A DNA stretch of 64,000 bases from Candidatus Latescibacterota bacterium (GTDB taxonomy: Bacteria; Latescibacterota; UBA2968; GCA-2709665). A model generated the notes under the pieces. That model worked only from the letters and a program-made list of their open reading frames with translations. It was not told where the DNA came from and ran no database searches. The DNA is taken from positions 4,384,001 through 4,448,000 of the forward strand of contig OZ242180.1 of the NCBI GenBank assembly GCA_965205485.1, written 5' to 3'. Position numbers and translations under genes: made by a program. The first letter of the stretch is position 1. Each line of letters starts with the position of its first letter. This document shows positions 1 through 64,000 of the stretch, one piece after another.

Positions 1-94
1 CCTTCTCGCCATCGGAGTAACATCAGTCAGGAATATTCGCTCGGTCTACCGGAATCACATGTGGCCTTAATGGACTTGAATGTTCCGGCTCGCC

Positions 95-577
95 TTATTC
101 ACTAATGTACCAAACACGGCGAATGACGTGGACGAATGTGCCGATTGCAATTAGAATTGATCCAACCTTGGTCACCTGAGTCTTCAAGGACGAAGAAACA
201 ACCCAAATTGGACAAAATACCTCACCCAGCAAAAACGAAAGGTTAATGATCAAGCCGAACAAAATAAGCGATAAACCGAAACCGTCGAGCTTCCCACTAC
301 GGGTCTTGAAGAGTCGGTCAAATCTGAATTGGGTTTTGCTTATCGGTTCGATCTTGACGGGTTTACAATCACATCGCTTCAAATTAAACGTCCCTGGTTG
401 GACCCAAACCTGTTTTCCTGAAGCTCCTTCTCGTCTAATTACCTTAAAAGAAAGGCTGGTGTGACCAACGGTTAGGCGTACGTATTCTTCGTCAGGGTTC
501 TGTTGATACCAATCACGGGCTATGGCTGCTGCCTTCGAAGCCCGTACACTCTCGTTGACCTTGATAGTAAAACACAT
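95..577 (-). CDS. Hypothetical membrane protein (two C-terminal hydrophobic helices)
   Basis: ORF 95..595. ATG at 577 (MCFTIKV) follows GGAG and lies 2 nt after the stop of the upstream ORF. C-terminal segments GFGLSLILFGLIINLSFLL and VGSILIAIGTFVHVI. Low-GC region. Confidence 0.6.
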   Translation of the reverse strand: MCFTIKVNESVRASKAAAIARDWYQQNPDEEYVRLTVGHTSLSFKVIRREGASGKQVWVQPGTFNLKRCDCKPVKIEPISKTQFRFDRLFKTRSGKLDGFGLSLILFGLIINLSFLLGEVFCPIWVVSSSLKTQVTKVGSILIAIGTFVHVIRRVWYISE

Positions 578-579
578 AC

Positions 580-1101
580 CTACTCCACACGCCACATAAG
601 AATCAATTCCCGTAGCGTCTTTATAAGCTGATTGACAGGGATGTCAAGTCGGTTCACTATGTGAATAGCAGCAGCGAGGAGTTTCCTACCGTCTTCGGAA
701 AGGCCATGCCAGAACTCACACGTTCGCGGGTCGGTGAAGCGATCCGAAGCAACTTCGTAAACAGATTCCCAGCCCGCCATTAGATTAACGTAAGAAGGTC
801 GCAGTTCAAGAAACACGTCAACTGATCCGAACCGGCTCCCTTGATCAATCAGAGTACTGGGGATATGCGACGCTAGGGGCAATTCTCTTATCTCAATGCC
901 ACTACTCGCGATACCAGCTCCGGTTAGGTGCGCGGTGTCACAACTTACGCAGATCCAACGCGGATAACTCGAGTCAAAATGTGCATGACCAGAACAAGCA
1001 AAAATGGAACAGTTTTGGCAAGCACCCAAAGGGTCTCGAGCACTTACTCCTGCAATTGCATTGCACACACCATTTGCGCACAAGTAACAGGATGCCGCCA
1101 T
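580..1101 (-). CDS. Hypothetical protein with N-terminal Cys/His-rich (zinc-finger-like) region
   Basis: 173 aa with CYLC-x3-C, CQNC-x4-C-x2-H-x-H and CVSC; tightly coupled to the downstream ORF; low GC. Confidence 0.7.
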   Translation of the reverse strand: MAASCYLCANGVCNAIAGVSARDPLGACQNCSIFACSGHAHFDSSYPRWICVSCDTAHLTGAGIASSGIEIRELPLASHIPSTLIDQGSRFGSVDVFLELRPSYVNLMAGWESVYEVASDRFTDPRTCEFWHGLSEDGRKLLAAAIHIVNRLDIPVNQLIKTLRELILMWRVE

Positions 1102-1229
1102 AACGTGACCTGCCTTTCTTTGAGGGTCTGGATCTAATCTTTCCGTTTTCCATGTTTGTTATGGTGCAGAAATGTGCCTCCTTCGAGATTAACGTTACCA
1201 GCACAGTCTCGGCCAGCCCATTTGCCAAC

Positions 1230-1403
1230 TCTCTCTTGGGTCCGCATACGTGCGTTCCTGTTTGACAATTCGGTCCGAGTGCCACCAGACCCCACTTACC
1301 GACCTTTCTTCCGTCGACGTACGGGCTTCGCAATTACAGTCCCCATTGAGCCACGGAAGACCCACCGGCCGTCCCCACCGCCGTTGACATAAGTACCTTC
1401 ATA
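1230..1403 (-). pseudogene. Degenerate relic of MORN-like repeats
   Basis: Minus strand reads YEGTYVNGGGDGRWVFRGS, then after a frameshift PYVDGRKVGKW. This resembles EGPYVDGKRQGKW of the adjacent gene; in-frame stops lie immediately upstream. Confidence 0.5.
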
Positions 1404-1532
1404 TTATCAGTCCATCCATCCAATATGGTACCGATCGTCTAATTTCGATATCTTCCGATCACCGTGTCGCTCTCGGTTCACTGACGGTTAGCGTCTGTGG
1501 CTTTCGCTAAGACATCGACGCCTCAGTTTGCC

Positions 1533-2810
1533 TCACCAATCCATCTGGCGACATGTCTTTATCTTCTTCTTCTCGCTTTCTATCCGTTTCCCTCGATCGA
1601 ATCTCTCGATGTAGCAAGCCCCTTCGCGAGGATTTGCCGAAAATAGATTAAAGATCCATCTGCCATGCTTTTTTCCATCAACATAGTCGCCTTTGTATCT
1701 TCCTCTCCATTTTGTGCTCTCATGATCACCGCAATGGAATAATCGAAATGTCCAGGAGCCCTGCCTTTGACCGTTTTCGTCGTAATGACCGGACCCTATC
1801 CAACTCCCTAACTCGACTCCACCATCGTCCGAATTGTCATTATGCCAATATCCCTGCTTCTTTCCTCCCACATATGTTCCACGGAAAGAGACCGGCGATG
1901 AACCCTGTGACTGCGAACACAGTTCATACTCTCCATGAAACTCGCCGTCCTTCGTGCCATCCTTGTACGACTCGTGCAATTCGGCGCCGGACCAGTCGCG
2001 GTACACCCACGGTCCGTGCTTTTTGCCCTTCACGTAGATTCCTTCATTTTGCCTCCCGTCCCTGTCGTTATATTTCCAATTCCCATGCTTCTGGTCGTCC
2101 ATATAGGCACCTTCGGAAACCTCGCCGTACGAGGAACGCAAGATCCACTTTCCCTGCCGTTTTCCATCCACATAGGGACCCTCGGATGTGCCGCCGTCAC
2201 CACGCACGACCCACCGGCCCTGCTTCTCGCCTCTTTCAAGGTGACCCGTTTCCGTATGCTCTTCGCGGCCTCTCACCCAGATCAGCGTCCCCTCCCCATT
2301 GGCTTTGCTGCCCGAACACTTCCCGGACCAGGTGACGGTCTGGTCCTCGTAGTAGTAGTTGTCCCAGACATAGCATTGCGGATGGTTGTCCAATTCCTTC
2401 CAGCACACGGCGCCTTCCGGCTTCCCAACGCAACTTTCCTCGGTGTTGATCTGCGATTCTTCAGCCGCGACCAATACCGCCAGTGCCTCTCTGTAAAACG
2501 CACCTTCTTTCCCCGTCGCCGCCAGGTACCGAGTCACCGACTCCAGCGCGATGTGCATCGAATCCGCCGACAGGGCCACCTGTGCATACTGGAAATGAAA
2601 GTCGTCCGACACCGTGAGATTGTGCTCGTTCTGCAACGCGACAATCTTCTCCATCACGTCGAAGGCGGCCGCGTAGTCCTTCGCGGCGTGAAGTTGGTCC
2701 GCGTGAATCAGATATTTGTCCACCAGTATCTCAGGCGGTAGTTCGGCCGATGCGACGGTGAAGAATCCGAAAAGGATGACAATGCAATTGCCTCGGATCA
2801 ATGACTGCAC
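1533..2810 (-). CDS. Secreted protein with helical N-domain and MORN-variant repeats
   Basis: Signal-like N-terminus (VILFGFFTVASA/ELPP); GAGGAG before GTG; repeated EGxYxDGKKxGxW units. Confidence 0.85.
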   Translation of the reverse strand: MQSLIRGNCIVILFGFFTVASAELPPEILVDKYLIHADQLHAAKDYAAAFDVMEKIVALQNEHNLTVSDDFHFQYAQVALSADSMHIALESVTRYLAATGKEGAFYREALAVLVAAEESQINTEESCVGKPEGAVCWKELDNHPQCYVWDNYYYEDQTVTWSGKCSGSKANGEGTLIWVRGREEHTETGHLERGEKQGRWVVRGDGGTSEGPYVDGKRQGKWILRSSYGEVSEGAYMDDQKHGNWKYNDRDGRQNEGIYVKGKKHGPWVYRDWSGAELHESYKDGTKDGEFHGEYELCSQSQGSSPVSFRGTYVGGKKQGYWHNDNSDDGGVELGSWIGSGHYDENGQRQGSWTFRLFHCGDHESTKWRGRYKGDYVDGKKHGRWIFNLFSANPREGACYIERFDRGKRIESEKKKIKTCRQMDW

Positions 2811-2918
2811 GGTATATCTCCTCGTGTCTCCATCGCCAGCCTTGATTCGGCTAAGGGTGCGGCAAGGTATTCAGCATCCCATCGTGGTAAACGCGGCATG
2901 AAAGGGGCACGGCAAATG

Positions 2919-2965
2919 TGTTGCAAATTGCAACCTGAGTGTCGCATTTTGCGACAGTTGTGCCA
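2919..2965 (-). promoter_or_regulatory. Twin palindromic operators overlapping a possible sigma54 -24/-12 element
   Basis: GTTGCA-aat-TGCAAC (2920-2934) and GTCGCA-ttt-TGCGAC (2941-2955), 21 bp apart. Minus strand TGGCACAACTGTCGCA (2965-2950) has GG-N10-GC. Confidence 0.45.
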
Positions 2966-3149
2966 GTATGTGCCCCATTCCCGAGAACGCACGGCCTGAT
3001 CGCTTCTCAATTCAGGGCCGCGAACGACGGGCGACCCAGATGCTACGGAGGAGGCCAAATGTCACCGCTGCCGGCAGTCACTCGACCAATGTTCTTCCAG
3101 AGAGTCTGCAGTTTTCCAAAGAATCCACTGGATTATTCAAACATCCTGT

Positions 3150-3240
3150 CTTATATTGCGCATAATATAACGAAATAGTTATAACAAATCTGTGAGATTG
3201 GGTCTTTTTTTTATGCTATTATCGTGATATTTCAATATTT
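3150..3240. promoter_or_regulatory. AT-rich divergent promoter region with shared phased motif (copy 1)
   Basis: GTGA at 3192 and ATGCTATTATCGTGATATTT at 3213-3232; same motif and spacing as at ~21.7 kb and ~34.9 kb. Confidence 0.55.
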
Positions 3241-3330
3241 CGACAGATTTGATCGGGTCGTATTCGCGTTACCGGCTCCGGCTGGACAAACCGGCCAAGG
3301 GACGGAGCGGGAAACCAGTGAGGTTTGTAC

Positions 3331-5735
3331 GTGACGAAATCCGACGAGCGCAATCCGGAAGCAGCCGCCCTGCGTGACCGCCTGACCAAGCTGAGCGAGG
3401 CCAGCCTTCGCATCAACGAAAGTCTCGAGTTCGACGCTGTACTGAAGGAAGCCGTGGACAGCGCCAGATCGCTGACCGGCGCCAGGTTTGGCATGACGAC
3501 ACTGCTGGACGATGAGGGACGGGTACAGGACTGCATTACCTCGGGGTTTACGCCCTTTCAGTCCAAGCGAATGTGGTTCCACCCGGACAGGGACAGACTC
3601 TTCGAGTACTTCTCCGGCATAACGGAGCCGCTCCGGCTGCAGGACGTACAAAGCCACCTCAGGTCCGAGGGCCTGCCTGAGTTACGGCCCCAGGTTCCAT
3701 TGAGTCGCTCTCCCGCGCTATTGGCAGCGCCGATCCGCTACCGCGGCCAGAGCGTGGGGACGTTCTATCTTTGCGAGAAGGACGGTGGAGAAGCGTTCAC
3801 GGCCGAAGACGAAGAAACCCTGGTGATGTTTGCCTCGCAGGCGGCGCTGGTCATCGCCAACGCCCGCCGGCACCGTGACGAGCAGAAGGCAAGGCTCGAT
3901 CTGGAGACCCTGATTGACACCTCTCCCGTCGGGGTCGTCGTCTTCGACGCGAAGTCCGGTGCGCCGCTGACGTTCAACCGCGAGGCGAGACGGATCGTGG
4001 GTGCCCTGCTCACACCTGGCCGTCCGGATGAGCAACTTCTTGAGGTAATGACGTTCCGACGCGCCGACGGCCGGGAGGTCTCCCTTCAAGAGACCCAACT
4101 GACCCGGTTACTGTGTTCTGGAGAAACGGTGCGCGCGGAGGAGATCGTGCTCCTTGTACCCGACGGCACGTCCGTGACGACGCTGGTCAATGCCACGCCC
4201 ATCCATTCCAGCGATGGTGATATCGAGTCTGTCGTCGTCACGATTCAGGACATGGCACCCTGGAGGACCTGGAGCGCCTGCGTGCAGAGTTCCTGGGGAT
4301 GGTCAGCCACGAACTCCGGATCCCGCTGACGTCCATCAAGGGCTCTACCACGGCCCTGCTGGACGATTCGTCGATCCTCGACCCCGCCGAAATGCGGCAG
4401 TTCCACCGGATCATCGACCACCAGGCCGACCACATGCGGGACATGATCAGCGACCTGCTCGACGTGGCGCAGATCGAGACCGGGTCGCTCTCGGTCGTTC
4501 CCGACCCAACGGACCTTGCCGCCATCGTCGAACAGGCCAGGAGCACGTTCCTGAGCGGCGGGGGCAGCGATAATATCGAGTTCGACCTTCCGCCGGACCT
4601 GCCATGGGTCATGGTCGACCGGCGCCGGGTCGTGCAGGTATTGAACAACCTCCTTATAAACGCGGCACGATACTCCGAAGCGTCTACTGCCATCCGCCTC
4701 ACCGCTGTTCCGGAGGACTTTCACGTGGAGATTTCCGTGGCCGATGAAGGCTCGGGCGTCACCGCGGATCTTTTGCCCCACCTGTTCAGGAAGTTCTCCC
4801 GGACCGACGGCGAGCGCAGGAACCACGATACCGGCCTGGGCCTGGCGATATGCAAGGGCATCGTCGAGGCCCATGGCGGCCGGATATGGGCCGAGAGCGA
4901 CGGGCCGGGCCGGGGCACGAAGGTCAGCTTCACCGTGCCGGTGGCGGAGGAAGTTCCGGCATCGCCGGCCCTTACGGGCGGTGGCAAACCTGAGCATTCG
5001 GTCGATATTGAAGCGGAAAGGAAGAGGATTCTGGCGGTGGACGACGACCCGCAGACGCTCAAATTCGTTCGCGAGATCCTTACGAAAGCGGGCTATACGC
5101 CCATCGTAACCGCCGACCCGGGAGAGATCGCGGATCTCATCGGGTTGCACGAACCCAGCCTGGTGCTGCTCGACCTGATCCTCCCGGACACCGACGGCTT
5201 TGAACTGATGGGTGAGGTCGTCAAGGTCGACAAAGTGCCGGTGATCGTCCTGTCGGGATACGGTCGGGAAGACAATATCGCCCGCGCATTCGAATCCGGT
5301 GCGTCCGACTATATCGTAAAGCCCTTTTCCCCGACGGAACTCGTTGCAAGAATCAACGCCGCGCTGAAAAAGGAGGCCGGTCCGGTCCAGGCGGAGCCCG
5401 ATATTCCCTACGTGTACAGAGAATTGACATTGGACTATCAGGAACGGCGCGTGACGTTGGGCGGTCGAGAGGTGCAGTTGACCAGGAACGAATATCGGAT
5501 GTTACATGAACTCAGCGCCAGCCCCGGTCGGGTGGTGACGCATGAGGCGCTGCTGCGCCGAATCTGGGGCGCGCGCCGCGGGCGCGATCTGCGACACGTC
5601 CGCTCCCTCGTCAGGAGACTGCGCGGCAAGCTGGGGGACAACGGCGACGACCCGAAGTACATTTTCACCGAGCACGGGGTCGGCTACCGCGTCGGCAATC
5701 CGGAAGGTCGGGAAACAGCGTCGAAAAAAGCGTAA
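3331..5735 (+). pseudogene. Frameshifted hybrid GAF-PAS-HisKA-HATPase-REC-OmpR wHTH regulator (may be intact in vivo)
   Basis: ORFs 3325..4329 and 4299..5735 together align end to end with paralog 23250..25658. One C is missing at 4258-4260 (ATG GCA CCC TGG vs paralog ATG ACG CCC CTG GAG). H-box SHELRIPLTSIKG, G2 GLGLAICK, REC LVLLDL, wHTH TEHGVGY. Confidence 0.9.
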
Positions 5736-5741
5736 GCAGGG

Positions 5742-5768
5742 AGGGGCGCCCACAAGGGACGCCCCTAC
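5742..5768 (-). repeat. GTAG-type REP-like palindrome (copy 1)
   Basis: Minus strand GTAGGGGCGTCCCTTGTGGGCGCCCCT; related copy at 25669-25690. Confidence 0.6.
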
Positions 5769-5863
5769 GCCGCCAACCTGGGCGCGGGTTTCCCTACGGC
5801 GAATTGGCAATTCGCGGCACGACAGGTGTGACAATGAGGGATGTTGAGGCGAATAATCCATTC

Positions 5864-5903
5864 GACACAAAAGAAGCCCTGCCGGCGTCGATGTCGGCAG
5901 GGC
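5864..5903 (-). terminator. Intrinsic terminator; 40-bp direct repeat copy 1
   Basis: GCCCTGCCG...CGGCAGGGC hairpin followed on the minus strand by TTCTTTT; 36/40 identical to 34988-35027. Confidence 0.75.
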
Positions 5904-5930
5904 ATTGTCATTTGGTCGTATGGTACGACT

Positions 5931-6689
5931 TCAGTGTCCGGAGACAATTTGAACAATCGAGGCGAGGCTGGTTCCTGAGAAGGGATTGGCCCCGGTCCCG
6001 GAGTCCACGACATCGGGCGGAAGCAGATCTTCCAATCCTTTCACCTCCGCCACCAGCGGTCCGGAGCCCCGACCCCAGGTAAAGGTCACCGGCAGGATCT
6101 CCTCGCCCGTAATCTTCACACCGAGCGTGTGAGCCCCTGCATCTTCCGCGAGTCCCGCCGCGTTGCCGCCCGCGCGTCCCGACGCGCCGTCCAGCAGCAT
6201 CAGCTTCCGCGCATCGTGCCAGTTTCCCGTGCTGAGCCGGTAGATGTAGACCCCCGCGCTCACGCCCCTGCCGAGCCTGTCGGCGCCGTCCCACTGCACC
6301 CTGTGGAATCCGGCCGGGCGTTCTTCGTCGATCAGCGTGATCACGCGCTGTCCCAGAATGTTATAAACGTCCAGACGCACGTGCCCCCGCTTCTCGATCT
6401 CAAAGGGTATCAGGGTGGAGGGATTAAACGGATTGGGATGATTCTGCAGCAGCGCATTCGGTCTCGGCGGAGCCAGGTCTCGCAGCGGCAGCGAGAAACC
6501 GCCGCTTTCGTCCGTCAGCGCGGTCAACCGCTGGCGCGGATCATCGAGCCTGTAAACCTCCACCTGCACCCTCTTGACCGGATGGGACCGCGGATTGATG
6601 ACCTGCCCTTCAATACGATCCTCTTCCGCCGCAACAGCGGTTGCCAGGACGATCATCGCGAAAGTCGAATGAAACAGTGCGTATTTCAT
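5931..6689 (-). CDS. Secreted protein with internal FlgD-Ig / T9SS-CTD-like domain
   Basis: GGAGG before ATG 6689 (MKYALFHS..., signal peptide); LLQNHPNPFNPST...VRLDVYNILGQRV...WDG...SAGVYIYRL...RKLMLLDG. Confidence 0.8.
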   Translation of the reverse strand: MKYALFHSTFAMIVLATAVAAEEDRIEGQVINPRSHPVKRVQVEVYRLDDPRQRLTALTDESGGFSLPLRDLAPPRPNALLQNHPNPFNPSTLIPFEIEKRGHVRLDVYNILGQRVITLIDEERPAGFHRVQWDGADRLGRGVSAGVYIYRLSTGNWHDARKLMLLDGASGRAGGNAAGLAEDAGAHTLGVKITGEEILPVTFTWGRGSGPLVAEVKGLEDLLPPDVVDSGTGANPFSGTSLASIVQIVSGH

Positions 6690-6765
6690 TGCTTTTCCTC
6701 CTATCCCCGATTCTGTCTGTCCAACGGCGTGTTTCAAGCCCGTCCGGGTTACCAATTCAGCCGCG

Positions 6766-8034
6766 TTACTTGAGATACAGCATGCGCCGGGCGTCCACGC
6801 CTCCCGGATGGAACAGGCGCACCAGGTAAACACCCGCGGCCACGTCATTGCCGCGCCCGTCGCGCGCATGCCACCGGACCACGTACCTGCCCGCGGCCTG
6901 GTGATCGTCCACCAGCGTGTTCAGGTGCTGGCCGAGTGAGTTGAAGACCTCCAGACGCACCGGACCCGCGTCCGCCAGACGGTACGCGATCAGCGTGCTG
7001 CTGTTGAACGGGTTGGGAAAATTGGGCGCCAACCCGGCTTCAGGTTGTGCGTTCTCAGGCGGCGCGATCCTGGCTGAATAAAGCGCGTGGCTGGCCAGCA
7101 CACGGGCTGCGCCCCCCGGCGTCAATTCCAGGATCTGGCGGTGGTCCTCGTTGAGAGGAATGCTGTGCCATCGGCCCACGATCCCGCCGGCTTCGTTGCG
7201 GGCGCGAGCGCTGTAGTAGCCGGTGACGCCCGAACCGTGCAGCGTGACGACGTCGAGCGCCGCGCGGCCGGCGCCGTCGGTGACCGCACACCAGGCGTAT
7301 TGCGGGGGCCGCCCCGATACCGAACGGGCGAATTCCACCGTCAGGCCCGCCGTCGCTTCGCCCGTTACGTTGGCCTGTACCGCCGACCGGGAAATGGACG
7401 AGGGACCTCCGGGCCGCGCCAGTTCCCAGACGATTTGCTCGTCAGAATCCACGGAAGGGTCGGCAAAATCGCTGTCGCCGGGCAGCATGAAGACCAGCCG
7501 GTCGCGGGTCAGGTAAGCGTAGAGGTCGTTAAAAAACTCAAGAAAAATCGTGTTTACGAAGGTAATAACAAGCCTGTATTCCTCCAGCGCCATCTCGCTA
7601 TCGGACAGCTTGACGACGTCTTCCAGGTCCTCGCCGTCCTCGAACAGGCTCAGATAATGGGCGTTGAAACGCAGGGTATCGGATTGCAGCGTATAGTAGC
7701 CGAACGCGACGACAGCTCTGGATTCAGGCGCCGGTTCGTGAATCGGCGGGTCCGGCAGGAAATGGGGAAACCTGTACCCCGCTGCCGCCCGTACCCCAGC
7801 GGTAAGCCTGTAGGAGTTGCACCGGTACAATTCAAGGGTGAGATAGGGCGTCACGGGAATGGGATTCTCATTTCCTTCCGCCGGATAGATGATGGTCCGA
7901 ACGTTGAAATTCAGACTGTTTTGAACCAGGTTCCACGTATCCGGCGGAGAAGGCGCATCTGCCCGCAAAGGGGCCGGATACATCGTGACAAGGAAAAATA
8001 CCAGTGCTTTCATCCTGCAGCTTTGATTGGTCAC
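6766..8034 (-). CDS. Secreted protein with C-terminal FlgD-Ig / T9SS-CTD-like domain
   Basis: GGAG before GTG 8034 (alternative ATG 8013); C-terminus LAPNFPNPFNSST...GVYLVRL...RRMLYLK. Confidence 0.85.
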   Translation of the reverse strand: MTNQSCRMKALVFFLVTMYPAPLRADAPSPPDTWNLVQNSLNFNVRTIIYPAEGNENPIPVTPYLTLELYRCNSYRLTAGVRAAAGYRFPHFLPDPPIHEPAPESRAVVAFGYYTLQSDTLRFNAHYLSLFEDGEDLEDVVKLSDSEMALEEYRLVITFVNTIFLEFFNDLYAYLTRDRLVFMLPGDSDFADPSVDSDEQIVWELARPGGPSSISRSAVQANVTGEATAGLTVEFARSVSGRPPQYAWCAVTDGAGRAALDVVTLHGSGVTGYYSARARNEAGGIVGRWHSIPLNEDHRQILELTPGGAARVLASHALYSARIAPPENAQPEAGLAPNFPNPFNSSTLIAYRLADAGPVRLEVFNSLGQHLNTLVDDHQAAGRYVVRWHARDGRGNDVAAGVYLVRLFHPGGVDARRMLYLK

Positions 8035-8043
8035 GCCTCTCTC

Positions 8044-10857
8044 CTATTCCCCGTCGTCGTCGTCGATGACCACCAATACCCACTTCCTTGCGCCATCGTA
8101 GCCGCCCCCGCTGCCCCTGTTGGTCACGGCCACCCAATAGTTCAGGTCGTCGTCGTCCTGGTTGGCGGTGAGCCTCACCCTCTGCGGCGCATTCCAGTTA
8201 TTCGTGGTGAAGGTGAGGCTGTCGCGATTGGCCGACAGCTTGCTCGAGGAGCTGCTGACGGCAACGGTCACGCTGTCGGAAGGCTGGGACGCCAGGGCCA
8301 CCGTATACCCTTTGGTTTCCCCTTCGGTGATCCTGAATTCGTTCCGGCTCAATACCAGTTCTCCCACGTCCGGTTCCTCCGCGTCCGCCTGGTTGGAAGC
8401 ATTCTGTACACTGGTGGCGTCGAAGTTGGCCAAGGGGTTGCCAGCCCTGTCGATGAAGAGCCCCACCGCATCGCTGGCGAAAATGTTGTCGTAGGATATT
8501 TTAACCCGCTGGCTCTCGGTCACCCGATTCGAGGCATTGAGGTGCAGCTGCAACGACAGGCCGTGAATAGAGGCGGAACTGGGCCTCACCTGATCGCCGT
8601 CCACCTCGAGCGTCAGGACCGCTATGAAGAACTGGCCGAGATTCACGTTGACGATGCTCCTGATCGTGTAGAGAATCCGGGGAACGGTGACGTGCTCGCT
8701 GAAGAACAGGTTGACCTTGCTGCCGGTGTGGTGGACCTCCGCGCTGTTGAGCGTCGGTGATACCCCGTCGACCCTGTGGGCGCTGTCGGCAGCTACGGCC
8801 GCGAAGGCCAGCTCCGCTGAATTGCCGGCAAGGTCCGTGATGGCGTTGTCGTCCTCGAGACTGAGGGTGTCGGCGTCGATGGCGATGCCGTCCGTGTCGG
8901 TGTCCCCCTCCTGAACGACGTAGGCAAAGACCGCGGACGAGTCTCCAGTGAAGTCGTAGGTGGCCGTTCTCGCCTCGCCGCCGAGGTCCAGCTCCAGTTG
9001 CGGGGCGCCGGAAACAGTCACCTCCTCGCTGAAGGTCATCGTCACCTCGATGCTGTCCCCGACGGCGTAGAGCCTGTCGCCGCCCGCACGGGAGCTGATG
9101 GCGATGGATGACAGGACCGGGGCCACGGCATCCACCCTGTGGCCTGCATCGGCGGCGATGGGATCGTGGCTCAGGTCAACGGCGACGCCCGTCACGGCCT
9201 GCTTGATGGCGCCGCCGTTGAGCGTGAGCTTGTCCTCCCCGATGGCGATGCCGTCGCCGTCGAGGTCGCCCTCCTGCACCTGGTAGCCAAAGACCACCTC
9301 GGGGCCGGCGGTCCTGTCGCCGGGGCTGACACTTCCCTCGAACGAACCCTGCCCGAACCGGGCGATCTTGTCCGTTGTCCCGACGCTCAACTCGAGCTGC
9401 GGCGTTCCCGTGACGGACACATTTTCGTCGAAGGTCACCTTTGCGCCGATCCAGTCGCCGGCGACATACGTGGAGTCGTCCCCCGGATCCGTAACCAGCA
9501 CGACCGACGAGATGGCGGGAACGGGCAGGGTCAGCCCTCCGTCCACCTTGTGGCTGTCGGCGTTCGCGATTTCGCTGTGCCTCCGGTCGGCTTCCGCTGA
9601 AGTCTCCAGGGAGCCCGCCGGGCGCGACGACCAGATCTTGCCACTCCCTCCCCACCCGCCGTCATCGCCCGCCAGGACGGTGAGACCGTCCGTGTCTTCA
9701 TCCCCTGCCACGACGGTGTGTTTGAAGACCAGGGCTTTGGTGCGGTTTCCGGAGGCGTATCGGGCATGCGGGCTGGTGAACTCGCCGTCGCCATAGGTGA
9801 ACTTCAGGCCCTTGGTCACGGCGCCCTCTACCCGGACGTTCTGGTCGAAGGTGACCGCGATCCGGATCGCCTCCGTGCGCCGGTAGGTGGCGCCGTAGGC
9901 CGGGCTCGAGGTGACGGCAACCCCCTTGATGTACGGCTCCCCGTTCATCGGGTGGTCGGCATCCGCATCGAGCCCCGACATTTTCCAGGGCGCCCTCACG
10001 CCGTCGTGATTCAACGCCCAGACGATTCTTTCCCTGTACTGGCCAGGGCTGTCAGGGGCGGCACTCCCGATCCGGACCCCGTCGGTGTCTTTGAATTCGG
10101 ATCTCACCGTGAAGGAGAGACGTAGCGTTTCGGTACCGGTCCCGCTCCGGTACCAGGCAAGATTCTGCTGTTCCGTGCCATCCGACGCCCTGTTCCAGAA
10201 ATAGGGCAACCAGGGTTGGTCGACGCTGTCGACCCGCACGGGAGCGGTGTACGTCACGTCGATCTCGACCTCTTCTCCATGCCGGTAGGCGGCGCCGGAG
10301 GCAGGGGTGGAGGCGATTTCCACGTTGGTGACCCAGGGCCCCAGGCTGCCGTTCACCCTGTGACCGGACTGGGTCTCGAGCCCCAGGGGCGTGAACACCG
10401 CCGCAAAGTTGGAAACAGAGGTCTTCACCGTGCCGCTGCCCCTCCAGGCTGTCGCGGGTGCGCTGATCCCGTCGGTGTCCGTGTCCGTCGCGATCACTTC
10501 GTAACGGAAGACCAGCTTTCTCGTGCCGGATCCACGATGATACGTGGCGGTCCGCGTCGAGTCGCCGACGGTGAGGTCCATTTTGACTACGCCGCTGCCG
10601 GTGACCCGCATGCCCCTGTTGAAGGTGGCCTCGATTTCAATGATCTCTCCCAGCCCGTAGGTGTCCCCATTGGGGCCGTTCGAAGGGAAAACGCTGAAGA
10701 AGGCGGAATCAGGAGGTACGGAGATCACGTTCATCGCCGTCATGGTAGCTTCCTCGTGGTCGGCGAAAACCTCGGAAGGGCCCTGAAGCACGTTCAGTCC
10801 GACAATGATGGAGACCAGTGCGATTCGTACGGTGAGCCGGAGGCTATTATTGTGCAT
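8044..10857 (-). CDS. Secreted multi-Ig-like repeat surface protein
   Basis: AAGGAG before ATG 10857; signal peptide; five repeats of TYxxG(E/D)xI...TF...V.VxG.P.L...YxxGxGT...F.Y.V...DxDxDG; C-terminal Calx-beta-like unit (LTFTTNNWNAPQ). Confidence 0.85.
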   Translation of the reverse strand: MHNNSLRLTVRIALVSIIVGLNVLQGPSEVFADHEEATMTAMNVISVPPDSAFFSVFPSNGPNGDTYGLGEIIEIEATFNRGMRVTGSGVVKMDLTVGDSTRTATYHRGSGTRKLVFRYEVIATDTDTDGISAPATAWRGSGTVKTSVSNFAAVFTPLGLETQSGHRVNGSLGPWVTNVEIASTPASGAAYRHGEEVEIDVTYTAPVRVDSVDQPWLPYFWNRASDGTEQQNLAWYRSGTGTETLRLSFTVRSEFKDTDGVRIGSAAPDSPGQYRERIVWALNHDGVRAPWKMSGLDADADHPMNGEPYIKGVAVTSSPAYGATYRRTEAIRIAVTFDQNVRVEGAVTKGLKFTYGDGEFTSPHARYASGNRTKALVFKHTVVAGDEDTDGLTVLAGDDGGWGGSGKIWSSRPAGSLETSAEADRRHSEIANADSHKVDGGLTLPVPAISSVVLVTDPGDDSTYVAGDWIGAKVTFDENVSVTGTPQLELSVGTTDKIARFGQGSFEGSVSPGDRTAGPEVVFGYQVQEGDLDGDGIAIGEDKLTLNGGAIKQAVTGVAVDLSHDPIAADAGHRVDAVAPVLSSIAISSRAGGDRLYAVGDSIEVTMTFSEEVTVSGAPQLELDLGGEARTATYDFTGDSSAVFAYVVQEGDTDTDGIAIDADTLSLEDDNAITDLAGNSAELAFAAVAADSAHRVDGVSPTLNSAEVHHTGSKVNLFFSEHVTVPRILYTIRSIVNVNLGQFFIAVLTLEVDGDQVRPSSASIHGLSLQLHLNASNRVTESQRVKISYDNIFASDAVGLFIDRAGNPLANFDATSVQNASNQADAEEPDVGELVLSRNEFRITEGETKGYTVALASQPSDSVTVAVSSSSSKLSANRDSLTFTTNNWNAPQRVRLTANQDDDDLNYWVAVTNRGSGGGYDGARKWVLVVIDDDDGE

Positions 10858-10961
10858 CTGTCTCTCCTTTCCTGTTGCGGCTGTGTCCATTCCGCCGGAC
10901 GTTCTGATCGGAAAACCGGTTATTCTGCAGCACAACCACGCTTCCAATGACTTCAACGTGG

Positions 10962-13900
10962 CTACCAGATTACCCGACCCAGGATCCGGATGCCGTAGAT
11001 CGCGGCTTCCCGTCCCTGCGCCTGGCGTATGCCCCGCACGTCCAGGCGCGCTGCCCTGCCCAACAGGAACCGTCCGCCAATGCGATAGCTGTCGCGGCCG
11101 CGGGTCCCGGCCGTCCAGCCGCCATAAGGCATTACTGTGCCCTCTCCGTCAGGCGTCAGGAGCTGATACCCGACGTCGACCTTCATCCGATCCGGTCGAA
11201 CACCCGGGGTTCCCCCAGGACTCAATGCCAGGACCGGCGCGTCCAGCCACAGCGTTCCTTCCGTCTCCGCGGGCGCGCCCCAGACCGGCGACACGTCCAG
11301 CATCAACCCCTGCTCGCCCTGTCCAGGACTGACGCGCAGAAACAGACTCGCCCCCCACTCTTCGAAGTCTGACTGCTCGTGCAGGACGAGATAGCGCCCG
11401 CGTGCCGACAGGCTGACGCCGTTATCGACGTGGATGTACTCGATGCCGCCGCCCACGTCGACGCCCCTGCCATTCTCTATGCGCCCCCAATCCCTCCGCC
11501 CGCCGATCTCCACGCTCTGGCTCAACCGGCTTGCGCGTCCGCTTCTATGGGTGTGACGAGCCTCGATGAGCAGGCGCACCCGCTTCGCCTCCTCGCGCAC
11601 TTCCGGCAGCCGCGCGTTTTCGTCTGACGCGGTCTCCACGTAAAACGCGTCACCCTTGAGCGCGAACCCGACCCGGCCCAGGGTGGTCAGAAGTTGACGC
11701 CCGCCGCCGGCGCCCATCATCAACGTCAGATCCGTTTCCAGTCCGCCTTCGGCGTCAGTCAGCTCGACCCTGCCCCGCCCGGCGCCGAACATCCCCCACA
11801 ATCCGAACCGCGGATGCGGTTTCAGATGGAGGTAGGGCAGCAGGGTTGTGATCGCAAAATCGATCGGCACCAGGGTCCTGCCCGAAACGGCATGCGTGTA
11901 GTTCAGGTCGCCCGCGCTATACGTTGCAGCCAGGCCCAGCAGCGCCTTTGAGCGGATGTTGTAGTCGATACCGACGTAGCTGCTGAATGCGTCCGCATCC
12001 ATCCGCCGGGCGGTTCCGGGCGCGCCCTCGAAACCACTCATGGCGCCGCGGCCCCAGAGCGTCCATCCGGACTCACCTCCTTTGCTGCGATGTGGAACGC
12101 GAATGTCGCTGCCGGACAGGGCGTCCCATACACTCGTCCGGCGCAAGTGAGTCAGGGCCCGGATCGTCTGGGCGTCCGGCGGGATACGGTACCCGAGCGC
12201 CGCGGGCGGGGCGATTTCCCGTCCGTAAATCGTCGAGTACGACCGTTGGCCCCGGTCCCGGTTGCCGTCCATGATCAGCGGCTGCCCGCCGAGCGTAAGC
12301 GACGGGCGGCCGTCACGGTCCGGATCGAACCGGCGGCTGATCACCTCGACGGCATCTGAAGCCACCATGCGTCCCACGCTCGAAAGGAATATCTCCAGCG
12401 CCCGTATCGCGGCATCGTTGTCGTCGATGGTGCCGGTTGCCGCCGCCTCCTCACCGTTGAGCGTCGCGTTGACCGACCTGGACAGGATCATTCTGAAATT
12501 CTCGGTGTCTTCCTCCACGCTGTCGTCAATGATCGGTACGGTAACGGTCCGCCGTGTCTCCAGCGGGGCGAAGCGAAGGGTGCCACGCGTCCTGGCATAG
12601 TCCGCGCCTGCCGCCGCCGTGCCGTTGGACGTGGCGTAATTCACTATGACTTCCTCGCTGCTCTGCACGTCCAGCGTCACCGTGAACACCATCTCCCCGG
12701 CGTGTTCGGTAACCCGTTCATTTCCGATCGTCACCACGGGCACGTCGTCTTCGATCACCGTAACGGCAAGAGAGGGCACGGCCACTGCGCCGTAGTCTCC
12801 CCCGCTGATCAAATGACTCAGCGTTGCCCTGTCGACGATCGCGTCGTCGTCGTGGGCCGCGCGCACCACGAATTCCTGCGGTACGTCCCAGTTCCGTGGC
12901 GAGAACGTCATCTGCACGGGCGCCACCGACACGTCGGGATTCGCCGTTTCCGTGACGTCAACCTTCACCAGCGACGTCGGCTCGCTGTGAAGTACGACAT
13001 TGTAGCCGGCGGCCTGCCCTTCGGGAACGGCCAGGGCCGCCGTGGAAACGGTCACGCCGCGTTCGTCGTTGTCCAGAATTGTAACCGCCGCGTTCATCGG
13101 GCGACCCCGTTCGACCCTGTCGGGCAGCGAACCGAATCCCAACGTCACGGTTTCGCCGTCATCGTCGACGTCGTCGTCGACGGCGGCCACCCGGAACCGT
13201 TTTCGAGTCTCGCCTCTGTTGAAGACGACATTGGGAGGCACGCCGTGGTAGTCCGTTGCCGTGGCGCCGCCGCCGTGCGCGACCACCACCGGAATTGTCA
13301 CTTCACGCTCAGGGTCCGCGCTCAACAATACCGTGACCCGTGCCGGATTACCGCCCTCGGCGGCGTCATGGGATGCACCGTCGAACGAGACGTTTACCAC
13401 GGGATCGTCGTCGTCTTCAATGTGAATCACGGCCTCGGCGGGTTTGCCCGGAATGACCCGATCCGGCAGCGTTCCGAAACCGATGGTGATGCTCTCGTCG
13501 TCATCGTCAAGGTCGTCATCGACGGCGGTGACGTCGAAGGACCTTTCCATCTCACCAGAACCGAAAGTGACCGTCGACGGCACGCCCTCGAAGTCGTCCG
13601 GCGTCGCACCGCCCTGCATGCTCACCCTGATCGGCACCGTCAGGTCGCGCTCCGGGTCGCCGCTCAACGTCACGCGAACCGTCACGCGAGCGGGAGCACC
13701 CCCCTCTCTGGCGGTATAGCTGTCGCTGGCGAAAGAGACGATTGTCATCGGGTCGTCATTGTCAACAATGAGAATCTCGGTCGACACGGGGTTGCCTGCG
13801 ACGACCCGATCCGGCAGGGTACCGAAGCCGATCGTCAGACTCTCGCCGTCATCGTCCACGTCGTCGTCCACGGCGGTGACGTCGAAGGATTCAGCCATCT

Positions 13901-16900
13901 GGCCGACGCCAAAGGTAATCGCTTCCGGAACCCCTTCGAAGTCGTCCGGCGTGGCGCCGCCGTTCAGGTCGACCGTCAGCGGAACCGTCACGGCCCGCCC
14001 GGGGTCGGCGTTGAGCATCACGCGCACGGTGACCCGCGCGGGAGTGCCGCCCTCTGCCGCCGTATAGTTCGCCTTCGCGAAGGAGACGGTGACTTCAGCC
14101 CCCGCCGGTTCATCGCGCGCGTCGTCGTCGGTAACGGTCACTGCGAGATTCCTGACGACCGTATCATAGCCGCCGCCGGCGGCAGTATGCGACAGCGTCA
14201 CCGGGTCATCGTCCGCATCGTCATCGTGCGCCGCCGATACCCGAACGGTCTGCGGCGTGTTCCAGGATGCAGCGCCGAACGTGAGCGTCGTCTTGTCCAG
14301 AGAAACGTCCGTACCCGCCGCCCCGCCGACGGTCACGGTCACGTCCGAAACGGGCGGCGCGGTGAGTGTCACCGTGTAGTCTTCATGGGCCCCCTCGTCC
14401 ACGCGCAACGGCGCCGGTTCCAGCACGATGTCTCCCGCCACGCTTCCGCCTCCGCCGCCCCCGCCACCTCCGTCGTCGTCGATCACCGTAACCGGCAGGT
14501 CTACCCGCGCGGATCCGTAGTTGCCTCCCGAGGCCGTGTGTACGAGGGTGCCGTTGTCATTGACCGCGTCTTCATCATGACCCGCGGTCACCGTCACGGT
14601 CTGCGGCGTGTTCCAGTTCGAATTGGTGAATGCGAGCGTGTTCCTGCCCAGCCTGAGATCCGCCTCGCTTCCCCCCGAGATCGTTACGCTCACGTTCGCA
14701 CCGGGCAGCGAGGACAGCTTCACCGTGTACGCGGTGCTGGTCCCCTCTCCGAACGACAGCGACGCCGGCGACAATACCAGGGCCGCCTCGTCGTCATCGG
14801 CCACCCTCACCGGGAGGTCCTTGCGTACCGAACCGTAATTTGCGCCGGAGGCCGTATGCGACAGTTTCGCCGAATCGTCGCTGCTGTCTGCATCGTGCGC
14901 CGCGGACACACTCACTGACTGATCCACGTTCCAGGTCTCCGGAGTAAATCTCATGGTCTTGGTACTGAGCGTCACGTCGGTACCCGACGTGATTTCGACG
15001 GTCACCGTTACCTCGCCGCCCGGCAGCGTCGACAGCCTTACCCGGTAGCTGGCGCTGGACCCCTCGTTCACCGTCAGCGACGGCGGCGATATCACCAGGT
15101 CGGCCTCGTCGTCGTCCGCAATCAGTACCCGAAGGTCCCTGCTCACGGACCCGTAGTCACCCCCAAAGGCCGTATGCGTCAGCGTCGCCGTGTCACTGCC
15201 GCTGTCGTCGTCCGCCGCCGCCGACACGCGCACCGTCTGGTCGATGTTCCAGTCCGTCGTCGAAAACGTCAGAAGCGTCTTGTCCAGCAACAGGTCCGTG
15301 TTCGCCGTCCCGCCGATGGTCACCGTCACGTCTGCCGTCGGCCGGGTCGCCAGCGACACCGTGTAGGTGACGTCCTCACCCTCCATCAACGTCAGCGATG
15401 GCGGCGACAGGACCAGGGCCGGCGCGTCGTCGTCGGTGATCTCGACCGGAAGATCCGCGGTTACGGACACATAATCGCCGCCGTTGGCAGTGTGCGAAAT
15501 CGTCGCGTCTTCGCTGACCGCATCGTCATCGTCCGCGGCGGACGCCGTCACCGGCTGCGACGTGTTCCACGTCACGGTCGTGAACGTCAGACTCGTTTCG
15601 TCCAGTGTCAGATCCGTCCCCGCGGTCCCGCCGATGGCTACCGTTACGTCAGCCGTCGGCCTCGTGGCCAGCCTGATCCGGTACGTGGAGGCTCCGTTTT
15701 CCCGGATGCCAAGTGTCTCCGGCGCCAGAACCAGACCCGCTTCGTCGTCGTCCGTGACCGTGACGGGCAGGTCCTTCGTCACGGACCCGTAGTCGCCGCC
15801 CGATGCCGTATGCGTCAGCGTCTCGTCGTCATTGACCGCGTCGTCGTCGTCCCCCGCCGACACCGTCACCGTCCGCTCCGTATTCCAGTTCCCGGTCGTG
15901 AACGTCAGGCTCGGCGGATTGGTGGTGAGGTCCGTACCCGCCTGGCCGCCGATGGTCACCGTTACGGTTGCGGTCGGCCGCGTGTCCAGCACCACGGTGT
16001 ACGTCGCATCGTCGTTCTCGTCCACCGGCAGCGACGCGGGCTCAATCACGATCGCCGCCTCGTCGTCATCGATGACCGTGACGGGCAGGTCCTTCGTCAC
16101 GGAACCGTAGTCCCCGCCCGACGCGGCGTGCGTCAGCGTCTCACTGTCGTCGACCGCGTCGTCGTCGTCACCCGCGGACACCGTCACCGTCTGTTCCGCG
16201 CTCCACGTCGTGGGTGTGAACGTCAGACTCGTCTGGTTCAGCGAAACGTCGGTTCCGGGCGGCAGGCCGATGGTCACCGTCACGTCTGCCGACGGTTCCG
16301 TGTCCAGCTTCACGGTATAGGTGTTGTCGTCGTTTTCATTCACCGTCACCGGCGTGGGAACAAGCACGATCGCCGCCTCGTCGTCGTCCGTAACCGTGAC
16401 ATCGAGGTCCTTCGTCAATGACGCGTAGTCGCCGCCTGACGCCGTGTGCGTCAATGTCTCACTGTCATTGACCGCGTCGTCGTCGTCCGCGGCCGTTACC
16501 GTCACCGTCTGTTCCGTGCTCCACGTCGTCGCCGTGAACGTGAGACTCGTCTGGTTCAGCGACAGATCCGTACCCGAGTGACCGCCGATGGTCACCGTCA
16601 CCGCAGCCGTCGGCTCCGAGGCCAGCTTCACGGTATACGCGTTGGCGTCGTTCTCGTCCACGGGCAGCGGCTCGGGAGCGATCACGATCGCCGCCTCGTC
16701 GTCGTCCGTGACCGTGACAGGCAGGTCCTTCGTCACGGTCGCGTAGTCGCCGCCCGACGCCGTGTGCGCCAGGGTCTCGCTGTCATCGACCGCGTCGTCA
16801 TCGGCCGCCGCGGATACCGTCACCGTCTGCTCCGTGTTCCAGTTTCCGGTCGTGAACGTCAGACTCGTCCGGTTCAGCGACAGGTCCGTACCCGAGTGAC

Positions 16901-19900
16901 CGCTGATCGTCACCGTCACCGTCGCCGTCGGCAGGGTCGTCAATGCTACCGTGTAAATCTCGTCATCGTCTTCGCCGACTTCCAGCGCCGGGGACGACAG
17001 GGACAACCCTGCCTCGTCGTTGTCGGTGACCGTCACCGGAAGGTCTTTGCTCACGGACGCATAGTCACCCCCCGACGCGGTGTGTGAGAGCGTCTCATTG
17101 TCAATCACCGCGTCCGCATCCTCCGCCGCGGACACCGTCACCGTCTGCTCCGTGTTCCAATTGCCGGTCGTGAACGTCAGGCTCGTCTTGTTCGGAGTCA
17201 GATCCGTACCCGAGTGACCGCTGATCGTCACCGTCACCGCCGCCGTCGGCTCCGTATCCAGCGCCACCGTGTACGTCCTGTCGCCGCCCTCGAGTACGCC
17301 GAGTGACGGGGGGTCAATCGCCAGGGCCGGCTCGTCGTCGTCCGTGACCGTGACGTCCAGGTCCTTCGTTACGGACCCGTAGTCGCCTCCCGACGCCGTG
17401 TGCGTCAGCACCTCGCTGTCATCGACCGCATCGTCGTCGTCCCCCGCGGATACCGTCACCGTCTGCTCCGTACTCCAGTCCCCGGTCGTGAACGTCAGAC
17501 TCGTTTCGTTCAGCGACAGGTCCGTACCCGAGTGACCGCCGATCGTCACCGTCACCGTTGCCGTCGGCTTCGTATCCAGTTTTACGGTATAGGCGTTGTC
17601 GTCGTTCTCGCCCACGGGCAGCGGCTCTGGGTCGAGCACGATCGCCGGCTCGTCGTCATCCGTGACCGTCACGGGCAGGTCCTTCGTCACCGACCCGTAG
17701 TCGCCGCCCGACGCGGTGTGTGTCAGCGTCGCGCTGTCGTCCACCGCGTCGTCATCGTCCGCCGCGGACACCGTCACCGTCTGCTCCGTGTTCCAGTTTC
17801 CGGTCGTGAACGTCAGGTTTGGCGGGTCCGTTGTCAGGTCCGTATCCGCCGTTCCGCCGATGGTCACCGTCACCGTCGCCGTCGGCTCCGTGTCCAGCTT
17901 CACGGTATAGGTGTTGTCGTCGTTCTCGTCCACGGGCAGCGGCGTGGGCGCAAGTACGATCGCCGCCTCGTCGTCATCCGTGACCGTAACTTCGAGGTCC
18001 TTCGTCACCGATCCGTATTCGCCGCCGGACGCCGTGTGCGTCAGGGTCTCGCTATCGTCGACCGCGTCGTCATCGTCCCCCGCCGTGACCGTCACCGTCT
18101 GCTCCGTGTTCCAGTTCCCGGTCGTGAACGTCAGGCTCGTCCGGTTCAGTGTCAGATCCGTACCCGAGTGACCGCTGATGGTCACCGTCACCGTCACCGT
18201 CGGCTCCGTGTCCAGCCGCACGGTATAGGGCTTGTTGTCGTTTTCGTCCACGGGCAGCGGCTCGGGCACGAGCACGATCGCCGCCTCGTCGTCGTCCGTG
18301 ACCGTGACGTCAAGGTCCTTCGTCACCGACCCGTAGTCGCCGCCCGACGCCGTGTGCGTCAGCGTCTCGCTTTCGTCGACCGCGTCATCGTCGTCTCCCG
18401 CCGTTACCGTCACCGTCTGCTCCGTGTTCCAGTTCCCGGTCGTGAACGTCAGACTCGTCCGGCTCAGCGACAGATCCGTACCCGAGTGGCCGCCGATCGT
18501 TACCGTCACCGTCGCCGTCGGCTCCGTGTCCAGCCTCACGGTATAGGCGTTGTCGTCGTTTTCGTCCACGGGCAGCGGCTCGGGATCGACCACAATCGCC
18601 GGCTCGTCGTCGTCCGTGACCGTGACGTCCACGTCCTTGCTGATGGAACCATAGCCTCCGCCGGATGCCTCGAGCGTCAGCGTCGCATCGTCATCGACCG
18701 CGTCGTCATCGTGTGCGGCGGAAACCGTCACGGTCTGTTCCGTGTTCCAGGTCGTCGGTGTAAACGTCAGGGTCGGATCGCTCACCGACACGTCCGTGCC
18801 GGGCGGCGTTCCGACGTTCACGGTTACGTTCGCCGTCGGCTCCGTGGCCAGCTCGACGCGGAACGTGTTGCTGGATCCCTCGCCCACCGGCAACGTCTGG
18901 GTGGACAGCACCAGGTCCGCATCGTCGTCGTCCGTTATTGCCAGTTGCCGGCTGTAGGGAAACGCAATGGTCCCGAAAGACAGCTCGTCGGCGATCGTCA
19001 ACGCCCCGGAGACAAGGACCTGCTTGTCCAGCGCATCGACGTCGTTGTCCATGGCCGTCAACGTGACCATCCCCGTACTCGTCTTCGATCCCTGCGCGAT
19101 CGTCAGCGTCGTGCCGTTCTGCGTAAAGTCGCCTGACGCCTCGGTGGACACCGTCACGGTGACCTCGCTTCGTACCGCCGAGTTCAGTTCCGCCGTCACC
19201 GTGGACGTCCCGCCGGCTTCGCCGATCGCATCCGGGGTCAGTACCAGCGTGACCTCGGGAGGGGATTCATCTTCGACGACATTCCAGTCGTTCTGTATTT
19301 TCGCCGCACTCAGACCGTCCGGTCCCGTTACTTCGTACGTGTAGGCGACTTTGGATCCGAATTTGTGGCTGTAGTAGTCGTTGTCCACCGTCGAGAGCGT
19401 CACCGTCCCGGTGCTCGTGGTGTCGCCCGCCGATATCGTCAGCGTCCGGTTTGTGCTCAACGCGTACTCGTCCGCAAACGCTGACGTGTTGTCCTCATCG
19501 ATGGCGACGCTCACGCTGACGTTTTCGGTCAGGGGCTGCGTCAGGTATGCGCTCACCGTGCTCGTCTGACCCTGGCCCTCGACCAGTCGGTTCGGCGACA
19601 GCAACATCCACAGCATGGAGCCGGTCGCGTCGTCGTCGAGGATCATGACACTCGTCGTCCTCACGGTAAAGGACGATGAGCTGAAGTTTGTCCTGCTGAC
19701 GCTCGCGGAGGTATTGTTCGTGCCCGCGATGTCTGCCGCCGTAACCGTTACGGTCCCCGTGCTCATCGTCTGACCGGCGGGCATCGTCAGCTGGATGTTG
19801 TCGCTCAACACAAGCGTCGAACCGAAGACCCTGACGTCGAAGGTCACCGTCTCGGGCATTGGCACGAATGACACCGCGCTGATCGTGCTGACGCCGCCGT

Positions 19901-21473
19901 CTTCCTCGATTTCTGCCGGCGTGGCGATCATCTGCACGAGCGCCCTGGCATCGTTCTCCAATATCGTCAATACCCGCTCCGGCGGCGCCGCGACTCCGGT
20001 GTTGCCGGTAACCGTTCCCGCTACGATCACGCTCTTGTGGGTGCCTTCGTACAGCGCGTTGTCCACGGCGGCAATGGTCACCGCGCCCCTGCTGGCGGTT
20101 TCGCCCACGCCGATCAGAAGTTCCCGGTTCAGGCTCAGCGTGAAATCATCCGTCGTCGTGGTCGCGACAGCGGAATCGGGTGACGCGGACACCGTAATCG
20201 TCGCTGCCTGCGACAGCGCCCGGCTCGCCTCCGCGGTAACCGTGCTTATGGCGGCCCCTCCGGACTCGACGAGTCGATCCGGCGACAGGCGCAGGGACAA
20301 CGTGATCGGCCCCGATTCGTCGTCGTCGACGATCTGCAGGGTAACCGGATCGGGTTCGACGACGCCCTGCCCCGTCTCGACGGTTGCCGAAACGATAACG
20401 GTCTCGTCATCCATGTCGGTGTCGTCGTTGGCCGTGATCTCCACCAGTCCCTCGCTCATGAACGAGCCCGGCGGGAACGTCAACGTCTGGCCCGACAACG
20501 TGAAATCCGAAGCCACCGTGGGCGAAGACGCCGTCGCGGAAACGCTCAGCGTCACCTCCTCGGTCTGGGGCCTCGAACGGACCAGACGCGCCCTCACCCT
20601 GCCGGCGCGGCCGTTTTCGAAAATCGGTTCGGGATGCAGTTCCAGGGTGATCTGCGCGAGGTCGTCGTTGCGGATGAATACGTTGTAGGTCGTACCCGGC
20701 GACACGGTCACGCGGGCGTTGTTCACCGTGAAGGTCAGTGTCACGTTCTTGTGCCCCGTCTTGTGGTCGTCCACGGGCACGAAGTTCACAATGTCGCCAG
20801 TCTGCGTCCCCCCGGCCGCGATCGTGATCTCCGGCGGATCCGGATCCAGCGTATAATGATCCGCGGTCGTATTGGCATCGGCAGGCGCCGCCGAGACCGT
20901 CAGCGTCACGTCTGCGCTGATCGACATATTCAGGCTCGCGGATATCTCCAGGGAAGCGTACGCGTCGCCGGCCTCGGAGATGCTCGACAGCAATCCGGAG
21001 ACGTACATCGTCACCGTGGTGACGTCTTCCACCGTGACCGGAAGGTCTTTCGTTACGGACGCGTAGTCCCCGCCGGACACCGTATGGTTCAGTGTCTCGC
21101 TGTCGTCCGTCGCATCGGTGTCTCCGTTCGCGGTGACCGATACCGTCTGTTCGGTATTCCACGTTGAGGGCGTAAACGTCAGACTCGTATTGTTCAGCGA
21201 CAGATCCGTACCCGAGTGACCGCTGATCGTTACCGTGACGTCATCGGTCGGCACCGTGGCCAACATCACCGTGTAGGTGTTCGAAGCTCCCTCCACGACA
21301 GCCAGCGACGTCTCGGACAGGACCAGGTCCTGCGTCTGCGCGCCCGCCCGATCAGCCGCCCCAAGGACCAGGAGCGTGAAGACGGACAGGGCCGTCCGGA
21401 GAATTGAGTTTCCTGATCCGGCGGCGAAAGAATTCCGCGAACCGGGTTGATCTGCGGATGATCTGAGGTTCAC
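10962..21473 (-). CDS. Giant autotransporter adhesin (~3500 aa) with Calx-beta/cadherin-like Asp-rich repeats
   Basis: Open frame 10962..21509; GGAAGGA before GTG 21473; signal peptide ending AGA/QTQ; LTFTxxxWNTxQTVTV repeats; Calx-beta VNYATSNGTAxAGxDY; beta-barrel-like C-terminus (WTLWGRG, EEWGAS, YGIRILGRVIW). Confidence 0.92.
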   Translation of the reverse strand: MNLRSSADQPGSRNSFAAGSGNSILRTALSVFTLLVLGAADRAGAQTQDLVLSETSLAVVEGASNTYTVMLATVPTDDVTVTISGHSGTDLSLNNTSLTFTPSTWNTEQTVSVTANGDTDATDDSETLNHTVSGGDYASVTKDLPVTVEDVTTVTMYVSGLLSSISEAGDAYASLEISASLNMSISADVTLTVSAAPADANTTADHYTLDPDPPEITIAAGGTQTGDIVNFVPVDDHKTGHKNVTLTFTVNNARVTVSPGTTYNVFIRNDDLAQITLELHPEPIFENGRAGRVRARLVRSRPQTEEVTLSVSATASSPTVASDFTLSGQTLTFPPGSFMSEGLVEITANDDTDMDDETVIVSATVETGQGVVEPDPVTLQIVDDDESGPITLSLRLSPDRLVESGGAAISTVTAEASRALSQAATITVSASPDSAVATTTTDDFTLSLNRELLIGVGETASRGAVTIAAVDNALYEGTHKSVIVAGTVTGNTGVAAPPERVLTILENDARALVQMIATPAEIEEDGGVSTISAVSFVPMPETVTFDVRVFGSTLVLSDNIQLTMPAGQTMSTGTVTVTAADIAGTNNTSASVSRTNFSSSSFTVRTTSVMILDDDATGSMLWMLLSPNRLVEGQGQTSTVSAYLTQPLTENVSVSVAIDEDNTSAFADEYALSTNRTLTISAGDTTSTGTVTLSTVDNDYYSHKFGSKVAYTYEVTGPDGLSAAKIQNDWNVVEDESPPEVTLVLTPDAIGEAGGTSTVTAELNSAVRSEVTVTVSTEASGDFTQNGTTLTIAQGSKTSTGMVTLTAMDNDVDALDKQVLVSGALTIADELSFGTIAFPYSRQLAITDDDDADLVLSTQTLPVGEGSSNTFRVELATEPTANVTVNVGTPPGTDVSVSDPTLTFTPTTWNTEQTVTVSAAHDDDAVDDDATLTLEASGGGYGSISKDVDVTVTDDDEPAIVVDPEPLPVDENDDNAYTVRLDTEPTATVTVTIGGHSGTDLSLSRTSLTFTTGNWNTEQTVTVTAGDDDDAVDESETLTHTASGGDYGSVTKDLDVTVTDDDEAAIVLVPEPLPVDENDNKPYTVRLDTEPTVTVTVTISGHSGTDLTLNRTSLTFTTGNWNTEQTVTVTAGDDDDAVDDSETLTHTASGGEYGSVTKDLEVTVTDDDEAAIVLAPTPLPVDENDDNTYTVKLDTEPTATVTVTIGGTADTDLTTDPPNLTFTTGNWNTEQTVTVSAADDDDAVDDSATLTHTASGGDYGSVTKDLPVTVTDDDEPAIVLDPEPLPVGENDDNAYTVKLDTKPTATVTVTIGGHSGTDLSLNETSLTFTTGDWSTEQTVTVSAGDDDDAVDDSEVLTHTASGGDYGSVTKDLDVTVTDDDEPALAIDPPSLGVLEGGDRTYTVALDTEPTAAVTVTISGHSGTDLTPNKTSLTFTTGNWNTEQTVTVSAAEDADAVIDNETLSHTASGGDYASVSKDLPVTVTDNDEAGLSLSSPALEVGEDDDEIYTVALTTLPTATVTVTISGHSGTDLSLNRTSLTFTTGNWNTEQTVTVSAAADDDAVDDSETLAHTASGGDYATVTKDLPVTVTDDDEAAIVIAPEPLPVDENDANAYTVKLASEPTAAVTVTIGGHSGTDLSLNQTSLTFTATTWSTEQTVTVTAADDDDAVNDSETLTHTASGGDYASLTKDLDVTVTDDDEAAIVLVPTPVTVNENDDNTYTVKLDTEPSADVTVTIGLPPGTDVSLNQTSLTFTPTTWSAEQTVTVSAGDDDDAVDDSETLTHAASGGDYGSVTKDLPVTVIDDDEAAIVIEPASLPVDENDDATYTVVLDTRPTATVTVTIGGQAGTDLTTNPPSLTFTTGNWNTERTVTVSAGDDDDAVNDDETLTHTASGGDYGSVTKDLPVTVTDDDEAGLVLAPETLGIRENGASTYRIRLATRPTADVTVAIGGTAGTDLTLDETSLTFTTVTWNTSQPVTASAADDDDAVSEDATISHTANGGDYVSVTADLPVEITDDDAPALVLSPPSLTLMEGEDVTYTVSLATRPTADVTVTIGGTANTDLLLDKTLLTFSTTDWNIDQTVRVSAAADDDSGSDTATLTHTAFGGDYGSVSRDLRVLIADDDEADLVISPPSLTVNEGSSASYRVRLSTLPGGEVTVTVEITSGTDVTLSTKTMRFTPETWNVDQSVSVSAAHDADSSDDSAKLSHTASGANYGSVRKDLPVRVADDDEAALVLSPASLSFGEGTSTAYTVKLSSLPGANVSVTISGGSEADLRLGRNTLAFTNSNWNTPQTVTVTAGHDEDAVNDNGTLVHTASGGNYGSARVDLPVTVIDDDGGGGGGGGGSVAGDIVLEPAPLRVDEGAHEDYTVTLTAPPVSDVTVTVGGAAGTDVSLDKTTLTFGAASWNTPQTVRVSAAHDDDADDDPVTLSHTAAGGGYDTVVRNLAVTVTDDDARDEPAGAEVTVSFAKANYTAAEGGTPARVTVRVMLNADPGRAVTVPLTVDLNGGATPDDFEGVPEAITFGVGQMAESFDVTAVDDDVDDDGESLTIGFGTLPDRVVAGNPVSTEILIVDNDDPMTIVSFASDSYTAREGGAPARVTVRVTLSGDPERDLTVPIRVSMQGGATPDDFEGVPSTVTFGSGEMERSFDVTAVDDDLDDDDESITIGFGTLPDRVIPGKPAEAVIHIEDDDDPVVNVSFDGASHDAAEGGNPARVTVLLSADPEREVTIPVVVAHGGGATATDYHGVPPNVVFNRGETRKRFRVAAVDDDVDDDGETVTLGFGSLPDRVERGRPMNAAVTILDNDERGVTVSTAALAVPEGQAAGYNVVLHSEPTSLVKVDVTETANPDVSVAPVQMTFSPRNWDVPQEFVVRAAHDDDAIVDRATLSHLISGGDYGAVAVPSLAVTVIEDDVPVVTIGNERVTEHAGEMVFTVTLDVQSSEEVIVNYATSNGTAAAGADYARTRGTLRFAPLETRRTVTVPIIDDSVEEDTENFRMILSRSVNATLNGEEAAATGTIDDNDAAIRALEIFLSSVGRMVASDAVEVISRRFDPDRDGRPSLTLGGQPLIMDGNRDRGQRSYSTIYGREIAPPAALGYRIPPDAQTIRALTHLRRTSVWDALSGSDIRVPHRSKGGESGWTLWGRGAMSGFEGAPGTARRMDADAFSSYVGIDYNIRSKALLGLAATYSAGDLNYTHAVSGRTLVPIDFAITTLLPYLHLKPHPRFGLWGMFGAGRGRVELTDAEGGLETDLTLMMGAGGGRQLLTTLGRVGFALKGDAFYVETASDENARLPEVREEAKRVRLLIEARHTHRSGRASRLSQSVEIGGRRDWGRIENGRGVDVGGGIEYIHVDNGVSLSARGRYLVLHEQSDFEEWGASLFLRVSPGQGEQGLMLDVSPVWGAPAETEGTLWLDAPVLALSPGGTPGVRPDRMKVDVGYQLLTPDGEGTVMPYGGWTAGTRGRDSYRIGGRFLLGRAARLDVRGIRQAQGREAAIYGIRILGRVIW
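14473..18925 (-). repeat. Coding tandem array of 14 x 318 bp (106 aa)
   Basis: Equivalent landmarks at 18601, 18283 and 17965 give a 318-bp period; 14 consecutive units end at a poly-Gly linker. Confidence 0.85.
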
Positions 21474-21699
21474 TTTTTCCTTCCACTCAACGTTGAGACA
21501 AACTGGCACGTTTCCGCCCCGGCGGATCCGGCGGCCGGGGCGTTGACGGGCTGGAAGTCAGCGATAGCCGCGGGGAAGAGCCGCGGTTGGACATAGACAA
21601 TTGCGAGGGCGATGGTAATATGATTTTTAAGTGGCATTTTTCAGCAATTTGCCTTGACGGAAATCTATTCACCATTTAAGTTGACTAATATACAATACG

Positions 21700-21756
21700 A
21701 TTGTGACTTATTAGTGACTTTACGTGTGAATTAAAGTGATTTTATTGTGATTTTTC
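21700..21756. promoter_or_regulatory. Five helically phased GTGAHTT direct repeats (candidate OmpR/PhoB-type operator array; copy 2)
   Basis: GTGACTT 21703, GTGACTT 21714, GTGAATT 21726, GTGATTT 21736, GTGATTT 21747, between the divergent adhesin and regulator genes. Confidence 0.7.
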
Positions 21757-21866
21757 GATTTTTCGAAAAAACTCCGCACGACGGGCCTGTAATTCCGCCG
21801 CGGAAGGGATTTGTCTATACCATTCCGGAATGACGCGACGTTCAATCAGCTGAACGTGGAGAGGAC

Positions 21867-23102
21867 ATGGAGACCGAGGAGGGGACTGAAGGCAAAGACC
21901 GGACGCTTCGGACACAGCCTTCGACGGTGAGTGACGCAAGCGTACGGATCAACGAGCGTCTCGACCTGCGAACGCTGATCGACGCGTTGCCGGTTGGCAT
22001 CGTGGCCATCGATGCCCTGGCGGGAACACTGGCATCCGTCAACCGCGAGGCGCACAGGCTCGCCGGCGACCTGCTGACGCCAGGGCAGCCGATGGATCAT
22101 CTCCTGAAGGCGACGACCGTACGACGAAGCGACGGGCGAATGCTTTCGCTCGAGGAACATCCCGTTGCCCGGGCGGCGAGCACCGGCGAATCGATCCGGG
22201 CGACTGTAGTCGAGGTTCAGGTCCCCGGAGGCCGACGGGTAAGTGCATTGATGAACGCCAGACCGGTTCTTGCGGACGACGGCGGGGTCGGGTCGCTTGT
22301 GGTGACACTGCAGGACCTGACGCCCATCGTGGATCTGGTGCGGCTGCACAGCGAACCGGCAGTCGACGCGGATAAGCGGACGACGGGGCGCGAGTCGCCA
22401 TGCATCCTGGTGGTGGACGACGATCTTCAGACGCTGCAAAACGTCCTGGACGTCCTGGCCAACGAAGGATATCGACCCTGCGGGACGGGCAATCCGCACG
22501 ATATACCCGGACTTCTGGAGAAACACCGTCCGGCCCTCGTGCTGCTGGACCTGGTCCTGCCGGGAACAGACGGGGTTGAGGTGATGACCGACGTCATCGC
22601 GGATCCGGACCTTCCGGTCATCTTTCTTTCGGCGTACGCGCACGAGGAAGCGATCGCCCGCGCGCTCGATGCCGGGGCAGCCGACTACGTGGTCAAACCC
22701 TTTGCGCCCGCCGAACTGTCGGCGAGGATCAGGGCAGCGCTGCGCCGCCGGGAGGAGCGGGAATACGCCCCGCCGGAAGAACCGTTCGTGCTGGGATACT
22801 TGAAGATTGACTACGAGAGGCGAGAAGTGACGCTCGCAGGGAGGCCGGTAAATCTGACCCGGCTCGAGTACCGTCTGATGGTGGAGCTGTCGGCCAATGC
22901 GGGGCGTTTGGTGACCAGTGAGCATCTGCTGAGGCGGGTCTGGGACACGCTGGATGCCAGCGACACTCGACGTTTGCGAACAACCGTAAAGAAAATCCGC
23001 CGCAAGCTGGGAGACGACGCGAACAATCCCACCTACATCCTCAACCAGCCGGGACAAGGATATAGACTGGGAGAGTCACTGGACCAGGCCTTCGAATCGT
23101 AA
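21867..23102 (+). CDS. PAS-REC-OmpR wHTH response regulator
   Basis: GAGGAC before ATG; PAS paralogous to the neighbouring kinases; ILVVDDD...LVLLDLVLP...DYVVKPF; wHTH NQPGQGY; no HisKA/HATPase. Confidence 0.9.
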   Translation: METEEGTEGKDRTLRTQPSTVSDASVRINERLDLRTLIDALPVGIVAIDALAGTLASVNREAHRLAGDLLTPGQPMDHLLKATTVRRSDGRMLSLEEHPVARAASTGESIRATVVEVQVPGGRRVSALMNARPVLADDGGVGSLVVTLQDLTPIVDLVRLHSEPAVDADKRTTGRESPCILVVDDDLQTLQNVLDVLANEGYRPCGTGNPHDIPGLLEKHRPALVLLDLVLPGTDGVEVMTDVIADPDLPVIFLSAYAHEEAIARALDAGAADYVVKPFAPAELSARIRAALRRREEREYAPPEEPFVLGYLKIDYERREVTLAGRPVNLTRLEYRLMVELSANAGRLVTSEHLLRRVWDTLDASDTRRLRTTVKKIRRKLGDDANNPTYILNQPGQGYRLGESLDQAFES

Positions 23103-23249
23103 CTTCCGGTGAACTGACGCGCCGCTCCGAAAATGCGCTGGATTCACGAAGGGTCCTTTCCTATATTGTGGACAATTGTGTGGATTGACTGTCGCTGACG
23201 TCTTTTCCCGGTACGGGAGCATCCACCGACCGATCGAGGTCAGAACGCA

Positions 23250-25658
23250 ATGCAAATCGACGAACGGGATCAACAGATCGAAGCCCTCCGCAACCGTCTG
23301 TCCAGGCTGGGCGAGGCCAGCCTTCGCATCAATGAGAGTCTGGAGTTCGACGCTGTATTGCAGGAGGTCCTGGACAGCGCCCGCTCGCTGACCGGCGCCA
23401 GGTACGGTCTGATGGTGCTGCTTGACGACGAGGGACGGGTGCAGGACTGCAAGACGTCGGGCTTATCGCCCATGCAGTCCAGGCGCTTGTGGTTGCGGCC
23501 GGAGAGGCACGGGCTCTTCGAACACTTCATCCGCATAAAGGAGCCGCTGCGGCTTCGAAACCTCCACAGTTACATCAGGTCTGAAGGCCTGCCCGAGTTC
23601 CACCCTCAAATTCCCCTGAGTTCCGCACCAGCGGCGTTGGCAGCGCCGATCCGCTACCGCGGCCAGAGCGTGGGGACATTCAGTCTTTGCGAGAAGGGAG
23701 GGGAGGACGCATTCACGGCGGCGGACGAAGAAACCCTGGTGATGTTTGCCTCACAGGCGGCGCTCGTCATCGCAAACGCACGCCGGCACCGGGACGAGCA
23801 GAAGGCACGGCTCGACCTGGAGACCCTGATCGACACCTCTCCCGTCGGGGTCGTGGTTTTCGACGCCAGGTCCGGTGCGCCGCTGACGTTCAACCGCGAG
23901 GCGAGACGGCTCGTGGGCGCCCTGCTCACACCGGGCCATCCGGAGGAGCAGCTGCTCGAGGTAATGAAGTTCCGGCGCGCCGACGGTCGGGAGGTCTCCC
24001 TGGAAGAGTCCCAGCTCGCCGAGTTACTGGGCTCGGGAGAAACGGTGCGCGCGGAGGAGATCGTCCTCTTCGTACCCGACGGCCGTTCCGTGACGACGCT
24101 GGTCAATGCCACGCCCATCCGTTCCAGGGATGGTGATATCGAATCGGTGGTCGTGACCATTCAGGACATGACGCCCCTGGAGGACCTGGAGCGCCTGCGC
24201 GCCGAGTTCCTGGGTATGGTCAGCCACGAACTCCGGGTCCCGCTGACGTCAATCAAGGGCTCGACCACTGCCCTGCTCGACGATGGGTCGATGCTCGATC
24301 CAGCCGAAGCGCGTCAATTCTACAGGATCATCGACCAGCAGGCGGATCGCATGCGGGACCTTATCAGCGACCTGCTCGACGTGGCCAGAATCGAGACGGG
24401 CTCGCTTGCGATCACGCCGGAGCCGGCAGACGTGGGTGAAATCGTCGATGAGGCAAGGAATACCTTCCTGCGCGGCGGCGACGCGCGCGCCATAGAAATC
24501 AACCTGGCGCCGGACCTGCCCTGGGTGATGGTGGACAGGCGTCGCATCGTCCAGGTGCTGGACAATCTCCTTTTCAATGCCGCCAGGTACTCGGACGCGT
24601 CATCGCCGATCCGGTTGGGCGCGGTACGTGAAGACTTCCACGTTTACATTTCAGTTGCCGACGAAGGCAAGGGCCTGACCGAGGATCTCCTGCCGCAACT
24701 CTTCAGGAAGTTCTCGCGAGTCGACAGCAACAACGATGAGAGGGTCACCCAGGGCACGGGACTGGGTCTTGCCATCTGCAAGGGTATCGTCGAAGCCCAC
24801 GGCGGAAGAGTATGGGCAGAAAGCGACGGTCCGGGCCTTGGTACGAAGGTCACGTTCACGGTGCCCGTTGCGGAGAAAATCCCGTCGTCCGCCGTCCGCA
24901 CCCCGGCACGTTCGGGTGAGCATGCGCGCGATACCGAAAGTCACAGCGGCACAATCCTCGCGGTGGATGACGACCCTCAGACATTGAGGTCCGTTCGCGA
25001 AATCCTTACACGAGCGGGATACGAAGCGGTTGTTACGGGGGACCCCGGCGAAGTTGCGGAACTGATCGAATCGCGCGAGCCTCGCCTGGTTCTCCTGGAC
25101 CTCGTACTGCCTGGCAAAGACGGATTTGAACTGATGAAAGATATTCTCGAGATCGACAGGATCCCGGTTATCTTTCTGTCCGGATACGGCCAACAGGAAA
25201 ACGTCGAGCGGGCCTTCGCATTGGGCGCGTCCGATTATATCGTAAAGCCCTTTTCTCCGACGGAGCTCGTCGTACGAATCAAGGCGGCGCTGCGCACGGA
25301 AGAAGGCGAGGAACGTAAAGACCCTGAAGAACCATGCGTATTGCAGGACCTGACCGTCAATTTCGAGGATCGGAGCGTGACCGTGGGTGGACGCCGCGTG
25401 GAATTGACCGCACACGAATATGAGTTGCTGTATGAGCTCTGTGTCAGCCCCGGTCGGGTGGTGACGCACAAGGCGCTGCTGCGTCGAATCTGGGGCAGGA
25501 AACGCGGCGACCTGCGGCGCGTCCGTACCCTGGTCAAGAGGCTGCGTAGAAAGCTGGGCGACGACGCCGACGAACCGCGCTACATTTTCACCGAGCACGG
25601 GGTGGGGTATCGTATCGGCAGGCAGGAGGGTACGGAAACGGCGTCCACGGAAACGTAA
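23250..25658 (+). CDS. Cytoplasmic hybrid regulator GAF-PAS-HisKA-HATPase-REC-OmpR wHTH
   Basis: 802 aa with SHELRVPLTSIKG, NLLFNAARY, DEGKG, GTGLGLAICK, AVDDD/LLDL/KPF and TEHGVGY; no TM segments. Confidence 0.93.
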   Translation: MQIDERDQQIEALRNRLSRLGEASLRINESLEFDAVLQEVLDSARSLTGARYGLMVLLDDEGRVQDCKTSGLSPMQSRRLWLRPERHGLFEHFIRIKEPLRLRNLHSYIRSEGLPEFHPQIPLSSAPAALAAPIRYRGQSVGTFSLCEKGGEDAFTAADEETLVMFASQAALVIANARRHRDEQKARLDLETLIDTSPVGVVVFDARSGAPLTFNREARRLVGALLTPGHPEEQLLEVMKFRRADGREVSLEESQLAELLGSGETVRAEEIVLFVPDGRSVTTLVNATPIRSRDGDIESVVVTIQDMTPLEDLERLRAEFLGMVSHELRVPLTSIKGSTTALLDDGSMLDPAEARQFYRIIDQQADRMRDLISDLLDVARIETGSLAITPEPADVGEIVDEARNTFLRGGDARAIEINLAPDLPWVMVDRRRIVQVLDNLLFNAARYSDASSPIRLGAVREDFHVYISVADEGKGLTEDLLPQLFRKFSRVDSNNDERVTQGTGLGLAICKGIVEAHGGRVWAESDGPGLGTKVTFTVPVAEKIPSSAVRTPARSGEHARDTESHSGTILAVDDDPQTLRSVREILTRAGYEAVVTGDPGEVAELIESREPRLVLLDLVLPGKDGFELMKDILEIDRIPVIFLSGYGQQENVERAFALGASDYIVKPFSPTELVVRIKAALRTEEGEERKDPEEPCVLQDLTVNFEDRSVTVGGRRVELTAHEYELLYELCVSPGRVVTHKALLRRIWGRKRGDLRRVRTLVKRLRRKLGDDADEPRYIFTEHGVGYRIGRQEGTETASTET

Positions 25659-25668
25659 ACAGAGAGGC

Positions 25669-25690
25669 GGGCGTCCACAAGGGACGCCCC
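25669..25690. repeat. REP-like palindrome (copy 2)
   Basis: GG GCGTCC ACAA GGGACGCCCC, homologous to 5742-5768. Confidence 0.55.
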
Positions 25691-25772
25691 GGCACAGGCA
25701 GCGGAGCCGGGGAAGAGGTACATCGAATTGGCAGTTCGCAGCACGGTAGGTGTGTCGCATAATGCGCCGCGG

Positions 25773-28517
25773 TTACCCCGAACTGCCTGTGATCAGGATA
25801 CCGATGACGATGTTTGCACTGCCCCCCTTCCCGTCGGCGGCCCGCACGATCACGGTGTATCCGCGTTTCTGGTTGAAATCATACGCGCCTTTCGTCAACA
25901 ACTGCCCGGAACCGGGGTCGACGTCGAAGTGCTCCGCATCGGCGCCCCACACGCTGTACGTAAGCGTATCCCCGTCCTCGTCAGTCGCTGCGACCGGGTC
26001 CCCGACCGGCTGGCCCGGTGACGTGCCACCGGCAACGCCAAGTGTTGCGGGTTGCCCGGGCGCAAACGCGGGAATGCGGTTCACGCGTTCTCCGAAGCGC
26101 CCGGCGAATGCCACGAAATCGGCAAACGCGATCCGGTCGTCCCCGTCCAGGTCGTATCTGGACTCGTACCCCTCGTCGCCCTCCCGGTATCCGAACGCGC
26201 CGGAGAACACCACAAAGTCGGCGAAGTCCACCGTACCGCTTCCGTCGAAATCAGGCGATGGCGGCGCGGGCGCCTGCAGCAATACGCTCACCGTACGCGT
26301 CATCGTCTCCGGATGCTCCCCACGTACGAGGTCGGCTCCCGCCGTACGGACCTCCGTCTCCGTCAACCCTTCCGTCGTCCTGAACCGCACCGTGCCCAGC
26401 AGGCCGCTGTCGACTGCGGCCCCACCGCCCAGCGACGAAACGCCGATCTCCACGAACGTGGAGTCCTTCGCCACCAGCGCTGCCGCGCCCGGCAACGCAT
26501 CGCCCGCGTCGAAGGCCTCGAACACAACCTGCGTCGTGTCATAGTCCACCCTGAGATCGACACTGCGCGTTCCCCGGATATCCGCGCCGAACATCTGTAT
26601 CGACACGCCTCGACCGGGTACGACACGCATCGTCCAGAGGTACTGGTCGTTCTCCGACGCATCCAGGTCCAGCGAGAGGGAGAACAGGTCATACAGGACC
26701 AGGACCTCCGTCCGCACCAGCCCCAGGCTCAACCAGTCGCCGTCGCCGGCAGCGCTGTTCGACCGCACCTGCACCTCGTACTCCGTGTGGGGGTCCAGAC
26801 CCTCGATGATCGCGCTGGTGTCCGTCACGTCCTGGGGCCCGTCCTTCCATTCCCCCTCGCTGCCTTCACGATACCGCACGTCGTAGCCCGTAACGACCAG
26901 CCCGTCATCGGCTGCCGGTGCCGTCCAGCCGATGGTCACGCTGCCCGGTGACGTCTCCAATGCCTTGGGCTCCACCGGCGGAGGCGGCGGCGCTAGCGTA
27001 AACACCGGCTCCAGGGACGTCCACGCACTGTGCTCCGAGTTGCCGCTGGACCGCACCTGTACCTCGTATTCCGTATCCGGGTCCAGACCCACTATGGTTG
27101 TGCTGGTACCCCTCACGTCCTGAGGGCCGTCCGTCCATTCCTCCTCGCTGCCTTCGCGGTAACGCACGTCGTAGTTCCTGATCAGAGGACCGTCGCCGGT
27201 CGGCGCCTTCCACTGCAACGCCACGCTCGTTGTCGACGCACCCGTCACTGTGGGAGACACCGGGGGAAGGGGGGGTGTCGGGGGCGGCGGGGGCGGTGGC
27301 GGTGTCGGGGGCGGCGGTGGCGGTGGTGGCGGGGGCGGTGGTGGTGGTGGCGGGGGCGGCGGGGGCGGCTGAATCCTTCCGGTTGAAGGAAACGCTACGC
27401 TCGTGCGGGCTTCGGGAAACCCGGCGTCGTCCTGGAACGATGCCCTTACCTTGACTTTCTTCCCTTGGTCGGCGGAAGCGAGCGTGTACGTGTTCGACGT
27501 TGCTCCGATAATGTCGTTCTCAGTCGTGCCGTCGACCCGCATCCACTGGTAGCGCCACACCACGTTCCGCAGCCCGTCAGTATCCACGATGTCGCTCGTC
27601 GAGACCGTAAGCGTCTCGCCCACCCCCGCGGTACCCGAGATGGTCGGCTGCCCGGTGGCCGGAGTGTTGGTGGTGGTGGCCGTAACCGTCCCGTTGGACG
27701 GGTAAGCGTCGCTGGTGCTCATGCCGTCGAACCCCGCGTCGTCCTGGAACAACGCCGCCACCTTGACCTTTTTGCCCTGCTCGCTTGAGGTGAGCATGTA
27801 GGTGCTTAACGTCGCCCCCATTATGTCGGTCTCAGTCGTTCCGTCGACCCGCATCCACTGGTAGCGCCATACCACGTTCCGCAGGCCGTCCGTATCCACA
27901 ATGTCGCTTGTCGAGGCCGTCAGCGTCTCGCCCACCCGCGCAGTGCCCGAGATGGTCGGCACGCCGAACGAGGGGCTATTGGACTGTTCGACAATCCTGA
28001 GCGACACGCGGTCGCCGACCGCCCATGACAGGCCGCTTTTGTTCCAGCCTCTCCCTGAGGGCGTTTTTGAATCAGCGTACTTGAACTCTAAATACTTGGA
28101 AGCGAAATCCGTGTTATCGACAGAGAGGTAGAGCAGGCCGGCGGTGCTCGGCAGGTCGTCCACGAATTCGAGTTCCAGCCTGCCGGCGGAAGCCCCGCTC
28201 GTATGCACCAGGAGTTTCCTCACGGTGAGCGTGCTGGAAGCGAAGGTGAAGTCGTCGTCGGTCAGTACTGAACTCGTGCTGCAATTGGCACCATCTGCCG
28301 CATTATTGCACCCCCGTGCTCCCATCTCCAGCCGTTTGACCGTGAGCGTTGCCGACCAGCGGTCCACAACCGCTGCACCCGCCGCGGTTCCGGGGAGGGC
28401 CGCGAGGCCGGCGAGCACGAGGAGGAGTGGGGCAGCGACTCCGCCCGCCCGCGACACAACACTCGCGACAGACAGCGCCAAAACAGCAGGGATGATCCGT
28501 ACGCTTGTCAATGGCAT
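25773..28517 (-). CDS. Modular surface protein: 2 Ig-like repeats, poly-Pro linker, 2 FN3, cohesin-like, dockerin/EF-hand pair, cadherin-like
   Basis: PTISGTAxVGETLT x2; long Pro tract; YDVRYR...GLDPxTEYEVQVR x2; DFDGSGTVDFADF...YDLDGDDRIAFADF; PVAATDEDGDTLTYS...YTVIVRAADG. Confidence 0.88.
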   Translation of the reverse strand: MPLTSVRIIPAVLALSVASVVSRAGGVAAPLLLVLAGLAALPGTAAGAAVVDRWSATLTVKRLEMGARGCNNAADGANCSTSSVLTDDDFTFASSTLTVRKLLVHTSGASAGRLELEFVDDLPSTAGLLYLSVDNTDFASKYLEFKYADSKTPSGRGWNKSGLSWAVGDRVSLRIVEQSNSPSFGVPTISGTARVGETLTASTSDIVDTDGLRNVVWRYQWMRVDGTTETDIMGATLSTYMLTSSEQGKKVKVAALFQDDAGFDGMSTSDAYPSNGTVTATTTNTPATGQPTISGTAGVGETLTVSTSDIVDTDGLRNVVWRYQWMRVDGTTENDIIGATSNTYTLASADQGKKVKVRASFQDDAGFPEARTSVAFPSTGRIQPPPPPPPPPPPPPPPPPPPPPTPPPPPPPPTPPLPPVSPTVTGASTTSVALQWKAPTGDGPLIRNYDVRYREGSEEEWTDGPQDVRGTSTTIVGLDPDTEYEVQVRSSGNSEHSAWTSLEPVFTLAPPPPPVEPKALETSPGSVTIGWTAPAADDGLVVTGYDVRYREGSEGEWKDGPQDVTDTSAIIEGLDPHTEYEVQVRSNSAAGDGDWLSLGLVRTEVLVLYDLFSLSLDLDASENDQYLWTMRVVPGRGVSIQMFGADIRGTRSVDLRVDYDTTQVVFEAFDAGDALPGAAALVAKDSTFVEIGVSSLGGGAAVDSGLLGTVRFRTTEGLTETEVRTAGADLVRGEHPETMTRTVSVLLQAPAPPSPDFDGSGTVDFADFVVFSGAFGYREGDEGYESRYDLDGDDRIAFADFVAFAGRFGERVNRIPAFAPGQPATLGVAGGTSPGQPVGDPVAATDEDGDTLTYSVWGADAEHFDVDPGSGQLLTKGAYDFNQKRGYTVIVRAADGKGGSANIVIGILITGSSG

Positions 28518-31500
28518 GTCATTTACGTGATATGTGGCTTCCGGGAGGTTGAAGTTGTCCCGCTTTCGCGGACAGACGGGGTCAGAAGGTCCAGGCGGCC
28601 TGGAGGCGGAGGGCCTGGTTGACCGGCTGTCGGCCTGTGGGCGCCTGGCGCCGGCCTTCGAAATTCAGGGTCAGGCCCGCGGCCCGACGGACGTCCACTC
28701 GTAGCCGCGTCCCGGCCCGATAGGCACGGGTCCGGCCTTCCGCCAGAACGGCGCCCGCATACGGTGTCAGGATGCCCGTGCCGAACGGCGCGGGCATCCC
28801 GTAGCCCACGTCCGTAGTCAGTCGGCCAGCCTTGCCCCGTGTCTTCTGCGGCGCCAGGCCCTGCGTGGTCTGCCGCGACCACAGGCCGTCGATGCCGCTG
28901 CGGGCCGCACCCCAGGTCGGCGCCAGGGTCAGCGCCGGGCCCTTGCCGTTGGCCCCCGGGGCCAGGCGTACCATCCCGCTCGCCCCCCATTCCTGATAGT
29001 CCTCATCTTCGTGGGCCAGGAGGCCGCGCACAGCGCCCTCGAGGGTCAAGCCCAGGGTCGGGATTGCGTATTGCACCCGGCCCCCCACTTCCAGGCCGAA
29101 GCCCGTCTCGGCGTCGCCAGAATCATGCCGCAGGCCCAGTTCCACCGTCGGCGTCAGGCGGCGCCCACCGGCCCACGTCACCCTCCGGCTCCCTTCCAGG
29201 ACCAGCCGCACACGGTGCGCGTCGGCATCCGTCTCAGCCAGCCCGGCGACCGCGTCCGTACTCGTGCGCGTCAACAGGGCATCCGAGCGCGTGGCCAGTT
29301 GAAAGTCTCCGGTATCCCGGGCGGCCAGCAGAATGCCCCGGCCCCCGAACGCACCCATGACGAAATCCGTGTCCGCCTCCAGGGTCCCTTCGGGCACGTC
29401 CCACTTTGAATCACCCCGACCGTAGCCCACCATGCTCCAGACGTCCAGCCGCTCGGTGACGGCGTAGCGCAGGTAGGGATGCAGACTGGTCAGGACGGTT
29501 TCGAGGTCGCCCGTCCCACGCTTCCCGGTCCCAGTCATGTTGTACCCCCCGTCACCCCGGCTGTGGGCTGCCGCCACACCGACTTGCAGCCGATCCCATT
29601 CGCCGTCAACGCCCACGGTGCCCGTAAACACGTCCCCGTCGATCGCCAGGCCGCCGTCCTGGCCGTCGAACGCGGTGCCTGCGAACCGGCTCCAGGCCGT
29701 CAGGAGCGGCATCGCGGTGCCGGCCCCGGTCCCGTTCAGGTTGAGCCGGAAAGAACTGCCCAGCAGGACCTGACGCAGATTGAAGGTCGGGCCGAAATCC
29801 AGGATCCGGCTCAGCCCCGATCGGGTGTCCGGGCCGGGGCCGATGAGCCAGGGGGAATCCGTGGCGGCCGCGCCCGCGCCGGGCCCAATCCCCAGGACCC
29901 CGGCCACTTCGGCCAGGACCGCTAACGCCGTAGAGGATGAAGCGCCGGGGACCCCAACGGTCGAACCGGCCGGCTCTCCCTCACCCCGATCGCTCCCACC
30001 GGGGGCGAGGGCTCCTCGGCCATCCTCAGCCGCACCCGCGGCCCGCCGGCCCAGAGGCACCTGGTAGCCGCCTACCGTCAGGTGGGAGCCTCGTCCGGGC
30101 GCGCTCCACAGCCGCTCGCCCACCGCGTCCGCGACGTGCGTACCCACCGTCCGTCCAAACCGCGACAGCCACGCCCGCTGCAGCGGATCGGAGTTTTTTA
30201 TCGTCCCTGTGGCCGTGGCATCGGCCAGGTACGCCCCCGACGGGTTCGAGAGCGTGAGCGTCATCGTCTCGCTCTCCTCGTCATGCGTATCGTCCAGCAC
30301 CGCCACCGACACCGTCTGTCCGGTCTCGCCCGCGGCGAAGGTGAGGGTCCCGCTCGCCGCGGTGTAGTCTATGCCCGCAATCGCCGTGCCGTCGCTCGTA
30401 GCCCAGGCCACGGTCACAGGCCCCGAGACCGACCGGTCGAGCGTCACCATAAACGCCAACGCCGCGTCGGGGCCTTCTTCCACCTCCGCGTCCGCCACCG
30501 ACAGACCCGGCGGGCCCCGGACCGTCACCTTCGGCGTGTTCGACAGCGCCCGGCCGTCCGGCGTGCAGATCGCCCCGGCGTCGGCGCAGCCGCCGGTCGT
30601 TGCCGGCAACGTCACCGTCACGTCAGCCGAACCCGACGGCTTAATGCGCACGATCCACCGGTCGTACTCCGCGGGGTCCGTCCGGCGACTGCCTCTGACT
30701 GTGCCGCCGGTCACCTGAAGGGCATCCCGGACCGCCCGGTTCTTGTTGAAGCCCTCGTTGCCGTCGAACACCTCCGCGCTGAAGGCGAGCTCGAGCGTGA
30801 ACCCGCTCGACCCGTCGTGCTCGGCGGGCGCGTTTTCGAACGCCGCGGTAAGCGGGGACGCGGACCCCTCCGTCGCGCTGGTATCGGACACGCTGATCGT
30901 CGGAGTGATCGTCGTGCTCGGGCACGTCTGCGCCGAGGTGCGCAGACAGACGGCGCCCGTACCGCCGTCGGGCAGGGTCGTCGCGAAGGTGGACGCGTTC
31001 AGCGACGCCGCGTTGGCATCCAGCCAGGTCTGGCCCCAGGTGAACCGATCGCCGTTACGCACGGCGGCGCTCAACGGGAGGGTCTCACCCGCCCACTCCA
31101 GGGTCAGGTCCGAGAGCGATTCCCCGCGGCTGCGGACCTGGAAGACCACGCCGTCGGCATACGCGACGACGATCTGCGCCTCGTAGGCACCCGACCTGTA
31201 CTGGAACCTGTATTCGGACACCCCACCCAGATCGGGACTGGCGATCCTCGAGTAGCCCCGATAGCCGTTCCGGGCGTCGACCGTCAACGTCGTCGACCAG
31301 GGTGGATCGGTGAAAGGCGCCGTTCCGGTAGAGTCGCTCACGTCTATGGTGAAAGTCCGGGAGTTGCCCGTACCGAAGCCTCCCGTGGAAGTCGCAGTGA
31401 TGGTCACCGTATACGAATCCCTGGTGGGGACCTCCTTCATCATGAGGTTGGAGCGATTCAGCTCGAAGGAATCGGAGTCGCCGCCCGTACCGATCCCGTA

Positions 31501-31624
31501 GACGGGGTTCTGCCCGTCAAGGAAGGCATTCTGCGCGGAAAGGCGTCCGACGGTTCCCAGCGTATCGCTATAGTCGATTGACGCGTCATCCAGCACGATG
31601 TACCAGCTTCCGAGGTTCTGCTCA

Positions 31625-32545
31625 AAGGCCGATGCGTCGTCGAACATGTTGTTCATGGAGGTGGCAGACGACACGTCCCAGGAGTCCAGGGGTTGGTTGA
31701 AGGAGGTGGCGTTATAGAACATGTCGAACATGTTGGTCACGGACGACACGTCCCAGGAGTTCAGGGGCTGGTTGAAGGAGGAGGCGCCGGCGAACATCCA
31801 CACCATGTCCTTCACAGACGACACGTCCCAGGAGTCCACGGCGCCATTGAAGGAGGAGGCGCCAGAGAACATGCTGGCCATGGAGGTCACAGACGAGGGG
31901 TTCCAGGAGTCGAGAGGCTGGTTGAAGGAAGACGCGTTGCGGAACATGTTGTTCATGTCGGTCACAGACGACACGTCCCAGGAGTCCAGTTCGCCGTTGA
32001 AGGAGGAGGCGTTGCGGAACATCCAGAACATTTTGGTCACAGACGACACGTCCCAGGTGTTCAGGGGCTGGTTGAAGGAGGAGGCGTCCTGGAACATGCG
32101 GTTCATGTCGGTCACAGACGACGTGTTCCATGAGTTCAAGGGCTGGTTGAAGGCGGTGGCGTGAGAGAACATGGCATGCATGTCGGTCACCGACGACACG
32201 TCCCAGGAGTCCAGGGGTTGGTTGAATGGGGTGAAGGCGAACATGCCGGTCATGTCGGTCACGGACGACACGTCCCAGGAGTCCAGCGGCTGGTTGAAGG
32301 AACGGGCGTGAGAGAACATGCCGTCCATGTCGGTCACGGACGACGTGTTCCAGGAGTTCAGGGGCTGGTTGAAGACGGGGTTTCTGAAGAACATGTTGTG
32401 CATGGAGGTCACAGACGACACGTCCCAGGAGTCCAGGGGCTGGTTGAAGGCAGAGGTGTCCCAGAACATTCCGTACATGTTGGTCACCGAGGAGACGTCC
32501 CAGGAGGAGATATCGCCGTTGAAGGAGGTGGCCATGTTGAACATG
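31625..32545 (-). repeat. 75-bp DUF285 tandem array 2 (~12 units)
   Basis: Recurring GACGACACGTCCCAGGAGTCCAG...GGTTGAAGG at a 75-bp period. Confidence 0.85.
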
Positions 32546-33199
32546 TAGCTGGCGTCGGTGACGCGCGAGAGGTCGGGGGCGTCCGTCGCATTGTATCCCA
32601 TGTTCGACGCGCCCTGGAACGCCTCGTGCATCGACGTCCACCGGGCCGTCCCCCACTGGTCGACGGAGACCAGCCTGTGCGCTACCGCGCGGTCGGCGAG
32701 GTGGAATCGGGTGATGCCGTCGGATATGCGCACCGTGTAGGTACCGGCGGAATCATACCGGTGGGACTTTCTTCCGCTAACGTTCTCTTCCACGGTCCCG
32801 TCGCCCCAGTCGATGGTGTACGTGCCGCTTGCCGGAATGGTGATGGACTGGCCGGGCGCGGTGGTCTTCCACGTGGTGACAAAGGCCGACCCGGACAAGT
32901 AGTTGGGCAGTCCCGATACGTCTATGGTAAACGTCCGGGAGTTGCCGGAGCCAAAGTCTCCCGTGGAGGTCGCCGTGATGGTCACCGTGTACGCGTCCCT
33001 GGTGGGGGTCTCCTTCAGCATGAGTTTGGTGCCGTTCAGCTCGAAGGAGCCGGAGTCGCCGCCCGGGCCTATCCCGTAGACGGGGTTCTGCCGGTCAAGG
33101 AAGGCGTTCTGCGCTGATATGCGCCCGACGGTTCCCGTTGTATCGCTATAGTCGATTGACGTGTCATCCAGCACGATGTGCCAGTTTCCCAGGTTCTGC

Positions 33200-34200
33200 T
33201 CGAAGGCGGATGCGTCTTCGAACATGTAGCTCATGCTGGTCACGGACGACACGTCCCAGGAGTCCAGGGGCTGGTTGAAGGCGGTGGCGCCGTAGAACAT
33301 GTCCACCATGCTGGTCACAGACGAGACGTCCCAGGAGTCCAGGGGCTGGTTGAAGGCGGTGGCGCCGGCGAATATGCTGTACATGTTGGTCACAGACGAG
33401 ACGTCCCAGGAGTCCAGGGGCTGGTTGAAGGAGGTGGCGCCGTAGAACATGCCGGCCATGGAGGTCACAGACGACACGTTCCAGTCGGAGACGTCGCCGT
33501 TGAAGGAGGTGGCGCCGTGGAACATGCTGCCCATGTCGGTCACAGACGACACGTCCCAGGAGTCCAGGGGCTGGTTGAAGGAGGTGGCGCCGCGGAACAT
33601 GTAGTTCATTGTTTTCACCGACGACACGTCCCAGGAGTCCAGCGGCTGGTTGAAGGAGCGGGCTTCCTCGAACATGCCGTGCATTGATTTCGGAGACGAC
33701 ACGTCCCAGGAGTCCAGGGGCTGGTTGAAGGAGCGGGCGTGGCGGAACATTTCATACATGTAGGTCACCGACGACACGTCCCAGGAGTCCAGCGGCTGGT
33801 TGAACGCGTAGGCGCGGTTGAACATGCCGTTCATTGTTTTCACCGACGACACGTCCCAGGAGTCCAGCGGCTGGTTGAAGGAGTGGGCGTTGGAGAACAT
33901 GGAGAACATTGGTCACAGACGACACGTCCCACGAGTTCAGGGGCTGGTTGAAGGCATGGCGGTGGAGAACATGCGCGCTATCCGGTCACCGACGACACGT
34001 CCCAGGAGTCCAGGGGTTGGTTGAAGGAGCGTGGCGCTGGAGAACATCAGCGCCATGCTGGTCACAGACGAGACGTCCCAGGAATTCAGGGGTTGGTTGA
34101 AGGCATCGGCTTTGTGGAACATGTGCGATTTCATGTTGGTCACAGACGAGACGTCCCAGGAGGACAGGTCGCCGTTGAAGGATGAGGCACCATAGAACAT
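33200..34200 (-). repeat. 75-bp DUF285 tandem array 1 (~13 units)
   Basis: Same unit; several 5' units carry small indels. Confidence 0.85.
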
Positions 34201-34814
34201 GTAGCTGGCGTCCGTGACGCGCGAGAGGTCGGGGGCGTCGGTGGCGTTGTATACCATGTTGGATGCGCCCTTGAACGCCTCATGCATCGACGTCCACTCG
34301 GCCGTCCCCCACTGGTCGATGGATACCAACCTGGGCGCGACTCCCCGGCCGTTGGCGAGGTGGAATCTGGTGATGCCGTCGGATATGCTCACCGTGTAGG
34401 TACCGGCGGAATCATACCTGTGGGTCTGCCTGCCCCTGACGTCCTCTTCCACGGTCCCGTCGCCCCAGTCGATGGTGTACGTGCCGCTTGCCGGAATGGT
34501 GATGGACTGGTTGTTCGCTGTCGTTCGCCACGTGGTGACAAACCAGCTGGATGGGATGGATTGGCCATGTGCTGCGTCAGGACTGACAGCAACGGCCACG
34601 CACATGGCCACCACCAATACAAATAGAATGTCGTGGAATCTGGTTCTACGCATATGAATCTCCTGCATATGGCTGATCGACATTGGGGGTCACGGGATCG
34701 TGGCTCAGGTCATCGGCCACGTCCGTCACGAGATCCCGCATGCATGTATCGTCTGCGACGATGCGTATACAGAGTGATCTTCCGGTTGAGACGGTCTCCG
34801 GTCTACCTTGCTCG

Positions 34815-34906
34815 CATATAATATGTAATTATCGTGATAATATCCATTATAAAGTAACGTTGAGGTGAATTTACAATTAACAATCATGATTTTATCGTGA
34901 TATTTT
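34815..34906. promoter_or_regulatory. AT-rich promoter region with shared phased motif (copy 3)
   Basis: ATTATC-GT-GATAAT 34828-34841; GTGAATT 34865; ATGATTTTATCGTGATATTT 34886-34905. Confidence 0.6.
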
Positions 34907-34987
34907 GCTCAGGCACAGGGATTCCCGGGGATACCGGTCTGGAGGCCCGCGGCCGTGGGTTGCCGTCTATCCCTGAACGGCTAACCT

Positions 34988-35030
34988 GACACAAAAAAAG
35001 CCCTGCTGACGTCGGTGTCGGCAGGGCCTT
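34988..35030. terminator. Bidirectional-type intrinsic terminator; 40-bp direct repeat copy 2
   Basis: A-tract, GCCCTGCTGAC...GTCGGCAGGGC hairpin, T-tract; downstream of the GGT-family gene. Confidence 0.75.
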
Positions 35031-35114
35031 TTCCTTTTCGTTTATCAGTACGACTTGCAACGGATGCGTGCGTTTATTGCTCGCTCTTTGCAAATTGAGG
35101 GGTTTTCTCTCTAA

Positions 35115-36744
35115 CTATCCCTCCAGCCCGGCCGCATGGCGGCCCGCGGCGGGATCCCCGGCGGCGTGGAACCGTCCGTTTTCCTGATCGATGAAGAGCA
35201 TGACCGGGGTCGCGATCGGACCGGCGATTGACGCCACGCGATGCCCGCGCGAGGCGAGTTCGGCACGTACGTCCCGGCTCACGCGGTCGCTAATGTTCAG
35301 CGAACCGACCTGTTTGAACGTCGCGGGACGTTCGGGATTGGGATCGAACGAGTCCTCGTGGTGGGCCGTGGCGAAGCGCGGCGCGGTGACGGCGTTATCA
35401 GGAAGCATGTCGAACTCGATGAAATCCAGGAGCAGGTTCAGCGTCGCCTGGTCCTGCAGGTCTCCGCCTGCGACGCTGATCGCCAGAATCGGCCTGCCGT
35501 CCTTCAGGACAAGCGTGGGCGTCAGCGTGATGCGCGGGCGTTTCCCCGGCTGGATGCAGTTGGGATGACCGGGGGTCGTATTCAGGCTTCGCAGGCGGTT
35601 TCCGTACGACACCCCCGTCCGACCGCCAAGTGGCGTTTCGCCCCGGTACACATTCGCACTCGGCGTTGCCGAAACGACGTTTCCCCAGCGGTCCGCGACC
35701 ACGCACGTCGTCGTACCGCCGATACCCGGTTCGAACACGCCGTTCGCCTCGAAGCGCCTTCATTCCGTAAGGATCGCCCGGACGGGCTTCAAGCGAGGCT
35801 TTCCCCATATCGATGAGCGGCCGGCGGATTTCGGTATATGCGTCCGACAGCAATTCCGACATCGGAACGTCCGCGAATTCCGGATCGGCATAGTACGCGT
35901 CTCTATCGGCCATGGCCAGCTTGAGCGCTTCCACGGCCACGTGCACGTAATCCGCGGAAAGGTGGCCCATGGATTTCAGGTCGTAGCCCTCCAGGAGCCG
36001 CAGGGCCTGGCAGAGGTACGGGCCCTGCGTCCACGGACCGCATTTATACACGTCGTATCCCCGGTAGTTGACCGCGACGGGATCTTCAATCAGCGTCCGG
36101 TGGGCCGCCAGGTCCGCCTTGCGAAGAAAGCCGCCCTTTTCAACGTAGTCCGCTTCCAGTTCGTCCGCGACGTCCTGGCTGGCCCCGTTTCGTCCGTAGA
36201 AACGGTCGCTCGCGGCCGCCACCTTCTCCTCGCGGCTTCCACGCGCCGCCTGTTCGGCCTCAACCAGCCTGCGCAGCGTCACCGCGAGCCTGGGATGCCA
36301 GGATTCCTCTCCTTCATCCAGGATTGCCAGCGTGGGGGAAACGATTGCTTCGAACGACTGACTGCCGTACCGGATGAGCAGCGTCGTGCACAGATCCACG
36401 ACCGAAGGGACCGGGGCCATCTTCATGTCCCTGTCGGGAATGCCGTGTTCCATGTACCAGTCGATCGCTTCCCGCGAGAGCGGCGCCCGGCCCTGCCCGG
36501 AAAGCGTCTTCACTTCATTCCTGCCCGCATCGTAGAGGATCACCGGCACCTCGCCGCCGATCGAACAGGCGCCGTGGTCGGTCACGTTCAGCGCGAGGAT
36601 GGTCCCCGCCGCCGCATCGGCCGCGTTCCCGCACCGTTCCAGAATTTCGATCCCCGCGGCCACGGCGCCCGCGCCCCCCGCGGCAACCGCGCCCGTACTG
36701 CTGACGGCGTTCCAGCCTGTTTCGAAGTCACTGGTATGCGCCAT
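35115..36744 (-). pseudogene. Gamma-glutamyltransferase family protein, split by a one-base frameshift near 35750
   Basis: GNAADAA, SIGGE, GPWTQG and KLAMADRDAYY in ORF 35398..36744; GTTTCVVADRWGN...PGKRPRITLTP...GGDLQ in ORF 35115..35738. Removing one base from CTTCGAG joins the two. Confidence 0.88.
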
Positions 36745-36745
36745 T

Positions 36746-38092
36746 CTATCCTTCCCCCGCGCGCGCCCCGTCGTAGGTCTCTGTCTTGAAAAGCGCCCGC
36801 TGAAACGCGAGGTATTCGTCTTTTGTCATCGCCGGCTTGTAATCCCTGAGCAGACCCGCCGCAGTTTCACCCTCGCCGTAAAGCAGGTCTACCGCCATCA
36901 GCGCCAGCGATTTCGCGGGCGCAAGATATCCCATTTCCTTGTCCGAAATGTGCCAATCCGCGCTGTGCCCCACACCGTCCGCTCCCGCCATATAGGGATG
37001 GATCGCCGGCATGATGTGGGAAAGATCTCCCATATCGGTGGACCCCGTTCTGTGGGAGACCTCACAGACCTCGTCGTCGCCGAACAACGCCTTCGAATTC
37101 GCTTCAAATATCGCGCTCATCGCCGGATCGTTCCGAAGCGGCAGGTATCCCGGAAGCGTTTCGATTTCCACGCGCGCGCCCACCGCCATCGCCCCGGCGC
37201 GGATCGCGCGGTCGACCTTTTCGTTGGCGTCCAGCATGGCTTCGTTCGTCTTTCCCCTGACGTAGGTCTCCATCCGGACTTCCGCCGGCACCACGTTCAC
37301 GATATCTCCGCCCTTGGTGATAATCGGGTGCACTCGGATCGCGTCGCCATCCCGAAACGTCTCCCGCTGCGCGTGAATGGCCGCCAATGCGATCTGCGCG
37401 GCGTTCAACGCGTTGATTCCCCTGTGCGGCGCGCCCCCGGCGTGCGCGGCCTTGCCGATGAAGTGGATCATCTTCACCAGGCACCCGTTGCACGACTCGG
37501 AAATCGCCGCTTTCTTCATATTGTGGTCGCTGTGCGTGTGGATCATCGCCGCCACGTCGACGTCGTCGAAATGCCCGAGCCGGACGAGTTCCGGTTTCCC
37601 GCCCAGAAACTCCAGCTTTCCCTCCCTGACCAGTCCCATCCGGTACTCCACCTCGATATATTCTTCCGCCGGCACGGCGAAGAACACGACGTTTCCGGCC
37701 ATGGACTCCGCCGCACCGGTGTCCACCATCCCCATCATCGCCCCCAGCAGCCCGGCCATCTGGGCGTTGTGGCCGCACGCGTGGGCGGCGCCGGTATCGG
37801 GGTCCGCCATGGGATGGTCCGGTACGACGAGTGAATCCAGCTCCCCGATCAGGGCCACGGTCGGGCCGGGCTTCGCGCCCCGGAGGATACCCTTTACGCC
37901 CGTAATGCCAAGCCCGGTTTCGGGTGAAATCCCGAATTCCTCCATGGTGTCTTCCGCCAGCCTGGCGGTCTCGAATTCCTTGAATCCGGTCTCGGGGTGG
38001 GCCATGATGTGGTCCCCGATCCGCTCGATCTGTCCCCTGCGGCGGTCGATGGCCTCGCAGATCTTTCGCTTCAACGCCTCTTTGCCGTCCAT
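36746..38092 (-). CDS. M20 family amidohydrolase
   Basis: GAGG before ATG 38092; HPETGFKE, GELDSL, HACGH, PAEE, GSTDMGD. Confidence 0.92.
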   Translation of the reverse strand: MDGKEALKRKICEAIDRRRGQIERIGDHIMAHPETGFKEFETARLAEDTMEEFGISPETGLGITGVKGILRGAKPGPTVALIGELDSLVVPDHPMADPDTGAAHACGHNAQMAGLLGAMMGMVDTGAAESMAGNVVFFAVPAEEYIEVEYRMGLVREGKLEFLGGKPELVRLGHFDDVDVAAMIHTHSDHNMKKAAISESCNGCLVKMIHFIGKAAHAGGAPHRGINALNAAQIALAAIHAQRETFRDGDAIRVHPIITKGGDIVNVVPAEVRMETYVRGKTNEAMLDANEKVDRAIRAGAMAVGARVEIETLPGYLPLRNDPAMSAIFEANSKALFGDDEVCEVSHRTGSTDMGDLSHIMPAIHPYMAGADGVGHSADWHISDKEMGYLAPAKSLALMAVDLLYGEGETAAGLLRDYKPAMTKDEYLAFQRALFKTETYDGARAGEG

Positions 38093-38112
38093 GTGTTCCT
38101 CGTACGCGTCGT

Positions 38113-39162
38113 TCAACGGATCTTGACCAGCAGTACCAGCAGGATTGGCGTTACGAACGCCTGAAGCAGGATGAACCGCACGAGCACGTGGGTATTCGAC
38201 CAGCCGTTCTTGTGCCGGAAGTGATCGTGCAGCGGATAACGGACCGTCCTGAATATTCCGATTTTCAAAAACCGCAGAAACGCAACTTTCAGGAGCCCCG
38301 TGGCGCCGTTCACAAGAACCACGCCGGCGACGACCACGATCAGAAACGGATTGCCGCACGCCAGAACCAGGATCCCGAGCAGGAAGCCCATCGGCCGGGA
38401 GCCCGCGTCGCCCATGAGAACCGAACTGGGATACGCATTGTACCAGAGGTAGCCGGCCAGACATCCGGCCATGATAAATGCAAACAGCGCCCAGACCGCG
38501 CCATCCGGGTAATGCGGCACGAGCAGATACCTGGCGATGTCCCGGTGTCCCACGATCCCGTACAGAATCGTGGCCAGGTAGACGAATGCCATCACGCTCA
38601 AACTGCCCGACAGCCCGTCCACGCCGTCGGTACAGTTGGTGGCGTTGATTGAGACCCAGATCAGCAATGCGGCCCCGGGCACGAAAATCCACGGCGGAAC
38701 CGATACAGGCGTCTTCATCAGCGGCAGCCAGAGTTGAACGGGTTCCAGCTGACAGATGACCATGGCGCCCAGCAACGATATGCCCAGATCGATCGCGCCC
38801 ACGCGATACTCGCCCCATCCGCCCGGACTTCGATCGTCCAGAAACCCTGCCACCATCGCGAGCAGGACGCACCCGAGGATCTGCCAGTACTGGAATCCCG
38901 GCGGGAGGACGAGGATACATACGGCGACGTAGATCGGTATGAAGATGATGCCGGCGCCAACCGGTTTGCCGTGGCTCTGTTCGTTCTCGACGGCGTACTC
39001 CCGGCCCCGGTCCTTGGGCAGGCGCATCCACAGCCGGGGCAGCAGACGCCAGGTGAAGAACCCGGCCATCGCCGTGCCGAGGACGGCCAGAAACAGATAG
39101 GACGTCAACAGCCGAAGGGGTCCGTAAACGTCCGCGAAACGCTCTCCCAGCCAGAAAAGCAA
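38113..39162 (-). CDS. mraY: Phospho-N-acetylmuramoyl-pentapeptide transferase
   Basis: Polytopic; GFLDD, NATNCTDGVDGL, WYNAYP...MGDAGS, PLHDHF. TTG 39162 gives an MraY-like MLFWL start (ORF extends to 39189). Confidence 0.88.
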   Translation of the reverse strand: MLFWLGERFADVYGPLRLLTSYLFLAVLGTAMAGFFTWRLLPRLWMRLPKDRGREYAVENEQSHGKPVGAGIIFIPIYVAVCILVLPPGFQYWQILGCVLLAMVAGFLDDRSPGGWGEYRVGAIDLGISLLGAMVICQLEPVQLWLPLMKTPVSVPPWIFVPGAALLIWVSINATNCTDGVDGLSGSLSVMAFVYLATILYGIVGHRDIARYLLVPHYPDGAVWALFAFIMAGCLAGYLWYNAYPSSVLMGDAGSRPMGFLLGILVLACGNPFLIVVVAGVVLVNGATGLLKVAFLRFLKIGIFRTVRYPLHDHFRHKNGWSNTHVLVRFILLQAFVTPILLVLLVKIR

Positions 39163-39312
39163 ATCCGAATCCCTATCGATGTTCGCCAAAATGAGATTGC
39201 GCCCGATAAGGCTTGTACCCGGGCAACCGGCCAGTTAATCGCTGTTTTACCTGTCTTCGACAATGTAAGCCCATCCCGCGAAAAGGACAAGGGCTAGATG
39301 AAAATTCCGCGC

Positions 39313-39341
39313 TTGACAATTCGTGGCCGAGCTTCTATCTT
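39313..39341 (+). promoter_or_regulatory. sigma70 promoter for the metG leader
   Basis: TTGACA (39313-18), 17-nt spacer, TATCTT (39336-41). Confidence 0.75.
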
Positions 39342-39369
39342 TACGCGCACACAATAAGGGGTACTTTAA

Positions 39370-39528
39370 ATGAAATGCGTTCAGATTTCAGCAAACAAGC
39401 GCCATGTATCGGGGCGACCCTCAGCCTTAAGGCATGGCACGGCGTCGACTCGCGTCGCCGCGATTGCGATGTGCATGATGTCCTCCTTCTCTAACGGACA
39501 TCCCGCGGCGGAGCATTCCATGAATTGA
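39370..39528 (+). CDS. Putative Met-rich leader peptide (52 aa)
   Basis: AAGGGG upstream of ATG; MKCVQISANKRHVSGRPSALRHGTASTRVAAIAMCMMSSFSNGHPAAEHSMN*; ATG TGC ATG ATG at 39469-39480. Confidence 0.6.
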   Translation: MKCVQISANKRHVSGRPSALRHGTASTRVAAIAMCMMSSFSNGHPAAEHSMN

Positions 39529-39557
39529 ACTGAACGACATTGGTACCGTAATCGACC

Positions 39558-39596
39558 AACCCACCGCCGGCGGATCGGCGGTGGGTTTTTCCTTTT
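39558..39596 (+). terminator. Attenuator terminator upstream of metG
   Basis: AACCCACCGCCG-gcggat-CGGCGGTGGGTT then TTTCCTTTT, ending ~15 nt before the metG ATG. Confidence 0.85.
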
Positions 39597-39610
39597 CCAG
39601 AGGACTCGCC

Positions 39611-41047
39611 ATGAAGACCGCCTATGTATCGACGTCGATTCCCTACGTCAACGCCCGCCCACACGTGGGCTTCGCGCTGGAGCTCGTTCAGGCCGACGTG
39701 ATCGCCCGCTGGCGCCGGCTGCAGGGCGACGACACGTTCCTGCTGACCGGTACGGACGAGAACGCTTTCAAGAACGTGCAGGCCGCCGAGAGCGAAGGCC
39801 TGACCCCCCGGCAGCTCTGCTACCGGAACGCCGCTGTCTTCCGGGACCTCGCAAGGGCCCTCGATATCTCTTATGACGCTTTCATTCGCTCCTCCTCCGA
39901 CGCCCACTTCCGCGGGGCCTCCCGGTTCTGGACGGCCTGCCGGAAGGAGGATATCGTCCTCAGAAAATACCGGGGTCTGTATTGCGTGGGCTGCGAAGAC
40001 TTCTACTTGAAAAGGGATCTGGCCGACGGACGGTGCCCGGTACATGGCGTCGTTCCCGAGAACGTCAAGGAAACGAACTATTTCTTCCGCCTGTCCGCCT
40101 ATCAGAAGCTGCTGGAGACGCTGATAGCATCCGGGAAGCTTCGCATTCTCCCGGAAACCAGGCGAAACGAGGCGCTCGGGTTCATCCGCCAGGGCCTGCA
40201 GGATTTCAGCATCTCCCGCAATCGGGAAAGATCGGGAGGCTGGGGCGTGCCCGTGCCCGGTGACCCGACGCAGGTCATGTACGTGTGGTTCGACGCCCTG
40301 ACCAACTACCTCACCGGCCCCGGTTACGGTTCAAACGAAGGCAATTTCGAACGCTACTGGGAGAACTGCTCCCACAGGATCCACGTGATCGGCAAAGACA
40401 TCCTCAAATTCCACGCGATATACTGGCCGGCACTGTTGCTCTCAGCCGGCCTGCCGCTGCCCCGGACGATCTTCGTCCATGGACACCTGACCGTGGAGGG
40501 TCGCAAGATCGGCAAGTCGCAGGGCAACGCCGTGGATCCGTTCCCACTGATCCGGCGATACGGCGCCGACGCCCTCAGGTACTACCTGCTCCGCGCCGTA
40601 CGCTCAGGAGAGGACGGAGACGTATCGGAAGCCCGGCTCCGGGACCTCTACAACGCGGACCTGGCGAATGGCCTGGGGAACCTGGTGCGCCGGCTGGAGG
40701 CCCTCTGCGAGAGGTCCGGTCACGGTCCGGTGGATTCGTGCGACACCCGGATTTCGCCTGACCTTAGCGGCGCGCTGGACAGATTCGACTTTGCCGGCGC
40801 ACTCCGGACGATCTGGCAGCGAATCGGAAAGCTGAACCGCGAAATCGACGCGGCACGCCCCTGGGAATTTATGAAAAGACAGAAGGCCGGGAGGTTGTCT
40901 GAACACCTCACGGCCTGGGTCGGATCCGTTCTGGAAATTTCGCGGGTAATTAGACCCTTTCTTCCCGGTACTGCCAATAGAATCGAAACCGGTTTTTCGA
41001 AGTCCCGGATACAAAAAAGCCAGCCGCTTTTTCCAAGGCTGACATAA
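39611..41047 (+). CDS. metG: Methionine--tRNA ligase (short form, variant signature motifs)
   Basis: GAGG before ATG; SIPYVNARPHVGF, TGTDE, YCVGCE...CPVH, YVWFDAL, IGKDILKFH, KIGKS; no C-terminal tRNA-binding appendix. Confidence 0.92.
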   Translation: MKTAYVSTSIPYVNARPHVGFALELVQADVIARWRRLQGDDTFLLTGTDENAFKNVQAAESEGLTPRQLCYRNAAVFRDLARALDISYDAFIRSSSDAHFRGASRFWTACRKEDIVLRKYRGLYCVGCEDFYLKRDLADGRCPVHGVVPENVKETNYFFRLSAYQKLLETLIASGKLRILPETRRNEALGFIRQGLQDFSISRNRERSGGWGVPVPGDPTQVMYVWFDALTNYLTGPGYGSNEGNFERYWENCSHRIHVIGKDILKFHAIYWPALLLSAGLPLPRTIFVHGHLTVEGRKIGKSQGNAVDPFPLIRRYGADALRYYLLRAVRSGEDGDVSEARLRDLYNADLANGLGNLVRRLEALCERSGHGPVDSCDTRISPDLSGALDRFDFAGALRTIWQRIGKLNREIDAARPWEFMKRQKAGRLSEHLTAWVGSVLEISRVIRPFLPGTANRIETGFSKSRIQKSQPLFPRLT

Positions 41048-41048
41048 G

Positions 41049-41131
41049 AAAAGACTGCGAGAATACGAATAAACGAAACTACGAAAAGGCAAAACTACGA
41101 GACGACGAAACTGCAAGACTACGAAACTACG
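41049..41131 (+). repeat. Degenerate 8-bp tandem repeat (consensus ACGAAACT, ~10 units)
   Basis: ACGAAACT ACGAAAAG GCAAAACT ACGAGACG ACGAAACT GCAAGACT ACGAAACT between convergent metG and dnaJ. Confidence 0.75.
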
Positions 41132-41199
41132 CAAGACGCGAGAAGACGATCCCGCACCGTGTCCTTCGGCGTTGGATACTTATCCGCCCGTAACGGACG

Positions 41200-42357
41200 C
41201 TAAGCGCCAAATGCCCCCTTCATGCGTTCAAACAGACCCTTTCCACCCTCGGGAGGCTGGACGTTTTCAAAGTCGGCCAGCTGCCGGAAGAGCGCCTTTT
41301 CCTCTTCGTTGAGACGAGCGGGCGTCCAGACCATCACGCGTACCAGCTGGTCTCCGGTACCATACCCGTTCAACTCCGGTATCCCCTTGCCCTTCAGCCG
41401 AAAGACCTGCCCGGATTGGGTCCCCGCCGGGATCTTCATCTCGGCCCTGCTGTTCAGCGTGGGCACCGTGACCTCCGCGCCGAGCGCCGCCTGGCTGAAG
41501 CTTATGGGCAACTCGTAGAGTATATCGTTGCCGTGCCGCTCGAAATGCTCGTGCTCCGCCTCTTCGATCAGCACCATACAGTCGCCCGCGGTCCCGTCCC
41601 GCGGCCCGACGCTGCCCTGCCCCCGCAGCGGTATGTAGTTGCCGTCGGTGACGCCCGCCGGGATATTGACGGACAGACTGACGGTCTTCTTCGCCCTTCC
41701 CTCGCCGCCGCAGTCGGAACAGCGGTCGCCGATCACCTTGCCTTCGCCATTGCATTGGGGGCACGTGGTGACGTTCACGAACTGCCCGAACAACGACCTC
41801 GTAGCCTGGCGCACCTGCCCCATCCCGTTGCAGACGCTGCAGGTCCTGGCGGCCGCGCCGGACCGGGCCCCGCTTCCGGCGCATGTGTCGCACCTGTCCA
41901 TGCGGGCAAACCGGATCCTCTTCTGGACGCCCGACGCGATTTCCTCGAGCGTCAACCGGACCGGTATGCGGAGGTCTTCCCCACGCTGCGGGCCGCGCCG
42001 ACCCCCGCGACGGCCGAACAGATCGCCCAGAATCCCGCCGCCGAACACGTCGTCCAGGTTGGAAAAAATATCTTCGAAATCGGTCGCATGGGTGAAGTCG
42101 GACCACTGAAATCCGCCGCCCTGGAACGGACCGCCCAGGCCCGCGTGTCCGTACTGGTCGTAGACCTGGCGTTTCTGGGTGTCACCGAGGACCTCGTACG
42201 CTTCCGCGGCCTCCTTGAATCTCGCCGCGGCTTCTTCGTCGCCCGCGTTGCGGTCCGGATGATATTTCATCGCCTGCTTGCGATAGGCTTTCTTGATGTC
42301 GCCATCGGTCGCGCCGCGCTCCACGCCGAGAACGTCATAATAATCACGTTTGGACAT
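41200..42357 (-). CDS. dnaJ: Chaperone DnaJ
   Basis: KRDYYDVLGV, HPD, G/F region, four CxxCxGxG. Confidence 0.98.
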   Translation of the reverse strand: MSKRDYYDVLGVERGATDGDIKKAYRKQAMKYHPDRNAGDEEAAARFKEAAEAYEVLGDTQKRQVYDQYGHAGLGGPFQGGGFQWSDFTHATDFEDIFSNLDDVFGGGILGDLFGRRGGRRGPQRGEDLRIPVRLTLEEIASGVQKRIRFARMDRCDTCAGSGARSGAAARTCSVCNGMGQVRQATRSLFGQFVNVTTCPQCNGEGKVIGDRCSDCGGEGRAKKTVSLSVNIPAGVTDGNYIPLRGQGSVGPRDGTAGDCMVLIEEAEHEHFERHGNDILYELPISFSQAALGAEVTVPTLNSRAEMKIPAGTQSGQVFRLKGKGIPELNGYGTGDQLVRVMVWTPARLNEEEKALFRQLADFENVQPPEGGKGLFERMKGAFGA

Positions 42358-42408
42358 GACTCGTTCCTGTGGGGCAAAACAGACAACAGAGCCGGTTTCC
42401 GGCCCTGC

Positions 42409-43026
42409 TCAGGATTGCCGCGCTTCACTCTCCTTCTCGCCCTCTTCTTCGCTTCCGGACTCCTCTCCGGCGCTTCCTCCGCTCACGACGACCCTGGAGG
42501 GACGGATCACTTTCTCGCCAAGCCGGTACCCGCGTTCCACCACGGCCATCACGAGCCCTTCGGCGTGGTCTTCCGAAGTCATCTGCATCAGCGCTTCATG
42601 ATAATTGGGATCGAACGGCTGCCCCTCGGCTTCGATCTCGGAAAGCCCGCGTCGCTGGAGGACTTTGGGTAATTCCTCCATGATCATCGTCACACCCTGT
42701 TTGAACCCGTCGGACTCCTCATCGCCGTCGGCGCGGTGCTCCAGCGCGCGCGCGACCGAGTCGAGAACGGGCAGCAGATCCCGAATCAGGTTCTCACTGG
42801 CCGACTGAATCAGGGCATCGAACTCCCTCGTCCTCCGTTTCTTGTAATTGTCGAATTCGGCTGCCAGGCGTATCCACCGATCCTTGTACTCTTCGGATTC
42901 CCGAAGGGCTTCCTCGAGCGGGTCCGGCGCGTCTTCTTCGCCTGAAGCCTCGACGTCCCCGCCGCCTTCCGGTTCGGCGGTTTCCTCCTGTTTCTCCTCG
43001 CCGTTGACTTCGTCAGGGTTAACCAT
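42409..43026 (-). CDS. grpE: Nucleotide exchange factor GrpE
   Basis: RLAAEFDNYKKR, FDPNYHEA, GYRLGEKVIRPSRVVV; ATG 43026. Confidence 0.96.
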   Translation of the reverse strand: MVNPDEVNGEEKQEETAEPEGGGDVEASGEEDAPDPLEEALRESEEYKDRWIRLAAEFDNYKKRRTREFDALIQSASENLIRDLLPVLDSVARALEHRADGDEESDGFKQGVTMIMEELPKVLQRRGLSEIEAEGQPFDPNYHEALMQMTSEDHAEGLVMAVVERGYRLGEKVIRPSRVVVSGGSAGEESGSEEEGEKESEARQS

Positions 43027-43049
43027 ATTCGAGCGAGCAACCTCCTTGG

Positions 43050-44081
43050 CTAGTGATCCAGCATTTCCTCCGCCAGCGTCGCCATATAGCGGGTGAGGGG
43101 AATGAGTCTCGCATACGGGATGCGGGTGGGTCCGATCAGCCCGATGACCCCCGAAATGGCGCCAACGCGATAGCGCGACGTGAGCACGCTGCAACCCTGA
43201 AGTTGCGGCGGACCGTTTTCGGCGCCGATCGTCACGGAAATCCCTTCGTGTTCGGTCCGTTCGTCCAGAATCGTAATCATCGGCTCCCGGGCTTCGAGCA
43301 GCTCCATCAGGGCGGCGAGGTCGTCTTTCTTGCGGTTGAACTCGGGCTGCATGATAAAGTTGCCGGCGCCTCCGAAATGCAGATCCATACCGCTCTGAAA
43401 CCGGAAAAGGTTCGACGCGCTGTCGCACAGCACACGCAGAAGTCTGGGAGACCCGCCTGAGACCTCCCGGAGCCGATCCGCCACCGAATCCCGGATCTCC
43501 GCCACGCTGAGACCGGAAAGCCGTTCGTTTACCGCCCGCGACGTCTCATCCAGCTCGCCGGGCGAAATGGCCGAATCCACCTCCATGACCATCGTCTTCA
43601 CCAGCCCCGACTTGATTGCAAGCACCAGCAGCAGCCTGCCTTCAGACAGATGGACCATTTCGAGCCGGTCGAATATGCCCCGTTCGAACCTCGGCGAGAG
43701 GACCATTCCCAGGTTCATCGAGAGATCGGCGATCAATCTGGACATCTGCTCCAGCAAGGCCTCGATATCCCCCTCGCGGACGTATGCCCTTACCCGCTCG
43801 CGGATGCGATCACGCTCTTCCTCCTGGATTGTCTGCCTGGGCATCACTTTGTCCACGTAATAGCGGTAACCTTTGTCCGTGGGCACGCGGCCGGCCGAAG
43901 TGTGCGGATGGGTGAGCAGGCCCTTCTCCTCCAGGTCTGCCATGGAATTGCGTACCGTGGCGGAACTGAGACCCAGCCCGGACCTGGCGATGGCGCGCGA
44001 TCCGACTGGCTCTCCGGTATTGATATGCCTGCTGATGAGGATATTCAAAATCGCCGCTTCACGTTGTTGTAACTGCAACAT
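43050..44081 (-). CDS. hrcA: Heat-inducible transcription repressor HrcA
   Basis: EPVGS, SSATVRNSMADLE, PHTSAGRVPTDKGYRYYV, IGPTRIPY; start ATG 44081 or GTG 44090. Confidence 0.96.
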   Translation of the reverse strand: MLQLQQREAAILNILISRHINTGEPVGSRAIARSGLGLSSATVRNSMADLEEKGLLTHPHTSAGRVPTDKGYRYYVDKVMPRQTIQEEERDRIRERVRAYVREGDIEALLEQMSRLIADLSMNLGMVLSPRFERGIFDRLEMVHLSEGRLLLVLAIKSGLVKTMVMEVDSAISPGELDETSRAVNERLSGLSVAEIRDSVADRLREVSGGSPRLLRVLCDSASNLFRFQSGMDLHFGGAGNFIMQPEFNRKKDDLAALMELLEAREPMITILDERTEHEGISVTIGAENGPPQLQGCSVLTSRYRVGAISGVIGLIGPTRIPYARLIPLTRYMATLAEEMLDH

Positions 44082-44286
44082 ACGACCCACCTTCTCCTGG
44101 CGTCAGTAAGTGACCGCAGGGCCGGAGGAGATGCCCGCTGAGTGACGGATGATCCAAGGTGACTTTATCCAAGGGAGAGAGGACAACCTGAAAGGCGGCG
44201 TTCATTAGTATACGGTACGACAACGCCACACGGATGGCGGGGGCTGTCTCGGGTTTCGAAACCCGGCAGTCTGGATATTCCAAGAA

Positions 44287-44315
44287 ATGATAAACGAATG
44301 CAATTGCATTGTCAA
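44287..44315 (-). promoter_or_regulatory. sigma70 promoter of the hrcA operon with a palindrome in the spacer
   Basis: Minus strand TTGACA-17 nt-TATCAT; perfect palindrome AATGCAATTGCATT at 44297-44310. Confidence 0.75.
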
Positions 44316-44551
44316 GCCTTTTGCCGCAGAACCGGAACGGCTGCAATCCCCGTCGCCGCACCGGTAAAGAGACACTTTGATACCGCTCCGTACCTGCATT
44401 CGCCTCACACCGTGCGGCAACCGCTATTAACATATATTTAACATAATTGCAATCTGTACGAAATAAACGGCCCGTATATTTGCGCCGTTCCGGATTCGTC
44501 CTGACATATATGGAAACGATACAACGACTCACACGCGAAAGGAGCCGCGGC

Positions 44552-45970
44552 ATGGGCAAGACGCCTCAAGACGTCCTAGACATGATCAAGGAAAACAACG
44601 TAAAAATCGTGGATTTCCGCTTTACGGACTATCCGGGGCTCTGGCAGCACTTTTCGGTGCCGGCCGAGGAAGTCGAGGAAGACACCTTTGAGGACGGACT
44701 CGGCTTCGACGGCTCCAGCATGCGCGGCTGGCAATCCATCCATGAAAGCGACCTCCTCGTCATGCCCGAACCCGACACGGCCTTTGTCGATCCATTCCTC
44801 GAGATCCCCACGCTCGCGTTATTCTGCGAGATCCAGGATCCGATCACGAGAGGCCAATACACGCGGGACCCGCGGACCGTGGCGCGAAGGGCCGAGGTCT
44901 ATCTCAGGGAAACCGGCATTGCGGACGAGGCCACCTTCGGGCCGGAGGCGGAATTCTTCGTCTTCGACGATATCCGCTTCGACCAGACGAACAATACGGG
45001 CTACTATTACGTCGATTCGGTCGAAGGACGCTGGAATACCGGCCGTGACGAGCAGCCGAACCTGGGCTACAAGCCCCGGTACAAGGAGGGGTACTTCCCG
45101 GTACCGCCCACTGACAGCCTTCAGGATATCCGGAGTGAGATGGTCCTGCACATGATCAACTGCGGCATCGAGGTGGAAGCCCACCACCACGAGGTGGCGA
45201 CCGGCGGCCAGGCCGAGATCGATTTCCGGTTCGCGCCGCTGCTGTCCTGTGCAGACAAACTGATCCTGTACAAGTACATCGTCAAAAACACCGCGCGGAA
45301 ACACGGCCGGACCGCCACGTTCATGCCCAAGCCGCTCTTTCAGGACAACGGTACCGGGATGCACGTGCACCAGAGCCTCTGGAAAGACGGTGAACCCCTC
45401 TTCGCCGGTTCCGAATACGCCGGACTCAGCGACATGGCGCTGCACTACATCGGCGGAATCCTCAAGCATGCAAACGCGTTGCTGGCATTCGTCGCGCCGA
45501 CCACGAACTCCTACAAACGCCTGGTGCCCGGATACGAGGCCCCGGTCAACCTGGCCTACTCCAAGCGCAACCGCAGCGCGTGCGTCCGGATCCCGATGTA
45601 TTCCCCCAGTCCCAAGGCCAAGCGGATGGAGTTCCGTTGCCCGGACCCGTCCTGCAACCCCTACCTGGCCTTTGCGGCCATGCTCATGGCCGGCCTGGAT
45701 GGCATCCGGAACCGGATCGACCCGGGCGAACCGCTGGACATGGACCTCTATGAACTGGAACCGGAAGACATGGCCAGAGTTCCCCAGACGTGCGGATCGC
45801 TGGAGGAAGCCATCAACGCCCTCGAAGCCGATCACGATTTCCTTCTCGAGGGAGACGTCTTCACCAGAGACGTGGTCGACAGCTGGATTGACTACAAGCG
45901 CAAAAACGAAATCGACGAGATGCGACTGAGGCCGCATCCCTACGAATTCGCGCTGTATTTCGACGCCTGA
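44552..45970 (+). CDS. glnA: Glutamine synthetase type I
   Basis: AAGGAG RBS; FDGSS, HHEVA, MPKP...[16 protein letters not shown], adenylylation-site DLYEL. Confidence 0.98.
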
Positions 45971-46000
45971 TCCGGTACGGCACAATACTCGCACGACTCG

Positions 46001-46036
46001 AACAGGGGGCAGACACGCGCCCCCTGTTTCTTTGTT
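46001..46036 (+). terminator. Intrinsic terminator after glnA
   Basis: AACAGGGGGC...GCCCCCTGTT then TCTTTGTT. Confidence 0.65.
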
Positions 46037-46094
46037 CTGACTCAACAGGTGGCTGCCCGGCCGGCGGCCGGGGACAGAGGAAAGGGCAGGACAG

Positions 46095-47282
46095 ATGCGC
46101 ATCACGGATGTCCGGACGTTCCACGTGGACGCGGGCTGGCGTTCCTGGCTGTTTGTCAAGGTGGAAACCGACGCCGGTGTCACGGGCTGGGGCGAATGCA
46201 GCGACGACAAGATGCCTTTGAGCGTCGCTGGCGCTATTGAAGATTTCAAGGCCGTGCTGATCGGCAGGGATCCGCGCCCGTTCGAAATGCGGTTCCAGGA
46301 TATGGTCAGACAAAGCCGTCAGAGTCCGGACGGCGCGACCATGAAAGCCATCGCAGGTATCGAACTGGCCCTGCTGGACATCAAGGCGCGGGCCCTCGGC
46401 ATTTCCGTTGTGGAACTGTTCGGCGGGCCCACGCGGGAAGACCTCCGCCTGTACTGGTCCCACTGCGGCACCAGCAGGATCCGCGCGCAGGAACTCATCG
46501 GGACCCCGCCCTTGCGCAATCTGAACGACGTTGCCGCGCTGGGCCGGGAGGTGGTGGAGAAAGGCTTCACGGCGCTCAAAACCAACATTCTGATGCCCGG
46601 CGATCCCGGGTCCGTCTACTTTCCGGGCTTTGCGGGCGGACCCGGCACGACCGACCAGGCCATATCGAATCGGCTCCTGTCGCATATCGAGACTCTGGTG
46701 GGTACTTTCCGCGAAGCCGTGGGACCCGACGTCGACATCAACCTGGACCTCAATTTCAACTTCAAGCCGGAGGCCTGCCGGCGAATTGCCAGAATCCTGG
46801 AACCCTTCAACCTGCTCTGGCTTGAAATCGACATGTACGACCCGGATGCCATCCTTGCGATCAGACAGTCCACCGCCACGCCCATCTGCACCGGCGAGAA
46901 TCTGTTTCACATGCGTGGATACATTCCCTATTTTAAACGCCAGGCGGCCGACGTGTACATGGTTGACGTACCATGGAACGGCTTTTCGCAGTCCAGGAAG
47001 ATTGGAGACCTCGCTGAAGCCTATCAGTTGAACGTCGCCCCGCACAACTACTACAGTCACCTCGCGTCGTTCATCAGCGCGAGCCTTTGCGGCGTGCTTC
47101 CCAACGTCCGCATCATGGAAATCGACATCGACGACGTACCCTGGAAAGACGACCTCGTCACGAATCCGCCAACAATCGTCGACGGGCGCATGGCGATTCC
47201 CGACGGGCCGGGTTGGGGCACGGAGGTCGTGGAAGATGCCCTGCTGGCGCACCCCCGGCAACCCGGGCGTCACCGGGCGTGA
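46095..47282 (+). CDS. Mandelate racemase/muconate lactonizing family enzyme (galactonate dehydratase-like)
   Basis: WLFVKVETDAGVTGWGE, ALLDIKA, LWLEID, CTGENL, APHN, GPGWG. Confidence 0.9.
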   Translation: MRITDVRTFHVDAGWRSWLFVKVETDAGVTGWGECSDDKMPLSVAGAIEDFKAVLIGRDPRPFEMRFQDMVRQSRQSPDGATMKAIAGIELALLDIKARALGISVVELFGGPTREDLRLYWSHCGTSRIRAQELIGTPPLRNLNDVAALGREVVEKGFTALKTNILMPGDPGSVYFPGFAGGPGTTDQAISNRLLSHIETLVGTFREAVGPDVDINLDLNFNFKPEACRRIARILEPFNLLWLEIDMYDPDAILAIRQSTATPICTGENLFHMRGYIPYFKRQAADVYMVDVPWNGFSQSRKIGDLAEAYQLNVAPHNYYSHLASFISASLCGVLPNVRIMEIDIDDVPWKDDLVTNPPTIVDGRMAIPDGPGWGTEVVEDALLAHPRQPGRHRA

Positions 47283-47304
47283 CGTCCGCGAGAGAGGTAA
47301 TCCC

Positions 47305-48657
47305 ATGCGAGAAACCAGGCTGCTAACCGACGAGCAGATGCGGTTTTACGTTGTCAACGGGTTTATTTCCGTCAAGACGGAGCTTCCCGCGGAATTTCAT
47401 GCCGGCGTCTTCCAACGCACAAACGACATATTCAAAACAGAGGGAAATCCCGGGAACAACCTTCTGCCCAGGCTTCCGGAAATCCGGAGGGTCTTCCGGG
47501 ACCCGAATGTCGTCGGCGCGCTCACCGGCCTCCTGGGCGCCAACTACTACATGCATCCCCACCGCCACTGTCACTCCAACCCGCCCGGGAGCACCGGGCA
47601 GCGGATGCATATGGACGGCTGGAACCGGCGGCACCATCACACGAGGTGGGCCATGGCGTTCTATTACCCCCAGTCCACGCCGATAAGCCTGGGTCCCACC
47701 GGCGTGGTGCCCGGCAGCCACTATAACAACACCTTTGACGCCGATGCGAACGAAGAACTGCCTCTTTGCGGGGACGCGGGCGACGTCACCATCGTACATT
47801 ACGACCTCTGGCACCGGGCCATGCCGAATTCCTGCGACGGACCCCGCTATATGATGAAATTCCTCTTTACCCGGATGCAGGAACCGGATGCACCGAGTTG
47901 GCGGCATGTCGCGAACGGGGCTCCCGCGCACGATGGCTGGAAGCACTCAAACGACCGCACGCTGCTGTGGAACCACCTCTGGGACTGGCACCGGGGACGT
48001 CCTTCCGCGAACGGCCTGAACGCGTCGGTGGCGGACGTCGCGCGGGAGCTGGACGACGAGCATGAGAACACGGCCCTGAACGCCGCCTACCGTCTGGCCC
48101 GGATAGGGACCCCCGCCATTCCCACGCTTTCGAATTTTCTGGACGATGAGTCCGAGTCCGTGCGCCGAAACGCGGCCTACGGCCTCAGCGCCATCGGCGC
48201 GCCGGCGGTTCCTGGCCTGGTCGAAAGGCTGGGACACGACGCTGCCCAGGCCGTCCAGATCCTGGCGGATATCGGCGGAGGCGCAGAAGAGGCCGTCCCG
48301 CGGCTGGTCGACACCCTGGAAGACGAAGACCCCGAGGTCCGCCGGTGGTCGGCCGAAGCCCTAGGTAACGTCGCACTGGCGGAGCCGGCCGTGGTATCGG
48401 GACTGAAAAAGCAGATGAAGGACACCGACGGCGACGTGCGCCGCACCGCAGCGCTGGCTCTGGCCAGACTGGGTCCGGCAGCCGAATCCGCCGTTCCGGA
48501 ACTGAGTGACGGGCTGTCGGACGACAATCGTTACGCACGGGGCAACGCCGCCGAGGCGCTCAGGCGAATCGGGACCCCGGCGGCATTGAATGCGCTCATC
48601 CCCGCGTTGACAACGGCCCGCTGGTGCCCGGAAACAACGCCGGAGAGTACGTTTTAG
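47305..48657 (+). CDS. Phytanoyl-CoA dioxygenase (PhyH) family domain fused to HEAT repeats
   Basis: GAGG before ATG 47305; HMD...GPTGVVPGSH...LWHRA...RYMMKF; repeated VRRxAAxAL units. Confidence 0.88.
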   Translation: MRETRLLTDEQMRFYVVNGFISVKTELPAEFHAGVFQRTNDIFKTEGNPGNNLLPRLPEIRRVFRDPNVVGALTGLLGANYYMHPHRHCHSNPPGSTGQRMHMDGWNRRHHHTRWAMAFYYPQSTPISLGPTGVVPGSHYNNTFDADANEELPLCGDAGDVTIVHYDLWHRAMPNSCDGPRYMMKFLFTRMQEPDAPSWRHVANGAPAHDGWKHSNDRTLLWNHLWDWHRGRPSANGLNASVADVARELDDEHENTALNAAYRLARIGTPAIPTLSNFLDDESESVRRNAAYGLSAIGAPAVPGLVERLGHDAAQAVQILADIGGGAEEAVPRLVDTLEDEDPEVRRWSAEALGNVALAEPAVVSGLKKQMKDTDGDVRRTAALALARLGPAAESAVPELSDGLSDDNRYARGNAAEALRRIGTPAALNALIPALTTARWCPETTPESTF

Positions 48658-48772
48658 GTACCGTCCGTCCCGATAGATCGCTTTGCGCTGGACGGTCTGG
48701 CCCTGGACGAAAAAACGGCCGTCGCTTCCGACTGACCGTTTCCCCTCCAGCCCACCCGTCTGTCCTGTCGAA

Positions 48773-49210
48773 TCAGCGCCAGGACGCGATGACCAGGCCC
48801 TGTCCGAGAAGCGAAACGCCGTTGTATCCCAGGCTTAGCCAGAACAGGCCCGCCTTCCGCCCCTCGAAGGCCACCGACTGGTGCGCTACCGGGAGCACGA
48901 AGGCGATCAGCGCCATCAATCCCAGATGGATGCCCGCCATCGCTTTTCCACCGCTCCCCTGCAGCGTCGAGACGTCCTGCGGCCCACCCATTCCGGCAAG
49001 CAGTTGCGCAAGGATGAAAGCAGTGAGGAGCGCCAGAAGAAAACTGACGCCGTACGTTTTGAGGGGGTTGAAGTCCTTGCGTATCTCCTCCTCCGTGGTC
49101 TCCATGTATCCGAGCCAGCGCTTTCCGAACAATGGTCCGTACCAGACGGCGCCTGCGATCATAGGGACAACGCCGGCAACCAGTACCGCGAGATAATTGA
49201 CCTCATGCAT
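48773..49210 (-). CDS. DUF1761-like membrane protein
   Basis: GGAGG before ATG 49210; VNYLAVLVA...GAVWYGPLFGKRW; four TM segments. Confidence 0.85.
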   Translation of the reverse strand: MHEVNYLAVLVAGVVPMIAGAVWYGPLFGKRWLGYMETTEEEIRKDFNPLKTYGVSFLLALLTAFILAQLLAGMGGPQDVSTLQGSGGKAMAGIHLGLMALIAFVLPVAHQSVAFEGRKAGLFWLSLGYNGVSLLGQGLVIASWR

Positions 49211-49288
49211 ATCTGTTCCTCCGGATCGGGTTGAACTGCCTGACTGCAATGCTCCGGGTCTCTATTGACGCCGCCATGTCCTGCGACC

Positions 49289-51088
49289 CTACTCCCACTC
49301 GACCGTTCCCGGCGGCTTGTGCGTTACGTCGTAGAACACCGCTTCGACACCTTCCAGATTTGTAATCTCGCGCGCGAGTTTCCGCACGAAGTCAAAGGGC
49401 AGCGCGCTGAATCGCGCCGTCATGAAGTCCGGCGTTTCCACCGGCCTCAAGACCACGGTTTCCGCGATACCGTCGGATGTCAATGGAAGAAGCACCGTGG
49501 GCATCTGGGACACCGTCCTGGACAGGCCCTCCCGCTCCAGGGCTTCCATCGCGAGCGCGTCCACGTCCCTGAGCAGGTCCAGCCGGGATTGCGTCAGAAA
49601 GGCCCTCTTCAGCTTCAGCGCGGGAAGGGCCGGCGGCGCCAGCAGGTAGACGACCCGGTTGATCTCGGAAATTGTATTCGTAATGCGCGTGGAAACGTCC
49701 TCCAGTACCGCCCAGTCCGTCTCACCCCACACAACCGCGGGGTGCGCATAGGTGCGGAAGTCCCCCTGGACCCCGACGCTCTGGAGCGGAAGCACGCGGA
49801 TCCCGAGCCCGGCGCCGGCCGCAATATCGCGTGCGGCTTCTTCTGCCTCCGCGTCCGGAAGGTCCGCGTCGTCACCAGGGGAGCAGAGGCAGCGCACGGA
49901 CAACCCTGGGCCGGGAAACGGCTGGCGCCAGATCAGATGCGGCGGCAGTCCGAGCGTGTTGCCCAGTTCGCGCACTTCGTCCTTGTAGAGGTGCGCGAGC
50001 GGTTCGATGACCAGTCCGCGGGCGATCAGCTCTTCCACCACGTCCACCCGGTTGTGGTGCGTCTTGATCACCGCAGCGTGTTCCGTACCGCCCGATTCGA
50101 TCGTATCCGGATAGAGCGTGCCCTGCCCCAGCAGCCAGCCGTCCGAATCCAGGCCCATCCGGTCCAGGACGCGGTCCTTGACTTCGAGAAACGCCCGGCC
50201 GATGGCCAGCCGTTTCTGTTCCGGCTCCACCATGCCCTCCACGCTGAGCAGGAAATCCTCCGACGCATCCTCCACAATCAGGTTTTCGAATCCTTCGTCA
50301 CGAAGCGCGTCCGCTACGCGGTCGGACTCCCGCTTCCGCATGAACCCGTTGTTGATGTGCAACCCCAGCACGCGCTCCGGTCCCAACGCGCGGTTGAAAA
50401 GCGCAAAGGCCACGCTCGAGTCCACGCCGCCCGAAACCAGAAGAAACACGCGTTTCCCACCCACCTGCTCCCGGATCTCCTCCTTCGCCGTTTCCGCGTA
50501 ACCGGCCATGGTCCAGGTACGCGGCGCGGCGCAGATATTCAGGAAATTATCCAGTATGTCCATTCCGCGGGCGGTGTGCGCGACCTCGGGGTGGAATTGC
50601 AGTCCGTACAGATTCCTTCGAACGTCACCGACCGCGGCCGTTGCGCAGTCGTCCGTCGTCCCCAGCACCTCAAACCCCGCCGGCAGGCGGCTGGCCACGT
50701 CGCCATGGCTCATCCACACGATCTGGGGCGACGCCATGCCCGCGAACAGGCCATTCGCCGATTGAATCCGCAGTTCCGCCGAACCGTACTCACGGATCTT
50801 CCCACGCGCAACCTCGCCGCCCAGTTCCTGGCACACAAGCTGGTGGCCGTAACACAGTCCAAGCACGGGCAGCCCTGAACTCAGGTGCGCCGAATTGAAC
50901 GCCGGCTGATCCGGGTCGTAGACGCTCGCGGGGCCCCCCGACAGAATCAGGCCGGAAAACCCGTCGACTGCAGAGGTGTCCGCGTCGGGTGGGAAGACTT
51001 CCGACCAGACCTGCAGGCGGCGGATACGGTTTGCGATCAGGTGGGCGTATTGCCCCCCGAAGTCCAGCACGGCGATGCCGTTTTGCAT
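49289..51088 (-). CDS. guaA: GMP synthase (glutamine-hydrolysing)
   Basis: LDFGGQY, GLCYGHQ, QFHPEV, SGGVDS, IKTHHN, FPGPGL, KPPGTVEWE. Confidence 0.97.
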   Translation of the reverse strand: MQNGIAVLDFGGQYAHLIANRIRRLQVWSEVFPPDADTSAVDGFSGLILSGGPASVYDPDQPAFNSAHLSSGLPVLGLCYGHQLVCQELGGEVARGKIREYGSAELRIQSANGLFAGMASPQIVWMSHGDVASRLPAGFEVLGTTDDCATAAVGDVRRNLYGLQFHPEVAHTARGMDILDNFLNICAAPRTWTMAGYAETAKEEIREQVGGKRVFLLVSGGVDSSVAFALFNRALGPERVLGLHINNGFMRKRESDRVADALRDEGFENLIVEDASEDFLLSVEGMVEPEQKRLAIGRAFLEVKDRVLDRMGLDSDGWLLGQGTLYPDTIESGGTEHAAVIKTHHNRVDVVEELIARGLVIEPLAHLYKDEVRELGNTLGLPPHLIWRQPFPGPGLSVRCLCSPGDDADLPDAEAEEAARDIAAGAGLGIRVLPLQSVGVQGDFRTYAHPAVVWGETDWAVLEDVSTRITNTISEINRVVYLLAPPALPALKLKRAFLTQSRLDLLRDVDALAMEALEREGLSRTVSQMPTVLLPLTSDGIAETVVLRPVETPDFMTARFSALPFDFVRKLAREITNLEGVEAVFYDVTHKPPGTVEWE

Positions 51089-51116
51089 GGCTGCTTCTCC
51101 GTGACGGCAGGACGTT

Positions 51117-51320
51117 TCATTGCTTTGTCTTCACAATTTCCCTGAGGAAGTCTTCGGCAGAAAACTCGTTACATCCCGTGGCCTCGATCAACAGATCCAG
51201 GATCTCACGCCGTTTGCGCCGGTCATATATCAAGTCTTCAAATACCTCCCTGGACTTTCTTCGCCCGAGAGCCTTCTCGATTTCTCCGGGTGTCATCCAC
51301 TGGCCGCCCGTTGCAGACAT
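51117..51320 (-). CDS. Small hypothetical protein (67 aa)
   Basis: AGGAGG RBS; fills the gap directly upstream of guaA. Confidence 0.7.
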   Translation of the reverse strand: MSATGGQWMTPGEIEKALGRRKSREVFEDLIYDRRKRREILDLLIEATGCNEFSAEDFLREIVKTKQ

Positions 51321-51510
51321 TCCAACATCCTCCTGTTTTAACGCGGCTTAAAGGCATTCCCTGAAAAAGACAATAGCAGAAATCCAATCCTGTGTCAAGC
51401 GGTCCGGCGATGTCCGATTCTCCGGTCTGCTGGCATCCCATGCGGTTGCCAAAGCCTGGAAAAATGAGTACACTTGGGTTTCGATCCCGATGTCACTTTA
51501 AGGGGTACGG

Positions 51511-51924
51511 ATGACCGTAAACGACCTGCCGGCCCTCAATGCGATATTCAACACGATTGGCGCCGTCTTTCTCCTGATGGGCTATCTGCAGATCAGGCGC
51601 GGCAATATCCGGCAACACCGGCGAATGATGCTCCTCGCCCTCGTCTTTTCGGCCCTGTTTCTGACTACGTATCTGTACTATCACGTCGAGGTGGGATCCG
51701 TACCCTATCCTCATCATGACTGGACCCGCGGCGTCTATTTTGCCATCCTGATCCCGCACATCGTCCTGGCCGCACTGAATGCGCCGTTCATCCTCGCGGT
51801 TGTATGGCTTGCGTTACGCGGGAACTTCCATACACACAGGCGCATCGCCCGCTGGGTGTGGCCGGTCTGGATGTTCGTGTGCGTCAGCGGCGTCATCATC
51901 TACGTGATGCTCTACCAGTTCTAA
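51511..51924 (+). CDS. DUF420 family membrane protein
   Basis: LPALNA, HRRMM, FLTTYLYYH, ILIPHIVLA, HRRIARW. Confidence 0.9.
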   Translation: MTVNDLPALNAIFNTIGAVFLLMGYLQIRRGNIRQHRRMMLLALVFSALFLTTYLYYHVEVGSVPYPHHDWTRGVYFAILIPHIVLAALNAPFILAVVWLALRGNFHTHRRIARWVWPVWMFVCVSGVIIYVMLYQF

Positions 51925-51942
51925 CACACAAGGAGGCACCCC

Positions 51943-52839
51943 ATGACCGTACTCGTGACGGGTTCGACCGGGCTCGTCGGTTCTTCTCTCGTTCCGCACC
52001 TCGAAGCAGGCGGCCACCGCGTCCTCAGGCTGGTTCGCGCGAGCCCGAAAAACGACATGGAGCGCCGGTGGGACCCGGAAACGGGAGAACTTGCGCCGGA
52101 CGCCCTCGAAGGAATCCAGGCCGTGGTCCATCTGGCCGGCGAGAACATCGCTTCCGGCAGGTGGAACGAAGCAAAGAAGAGCAGAATCCGCAGCAGCCGT
52201 GAAGACGGCACCCGGCTTCTGGCGCAGGGCATTGCGGAATCGCAGACGCCTCCCGGCGTTCTGATTTCGGCATCGGCGATCGGATACTACGGCAATCGCG
52301 GCGACGAAATCCTCAACGAGGAAAGCCCGCCTGGCGCCGACTTCCTTGCGGAAACGTGCATTGCGTGGGAGAATGCCGCGCGCCCCGCGGCTGACGCTGG
52401 CGTGCGTACGGTAACCCTGCGAGTAGGAATCGTACTCAGCGCGGACGGAGGCGCGCTGGCCAAGATGCTGTTCCCGTTCAAGATGGGCATGGGAGGCGTG
52501 ATCGGCGGCGGCGCACAGGTTATGAGCTGGGTCTCGATGAGCGACCTGTCGGGAATCATCGTCCACGCGCTCAACACGGCATCGCTCGAAGGCCCCGTCA
52601 ACGCGGTGTCGCCCGCGCCGGCGACAAACCGGGAATTCACGAAAACACTGGGGAGTGTCCTGTCCCGTCCAACGCTCTTCCCCATGCCGGCATTCGCCGC
52701 CAGACTCGCCTTCGGGGAAATGGCGGACGCCCTGCTGCTGTCCGGCGCCCGCGTAACGCCCGCCCGGCTTCAGGAATCCGGATATGACTTTCAACACCCC
52801 GAACTCGAAGGCGCGCTTCGACACATACTGGATCGGTAA
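51943..52839 (+). CDS. TIGR01777 family NAD-dependent epimerase/oxidoreductase
   Basis: VTGSTGLVG, VHLAGENIA, SASAIGYYG, GPVNAVSP. Confidence 0.92.
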   Translation: MTVLVTGSTGLVGSSLVPHLEAGGHRVLRLVRASPKNDMERRWDPETGELAPDALEGIQAVVHLAGENIASGRWNEAKKSRIRSSREDGTRLLAQGIAESQTPPGVLISASAIGYYGNRGDEILNEESPPGADFLAETCIAWENAARPAADAGVRTVTLRVGIVLSADGGALAKMLFPFKMGMGGVIGGGAQVMSWVSMSDLSGIIVHALNTASLEGPVNAVSPAPATNREFTKTLGSVLSRPTLFPMPAFAARLAFGEMADALLLSGARVTPARLQESGYDFQHPELEGALRHILDR

Positions 52840-52863
52840 GTTCCGCGCACGATCGACAGGCCA

Positions 52864-54210
52864 CTACCCTATGCCGTTCAGACGGCACACGACGTCGAAC
52901 AGCACCTGCACCCCGAATCTGACGTTTGCGACGGACACCCGTTCGTCGTGACCGTGGCACAGGTCGAAGTACGCCTCGCCTTCTTCGTACCGCATGGGCA
53001 GGAATCCGTAGATGTGGATATCGCGGTCCTGCAGAAACCGCGCATCCGTGCCACCCGTCTGCATGTACGGGACCACGGCCGCATCGGGATCGAATCGGGC
53101 GATGGACGCCTTGACCGCGTCCAGAAGTGGCGTACGATGGTCGAATTCCGTTCCGGGCCTGAAGACCTTTTCCATTTCGAAAGCGACGCCCTCGCCGGCC
53201 AAAGCGCGAACTTCCCCGACGAACCCGTCTTCGTCCACACCGGGCAATGGCCTGCCGCTCAGCCGCGCCACGGCCTCGGAAGGGATGACGTTGCGCTTGA
53301 CGCCGGCCTCGAGCATGGTCGGCGCGCACGTATTGCGCACCATCGCGTCGAACATCTTCCGGGTCGGCTCGTCAACCGGCAAGGCCTGCAGCGAGGCATC
53401 GCAGCGATCCGGGTCCAGCACCCCCAGCAGCAGATCGGCCACCTCGTCCCTGACCTGCGCGGCGGCGGCGCCTTCGAAGAACGCCTTAACGGCGGGCGTA
53501 ATCCGGTGTGGCATCTTCTCGCGGCTCAATCGCTCCAGGGCCCCCGCCAGATGAAAAACCGCATTGTCGCTATGGGGAACGGAAGAGTGCCCCGGTTGTC
53601 CGCGCGCAACCAGGTTCAGCTCGGCGCTGCCCTTTTCGGCCACCTGGCACGTGTATACCGGACGCCCGTCGACCAGCAATGCAAAGCCGCCGCCCTCGTT
53701 GATACCGTATTCGGCGTCGAACACCTCCGGGTGATTGGCCGCAAGCCAGCGCACCCCATGCACCCCTCCGAGCTCCTCGTCGGCTGCGGCCACCAGGACC
53801 AGGTCGCGCGTCAGCGGCAGGTTCAGACGCTTGCACAACAACAGGACCTGCAGTCCGACGGCCGTCGTCAATTTGGAATCGATCGCGCCACGCCCCCAAA
53901 CGTACCCCGAGTCCACCTCGCCGCCGAACGGATCGCGCGTCCATCTCGCGGGCTCCGCCGGAACCACGTCTATGTGCGACAGGAGCAGCAGCGGGCGCTG
54001 GGATCCGTCGCCCTTGAGACGCGCGACCAGATTCCCGCGCCCGGGCGCGGATTCCAGGACGCCGGGAGAAAGTCCCTCCCCGTCCAGCGCCCCGGCGATG
54101 TCCCGGACCAGGGGCAGTTCGTTCCCCGGCGGGTTCGTGGTGTCGAATCGAAGCAGCCTGCAGTGCCAATCCACCGCTTCCCGGCCCGCTGCATCCCAAT
54201 CCACATTCAT
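52864..54210 (-). CDS. M20/M25/M40 family metallopeptidase
   Basis: DTTNPPGNE, SHIDVVPA, WGRGAIDSK, ADEE, GGTD, HGHDER; GGAG before ATG 54210 (alternative coupled ATG 54258). Confidence 0.92.
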   Translation of the reverse strand: MNVDWDAAGREAVDWHCRLLRFDTTNPPGNELPLVRDIAGALDGEGLSPGVLESAPGRGNLVARLKGDGSQRPLLLLSHIDVVPAEPARWTRDPFGGEVDSGYVWGRGAIDSKLTTAVGLQVLLLCKRLNLPLTRDLVLVAAADEELGGVHGVRWLAANHPEVFDAEYGINEGGGFALLVDGRPVYTCQVAEKGSAELNLVARGQPGHSSVPHSDNAVFHLAGALERLSREKMPHRITPAVKAFFEGAAAAQVRDEVADLLLGVLDPDRCDASLQALPVDEPTRKMFDAMVRNTCAPTMLEAGVKRNVIPSEAVARLSGRPLPGVDEDGFVGEVRALAGEGVAFEMEKVFRPGTEFDHRTPLLDAVKASIARFDPDAAVVPYMQTGGTDARFLQDRDIHIYGFLPMRYEEGEAYFDLCHGHDERVSVANVRFGVQVLFDVVCRLNGIG

Positions 54211-54257
54211 AGCTGAATCTCCGGAATCTGTCCTGTGCCGGCCCGTCTTCTCTTCCA

Positions 54258-55457
54258 TCAAGCCAGCAACTCACCCATCCGCCTTCCAATGGCCTCCACG
54301 TCCCCTTCCCTCAGACACATGGGACCGAACCCCAACACGCCTTCGTACACGTCCGCCGTATTGCAGTGAATGCTTGGCTCGCCATCAATGAGTCTCCGTG
54401 CCAGTTCGAGGCATGTAATGCCTGCCGCGGCTTCGTCGATCTCGAGCCGCAAACCCGGGACGGGCCTTCCGGGATCGATGGCCGCGTCTACGCGCGCATT
54501 CGGCAATGTCTCGAGCGCCGCCGCGAGGCTTTGTATCACAGCGGCCCATCGTGCGTGTCGCGCCTCGTCCCCCTCGGCGACGAACATCCTGAGCGCCGTG
54601 ATCAGGCCCACGATCTCCTCCTTGCCCACCTTGCAGGGTCTCCCGATCCCGTGCTGGGGCGCGCCCGGCAGGAGGTCTTTGTCAATCAGCGACGCCGGCG
54701 GATTCCAGAGGTCGTAGAACACGTCCTGGTCCAGGTGCTGCAGCGCGACAGCCGATACCAGGTCTTTCCGACCGCACAGAATTCCTGAACTCTGCGGCCC
54801 GCGGATGGTCTTTCCCCCGCTGAAACAGACCACGTCCGCCCCGGCTTCGACAAAACGCTGCAGGTTCGACTGGGGCGGAAGCTGTCCGGCGGCGTCCACG
54901 ACGACCGGCACGCCCCGATCGTGGGCTGCTTTCACAACGTCCGCCAGGTCCGGACGCGCCCGGGCGTTCATCACGTACGCAACCGCCGCGGTCCGGTCTG
55001 TAATCGCATCGGCAATCTCCCACGCTTCCGTATCCCGGACGCCGGCCCCGCTGTACCGGTCGGAAATTCCCACCTCCACGAGCTTCACGCCGACCGCTCG
55101 GATGGCATGGTCGTAGAAGTTCCTGTGGCTTCGCGGGATGATCACTTCGTCTTTCATCCCGGCCGTATCCGGCAGCCGGTTCATCCTGCCCGGGTCCAGC
55201 CCGGTCACGCACGCCGCCACGCCAAGCATGATCCCCGCCGCGGCGCCCGACGTGACGTACCCGGACTCGGCGCCCGTGACGTCCGCAATGGCCTCGCCGG
55301 CCCAGGCCTGCAGTTCCGCGATATCCACGCAATGCTGCGAGGCTTCCGCCATGGCCTGCGCCACCTCCGCCGGAAGGATCGAACCGCTCAACCGGGTGGA
55401 CGGCCCGGACGCGTTGATTATAGTACGAATACCCAGGCGTTCATAAACGCTGCTCAT
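54258..55457 (-). CDS. SelA-like PLP-dependent enzyme (DgaE-like)
   Basis: GGAGG before ATG 55457; IINASG, TSGAAAG, VDAAG, FSGGK..GPQSSG, GIGRPCKVGKEEI. Confidence 0.88.
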   Translation of the reverse strand: MSSVYERLGIRTIINASGPSTRLSGSILPAEVAQAMAEASQHCVDIAELQAWAGEAIADVTGAESGYVTSGAAAGIMLGVAACVTGLDPGRMNRLPDTAGMKDEVIIPRSHRNFYDHAIRAVGVKLVEVGISDRYSGAGVRDTEAWEIADAITDRTAAVAYVMNARARPDLADVVKAAHDRGVPVVVDAAGQLPPQSNLQRFVEAGADVVCFSGGKTIRGPQSSGILCGRKDLVSAVALQHLDQDVFYDLWNPPASLIDKDLLPGAPQHGIGRPCKVGKEEIVGLITALRMFVAEGDEARHARWAAVIQSLAAALETLPNARVDAAIDPGRPVPGLRLEIDEAAAGITCLELARRLIDGEPSIHCNTADVYEGVLGFGPMCLREGDVEAIGRRMGELLA

Positions 55458-55601
55458 CCACCACCTCCAGGACTCTGATCCGGCACTCCATGCAAACGCG
55501 AAAAGGCGAAGGCAATTCCGCTTTCCGCAACCCAAAAGGACCGTCAATATCAACCCCGGCCCATACCCTGTCAAGCCAAAACCTTTCCGTATCAAAACCA
55601 C

Positions 55602-55630
55602 TTGTAAACCGGCCGCGGGCTGTTTAAATT
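55602..55630 (+). promoter_or_regulatory. Candidate sigma70 promoter for the NUDIX gene
   Basis: TTGTAA-17 nt-TAAATT immediately left of the MITE. Confidence 0.45.
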
Positions 55631-55631
55631 T

Positions 55632-55795
55632 AGAAGCTGTTTTAAAATTCCCAGCGGTTTTCGCGCGGCTGCAAAAGCGCCGGTCGGCGTTGGTCAAATC
55701 AGCCCGTATAGACAAATATGGGCGGATTCGCCCGCCTTGACCGCCACTTTTTCGCTCGCGCTCGGGAACTCACCGGTAATTTTAAAACAACTTCT
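55632..55795. mobile_element. MITE-like element, 164 bp
   Basis: Terminal inverted repeats AGAAGCTGTTTTAAAATT / AATTTTAAAACAACTTCT (17/18); no transposase ORF. Confidence 0.75.
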
Positions 55796-55840
55796 CAGAT
55801 CGCCGCCAACCGCGCCGACCAGGATCCGGGGGATCCCGAT

Positions 55841-56605
55841 ATGGAAGTCCTCGAACATACCACCAATGCCTTCAACGGCATTGTCATCAGCCCGGAAAGC
55901 CTTCCATCAGACGTGGATACGTTCAGCCATCGTCTCTCAATGTCCCTGGAGAACTGGAAGAAGGGAGGCTTCCAGCTCGTATGGCTGGAGGTTCCCATTG
56001 ACAGGTCGGAATTCATACCCGTCGCGGTGCAGACCGGTTTCTCTTTTCACCACAGCGGCGAGGCTTATCTCCTGTTGACGCGACCCCTGGTCGAAGACGC
56101 GTTCATTCCCGGTTTCGCCACCCACTACATTGGCGCGGGCGGGGTGGTCATCAGCGAGAAAAACGAGATTCTGGTTGTCTGCGAAAAACACCGCGGCAGC
56201 AGCAGGCCCTACTATAAGCTTCCCGGCGGCGCGCTGCATCCGGGCGAGCACCTGGCCGAGGCCGTCGTCCGGGAAATCCGGGAAGAAACCGGAGTTCAAA
56301 CAGCATTTGAAGCGATGGTGTGTTTCCGCCACTGGCATGGCTACCGCCACGACAAGTCCGACATCTACTTTGTGTGCCGCCTCAGGCCGCTCTCTTACGA
56401 TATCGTCCCTCAGCCGGAAGAAATCGAAGAATGTCTCTGGATGCCCGTGGGTGAATACCTGACGTCCGACTTCGTGCACGCCTTCAACCGTCAGATCGTC
56501 AGGGCGGCGCTGGCCAGTCCCGGCGTGGTAATCAGCGAGGTGGACGGATACAGCGACGGCCGGCGGCGGGAAATCTTCATGCCGCCTGGCATGGACGGGG
56601 ATTGA
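55841..56605 (+). CDS. NUDIX hydrolase with N-terminal pre-Nudix domain (NUDT6-like)
   Basis: LPGGALHPGEHLAEAVVREIREETGV; GFSFHH...ATHYIGAGG; KSDIYFVC. Confidence 0.9.
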   Translation: MEVLEHTTNAFNGIVISPESLPSDVDTFSHRLSMSLENWKKGGFQLVWLEVPIDRSEFIPVAVQTGFSFHHSGEAYLLLTRPLVEDAFIPGFATHYIGAGGVVISEKNEILVVCEKHRGSSRPYYKLPGGALHPGEHLAEAVVREIREETGVQTAFEAMVCFRHWHGYRHDKSDIYFVCRLRPLSYDIVPQPEEIEECLWMPVGEYLTSDFVHAFNRQIVRAALASPGVVISEVDGYSDGRRREIFMPPGMDGD

Positions 56606-56658
56606 TCCTCATCCGACGAACCGCCGGTGCGGCGCGCGGGTAACTTAAGGAATTTGCG

Positions 56659-58692
56659 ATGAATATTCCGGATTCTCTCTTTCGCCCCATCCTGGAGAAC
56701 CGCCGGGCAGACGCCAGCCCCATTGTGTCCTCGTTGAAACGAAACCTCCGGAATGCCTGCGAAGGGCATCTGGATTCGGCATCGCCGTCATACATCGACT
56801 ATAACGAACGCAAATCGGACTTCTGGCTGACCAGGCCCGGCGGCCGCCTGCTTCCGAAGTCGATCGAAACCCTTGCCGTGGGCGGCATTCTCCTCGACGG
56901 AAGGTACGCGTCGGAGGCATGCAACATTCTCCGGACGATCGTGAAGCACCGCATCGTGGAGAACTGTGGCGGAACGAACTATGGACGTCCGTACAGCACG
57001 TGGCGGGACAACTGCCTGGACGCCGGCGCCAGTTCCATGGTTCTGGCCATCGGCCTGGACCTGTTACGGCACGAGCTGACGGACGCGGAACGCCTGGATA
57101 TCGGCGCCTATTGCCTGCCGTTCATCGACTATACGCTCGATAACCCGCCGGATCCCGGGGAGACCCGTCCGGACTGGAACATGGCCGCCATCGGCCTTAT
57201 CGGCCTGGGCCTGCTCGGACTGGTGCTGCGCGGTTACGGCGTACTGGACGAGTCACGATTCGACCTTGCGCTGGCGTCAGGTAAAAAACGGTGCCTGCTC
57301 TTCCTCGAAAAGGGTCACGACGGCGACGGCGCCTTCTACGAAGGACCGGCCTACGGCAGCGCCACGTTGCACTACCTCGCCCCGTTCGCCCTGGCGCTGG
57401 CCGCCTGCGGGGACCGGGAACTCACGAGCCACGCCGGATGGGAACGCATCGCGGAGGGCCTGGCGTATGAACTCATCCCCGCGACGGGGCGACCCAATCC
57501 GCTGAACGACTGCAATGACGGGTTCCAGATTGAATGGCTTGCTCTTCTGGCTTCTCAGCAGAACAGCGGTCTGGCGCAATGGCTCTGGCAGACCATCGAT
57601 AGACCGCCGGCCGGCGGCGAAACGTGGCATATGCCGGCCGACGCCTGGAGCGACACCGTCACACGTTATCTGCTGTATTACGACCCGTCGATTGAGCCCG
57701 TGCCGCCGGATCGTCTGGACATGCCGGGGGTCAGGCATTTTCGCAACCGGGGGCTCGTGGACATCCGTTCCGGGTGGCGGTCCGAAGACTTCTTCCTTTC
57801 GTTTCTGTGCGACGTTTTCCCCGCGGGGGGGCACCGGCAGGCGGATCGCAACCACTTCGCGCTGCACGCCATCGGAGAGTCTTTCGCCTGCGATTCCGGA
57901 TACGCCCTCGAGCGTCTCCCCGACACCACCGAGGTCCTTCGCCTGGGCGCGCTGGGCGAAGCCCACAATCTGCCGCTGGTGATGGGCGAGATGCAGCGCC
58001 GCGGCCCCGCCGGAGACGACGGCATCGTCCGCGCGGACATCCAGGGCGACTTCCCCTATATCGAGTCCGAGGCGGGAGAAAGCCACGCGAGCGCGCGGCG
58101 TTTCGTCCGGCGGACGCTCTGCCTCCCGGATGCGGCCGGCACGCCCGCCGCCGTGATTATCGTGGACCGGCTCGACTTCGAAATGCACGACCGGCCGATG
58201 CTGTCGTGGCTGCTGCACACCGCCGCAGGCAATCGGCTGGAGTGCGGACGGGACAGGGTTTCCATTGTCGGATGCAGGCGTGAAAACCGGTGCGACGTCC
58301 GGATCGCGACACCGTGGCCCGGCCGTTGGCGAGAGGAGGTATTCCACGACCATCCGCGGCTGCGGTACGACTGGTTCTGGAGCCCGCTGTTCTGCATCGT
58401 GGCGCTTGTCCCCTATCAAAAAGACGCATCCCCGCCCGAAATCGACGCCACCGGCGATGCCTCGGGCTGCGCCATTCGCATTCGTACAGGCAATGCGGCC
58501 GACACCGTACTCACGGCGGGACCCGGCAATACGGTCGCTTTCAACGACGTCCGGACGGATGCCGAGTTCGCGCACGTCCGAACCGTGGATGACAACGTCG
58601 ACACGGGCCTGCTCGCCGCCGGCTCCGTCCTCGAAGTTTCAGGACGTACTCTTGTTTCGGAGCCGGGGCCCATCGACTATCGAACCCTCTGA
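56659..58692 (+). CDS. Heparinase II/III-like lyase family protein
   Basis: DWN, DGAFYEGPAYG, RSGW, GHRQADRNHFAL...DSGY, AHN; helical N-half and beta C-half; no signal peptide. Confidence 0.75.
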   Translation: MNIPDSLFRPILENRRADASPIVSSLKRNLRNACEGHLDSASPSYIDYNERKSDFWLTRPGGRLLPKSIETLAVGGILLDGRYASEACNILRTIVKHRIVENCGGTNYGRPYSTWRDNCLDAGASSMVLAIGLDLLRHELTDAERLDIGAYCLPFIDYTLDNPPDPGETRPDWNMAAIGLIGLGLLGLVLRGYGVLDESRFDLALASGKKRCLLFLEKGHDGDGAFYEGPAYGSATLHYLAPFALALAACGDRELTSHAGWERIAEGLAYELIPATGRPNPLNDCNDGFQIEWLALLASQQNSGLAQWLWQTIDRPPAGGETWHMPADAWSDTVTRYLLYYDPSIEPVPPDRLDMPGVRHFRNRGLVDIRSGWRSEDFFLSFLCDVFPAGGHRQADRNHFALHAIGESFACDSGYALERLPDTTEVLRLGALGEAHNLPLVMGEMQRRGPAGDDGIVRADIQGDFPYIESEAGESHASARRFVRRTLCLPDAAGTPAAVIIVDRLDFEMHDRPMLSWLLHTAAGNRLECGRDRVSIVGCRRENRCDVRIATPWPGRWREEVFHDHPRLRYDWFWSPLFCIVALVPYQKDASPPEIDATGDASGCAIRIRTGNAADTVLTAGPGNTVAFNDVRTDAEFAHVRTVDDNVDTGLLAAGSVLEVSGRTLVSEPGPIDYRTL

Positions 58693-58811
58693 CGGACGCC
58701 GGATGGTCCTTTTCCGGGGAACCCTGAACGAGTCGTCATTTCACCGCCACGCCTCCAACTCCCCGGCCACGCGAAACCTCCGACATCTCTCACAGGAAGG
58801 AACGTGCGACG

Positions 58812-60209
58812 ATGCCATTATGGAAACCCGATCCATCGTTCTATCCGTCGCCCAGGATGGCCATGCAGGCCCCGCCTGAACGATACGGTTACGTGTCCGC
58901 CCTCAATCCCGGCGCGACCGACAGGCCCGACGCCCTTTGCGTGGTGGACCTGGATATCGAGTCCCCGACCTACGGTCAGAACATCTATTCGCTTGAGATG
59001 CCGTATACCGGTGACGAACTCCACCACTTCGGCTGGAACGCCTGCAGTTCGGCCCTGTGCCCCTATGCGCCTCATCCACACCTCGAACGACGCTACCTGA
59101 TCCTTCCCGCCCTGCGTACGTCGCGCATCTACATCGTGGATACCAGGCCGGACCCCGCCAGGCCCCATATCATCAAGATCATCGAGCCGGACGAGCTCAT
59201 GGCCAGATCGGGCTACAGCCGGCCCCACACCGTACACTGCGGTCCGGACGCGATCTACGTCAGCGCGCTGGGGCCGGCGAACGGCAGCGACGGCCCGGGA
59301 GGGATCTTCCTCCTGGACCACTTCAGTTTCGACGTCATCGGGCCGTGGGAAATCCATCGCGGTTCGCAGGAACTGGCGTACGACTTCTGGTGGCATTTGG
59401 CGGAAGACGTCATGATGAGCAGCGAATGGGGAAAACCGGAGCAATTCGAGAACGGGGTGGTGCCCGAGGACCTGCTGGCGAACCGGTACGGCCACCGGCT
59501 CCACTTTTGGGACCTCAGAAAACGCCGGCTCGATCAGACGGTCGACATCGGCCCGGAGAATCAGATGCTCCTTGAGTTGCGGCCCGCGCACGACCCGCGG
59601 AAGACCTATGGTTTCGCCGGCGTGGTCGTCAGTACGGCGGACCTGTCCGCGTCCATCTGGACCTGGTTCCGCGAGAACGGCACATGGCGAATGCGAAGAG
59701 TGATAACGATTCCACCCGTGCCGGCCGGTGCGGCGGACCTGCCGCCGATGTTGAAAGCGTTCGAAGCCGTACCGCCCCTGGTCACCGATATCGACCTCTC
59801 GCTGGACGACAGGTTTCTGTACGTCTCCTGCTGGGGCCTGGGTGAATTGCATCAGTACGACGTTTCCGATCCGTTCGAGCCGGTCCTGACCGGCAAGGTG
59901 GAAATCGGGGGCATCGTAAACAGAAAGCCGCACGCAACGCGCGGCGGCTCATTGTCGGGTGGACCTCAGATGGTGGAAATCAGCCGGGACGGCCGGAGGA
60001 TTTACTTTACCAACTCCCTCTACAGCGCCTGGGACGACCAGTTCTACCCGTCCGGGATGGACGGCTGGATGGCGAAAGCCAGCGCGGACCCCGATGGTGG
60101 CCTGGAATTGGACCCCGGCTTCTTCATCGACTTCGGCGAAACGCGCGTCCACCAGGTCCGATTGGAAGGAGGAGATGCCTCCACCGACTCTTTCTGCTAC
60201 CCTTCCTGA
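58812..60209 (+). CDS. Selenium-binding protein SBP56 family (methanethiol oxidase-like)
   Basis: DELHHFGWNACSS, PHTVHC, YDFWW, GGPQMVEISRDG, SLYSAWDDQFYP, GGDAS. Confidence 0.93.
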   Translation: MPLWKPDPSFYPSPRMAMQAPPERYGYVSALNPGATDRPDALCVVDLDIESPTYGQNIYSLEMPYTGDELHHFGWNACSSALCPYAPHPHLERRYLILPALRTSRIYIVDTRPDPARPHIIKIIEPDELMARSGYSRPHTVHCGPDAIYVSALGPANGSDGPGGIFLLDHFSFDVIGPWEIHRGSQELAYDFWWHLAEDVMMSSEWGKPEQFENGVVPEDLLANRYGHRLHFWDLRKRRLDQTVDIGPENQMLLELRPAHDPRKTYGFAGVVVSTADLSASIWTWFRENGTWRMRRVITIPPVPAGAADLPPMLKAFEAVPPLVTDIDLSLDDRFLYVSCWGLGELHQYDVSDPFEPVLTGKVEIGGIVNRKPHATRGGSLSGGPQMVEISRDGRRIYFTNSLYSAWDDQFYPSGMDGWMAKASADPDGGLELDPGFFIDFGETRVHQVRLEGGDASTDSFCYPS

Positions 60210-60837
60210 CTGGATGGGGCCGTGGCTGGCCATGATTGGCTTCGGCGCCTTTCACGGACTGAATCCCGGCATGGGCTGGCTGTTCGCGCTGTCCCTCGGG
60301 CTCCAGCACAACAGCGGACGCGCCGTCTGGATTGCCCTCTTCCCCATCGCGGCCGGCCACGCCGCCTCGGTAGCTGTCGTCGCCGGTCTGGTACTGGCAG
60401 GCCTCCATTTTGTCTCCCTGTCCGCGCTGCAGTGGATAACCGCCTTCCTGCTGATCGCCTTTGGGACCTACAAGCTGTTCAACTATTATCGCCATCCTCG
60501 ATGGGTGGGCATGAAGGTGGGGCCCGGAGACCTCTTCGCATGGTCGTTTCTGATGGCCACCGCCCACGGAGCGGGGCTGATGGTTATACCGGCCCTTCTG
60601 GGCGTGGCGACCGCCAGCCACGGCCACGGCCCGCCGGATACGAATTCGCTGGCCGACGTCCTTCTGGCCGTGGGCGTCCATACGCTGGTCATGTGGCTCG
60701 TGATGGGCGCGGTCGCATGGATCGTGTACCGCAAACTTGGGCTGGCCGTGCTGCGCCGGAAGTGGATCAACTTCGATCTGATCTGGGCCGTCTCCCTGCT
60801 CGTTGTCGGGGGCATCGCGCTCGTGACGGCGCTGTAG
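60175..60837 (+). CDS. His-containing membrane protein coupled to the SBP56 gene
   Basis: AAGGAGG before ATG 60175 (alternative ATG 60214); ~6 TM; FHGLNPGMGW, AGHA, ATAHGAG, GVHT. Confidence 0.8.
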   Translation: MPPPTLSATLPDWMGPWLAMIGFGAFHGLNPGMGWLFALSLGLQHNSGRAVWIALFPIAAGHAASVAVVAGLVLAGLHFVSLSALQWITAFLLIAFGTYKLFNYYRHPRWVGMKVGPGDLFAWSFLMATAHGAGLMVIPALLGVATASHGHGPPDTNSLADVLLAVGVHTLVMWLVMGAVAWIVYRKLGLAVLRRKWINFDLIWAVSLLVVGGIALVTAL

Positions 60838-60874
60838 ACCGCTTCTCCCTGCTTATCGGCTGCCGAACCATCCG

Positions 60875-61720
60875 TCACCCATCCGGCAGTTTTCCGAGCG
60901 CGTCCATAACCGGGTCGACGTCGAACACGTAACCGAACATCAGCGCCACCCGCCACAGGGCGATTTCCTTGGCCCATTCCTCGGTGCAACTCTCTCCGTT
61001 CTCTACCGCCGTCGTGGCCTGCCGGATGGTGGAGCATACGTACCCCATCCGTCCCATGTCGATCATGCCACCCGGGCTGGCGAGCAGGCACCAGTTGATG
61101 GCGAACCCGATATAGATCAGGTGCCAGATCTCCCGCTCCCGGCATACGGCGTTGAGCTGATGGGAATTGATGACCACGGGCTCGCCCGCTTCCGGAATGG
61201 CCTGCGGCGCAAAGTCGATGTGCTTGAACCCCGCCGAGATGTCCGGCTGGTTGTGCGCGCCGGTCATCTGCCTGCCCCGGTCCGCCTGCCACTGTTTCTT
61301 CGTCGGATCTTCCACCGCGCCTCCCGCCGATTCCGGCTCCGGCCCCGCCATCCCCTTGATGCGCTCGTATTCGTCGTAAGACGCCGTATAACTCTCGCTC
61401 GATCCGACGTGAATTACGGTAAGGCCGGCGCGCCTTGCCGCCCGGAGAAGAGGTGGAAAAACGTCCTGCGAAATCCTCATCGCCCTGGGCAGATATTCCA
61501 CCATGCGGAACCAGCCGTCGTACGGCGACCCCGGGCCTGGAGGGATTTCGTCCACCAGACCGGGATTCCACGCGTGCATGCTCACCAGCGCCGTGCTTTC
61601 AAGCGGCACGTCCAGCATCCGCGTGGTCCAGCCCGCGTAACCGCGCCCTGGAATGTCGGCGCCCAGGTCCGCGTCGTGTTGACGGTAGTAGTGCGCCGGA
61701 AGCGTTAACGTCTCGCCCAT
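60875..61720 (-). CDS. Isochorismatase-like cysteine hydrolase family protein
   Basis: TALVSMHAWN, AARRAGLTVIHV, LIYIGFAINWC; GGAGG RBS. Confidence 0.7.
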   Translation of the reverse strand: MGETLTLPAHYYRQHDADLGADIPGRGYAGWTTRMLDVPLESTALVSMHAWNPGLVDEIPPGPGSPYDGWFRMVEYLPRAMRISQDVFPPLLRAARRAGLTVIHVGSSESYTASYDEYERIKGMAGPEPESAGGAVEDPTKKQWQADRGRQMTGAHNQPDISAGFKHIDFAPQAIPEAGEPVVINSHQLNAVCREREIWHLIYIGFAINWCLLASPGGMIDMGRMGYVCSTIRQATTAVENGESCTEEWAKEIALWRVALMFGYVFDVDPVMDALGKLPDG

Positions 61721-61794
61721 AGGGCCTCCCTTAATTCGTTTGCGGTCTCACCGGATCGCCGGAGCCCGCCTGCTGTCGTCCCCTCTGCGATGAT

Positions 61795-63000
61795 TCAAAT
61801 GACGCCTTCGCTGCGGAGTTGCTCGATCTCCGCCTTTGAATAGCCCAGAGTGTCTCGCAGAATCGGCACGTTGTGTTCTCCCAGCGAGGGTCCGCGCCGG
61901 GGTTCGACCGGCGGGCCGTCGACCTTTATCGGACTCGCCACGACCCTGGCAGCACCGAACTCCGGATGCGGCAGATCCAGAATCATGTCATGCTCCGCCA
62001 CGTGCGGGTCGGCGAAGGCCTGCGCAACGGTGTTCACCGGCGCACAGGGCACCTTGCCCTTGAGCAGCGCCAGCCAGTCGGCTGTCGTCTTCCCGCGGAA
62101 GCGGTCCTTGAGAATCGGAACCAGCTTGTCCCGGTTTTCCAGGCGATCCTCAAAGGAGCAAAACCGGGAGTCCTCCGCCAGTTCCGGCGCCCCGAGAACG
62201 CAAACGAGATTTCGGAAGAACTTCTCCTTCGCGCACATCACCACCAGCCAGCCGTCCTTTGTGGGCACCACCTGAGACGGGATCTGCGAAGGATGAGACG
62301 AATCGGGCATCCGACTCGCCTCATATCCTCCGGTCAGGTACCACGCCCCCACGTATCCCAAATGCGCGAGCGCCGTATCGAACAGATTTACGTCCACGTC
62401 GCACCCCAGACCCGTCTGCCTGGCGCGGAAGATCGCGCTGGCCATGCCCAGCGACGCCATCGCGCCGGCGCCGAGGTCCACAAGAGAAAGTCCTGTTTTC
62501 GTCGGCGGGCCGTCCGGTTCCCCGGTAAGGCTCATCCAGCCGGCATAGCCCTGCATCAGATAGTCGTAACCCGGCTCGTCCGCCCGAGACCCACTGCGGC
62601 CGAACGCGGAAAGCGAGCAGCACACGATCGAAGCCTTGACCTCGCTCAGCGAAGGATAGTCCAGGCCCAGCCGGGCGGGAAGGTCTCCCCGCAGGTTATT
62701 GAACACGCCATCCGAAAGCCTCACCAGACGATGTAATACCTCTCTTGCTTCCGGGTGCTGCAAATTCAGGGTTATACTCTTCTTGTTCCGGTTGAAACTC
62801 TGGAAATACAGGCTGTCCCGATCGCCGGTATACGGCGGCACGTAACGCGCCACGTCGCCGCGCGTACCGGGATTTTCGACCTTGATGATCTCCGCGCCCA
62901 GGTCCGCGAGCATCATCGTCCCCCACGGACCGGCGCCGAACTGCTCCACGGACACAATCCTTATCCCGGCCAACGGAGGGTGCTGATGTCTTTCCTGCAA
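61795..63000 (-). CDS. CaiB/BaiF family III CoA-transferase
   Basis: AGPWGTMMLADLGAEIIKVE, NRNKKSITLNL, PGYDYLMQ, LGEH. Confidence 0.93.
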   Translation of the reverse strand: MQERHQHPPLAGIRIVSVEQFGAGPWGTMMLADLGAEIIKVENPGTRGDVARYVPPYTGDRDSLYFQSFNRNKKSITLNLQHPEAREVLHRLVRLSDGVFNNLRGDLPARLGLDYPSLSEVKASIVCCSLSAFGRSGSRADEPGYDYLMQGYAGWMSLTGEPDGPPTKTGLSLVDLGAGAMASLGMASAIFRARQTGLGCDVDVNLFDTALAHLGYVGAWYLTGGYEASRMPDSSHPSQIPSQVVPTKDGWLVVMCAKEKFFRNLVCVLGAPELAEDSRFCSFEDRLENRDKLVPILKDRFRGKTTADWLALLKGKVPCAPVNTVAQAFADPHVAEHDMILDLPHPEFGAARVVASPIKVDGPPVEPRRGPSLGEHNVPILRDTLGYSKAEIEQLRSEGVI

Positions 63001-63072
63001 GTGATCCTCTGGTCCCAGGAAATGACCTGAAAAATAAGAAAAAAGCGAAAAATACGAAAAAACCGGTCCGGC

Positions 63073-63933
63073 TTACACGCGTTCTTCCCCGTGGCGGTCC
63101 AGAATCCTCCGAGCCTGTTCCAGCACCGGTCTGTCGATCATCCGGCCGTCCACGGCTTCGGCGCCGCCGTCCGAATCGTCTTGGACGGCCGCGACGATCC
63201 TCCTCGCCCGCGCGACCTCGTCCCCTGTGGGGCTGAAGATTTCATTCACGGCGCCGACCTGGTCCGGGTGAATGACGGCCTTGCCGGCAAACCCGAGGTC
63301 CCTGGCCCGCCGCGCTTCCACGGCCAGTGCGTCAGAATCGCGGATATCGGTAAATACCTTGTCTATGGCACGGATCCCTCCGCTGGCGGCGGCGACCGCC
63401 AGCGCCGAACGGGCATAGTCGAACAAGCCCTGGCCGTGCTGCGAAAACAGGCCCATATCCAGCGCGAAATCCTCCGCGCCGAACATAAGCCCCGCCAGCC
63501 TGGGCGTGGCGGATGCAATCGCGGGAGCCTGGACCAGGCCGCCGGCGTTCTCGATGGTCGCCACAAGCCTGACGCTGCCGGATGGCAATGCCGCCCTCGT
63601 CTCGTGTTCGTCCAGCCATCCGTGCATTTCAAGCACATCCTTCGGACCCCGTACCTTCGGAAGCACGAATCCCTGAAGGCGCGCCTCGGCCAGCGCCCGC
63701 AGGTCGGCGTGCAGATCCGGGGAACCTGCCGCGTGAACTCTCACGAACGGGGTCACGCCGGCAGGCGCGCCGCCCAGCGCGGCAGCCACCCTCCGCCGCG
63801 CGTCATCCTTATCGGCGCTCGGAACGCCGTCTTCCAGATCGAAGATCACAATATCCGACGTCAGACCGAATGCCTTATCGATCATCCGCTGCCGGTGGCC
63901 CGGCACGAACAGCCAGGACCGCATCGACTTCAC
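63073..63933 (-). CDS. CitE-like (HpcH/HpaI aldolase/citrate lyase family) CoA-ester lyase
   Basis: RSWLFVPG, FDLEDGV, LPKV, TIE, FGAEDF, GKAVIHPDQV, DGRMID. Confidence 0.92.
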   Translation of the reverse strand: MKSMRSWLFVPGHRQRMIDKAFGLTSDIVIFDLEDGVPSADKDDARRRVAAALGGAPAGVTPFVRVHAAGSPDLHADLRALAEARLQGFVLPKVRGPKDVLEMHGWLDEHETRAALPSGSVRLVATIENAGGLVQAPAIASATPRLAGLMFGAEDFALDMGLFSQHGQGLFDYARSALAVAAASGGIRAIDKVFTDIRDSDALAVEARRARDLGFAGKAVIHPDQVGAVNEIFSPTGDEVARARRIVAAVQDDSDGGAEAVDGRMIDRPVLEQARRILDRHGEERV

Positions 63934-64000
63934 CCGTCCTTCTCCTCGCGAATCTCGGGAAAGGGTTCTCCCGACGGCGCGTGCGCCTTTTTGTAGATCA
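63930..64000 (-). CDS. 3' end of an upstream gene, possibly a MaoC-family dehydratase (partial)
   Basis: ...IYKKAHAPSGEPFPEIREEKDG* with a GTGA stop/start overlap onto the lyase; family guessed from context only. Confidence 0.4.
   Translation of the reverse strand, partial: IYKKAHAPSGEPFPEIREEKDG

Follow-up and report, generated by a model that had tools for sequence, protein, structure and literature searches.

A Probable Methionine-Codon Leader-Peptide Attenuator Before the Gene of a Second Methionyl-tRNA Synthetase in a Latescibacterota Bacterium

Introduction

How is the gene of a second methionyl-tRNA synthetase (MetRS) controlled, and can a ribosome reading Met codons be its sensor? 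The question is raised by a locus of Candidatus Latescibacterota bacterium (assembly GCA_965205485.1, contig OZ242180.1), which was analysed within a stretch of 64,000 nucleotides, positions 4,384,001 to 4,448,000 of the forward strand (the window; its own numbering is used below, and all features described lie on its forward strand). Methionine is missing among the amino acids for which leader-peptide attenuators were found in our literature search; two articles (PMC1262725; PMC3771891) name SAM riboswitches and T-boxes as its sensors, the first of them assigning methionine control to S-boxes. A sequence-only reading of the window had proposed that a leader peptide with a cluster of Met codons governs the gene by attenuation. 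Its coordinates for the promoter, the 52-codon open reading frame (ORF), the Met cluster, the terminator and the MetRS start all agree with the sequence, and its central claim has gained support from conservation within the genus, from Rfam, where no T-box or SAM riboswitch was matched, from an enrichment of Met codons at distant loci, from joint changes of the pairing segments and from the matching of codons to downstream genes in similar leaders. Very probably, the leader is an attenuator of transcription that relies on a ribosome to sense charged elongator tRNA-Met and has an auxiliary MetRS gene under its control.

The Two Methionyl-tRNA Synthetases

The gene at issue (39611–41047) starts with an ATG at 39611 and encodes a short MetRS of 478 amino acids, which matches TIGR00398 with 405.2 bits (cut-off 336.35) and scores under the cut-offs of longer PRK models; its best matches in the PDB are MetRS. 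The other MetRS of this genome (634 amino acids, positions 4581276–4583180 in genome numbering) is 39–40% identical to the short one and has a C-terminal extension that the latter lacks. The name metG in the sequence-only reading was thus right in that the product is a MetRS (TIGR00398) and wrong in so far as it implied the housekeeping gene, the short gene being an auxiliary second copy. Besides the window genome, 13 of 14 members of the genus have the short MetRS, and in the class the count is 24 of 132 genomes (window genome included); the named records nearest to it are from Latescibacterota or Gemmatimonadota MAGs.

It was considered whether the second MetRS is a zinc-free paralog, an idea that was dropped because its Cys-x-x-Cys…Cys-x-x-His knuckle is retained. 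The knuckle of the main MetRS reads Cys-x-x-Asp…Cys-x-x-Cys; these residues we take to be the metal ligands. The genome has three tRNAs with the anticodon CAT, presumably, by identity rules, an initiator, an elongator and an Ile2 tRNA. Under attenuator control, the short MetRS would have a likely role as an inducible back-up.

Anatomy of the Leader

Upstream of the gene lies a sigma-70-type promoter (39313–39341) composed of the −35 box TTGACA (39313–39318), a 17-nt spacer and the −10 box TATCTT (39336–39341). It is the sole promoter-like site within 38800–40000 (shuffle mean 0.5), and in the 14 leaders that make up our genus set, the window included, the −35 box is invariant and the −10 box nearly so. 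There follow a purine-rich Shine-Dalgarno (SD)-like site (39356–39362), which precedes the start codon in all 14 leaders and pairs at −6.3 to −8.9 kcal/mol with an anti-SD motif, and the leader ORF of 52 codons (39370–39528). The sensor codons Met34-Cys35-Met36-Met37 (ATG TGC ATG ATG, 39469–39480) fall within segment 1 (39455–39486), the putative 5′ arm of an anti-antiterminator, for which two registers are possible (39455–39462 plus 39477–39483, or 39477–39486). Segment 2 (39503–39511), the predicted 5′ strand of the antiterminator, has the core CGGCGG (39506–39511), which is encoded by Ala46-Ala47. Around the leader stop, TGA codons at 5-nt spacing close all three frames (39516–39533), and three-frame stops near this position are found in 11 of 14 orthologs. 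The intrinsic terminator (39558–39596) consists of segment 3 (39558–39569), segment 4 (39576–39587) and a T tract broken by CC; its stem (39558–39587) has 13 pairs in the terminator scan and an energy of −25.0 kcal/mol. Between it and the MetRS start lies the ribosome-binding site (RBS) AGAGGA (39599–39604). Finally, a 5′ strand at 39374–39390 pairs with 39526–39541 in a long-range helix that closes the untranslated leader in the minimum free energy fold. When the leader is shuffled, an ORF with at least three Met in six codons before the terminator arises in 9 of 5000 cases.

Conservation Within the Genus

Both the ORF and the Met cluster, on whose conservation the sequence-only reading had staked its proposal, are conserved in all 14 leaders of the genus. 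The ORF has 52 codons in 13 of them, and in the remaining one (L010) it encodes 50 amino acids owing to the loss of one nucleotide 3′ of the Met cluster. Start codon, SD-like site and frame are kept in 14 of 14, and over codons 2–43 the leader frame is free of stops in all 14, whereas stops interrupt the two alternative frames in 13 and 7 leaders, respectively. ATG is found at codons 34 and 36 in every leader and at codon 37 in 13, one ortholog (L018) having two Met codons only; codon 35 is variable (TGC, TAC, CGA or CGC for Cys, Tyr or Arg). Ala46 and Ala47 are both encoded by GCG in 14 of 14 leaders with zero synonymous change, a constraint at the nucleotide level that coincides with segment 2. 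Another use of the Met codons, as alternative starts of a shorter leader, was also considered; no SD-like site is visible by eye before Met34, whereas conservation of SD and frame in all 14 leaders favours the upstream start.

The leader peptide as such drifts (pN/pS 0.74), which bears on a further way in which a leader ORF could act. Nascent peptides are known that arrest the ribosome on a small molecule, e.g., TnaC and plant CGS1, and the leader peptide might respond in this manner to methionine, SAM or a drug rather than to a shortage of Met-tRNA. A leader of 52 codons is long enough to fit such an arrest, and some residues, e.g., Thr27, Val29, Ile32 and His49, are fairly well kept. However, in addition to the drift, unrelated leaders of 22–57 codons have the Met cluster alone in common, similar leaders carry other cognate codons (both described below), and the geometry is such that stalling would switch the gene on, as fits tRNA shortage. 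Peptide arrest is therefore most improbable.

RNA Structure and the Predicted Folding Switch

According to the sequence-only reading, the leader switches between the pairings 1:2, 2:3 and 3:4. That 3:4 is the terminator was borne out, with the stem and the energy given above and 100% of cells paired in 17 sequences (the 14 genus leaders and the class-level relatives L021, L117 and L118); the corresponding energies in the window are −24.6 kcal/mol for 1:2 and −18.6 kcal/mol for the 2:3 duplex. In the 1:2 scheme the outer helix (39455–39462 arm) has 88% of its cells paired across the genus. Its inner helix (39477–39483 arm) is poorly conserved, with 84.5% of cells paired and zero compensatory changes, and the exact register is uncertain, the RNAalifold consensus preferring 39477–39486 : 39507–39517. 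The Met codons had been placed on the 5′ arm, which is correct for Met37 and the G of Met36, both in the GATGTCC arm, and not for Met34 and the rest of Met36, which are in the loop between the 5′ arms. As to 2:3, the pairing originally written out does not form a continuous helix, and its place is taken by a best duplex of 39503–39511 with 39564–39573 that contains one bulge. This antiterminator and the terminator are mutually exclusive, since CGGCGG (39506–39511) and segment 4 both pair with segment 3. A ribosome stalled at codons 34–37 would, in the model, cover segment 1 in either register.

The register preferred by RNAalifold pairs the Met37 AUG with a CAU that is conserved, and this Met codon may therefore be kept partly for structure. 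Should all Met codons be structural by-products, the leader could instead be a riboswitch (T-box or SAM), a binding site for a protein or simply a small RNA that ends at the terminator. Indeed, it folds better than 200 of 200 shuffles (z = −3.35), and a conserved helix can include Met37. Met34 and Met36, however, are outside the consensus helices and yet invariant, the start codon, SD and frame of the ORF are kept, and the Rfam scan that had been recommended gave no T-box or SAM match: the window has no match at gathering score, T-box and SAM models are unmatched on the leader up to E 10, and the sole Rfam match on the leader up to E 10 is one of 24 bits (gathering score 60) to the minus strand of the terminator hairpin. 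Across this genome, no SAM-I riboswitch was found among the 150 of 333 candidates that were scored. It should be noted that a diverged T-box can escape Rfam, as stated in PMC5314783; against a T-box it speaks that the leader is taken up by a conserved ORF. We consider an RNA element of any of these kinds to be exceedingly improbable.

The energy of the 2:3 duplex is by itself within reach of chance, being attained by 123 of 2000 shuffles of the local sequence and by 805 of 2000 of the whole leader, and within the genus 2:3 covariation is not above that of shuffles (131 of 500), a comparison that is uninformative because 2:3 is nearly invariant there. The covariation that had been sought among relatives becomes visible when L021, L117 and L118 are added, in which segments 2, 3 and 4 change jointly (three sequences, probably one or two events). 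In the resulting 17 sequences, 97.1% of the cells of the antiterminator are paired and 3 of its 6 pairs are changed on both sides; 6 of the 12 pairs of the terminator are so changed, and the covariation score of each of the two structures was reached by 0 of 500 shuffles. The long-range helix has 82.5% of cells paired and one pair changed on both sides. It crosses 2:3 in the window, and the two cannot coexist in a nested model; the helix may favour termination when a ribosome fails to load.

The influence of a ribosome on the 14 leaders was scanned with two models, in which the RNA 5′ of the ribosome was either blocked or left free. With the RNA blocked both 5′ of and beneath the ribosome, the probability of 2:3 at codons 34–37 is 0.86–1.00 in every one of the 14 leaders and falls to 0 once codon 44 is reached, the mean at the Met codons being 0.95–0.96 versus 0.41 without a ribosome. 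With the 5′ RNA free, a clean switch is not seen: the means are 0.49, 0.34 and 0.20 at Met34, Met36 and Met37 versus the same 0.41, and the window leader shows 0.19, 0.03 and 0.01 versus 0.46. Full-length equilibrium folds yield the terminator every time, stalled ribosome included, and any switch must therefore be kinetic. Because the outcome of the scan is model-dependent and 2:3 is matched by shuffles, the folding is compatible with attenuation and is no proof of it.

Met Leaders Without a Terminator

Seven relatives (L014, L018, L019, L020, L022, L116 and L117) have a separate, terminator-less leader in the −1 frame, the Met-containing stretch of which pairs with the RBS at −15 to −27 kcal/mol. 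Such pairing is what would be expected if the control were exerted on translation initiation, with a Met stretch that pairs with the RBS or start of the MetRS gene, a stalled ribosome that unmasks it, and a terminator that is leaky or secondary. In the window, too, the Met stretch can form a duplex with the RBS (−13.5 kcal/mol), and pairing with RBS or start is possible in 14 of 14 genus leaders at −7.5 to −17.1 kcal/mol, a range obtained without a shuffle control. The terminator, however, is fully conserved and shows covariation with segment 2, whereas the RBS duplex of window-type leaders shifts register and is often weak. It is thus very unlikely that control of initiation replaces termination; that RBS pairing forms an extra layer atop termination is quite possible, even if we would sooner expect that it does not.

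Methionine Specificity in This Genome and at Distant Loci

With our own gene calls, 169 upstream regions with a terminator were obtained for this genome, 110 of which also have an upstream ORF. At least three Met in six codons occur in 1 of these 110, the window leader itself, and a Met cluster was found in none of 14 regions upstream of housekeeping-type metG. For the distant loci, a set of 197 with short MetRS was reduced to 145 by leaving out 8 duplicates, 14 of housekeeping type, 14 of the genus, 11 that lacked a start or sufficient upstream DNA and 5 with repeated upstream regions. A terminator within at most 200 nt is present at 26 of the 145 and missing at 119. The cluster of at least three Met in six codons was found at 10 of the 26, versus 0.09 expected from shuffles, the other 16 being without it. 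The next excesses are those of Ser (8 versus 4.8) and Pro (6 versus 3.2), Met alone being strongly enriched.

Three of the 10 Met-cluster leaders share the scaffold of the window; the rest come from Chloroflexota, Alphaproteobacteria and metagenomes and differ from it in sequence, and their MetRS in a quick tree sit on branches apart from the window clade. The Met cluster is the sole feature common to these unrelated leaders, which are 22–57 codons long. Analogous Met-rich leaders are also found in cultured alphaproteobacterial and actinobacterial strains (L077, L050 and L076), and this type of leader is therefore testable at the bench.

Similar Leaders With Other Codons

A covariance model from 17 Met leaders was used to search 132 genomes of the class, and 30 matches outside the training set were examined (13 loci and 17 of 20 further full-length matches). 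Six of them have no identifiable amino-acid gene downstream, so that 24 were scored. At least three codons cognate to the downstream gene within eight are present in 21 of the 24 leaders, as compared to a mean of 9.6 and a maximum of 18 in 20000 label permutations, a comparison in which the labels for multi-gene operons were picked after the peptides had been seen and kin among the 24 are not independent. The codons are His ahead of hisI or his operons, Thr, Ile and Trp ahead of the genes of ThrRS, IleRS-like proteins and TrpRS, respectively, Val ahead of ilvB and Asn ahead of the gene of a non-discriminating AspRS; the three misses are L251, L268 and L271. The IleRS-like calls (PF00133, DUF5915) are in part our assumption, and three of the His cases were tied to his genes by eye, via their likeness to the methyltransferase-hisI-hisG operon of this genome. 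The latter is preceded by a His-rich leader built like the operon-heading leaders of other genera, and a Trp-Trp-Trp leader with a terminator precedes the single trpS of this genome. In other genera the short MetRS is found in operons with archaeal-type ThrRS, prs, hisG or hisI, and these operons are headed by mixed His/Thr/Met leaders.

Since the score of the model is in part generic terminator likeness, common ancestry of the scaffold is suggested by these matches rather than demonstrated. A broader account, which in our estimation has as much against it as for it, is that in this class one scaffold (segment 2 plus terminator) was copied around the genome and re-tuned simply by exchanging its sensor codons, the variants being specific for single amino acids (His, Thr, Ile, Trp, Asn or Met alone) or for several (Ile/Leu/Val; His/Thr/Met). 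The pure Met variant would have come from the multivalent His/Thr/Met leader of a ThrRS-MetRS-prs/his operon, the ribosome would sense elongator tRNA-Met although initiation needs Met, and the short MetRS would serve under stress as back-up for a failing main enzyme.

Proposed Mechanism and Its Implications

The anatomy of the leader and its conservation, the specificity for Met, the covariation and the identity of the gene are observations; that the leader is translated, that the ribosome stalls, in which order the RNA folds in time and what triggers the switch we infer as follows. A ribosome would translate the 52-codon leader. As long as charged Met-tRNA is ample, it should pass codons 34–37 and cover or clear segment 2 (codons 45–47), whereupon segment 3 would pair with segment 4 and transcription would stop near 39590. 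When no ribosome is present, 1:2 and the long-range helix would likewise lead to termination. When charged tRNA-Met is scarce, be it through methionine starvation or because the main MetRS is failing or inhibited, the ribosome would wait at Met34, Met36 or Met37 and mask segment 1; CGGCGG (39506–39511) could then pair with CCGCCG (39564–39569) before segment 4 is made, and with 2:3 formed the polymerase would read into the second MetRS gene.

A Met leader also depends on the same enzyme for the charged Met-tRNA with which it is initiated, and the response of a Met attenuator could therefore be blunted. For trp, super-attenuation has been described when the leader is not initiated (PMC1183508), and by analogy this would apply to a Met leader too. 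The question thus raised is whether the initiator tRNA is spared while elongator tRNA-Met loses its charge. Since a Met attenuator starts its own leader with Met-tRNA, a working one makes this question testable.

Comparison With Known Systems

The class of mechanism is itself textbook; the locus adds to it a conserved and very probable attenuator whose leader peptide is specific for methionine, a specificity that we did not find described, and the main addition is a natural codon-swap series within one bacterial class. Our search by title and start of abstract found no Met-codon attenuator, a result that does not imply absence from print, most subscription journals being outside the search, as were the supplements of genome-wide attenuator screens (e.g., PMC2965389; PMC5314783), which could list metG leaders.

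Among aminoacyl-tRNA synthetases, leader-peptide attenuators are described for pheST of gamma-proteobacteria and for trpS and leuS of Streptomyces (PMC1262725). The window leader resembles them in having a leader ORF with codons cognate to the synthetase and an antiterminator that overlaps a GC-rich terminator with a U tract. It differs from them in sensing methionine and in that its 52 codons span segments 1 and 2, with the stop about 15 nt beyond segment 2; by Rfam, no sequence relation to the pheST, trpS and leuS leaders was found. Vecchione and Sello reportedly described an antibiotic-resistant auxiliary TrpRS under attenuator control. His leaders precede hisS paralogs of bacilli (PMC2965389). 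Here as there, a second copy of the synthetase stands under a leader with cognate codons and the main copy does not; here, however, the synthetase is MetRS instead of TrpRS or HisRS, and inhibitor resistance is not ascribed to it.

Met-specific T-boxes are those of B. cereus metS and S. aureus metICFE-mdh, the latter preferring initiator tRNA, and S-boxes are SAM riboswitches (PMC3771891). They have in common with the window leader that premature termination is tied to the status of methionine or Met-tRNA. Whereas they bind tRNA or SAM directly, the window leader would read elongator tRNA-Met via the ribosome.

The polycysteine sORF attenuators of mycobacteria (bioRxiv 10.1101/834739) are, unlike the window leader, leaderless, specific for cysteine and translational rather than terminator-based. 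Their SD-sequestering logic resembles that of the terminator-less second type of leader in relatives, and they provide a precedent for a newly found amino-acid specificity.

A second leader type before the short MetRS

In several relatives a second type of leader lies within the last 130 nt 5′ of the start of the short MetRS, the second, 478-aa methionyl-tRNA synthetase (L014, L018, L019, L020, L022, L116/L176 and L117). It carries an ORF in the −1 frame that overlaps into the MetRS start, and its Met-containing stretch is predicted to pair with the ribosome-binding site and start codon at −15 to −27 kcal/mol. In L014, L018, L022 and L117 the two types occur in tandem, the terminator-type leader (Met-codon ORF, antiterminator and terminator) coming first and the second type after it. 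The T tract of the terminator-type leader appears degraded in L014, L018 and L022. In L022 (G011:C5:1245474-1246908) the short MetRS itself is broken into two frames around residue 136, which reflects either an assembly error or decay.

In the window, the end of the terminator-type leader (39516-39533) has all three frames closed by stop codons at 5-nt spacing, an arrangement kept in 11 of the 14 orthologous leaders of the genus.

Met-rich leaders also precede short MetRS genes in distant records, namely in Pelagibius sp. (L077), a Rhizobiaceae MAG (L114), Rhizobium sp. (L050) and Actinorhabdospora filicis (L076). Clear antiterminator pairings are predicted for L077 (−16.0) and L114 (−18.8), and a scripted search found no terminator in L050 and L076.

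Leaders with other codons

Some short MetRS-like genes are headed by His-rich leaders. Two loci, L220 (877-1153) and L221 (1706-1401), each have two His-rich leader-plus-terminator units in tandem upstream of such a gene, which in L220 is followed by hisI and a PRPP synthetase gene. In four genomes (G015, G017, G043 and G037; loci L222, L223, L224 and L232, respectively) the short MetRS is again found in operons with an archaeal-type ThrRS, prs or hisG, headed by leaders of mixed His/Thr/Met content; several ORFs of these operons seem broken in the assemblies. ThrRS, MetRS and HisI are zinc enzymes.

Other leaders stand before different genes. For example, in L277 (G020:C1:2108941-2109083, minus strand) the leader has four Asn codons within a stretch of eight, an antiterminator and a terminator are present, and the gene downstream encodes a non-discriminating aspartate--tRNA(Asn) ligase; L277 is a candidate Asn-tRNA-sensing attenuator. 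In G000, the genome containing the window, the single-copy trpS is preceded by a Trp-Trp-Trp leader with terminator (L203, G000:C1:1326549-1326725, plus strand). A His-rich leader (L281, G000:C1 about 1237870-1237590, minus strand), whose segment 2 (the antiterminator 5′ strand) and terminator resemble those of the window leader, lies 5′ of methyltransferase-hisI-hisG. Anthranilate synthase component I is preceded by a Tyr-rich frame, also holding one Trp and one Phe, and then a terminator (L282, G000:C1 about 2084100-2083800, minus strand), possibly an aromatic-amino-acid attenuator.

Other features and the short MetRS protein

Homocysteine S-methyltransferase domain PF02574 has 14 matches across G000, several of them grouped near 2.56-2.60 Mb. 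Within the window, a long protein with many 25-residue repeats, presumably BspA/DUF285-like, is divided between two ORFs (28582-34683, minus strand).

In the class I signature motifs, the short MetRS (window 39611-41047) reads His-Val-Gly-Phe and Lys-Ile-Gly-Lys-Ser; the corresponding residues of the main copy are His-Leu-Gly-His and Lys-Met-Ser-Lys-Ser. These differences may alter the binding of ATP or of an inhibitor.
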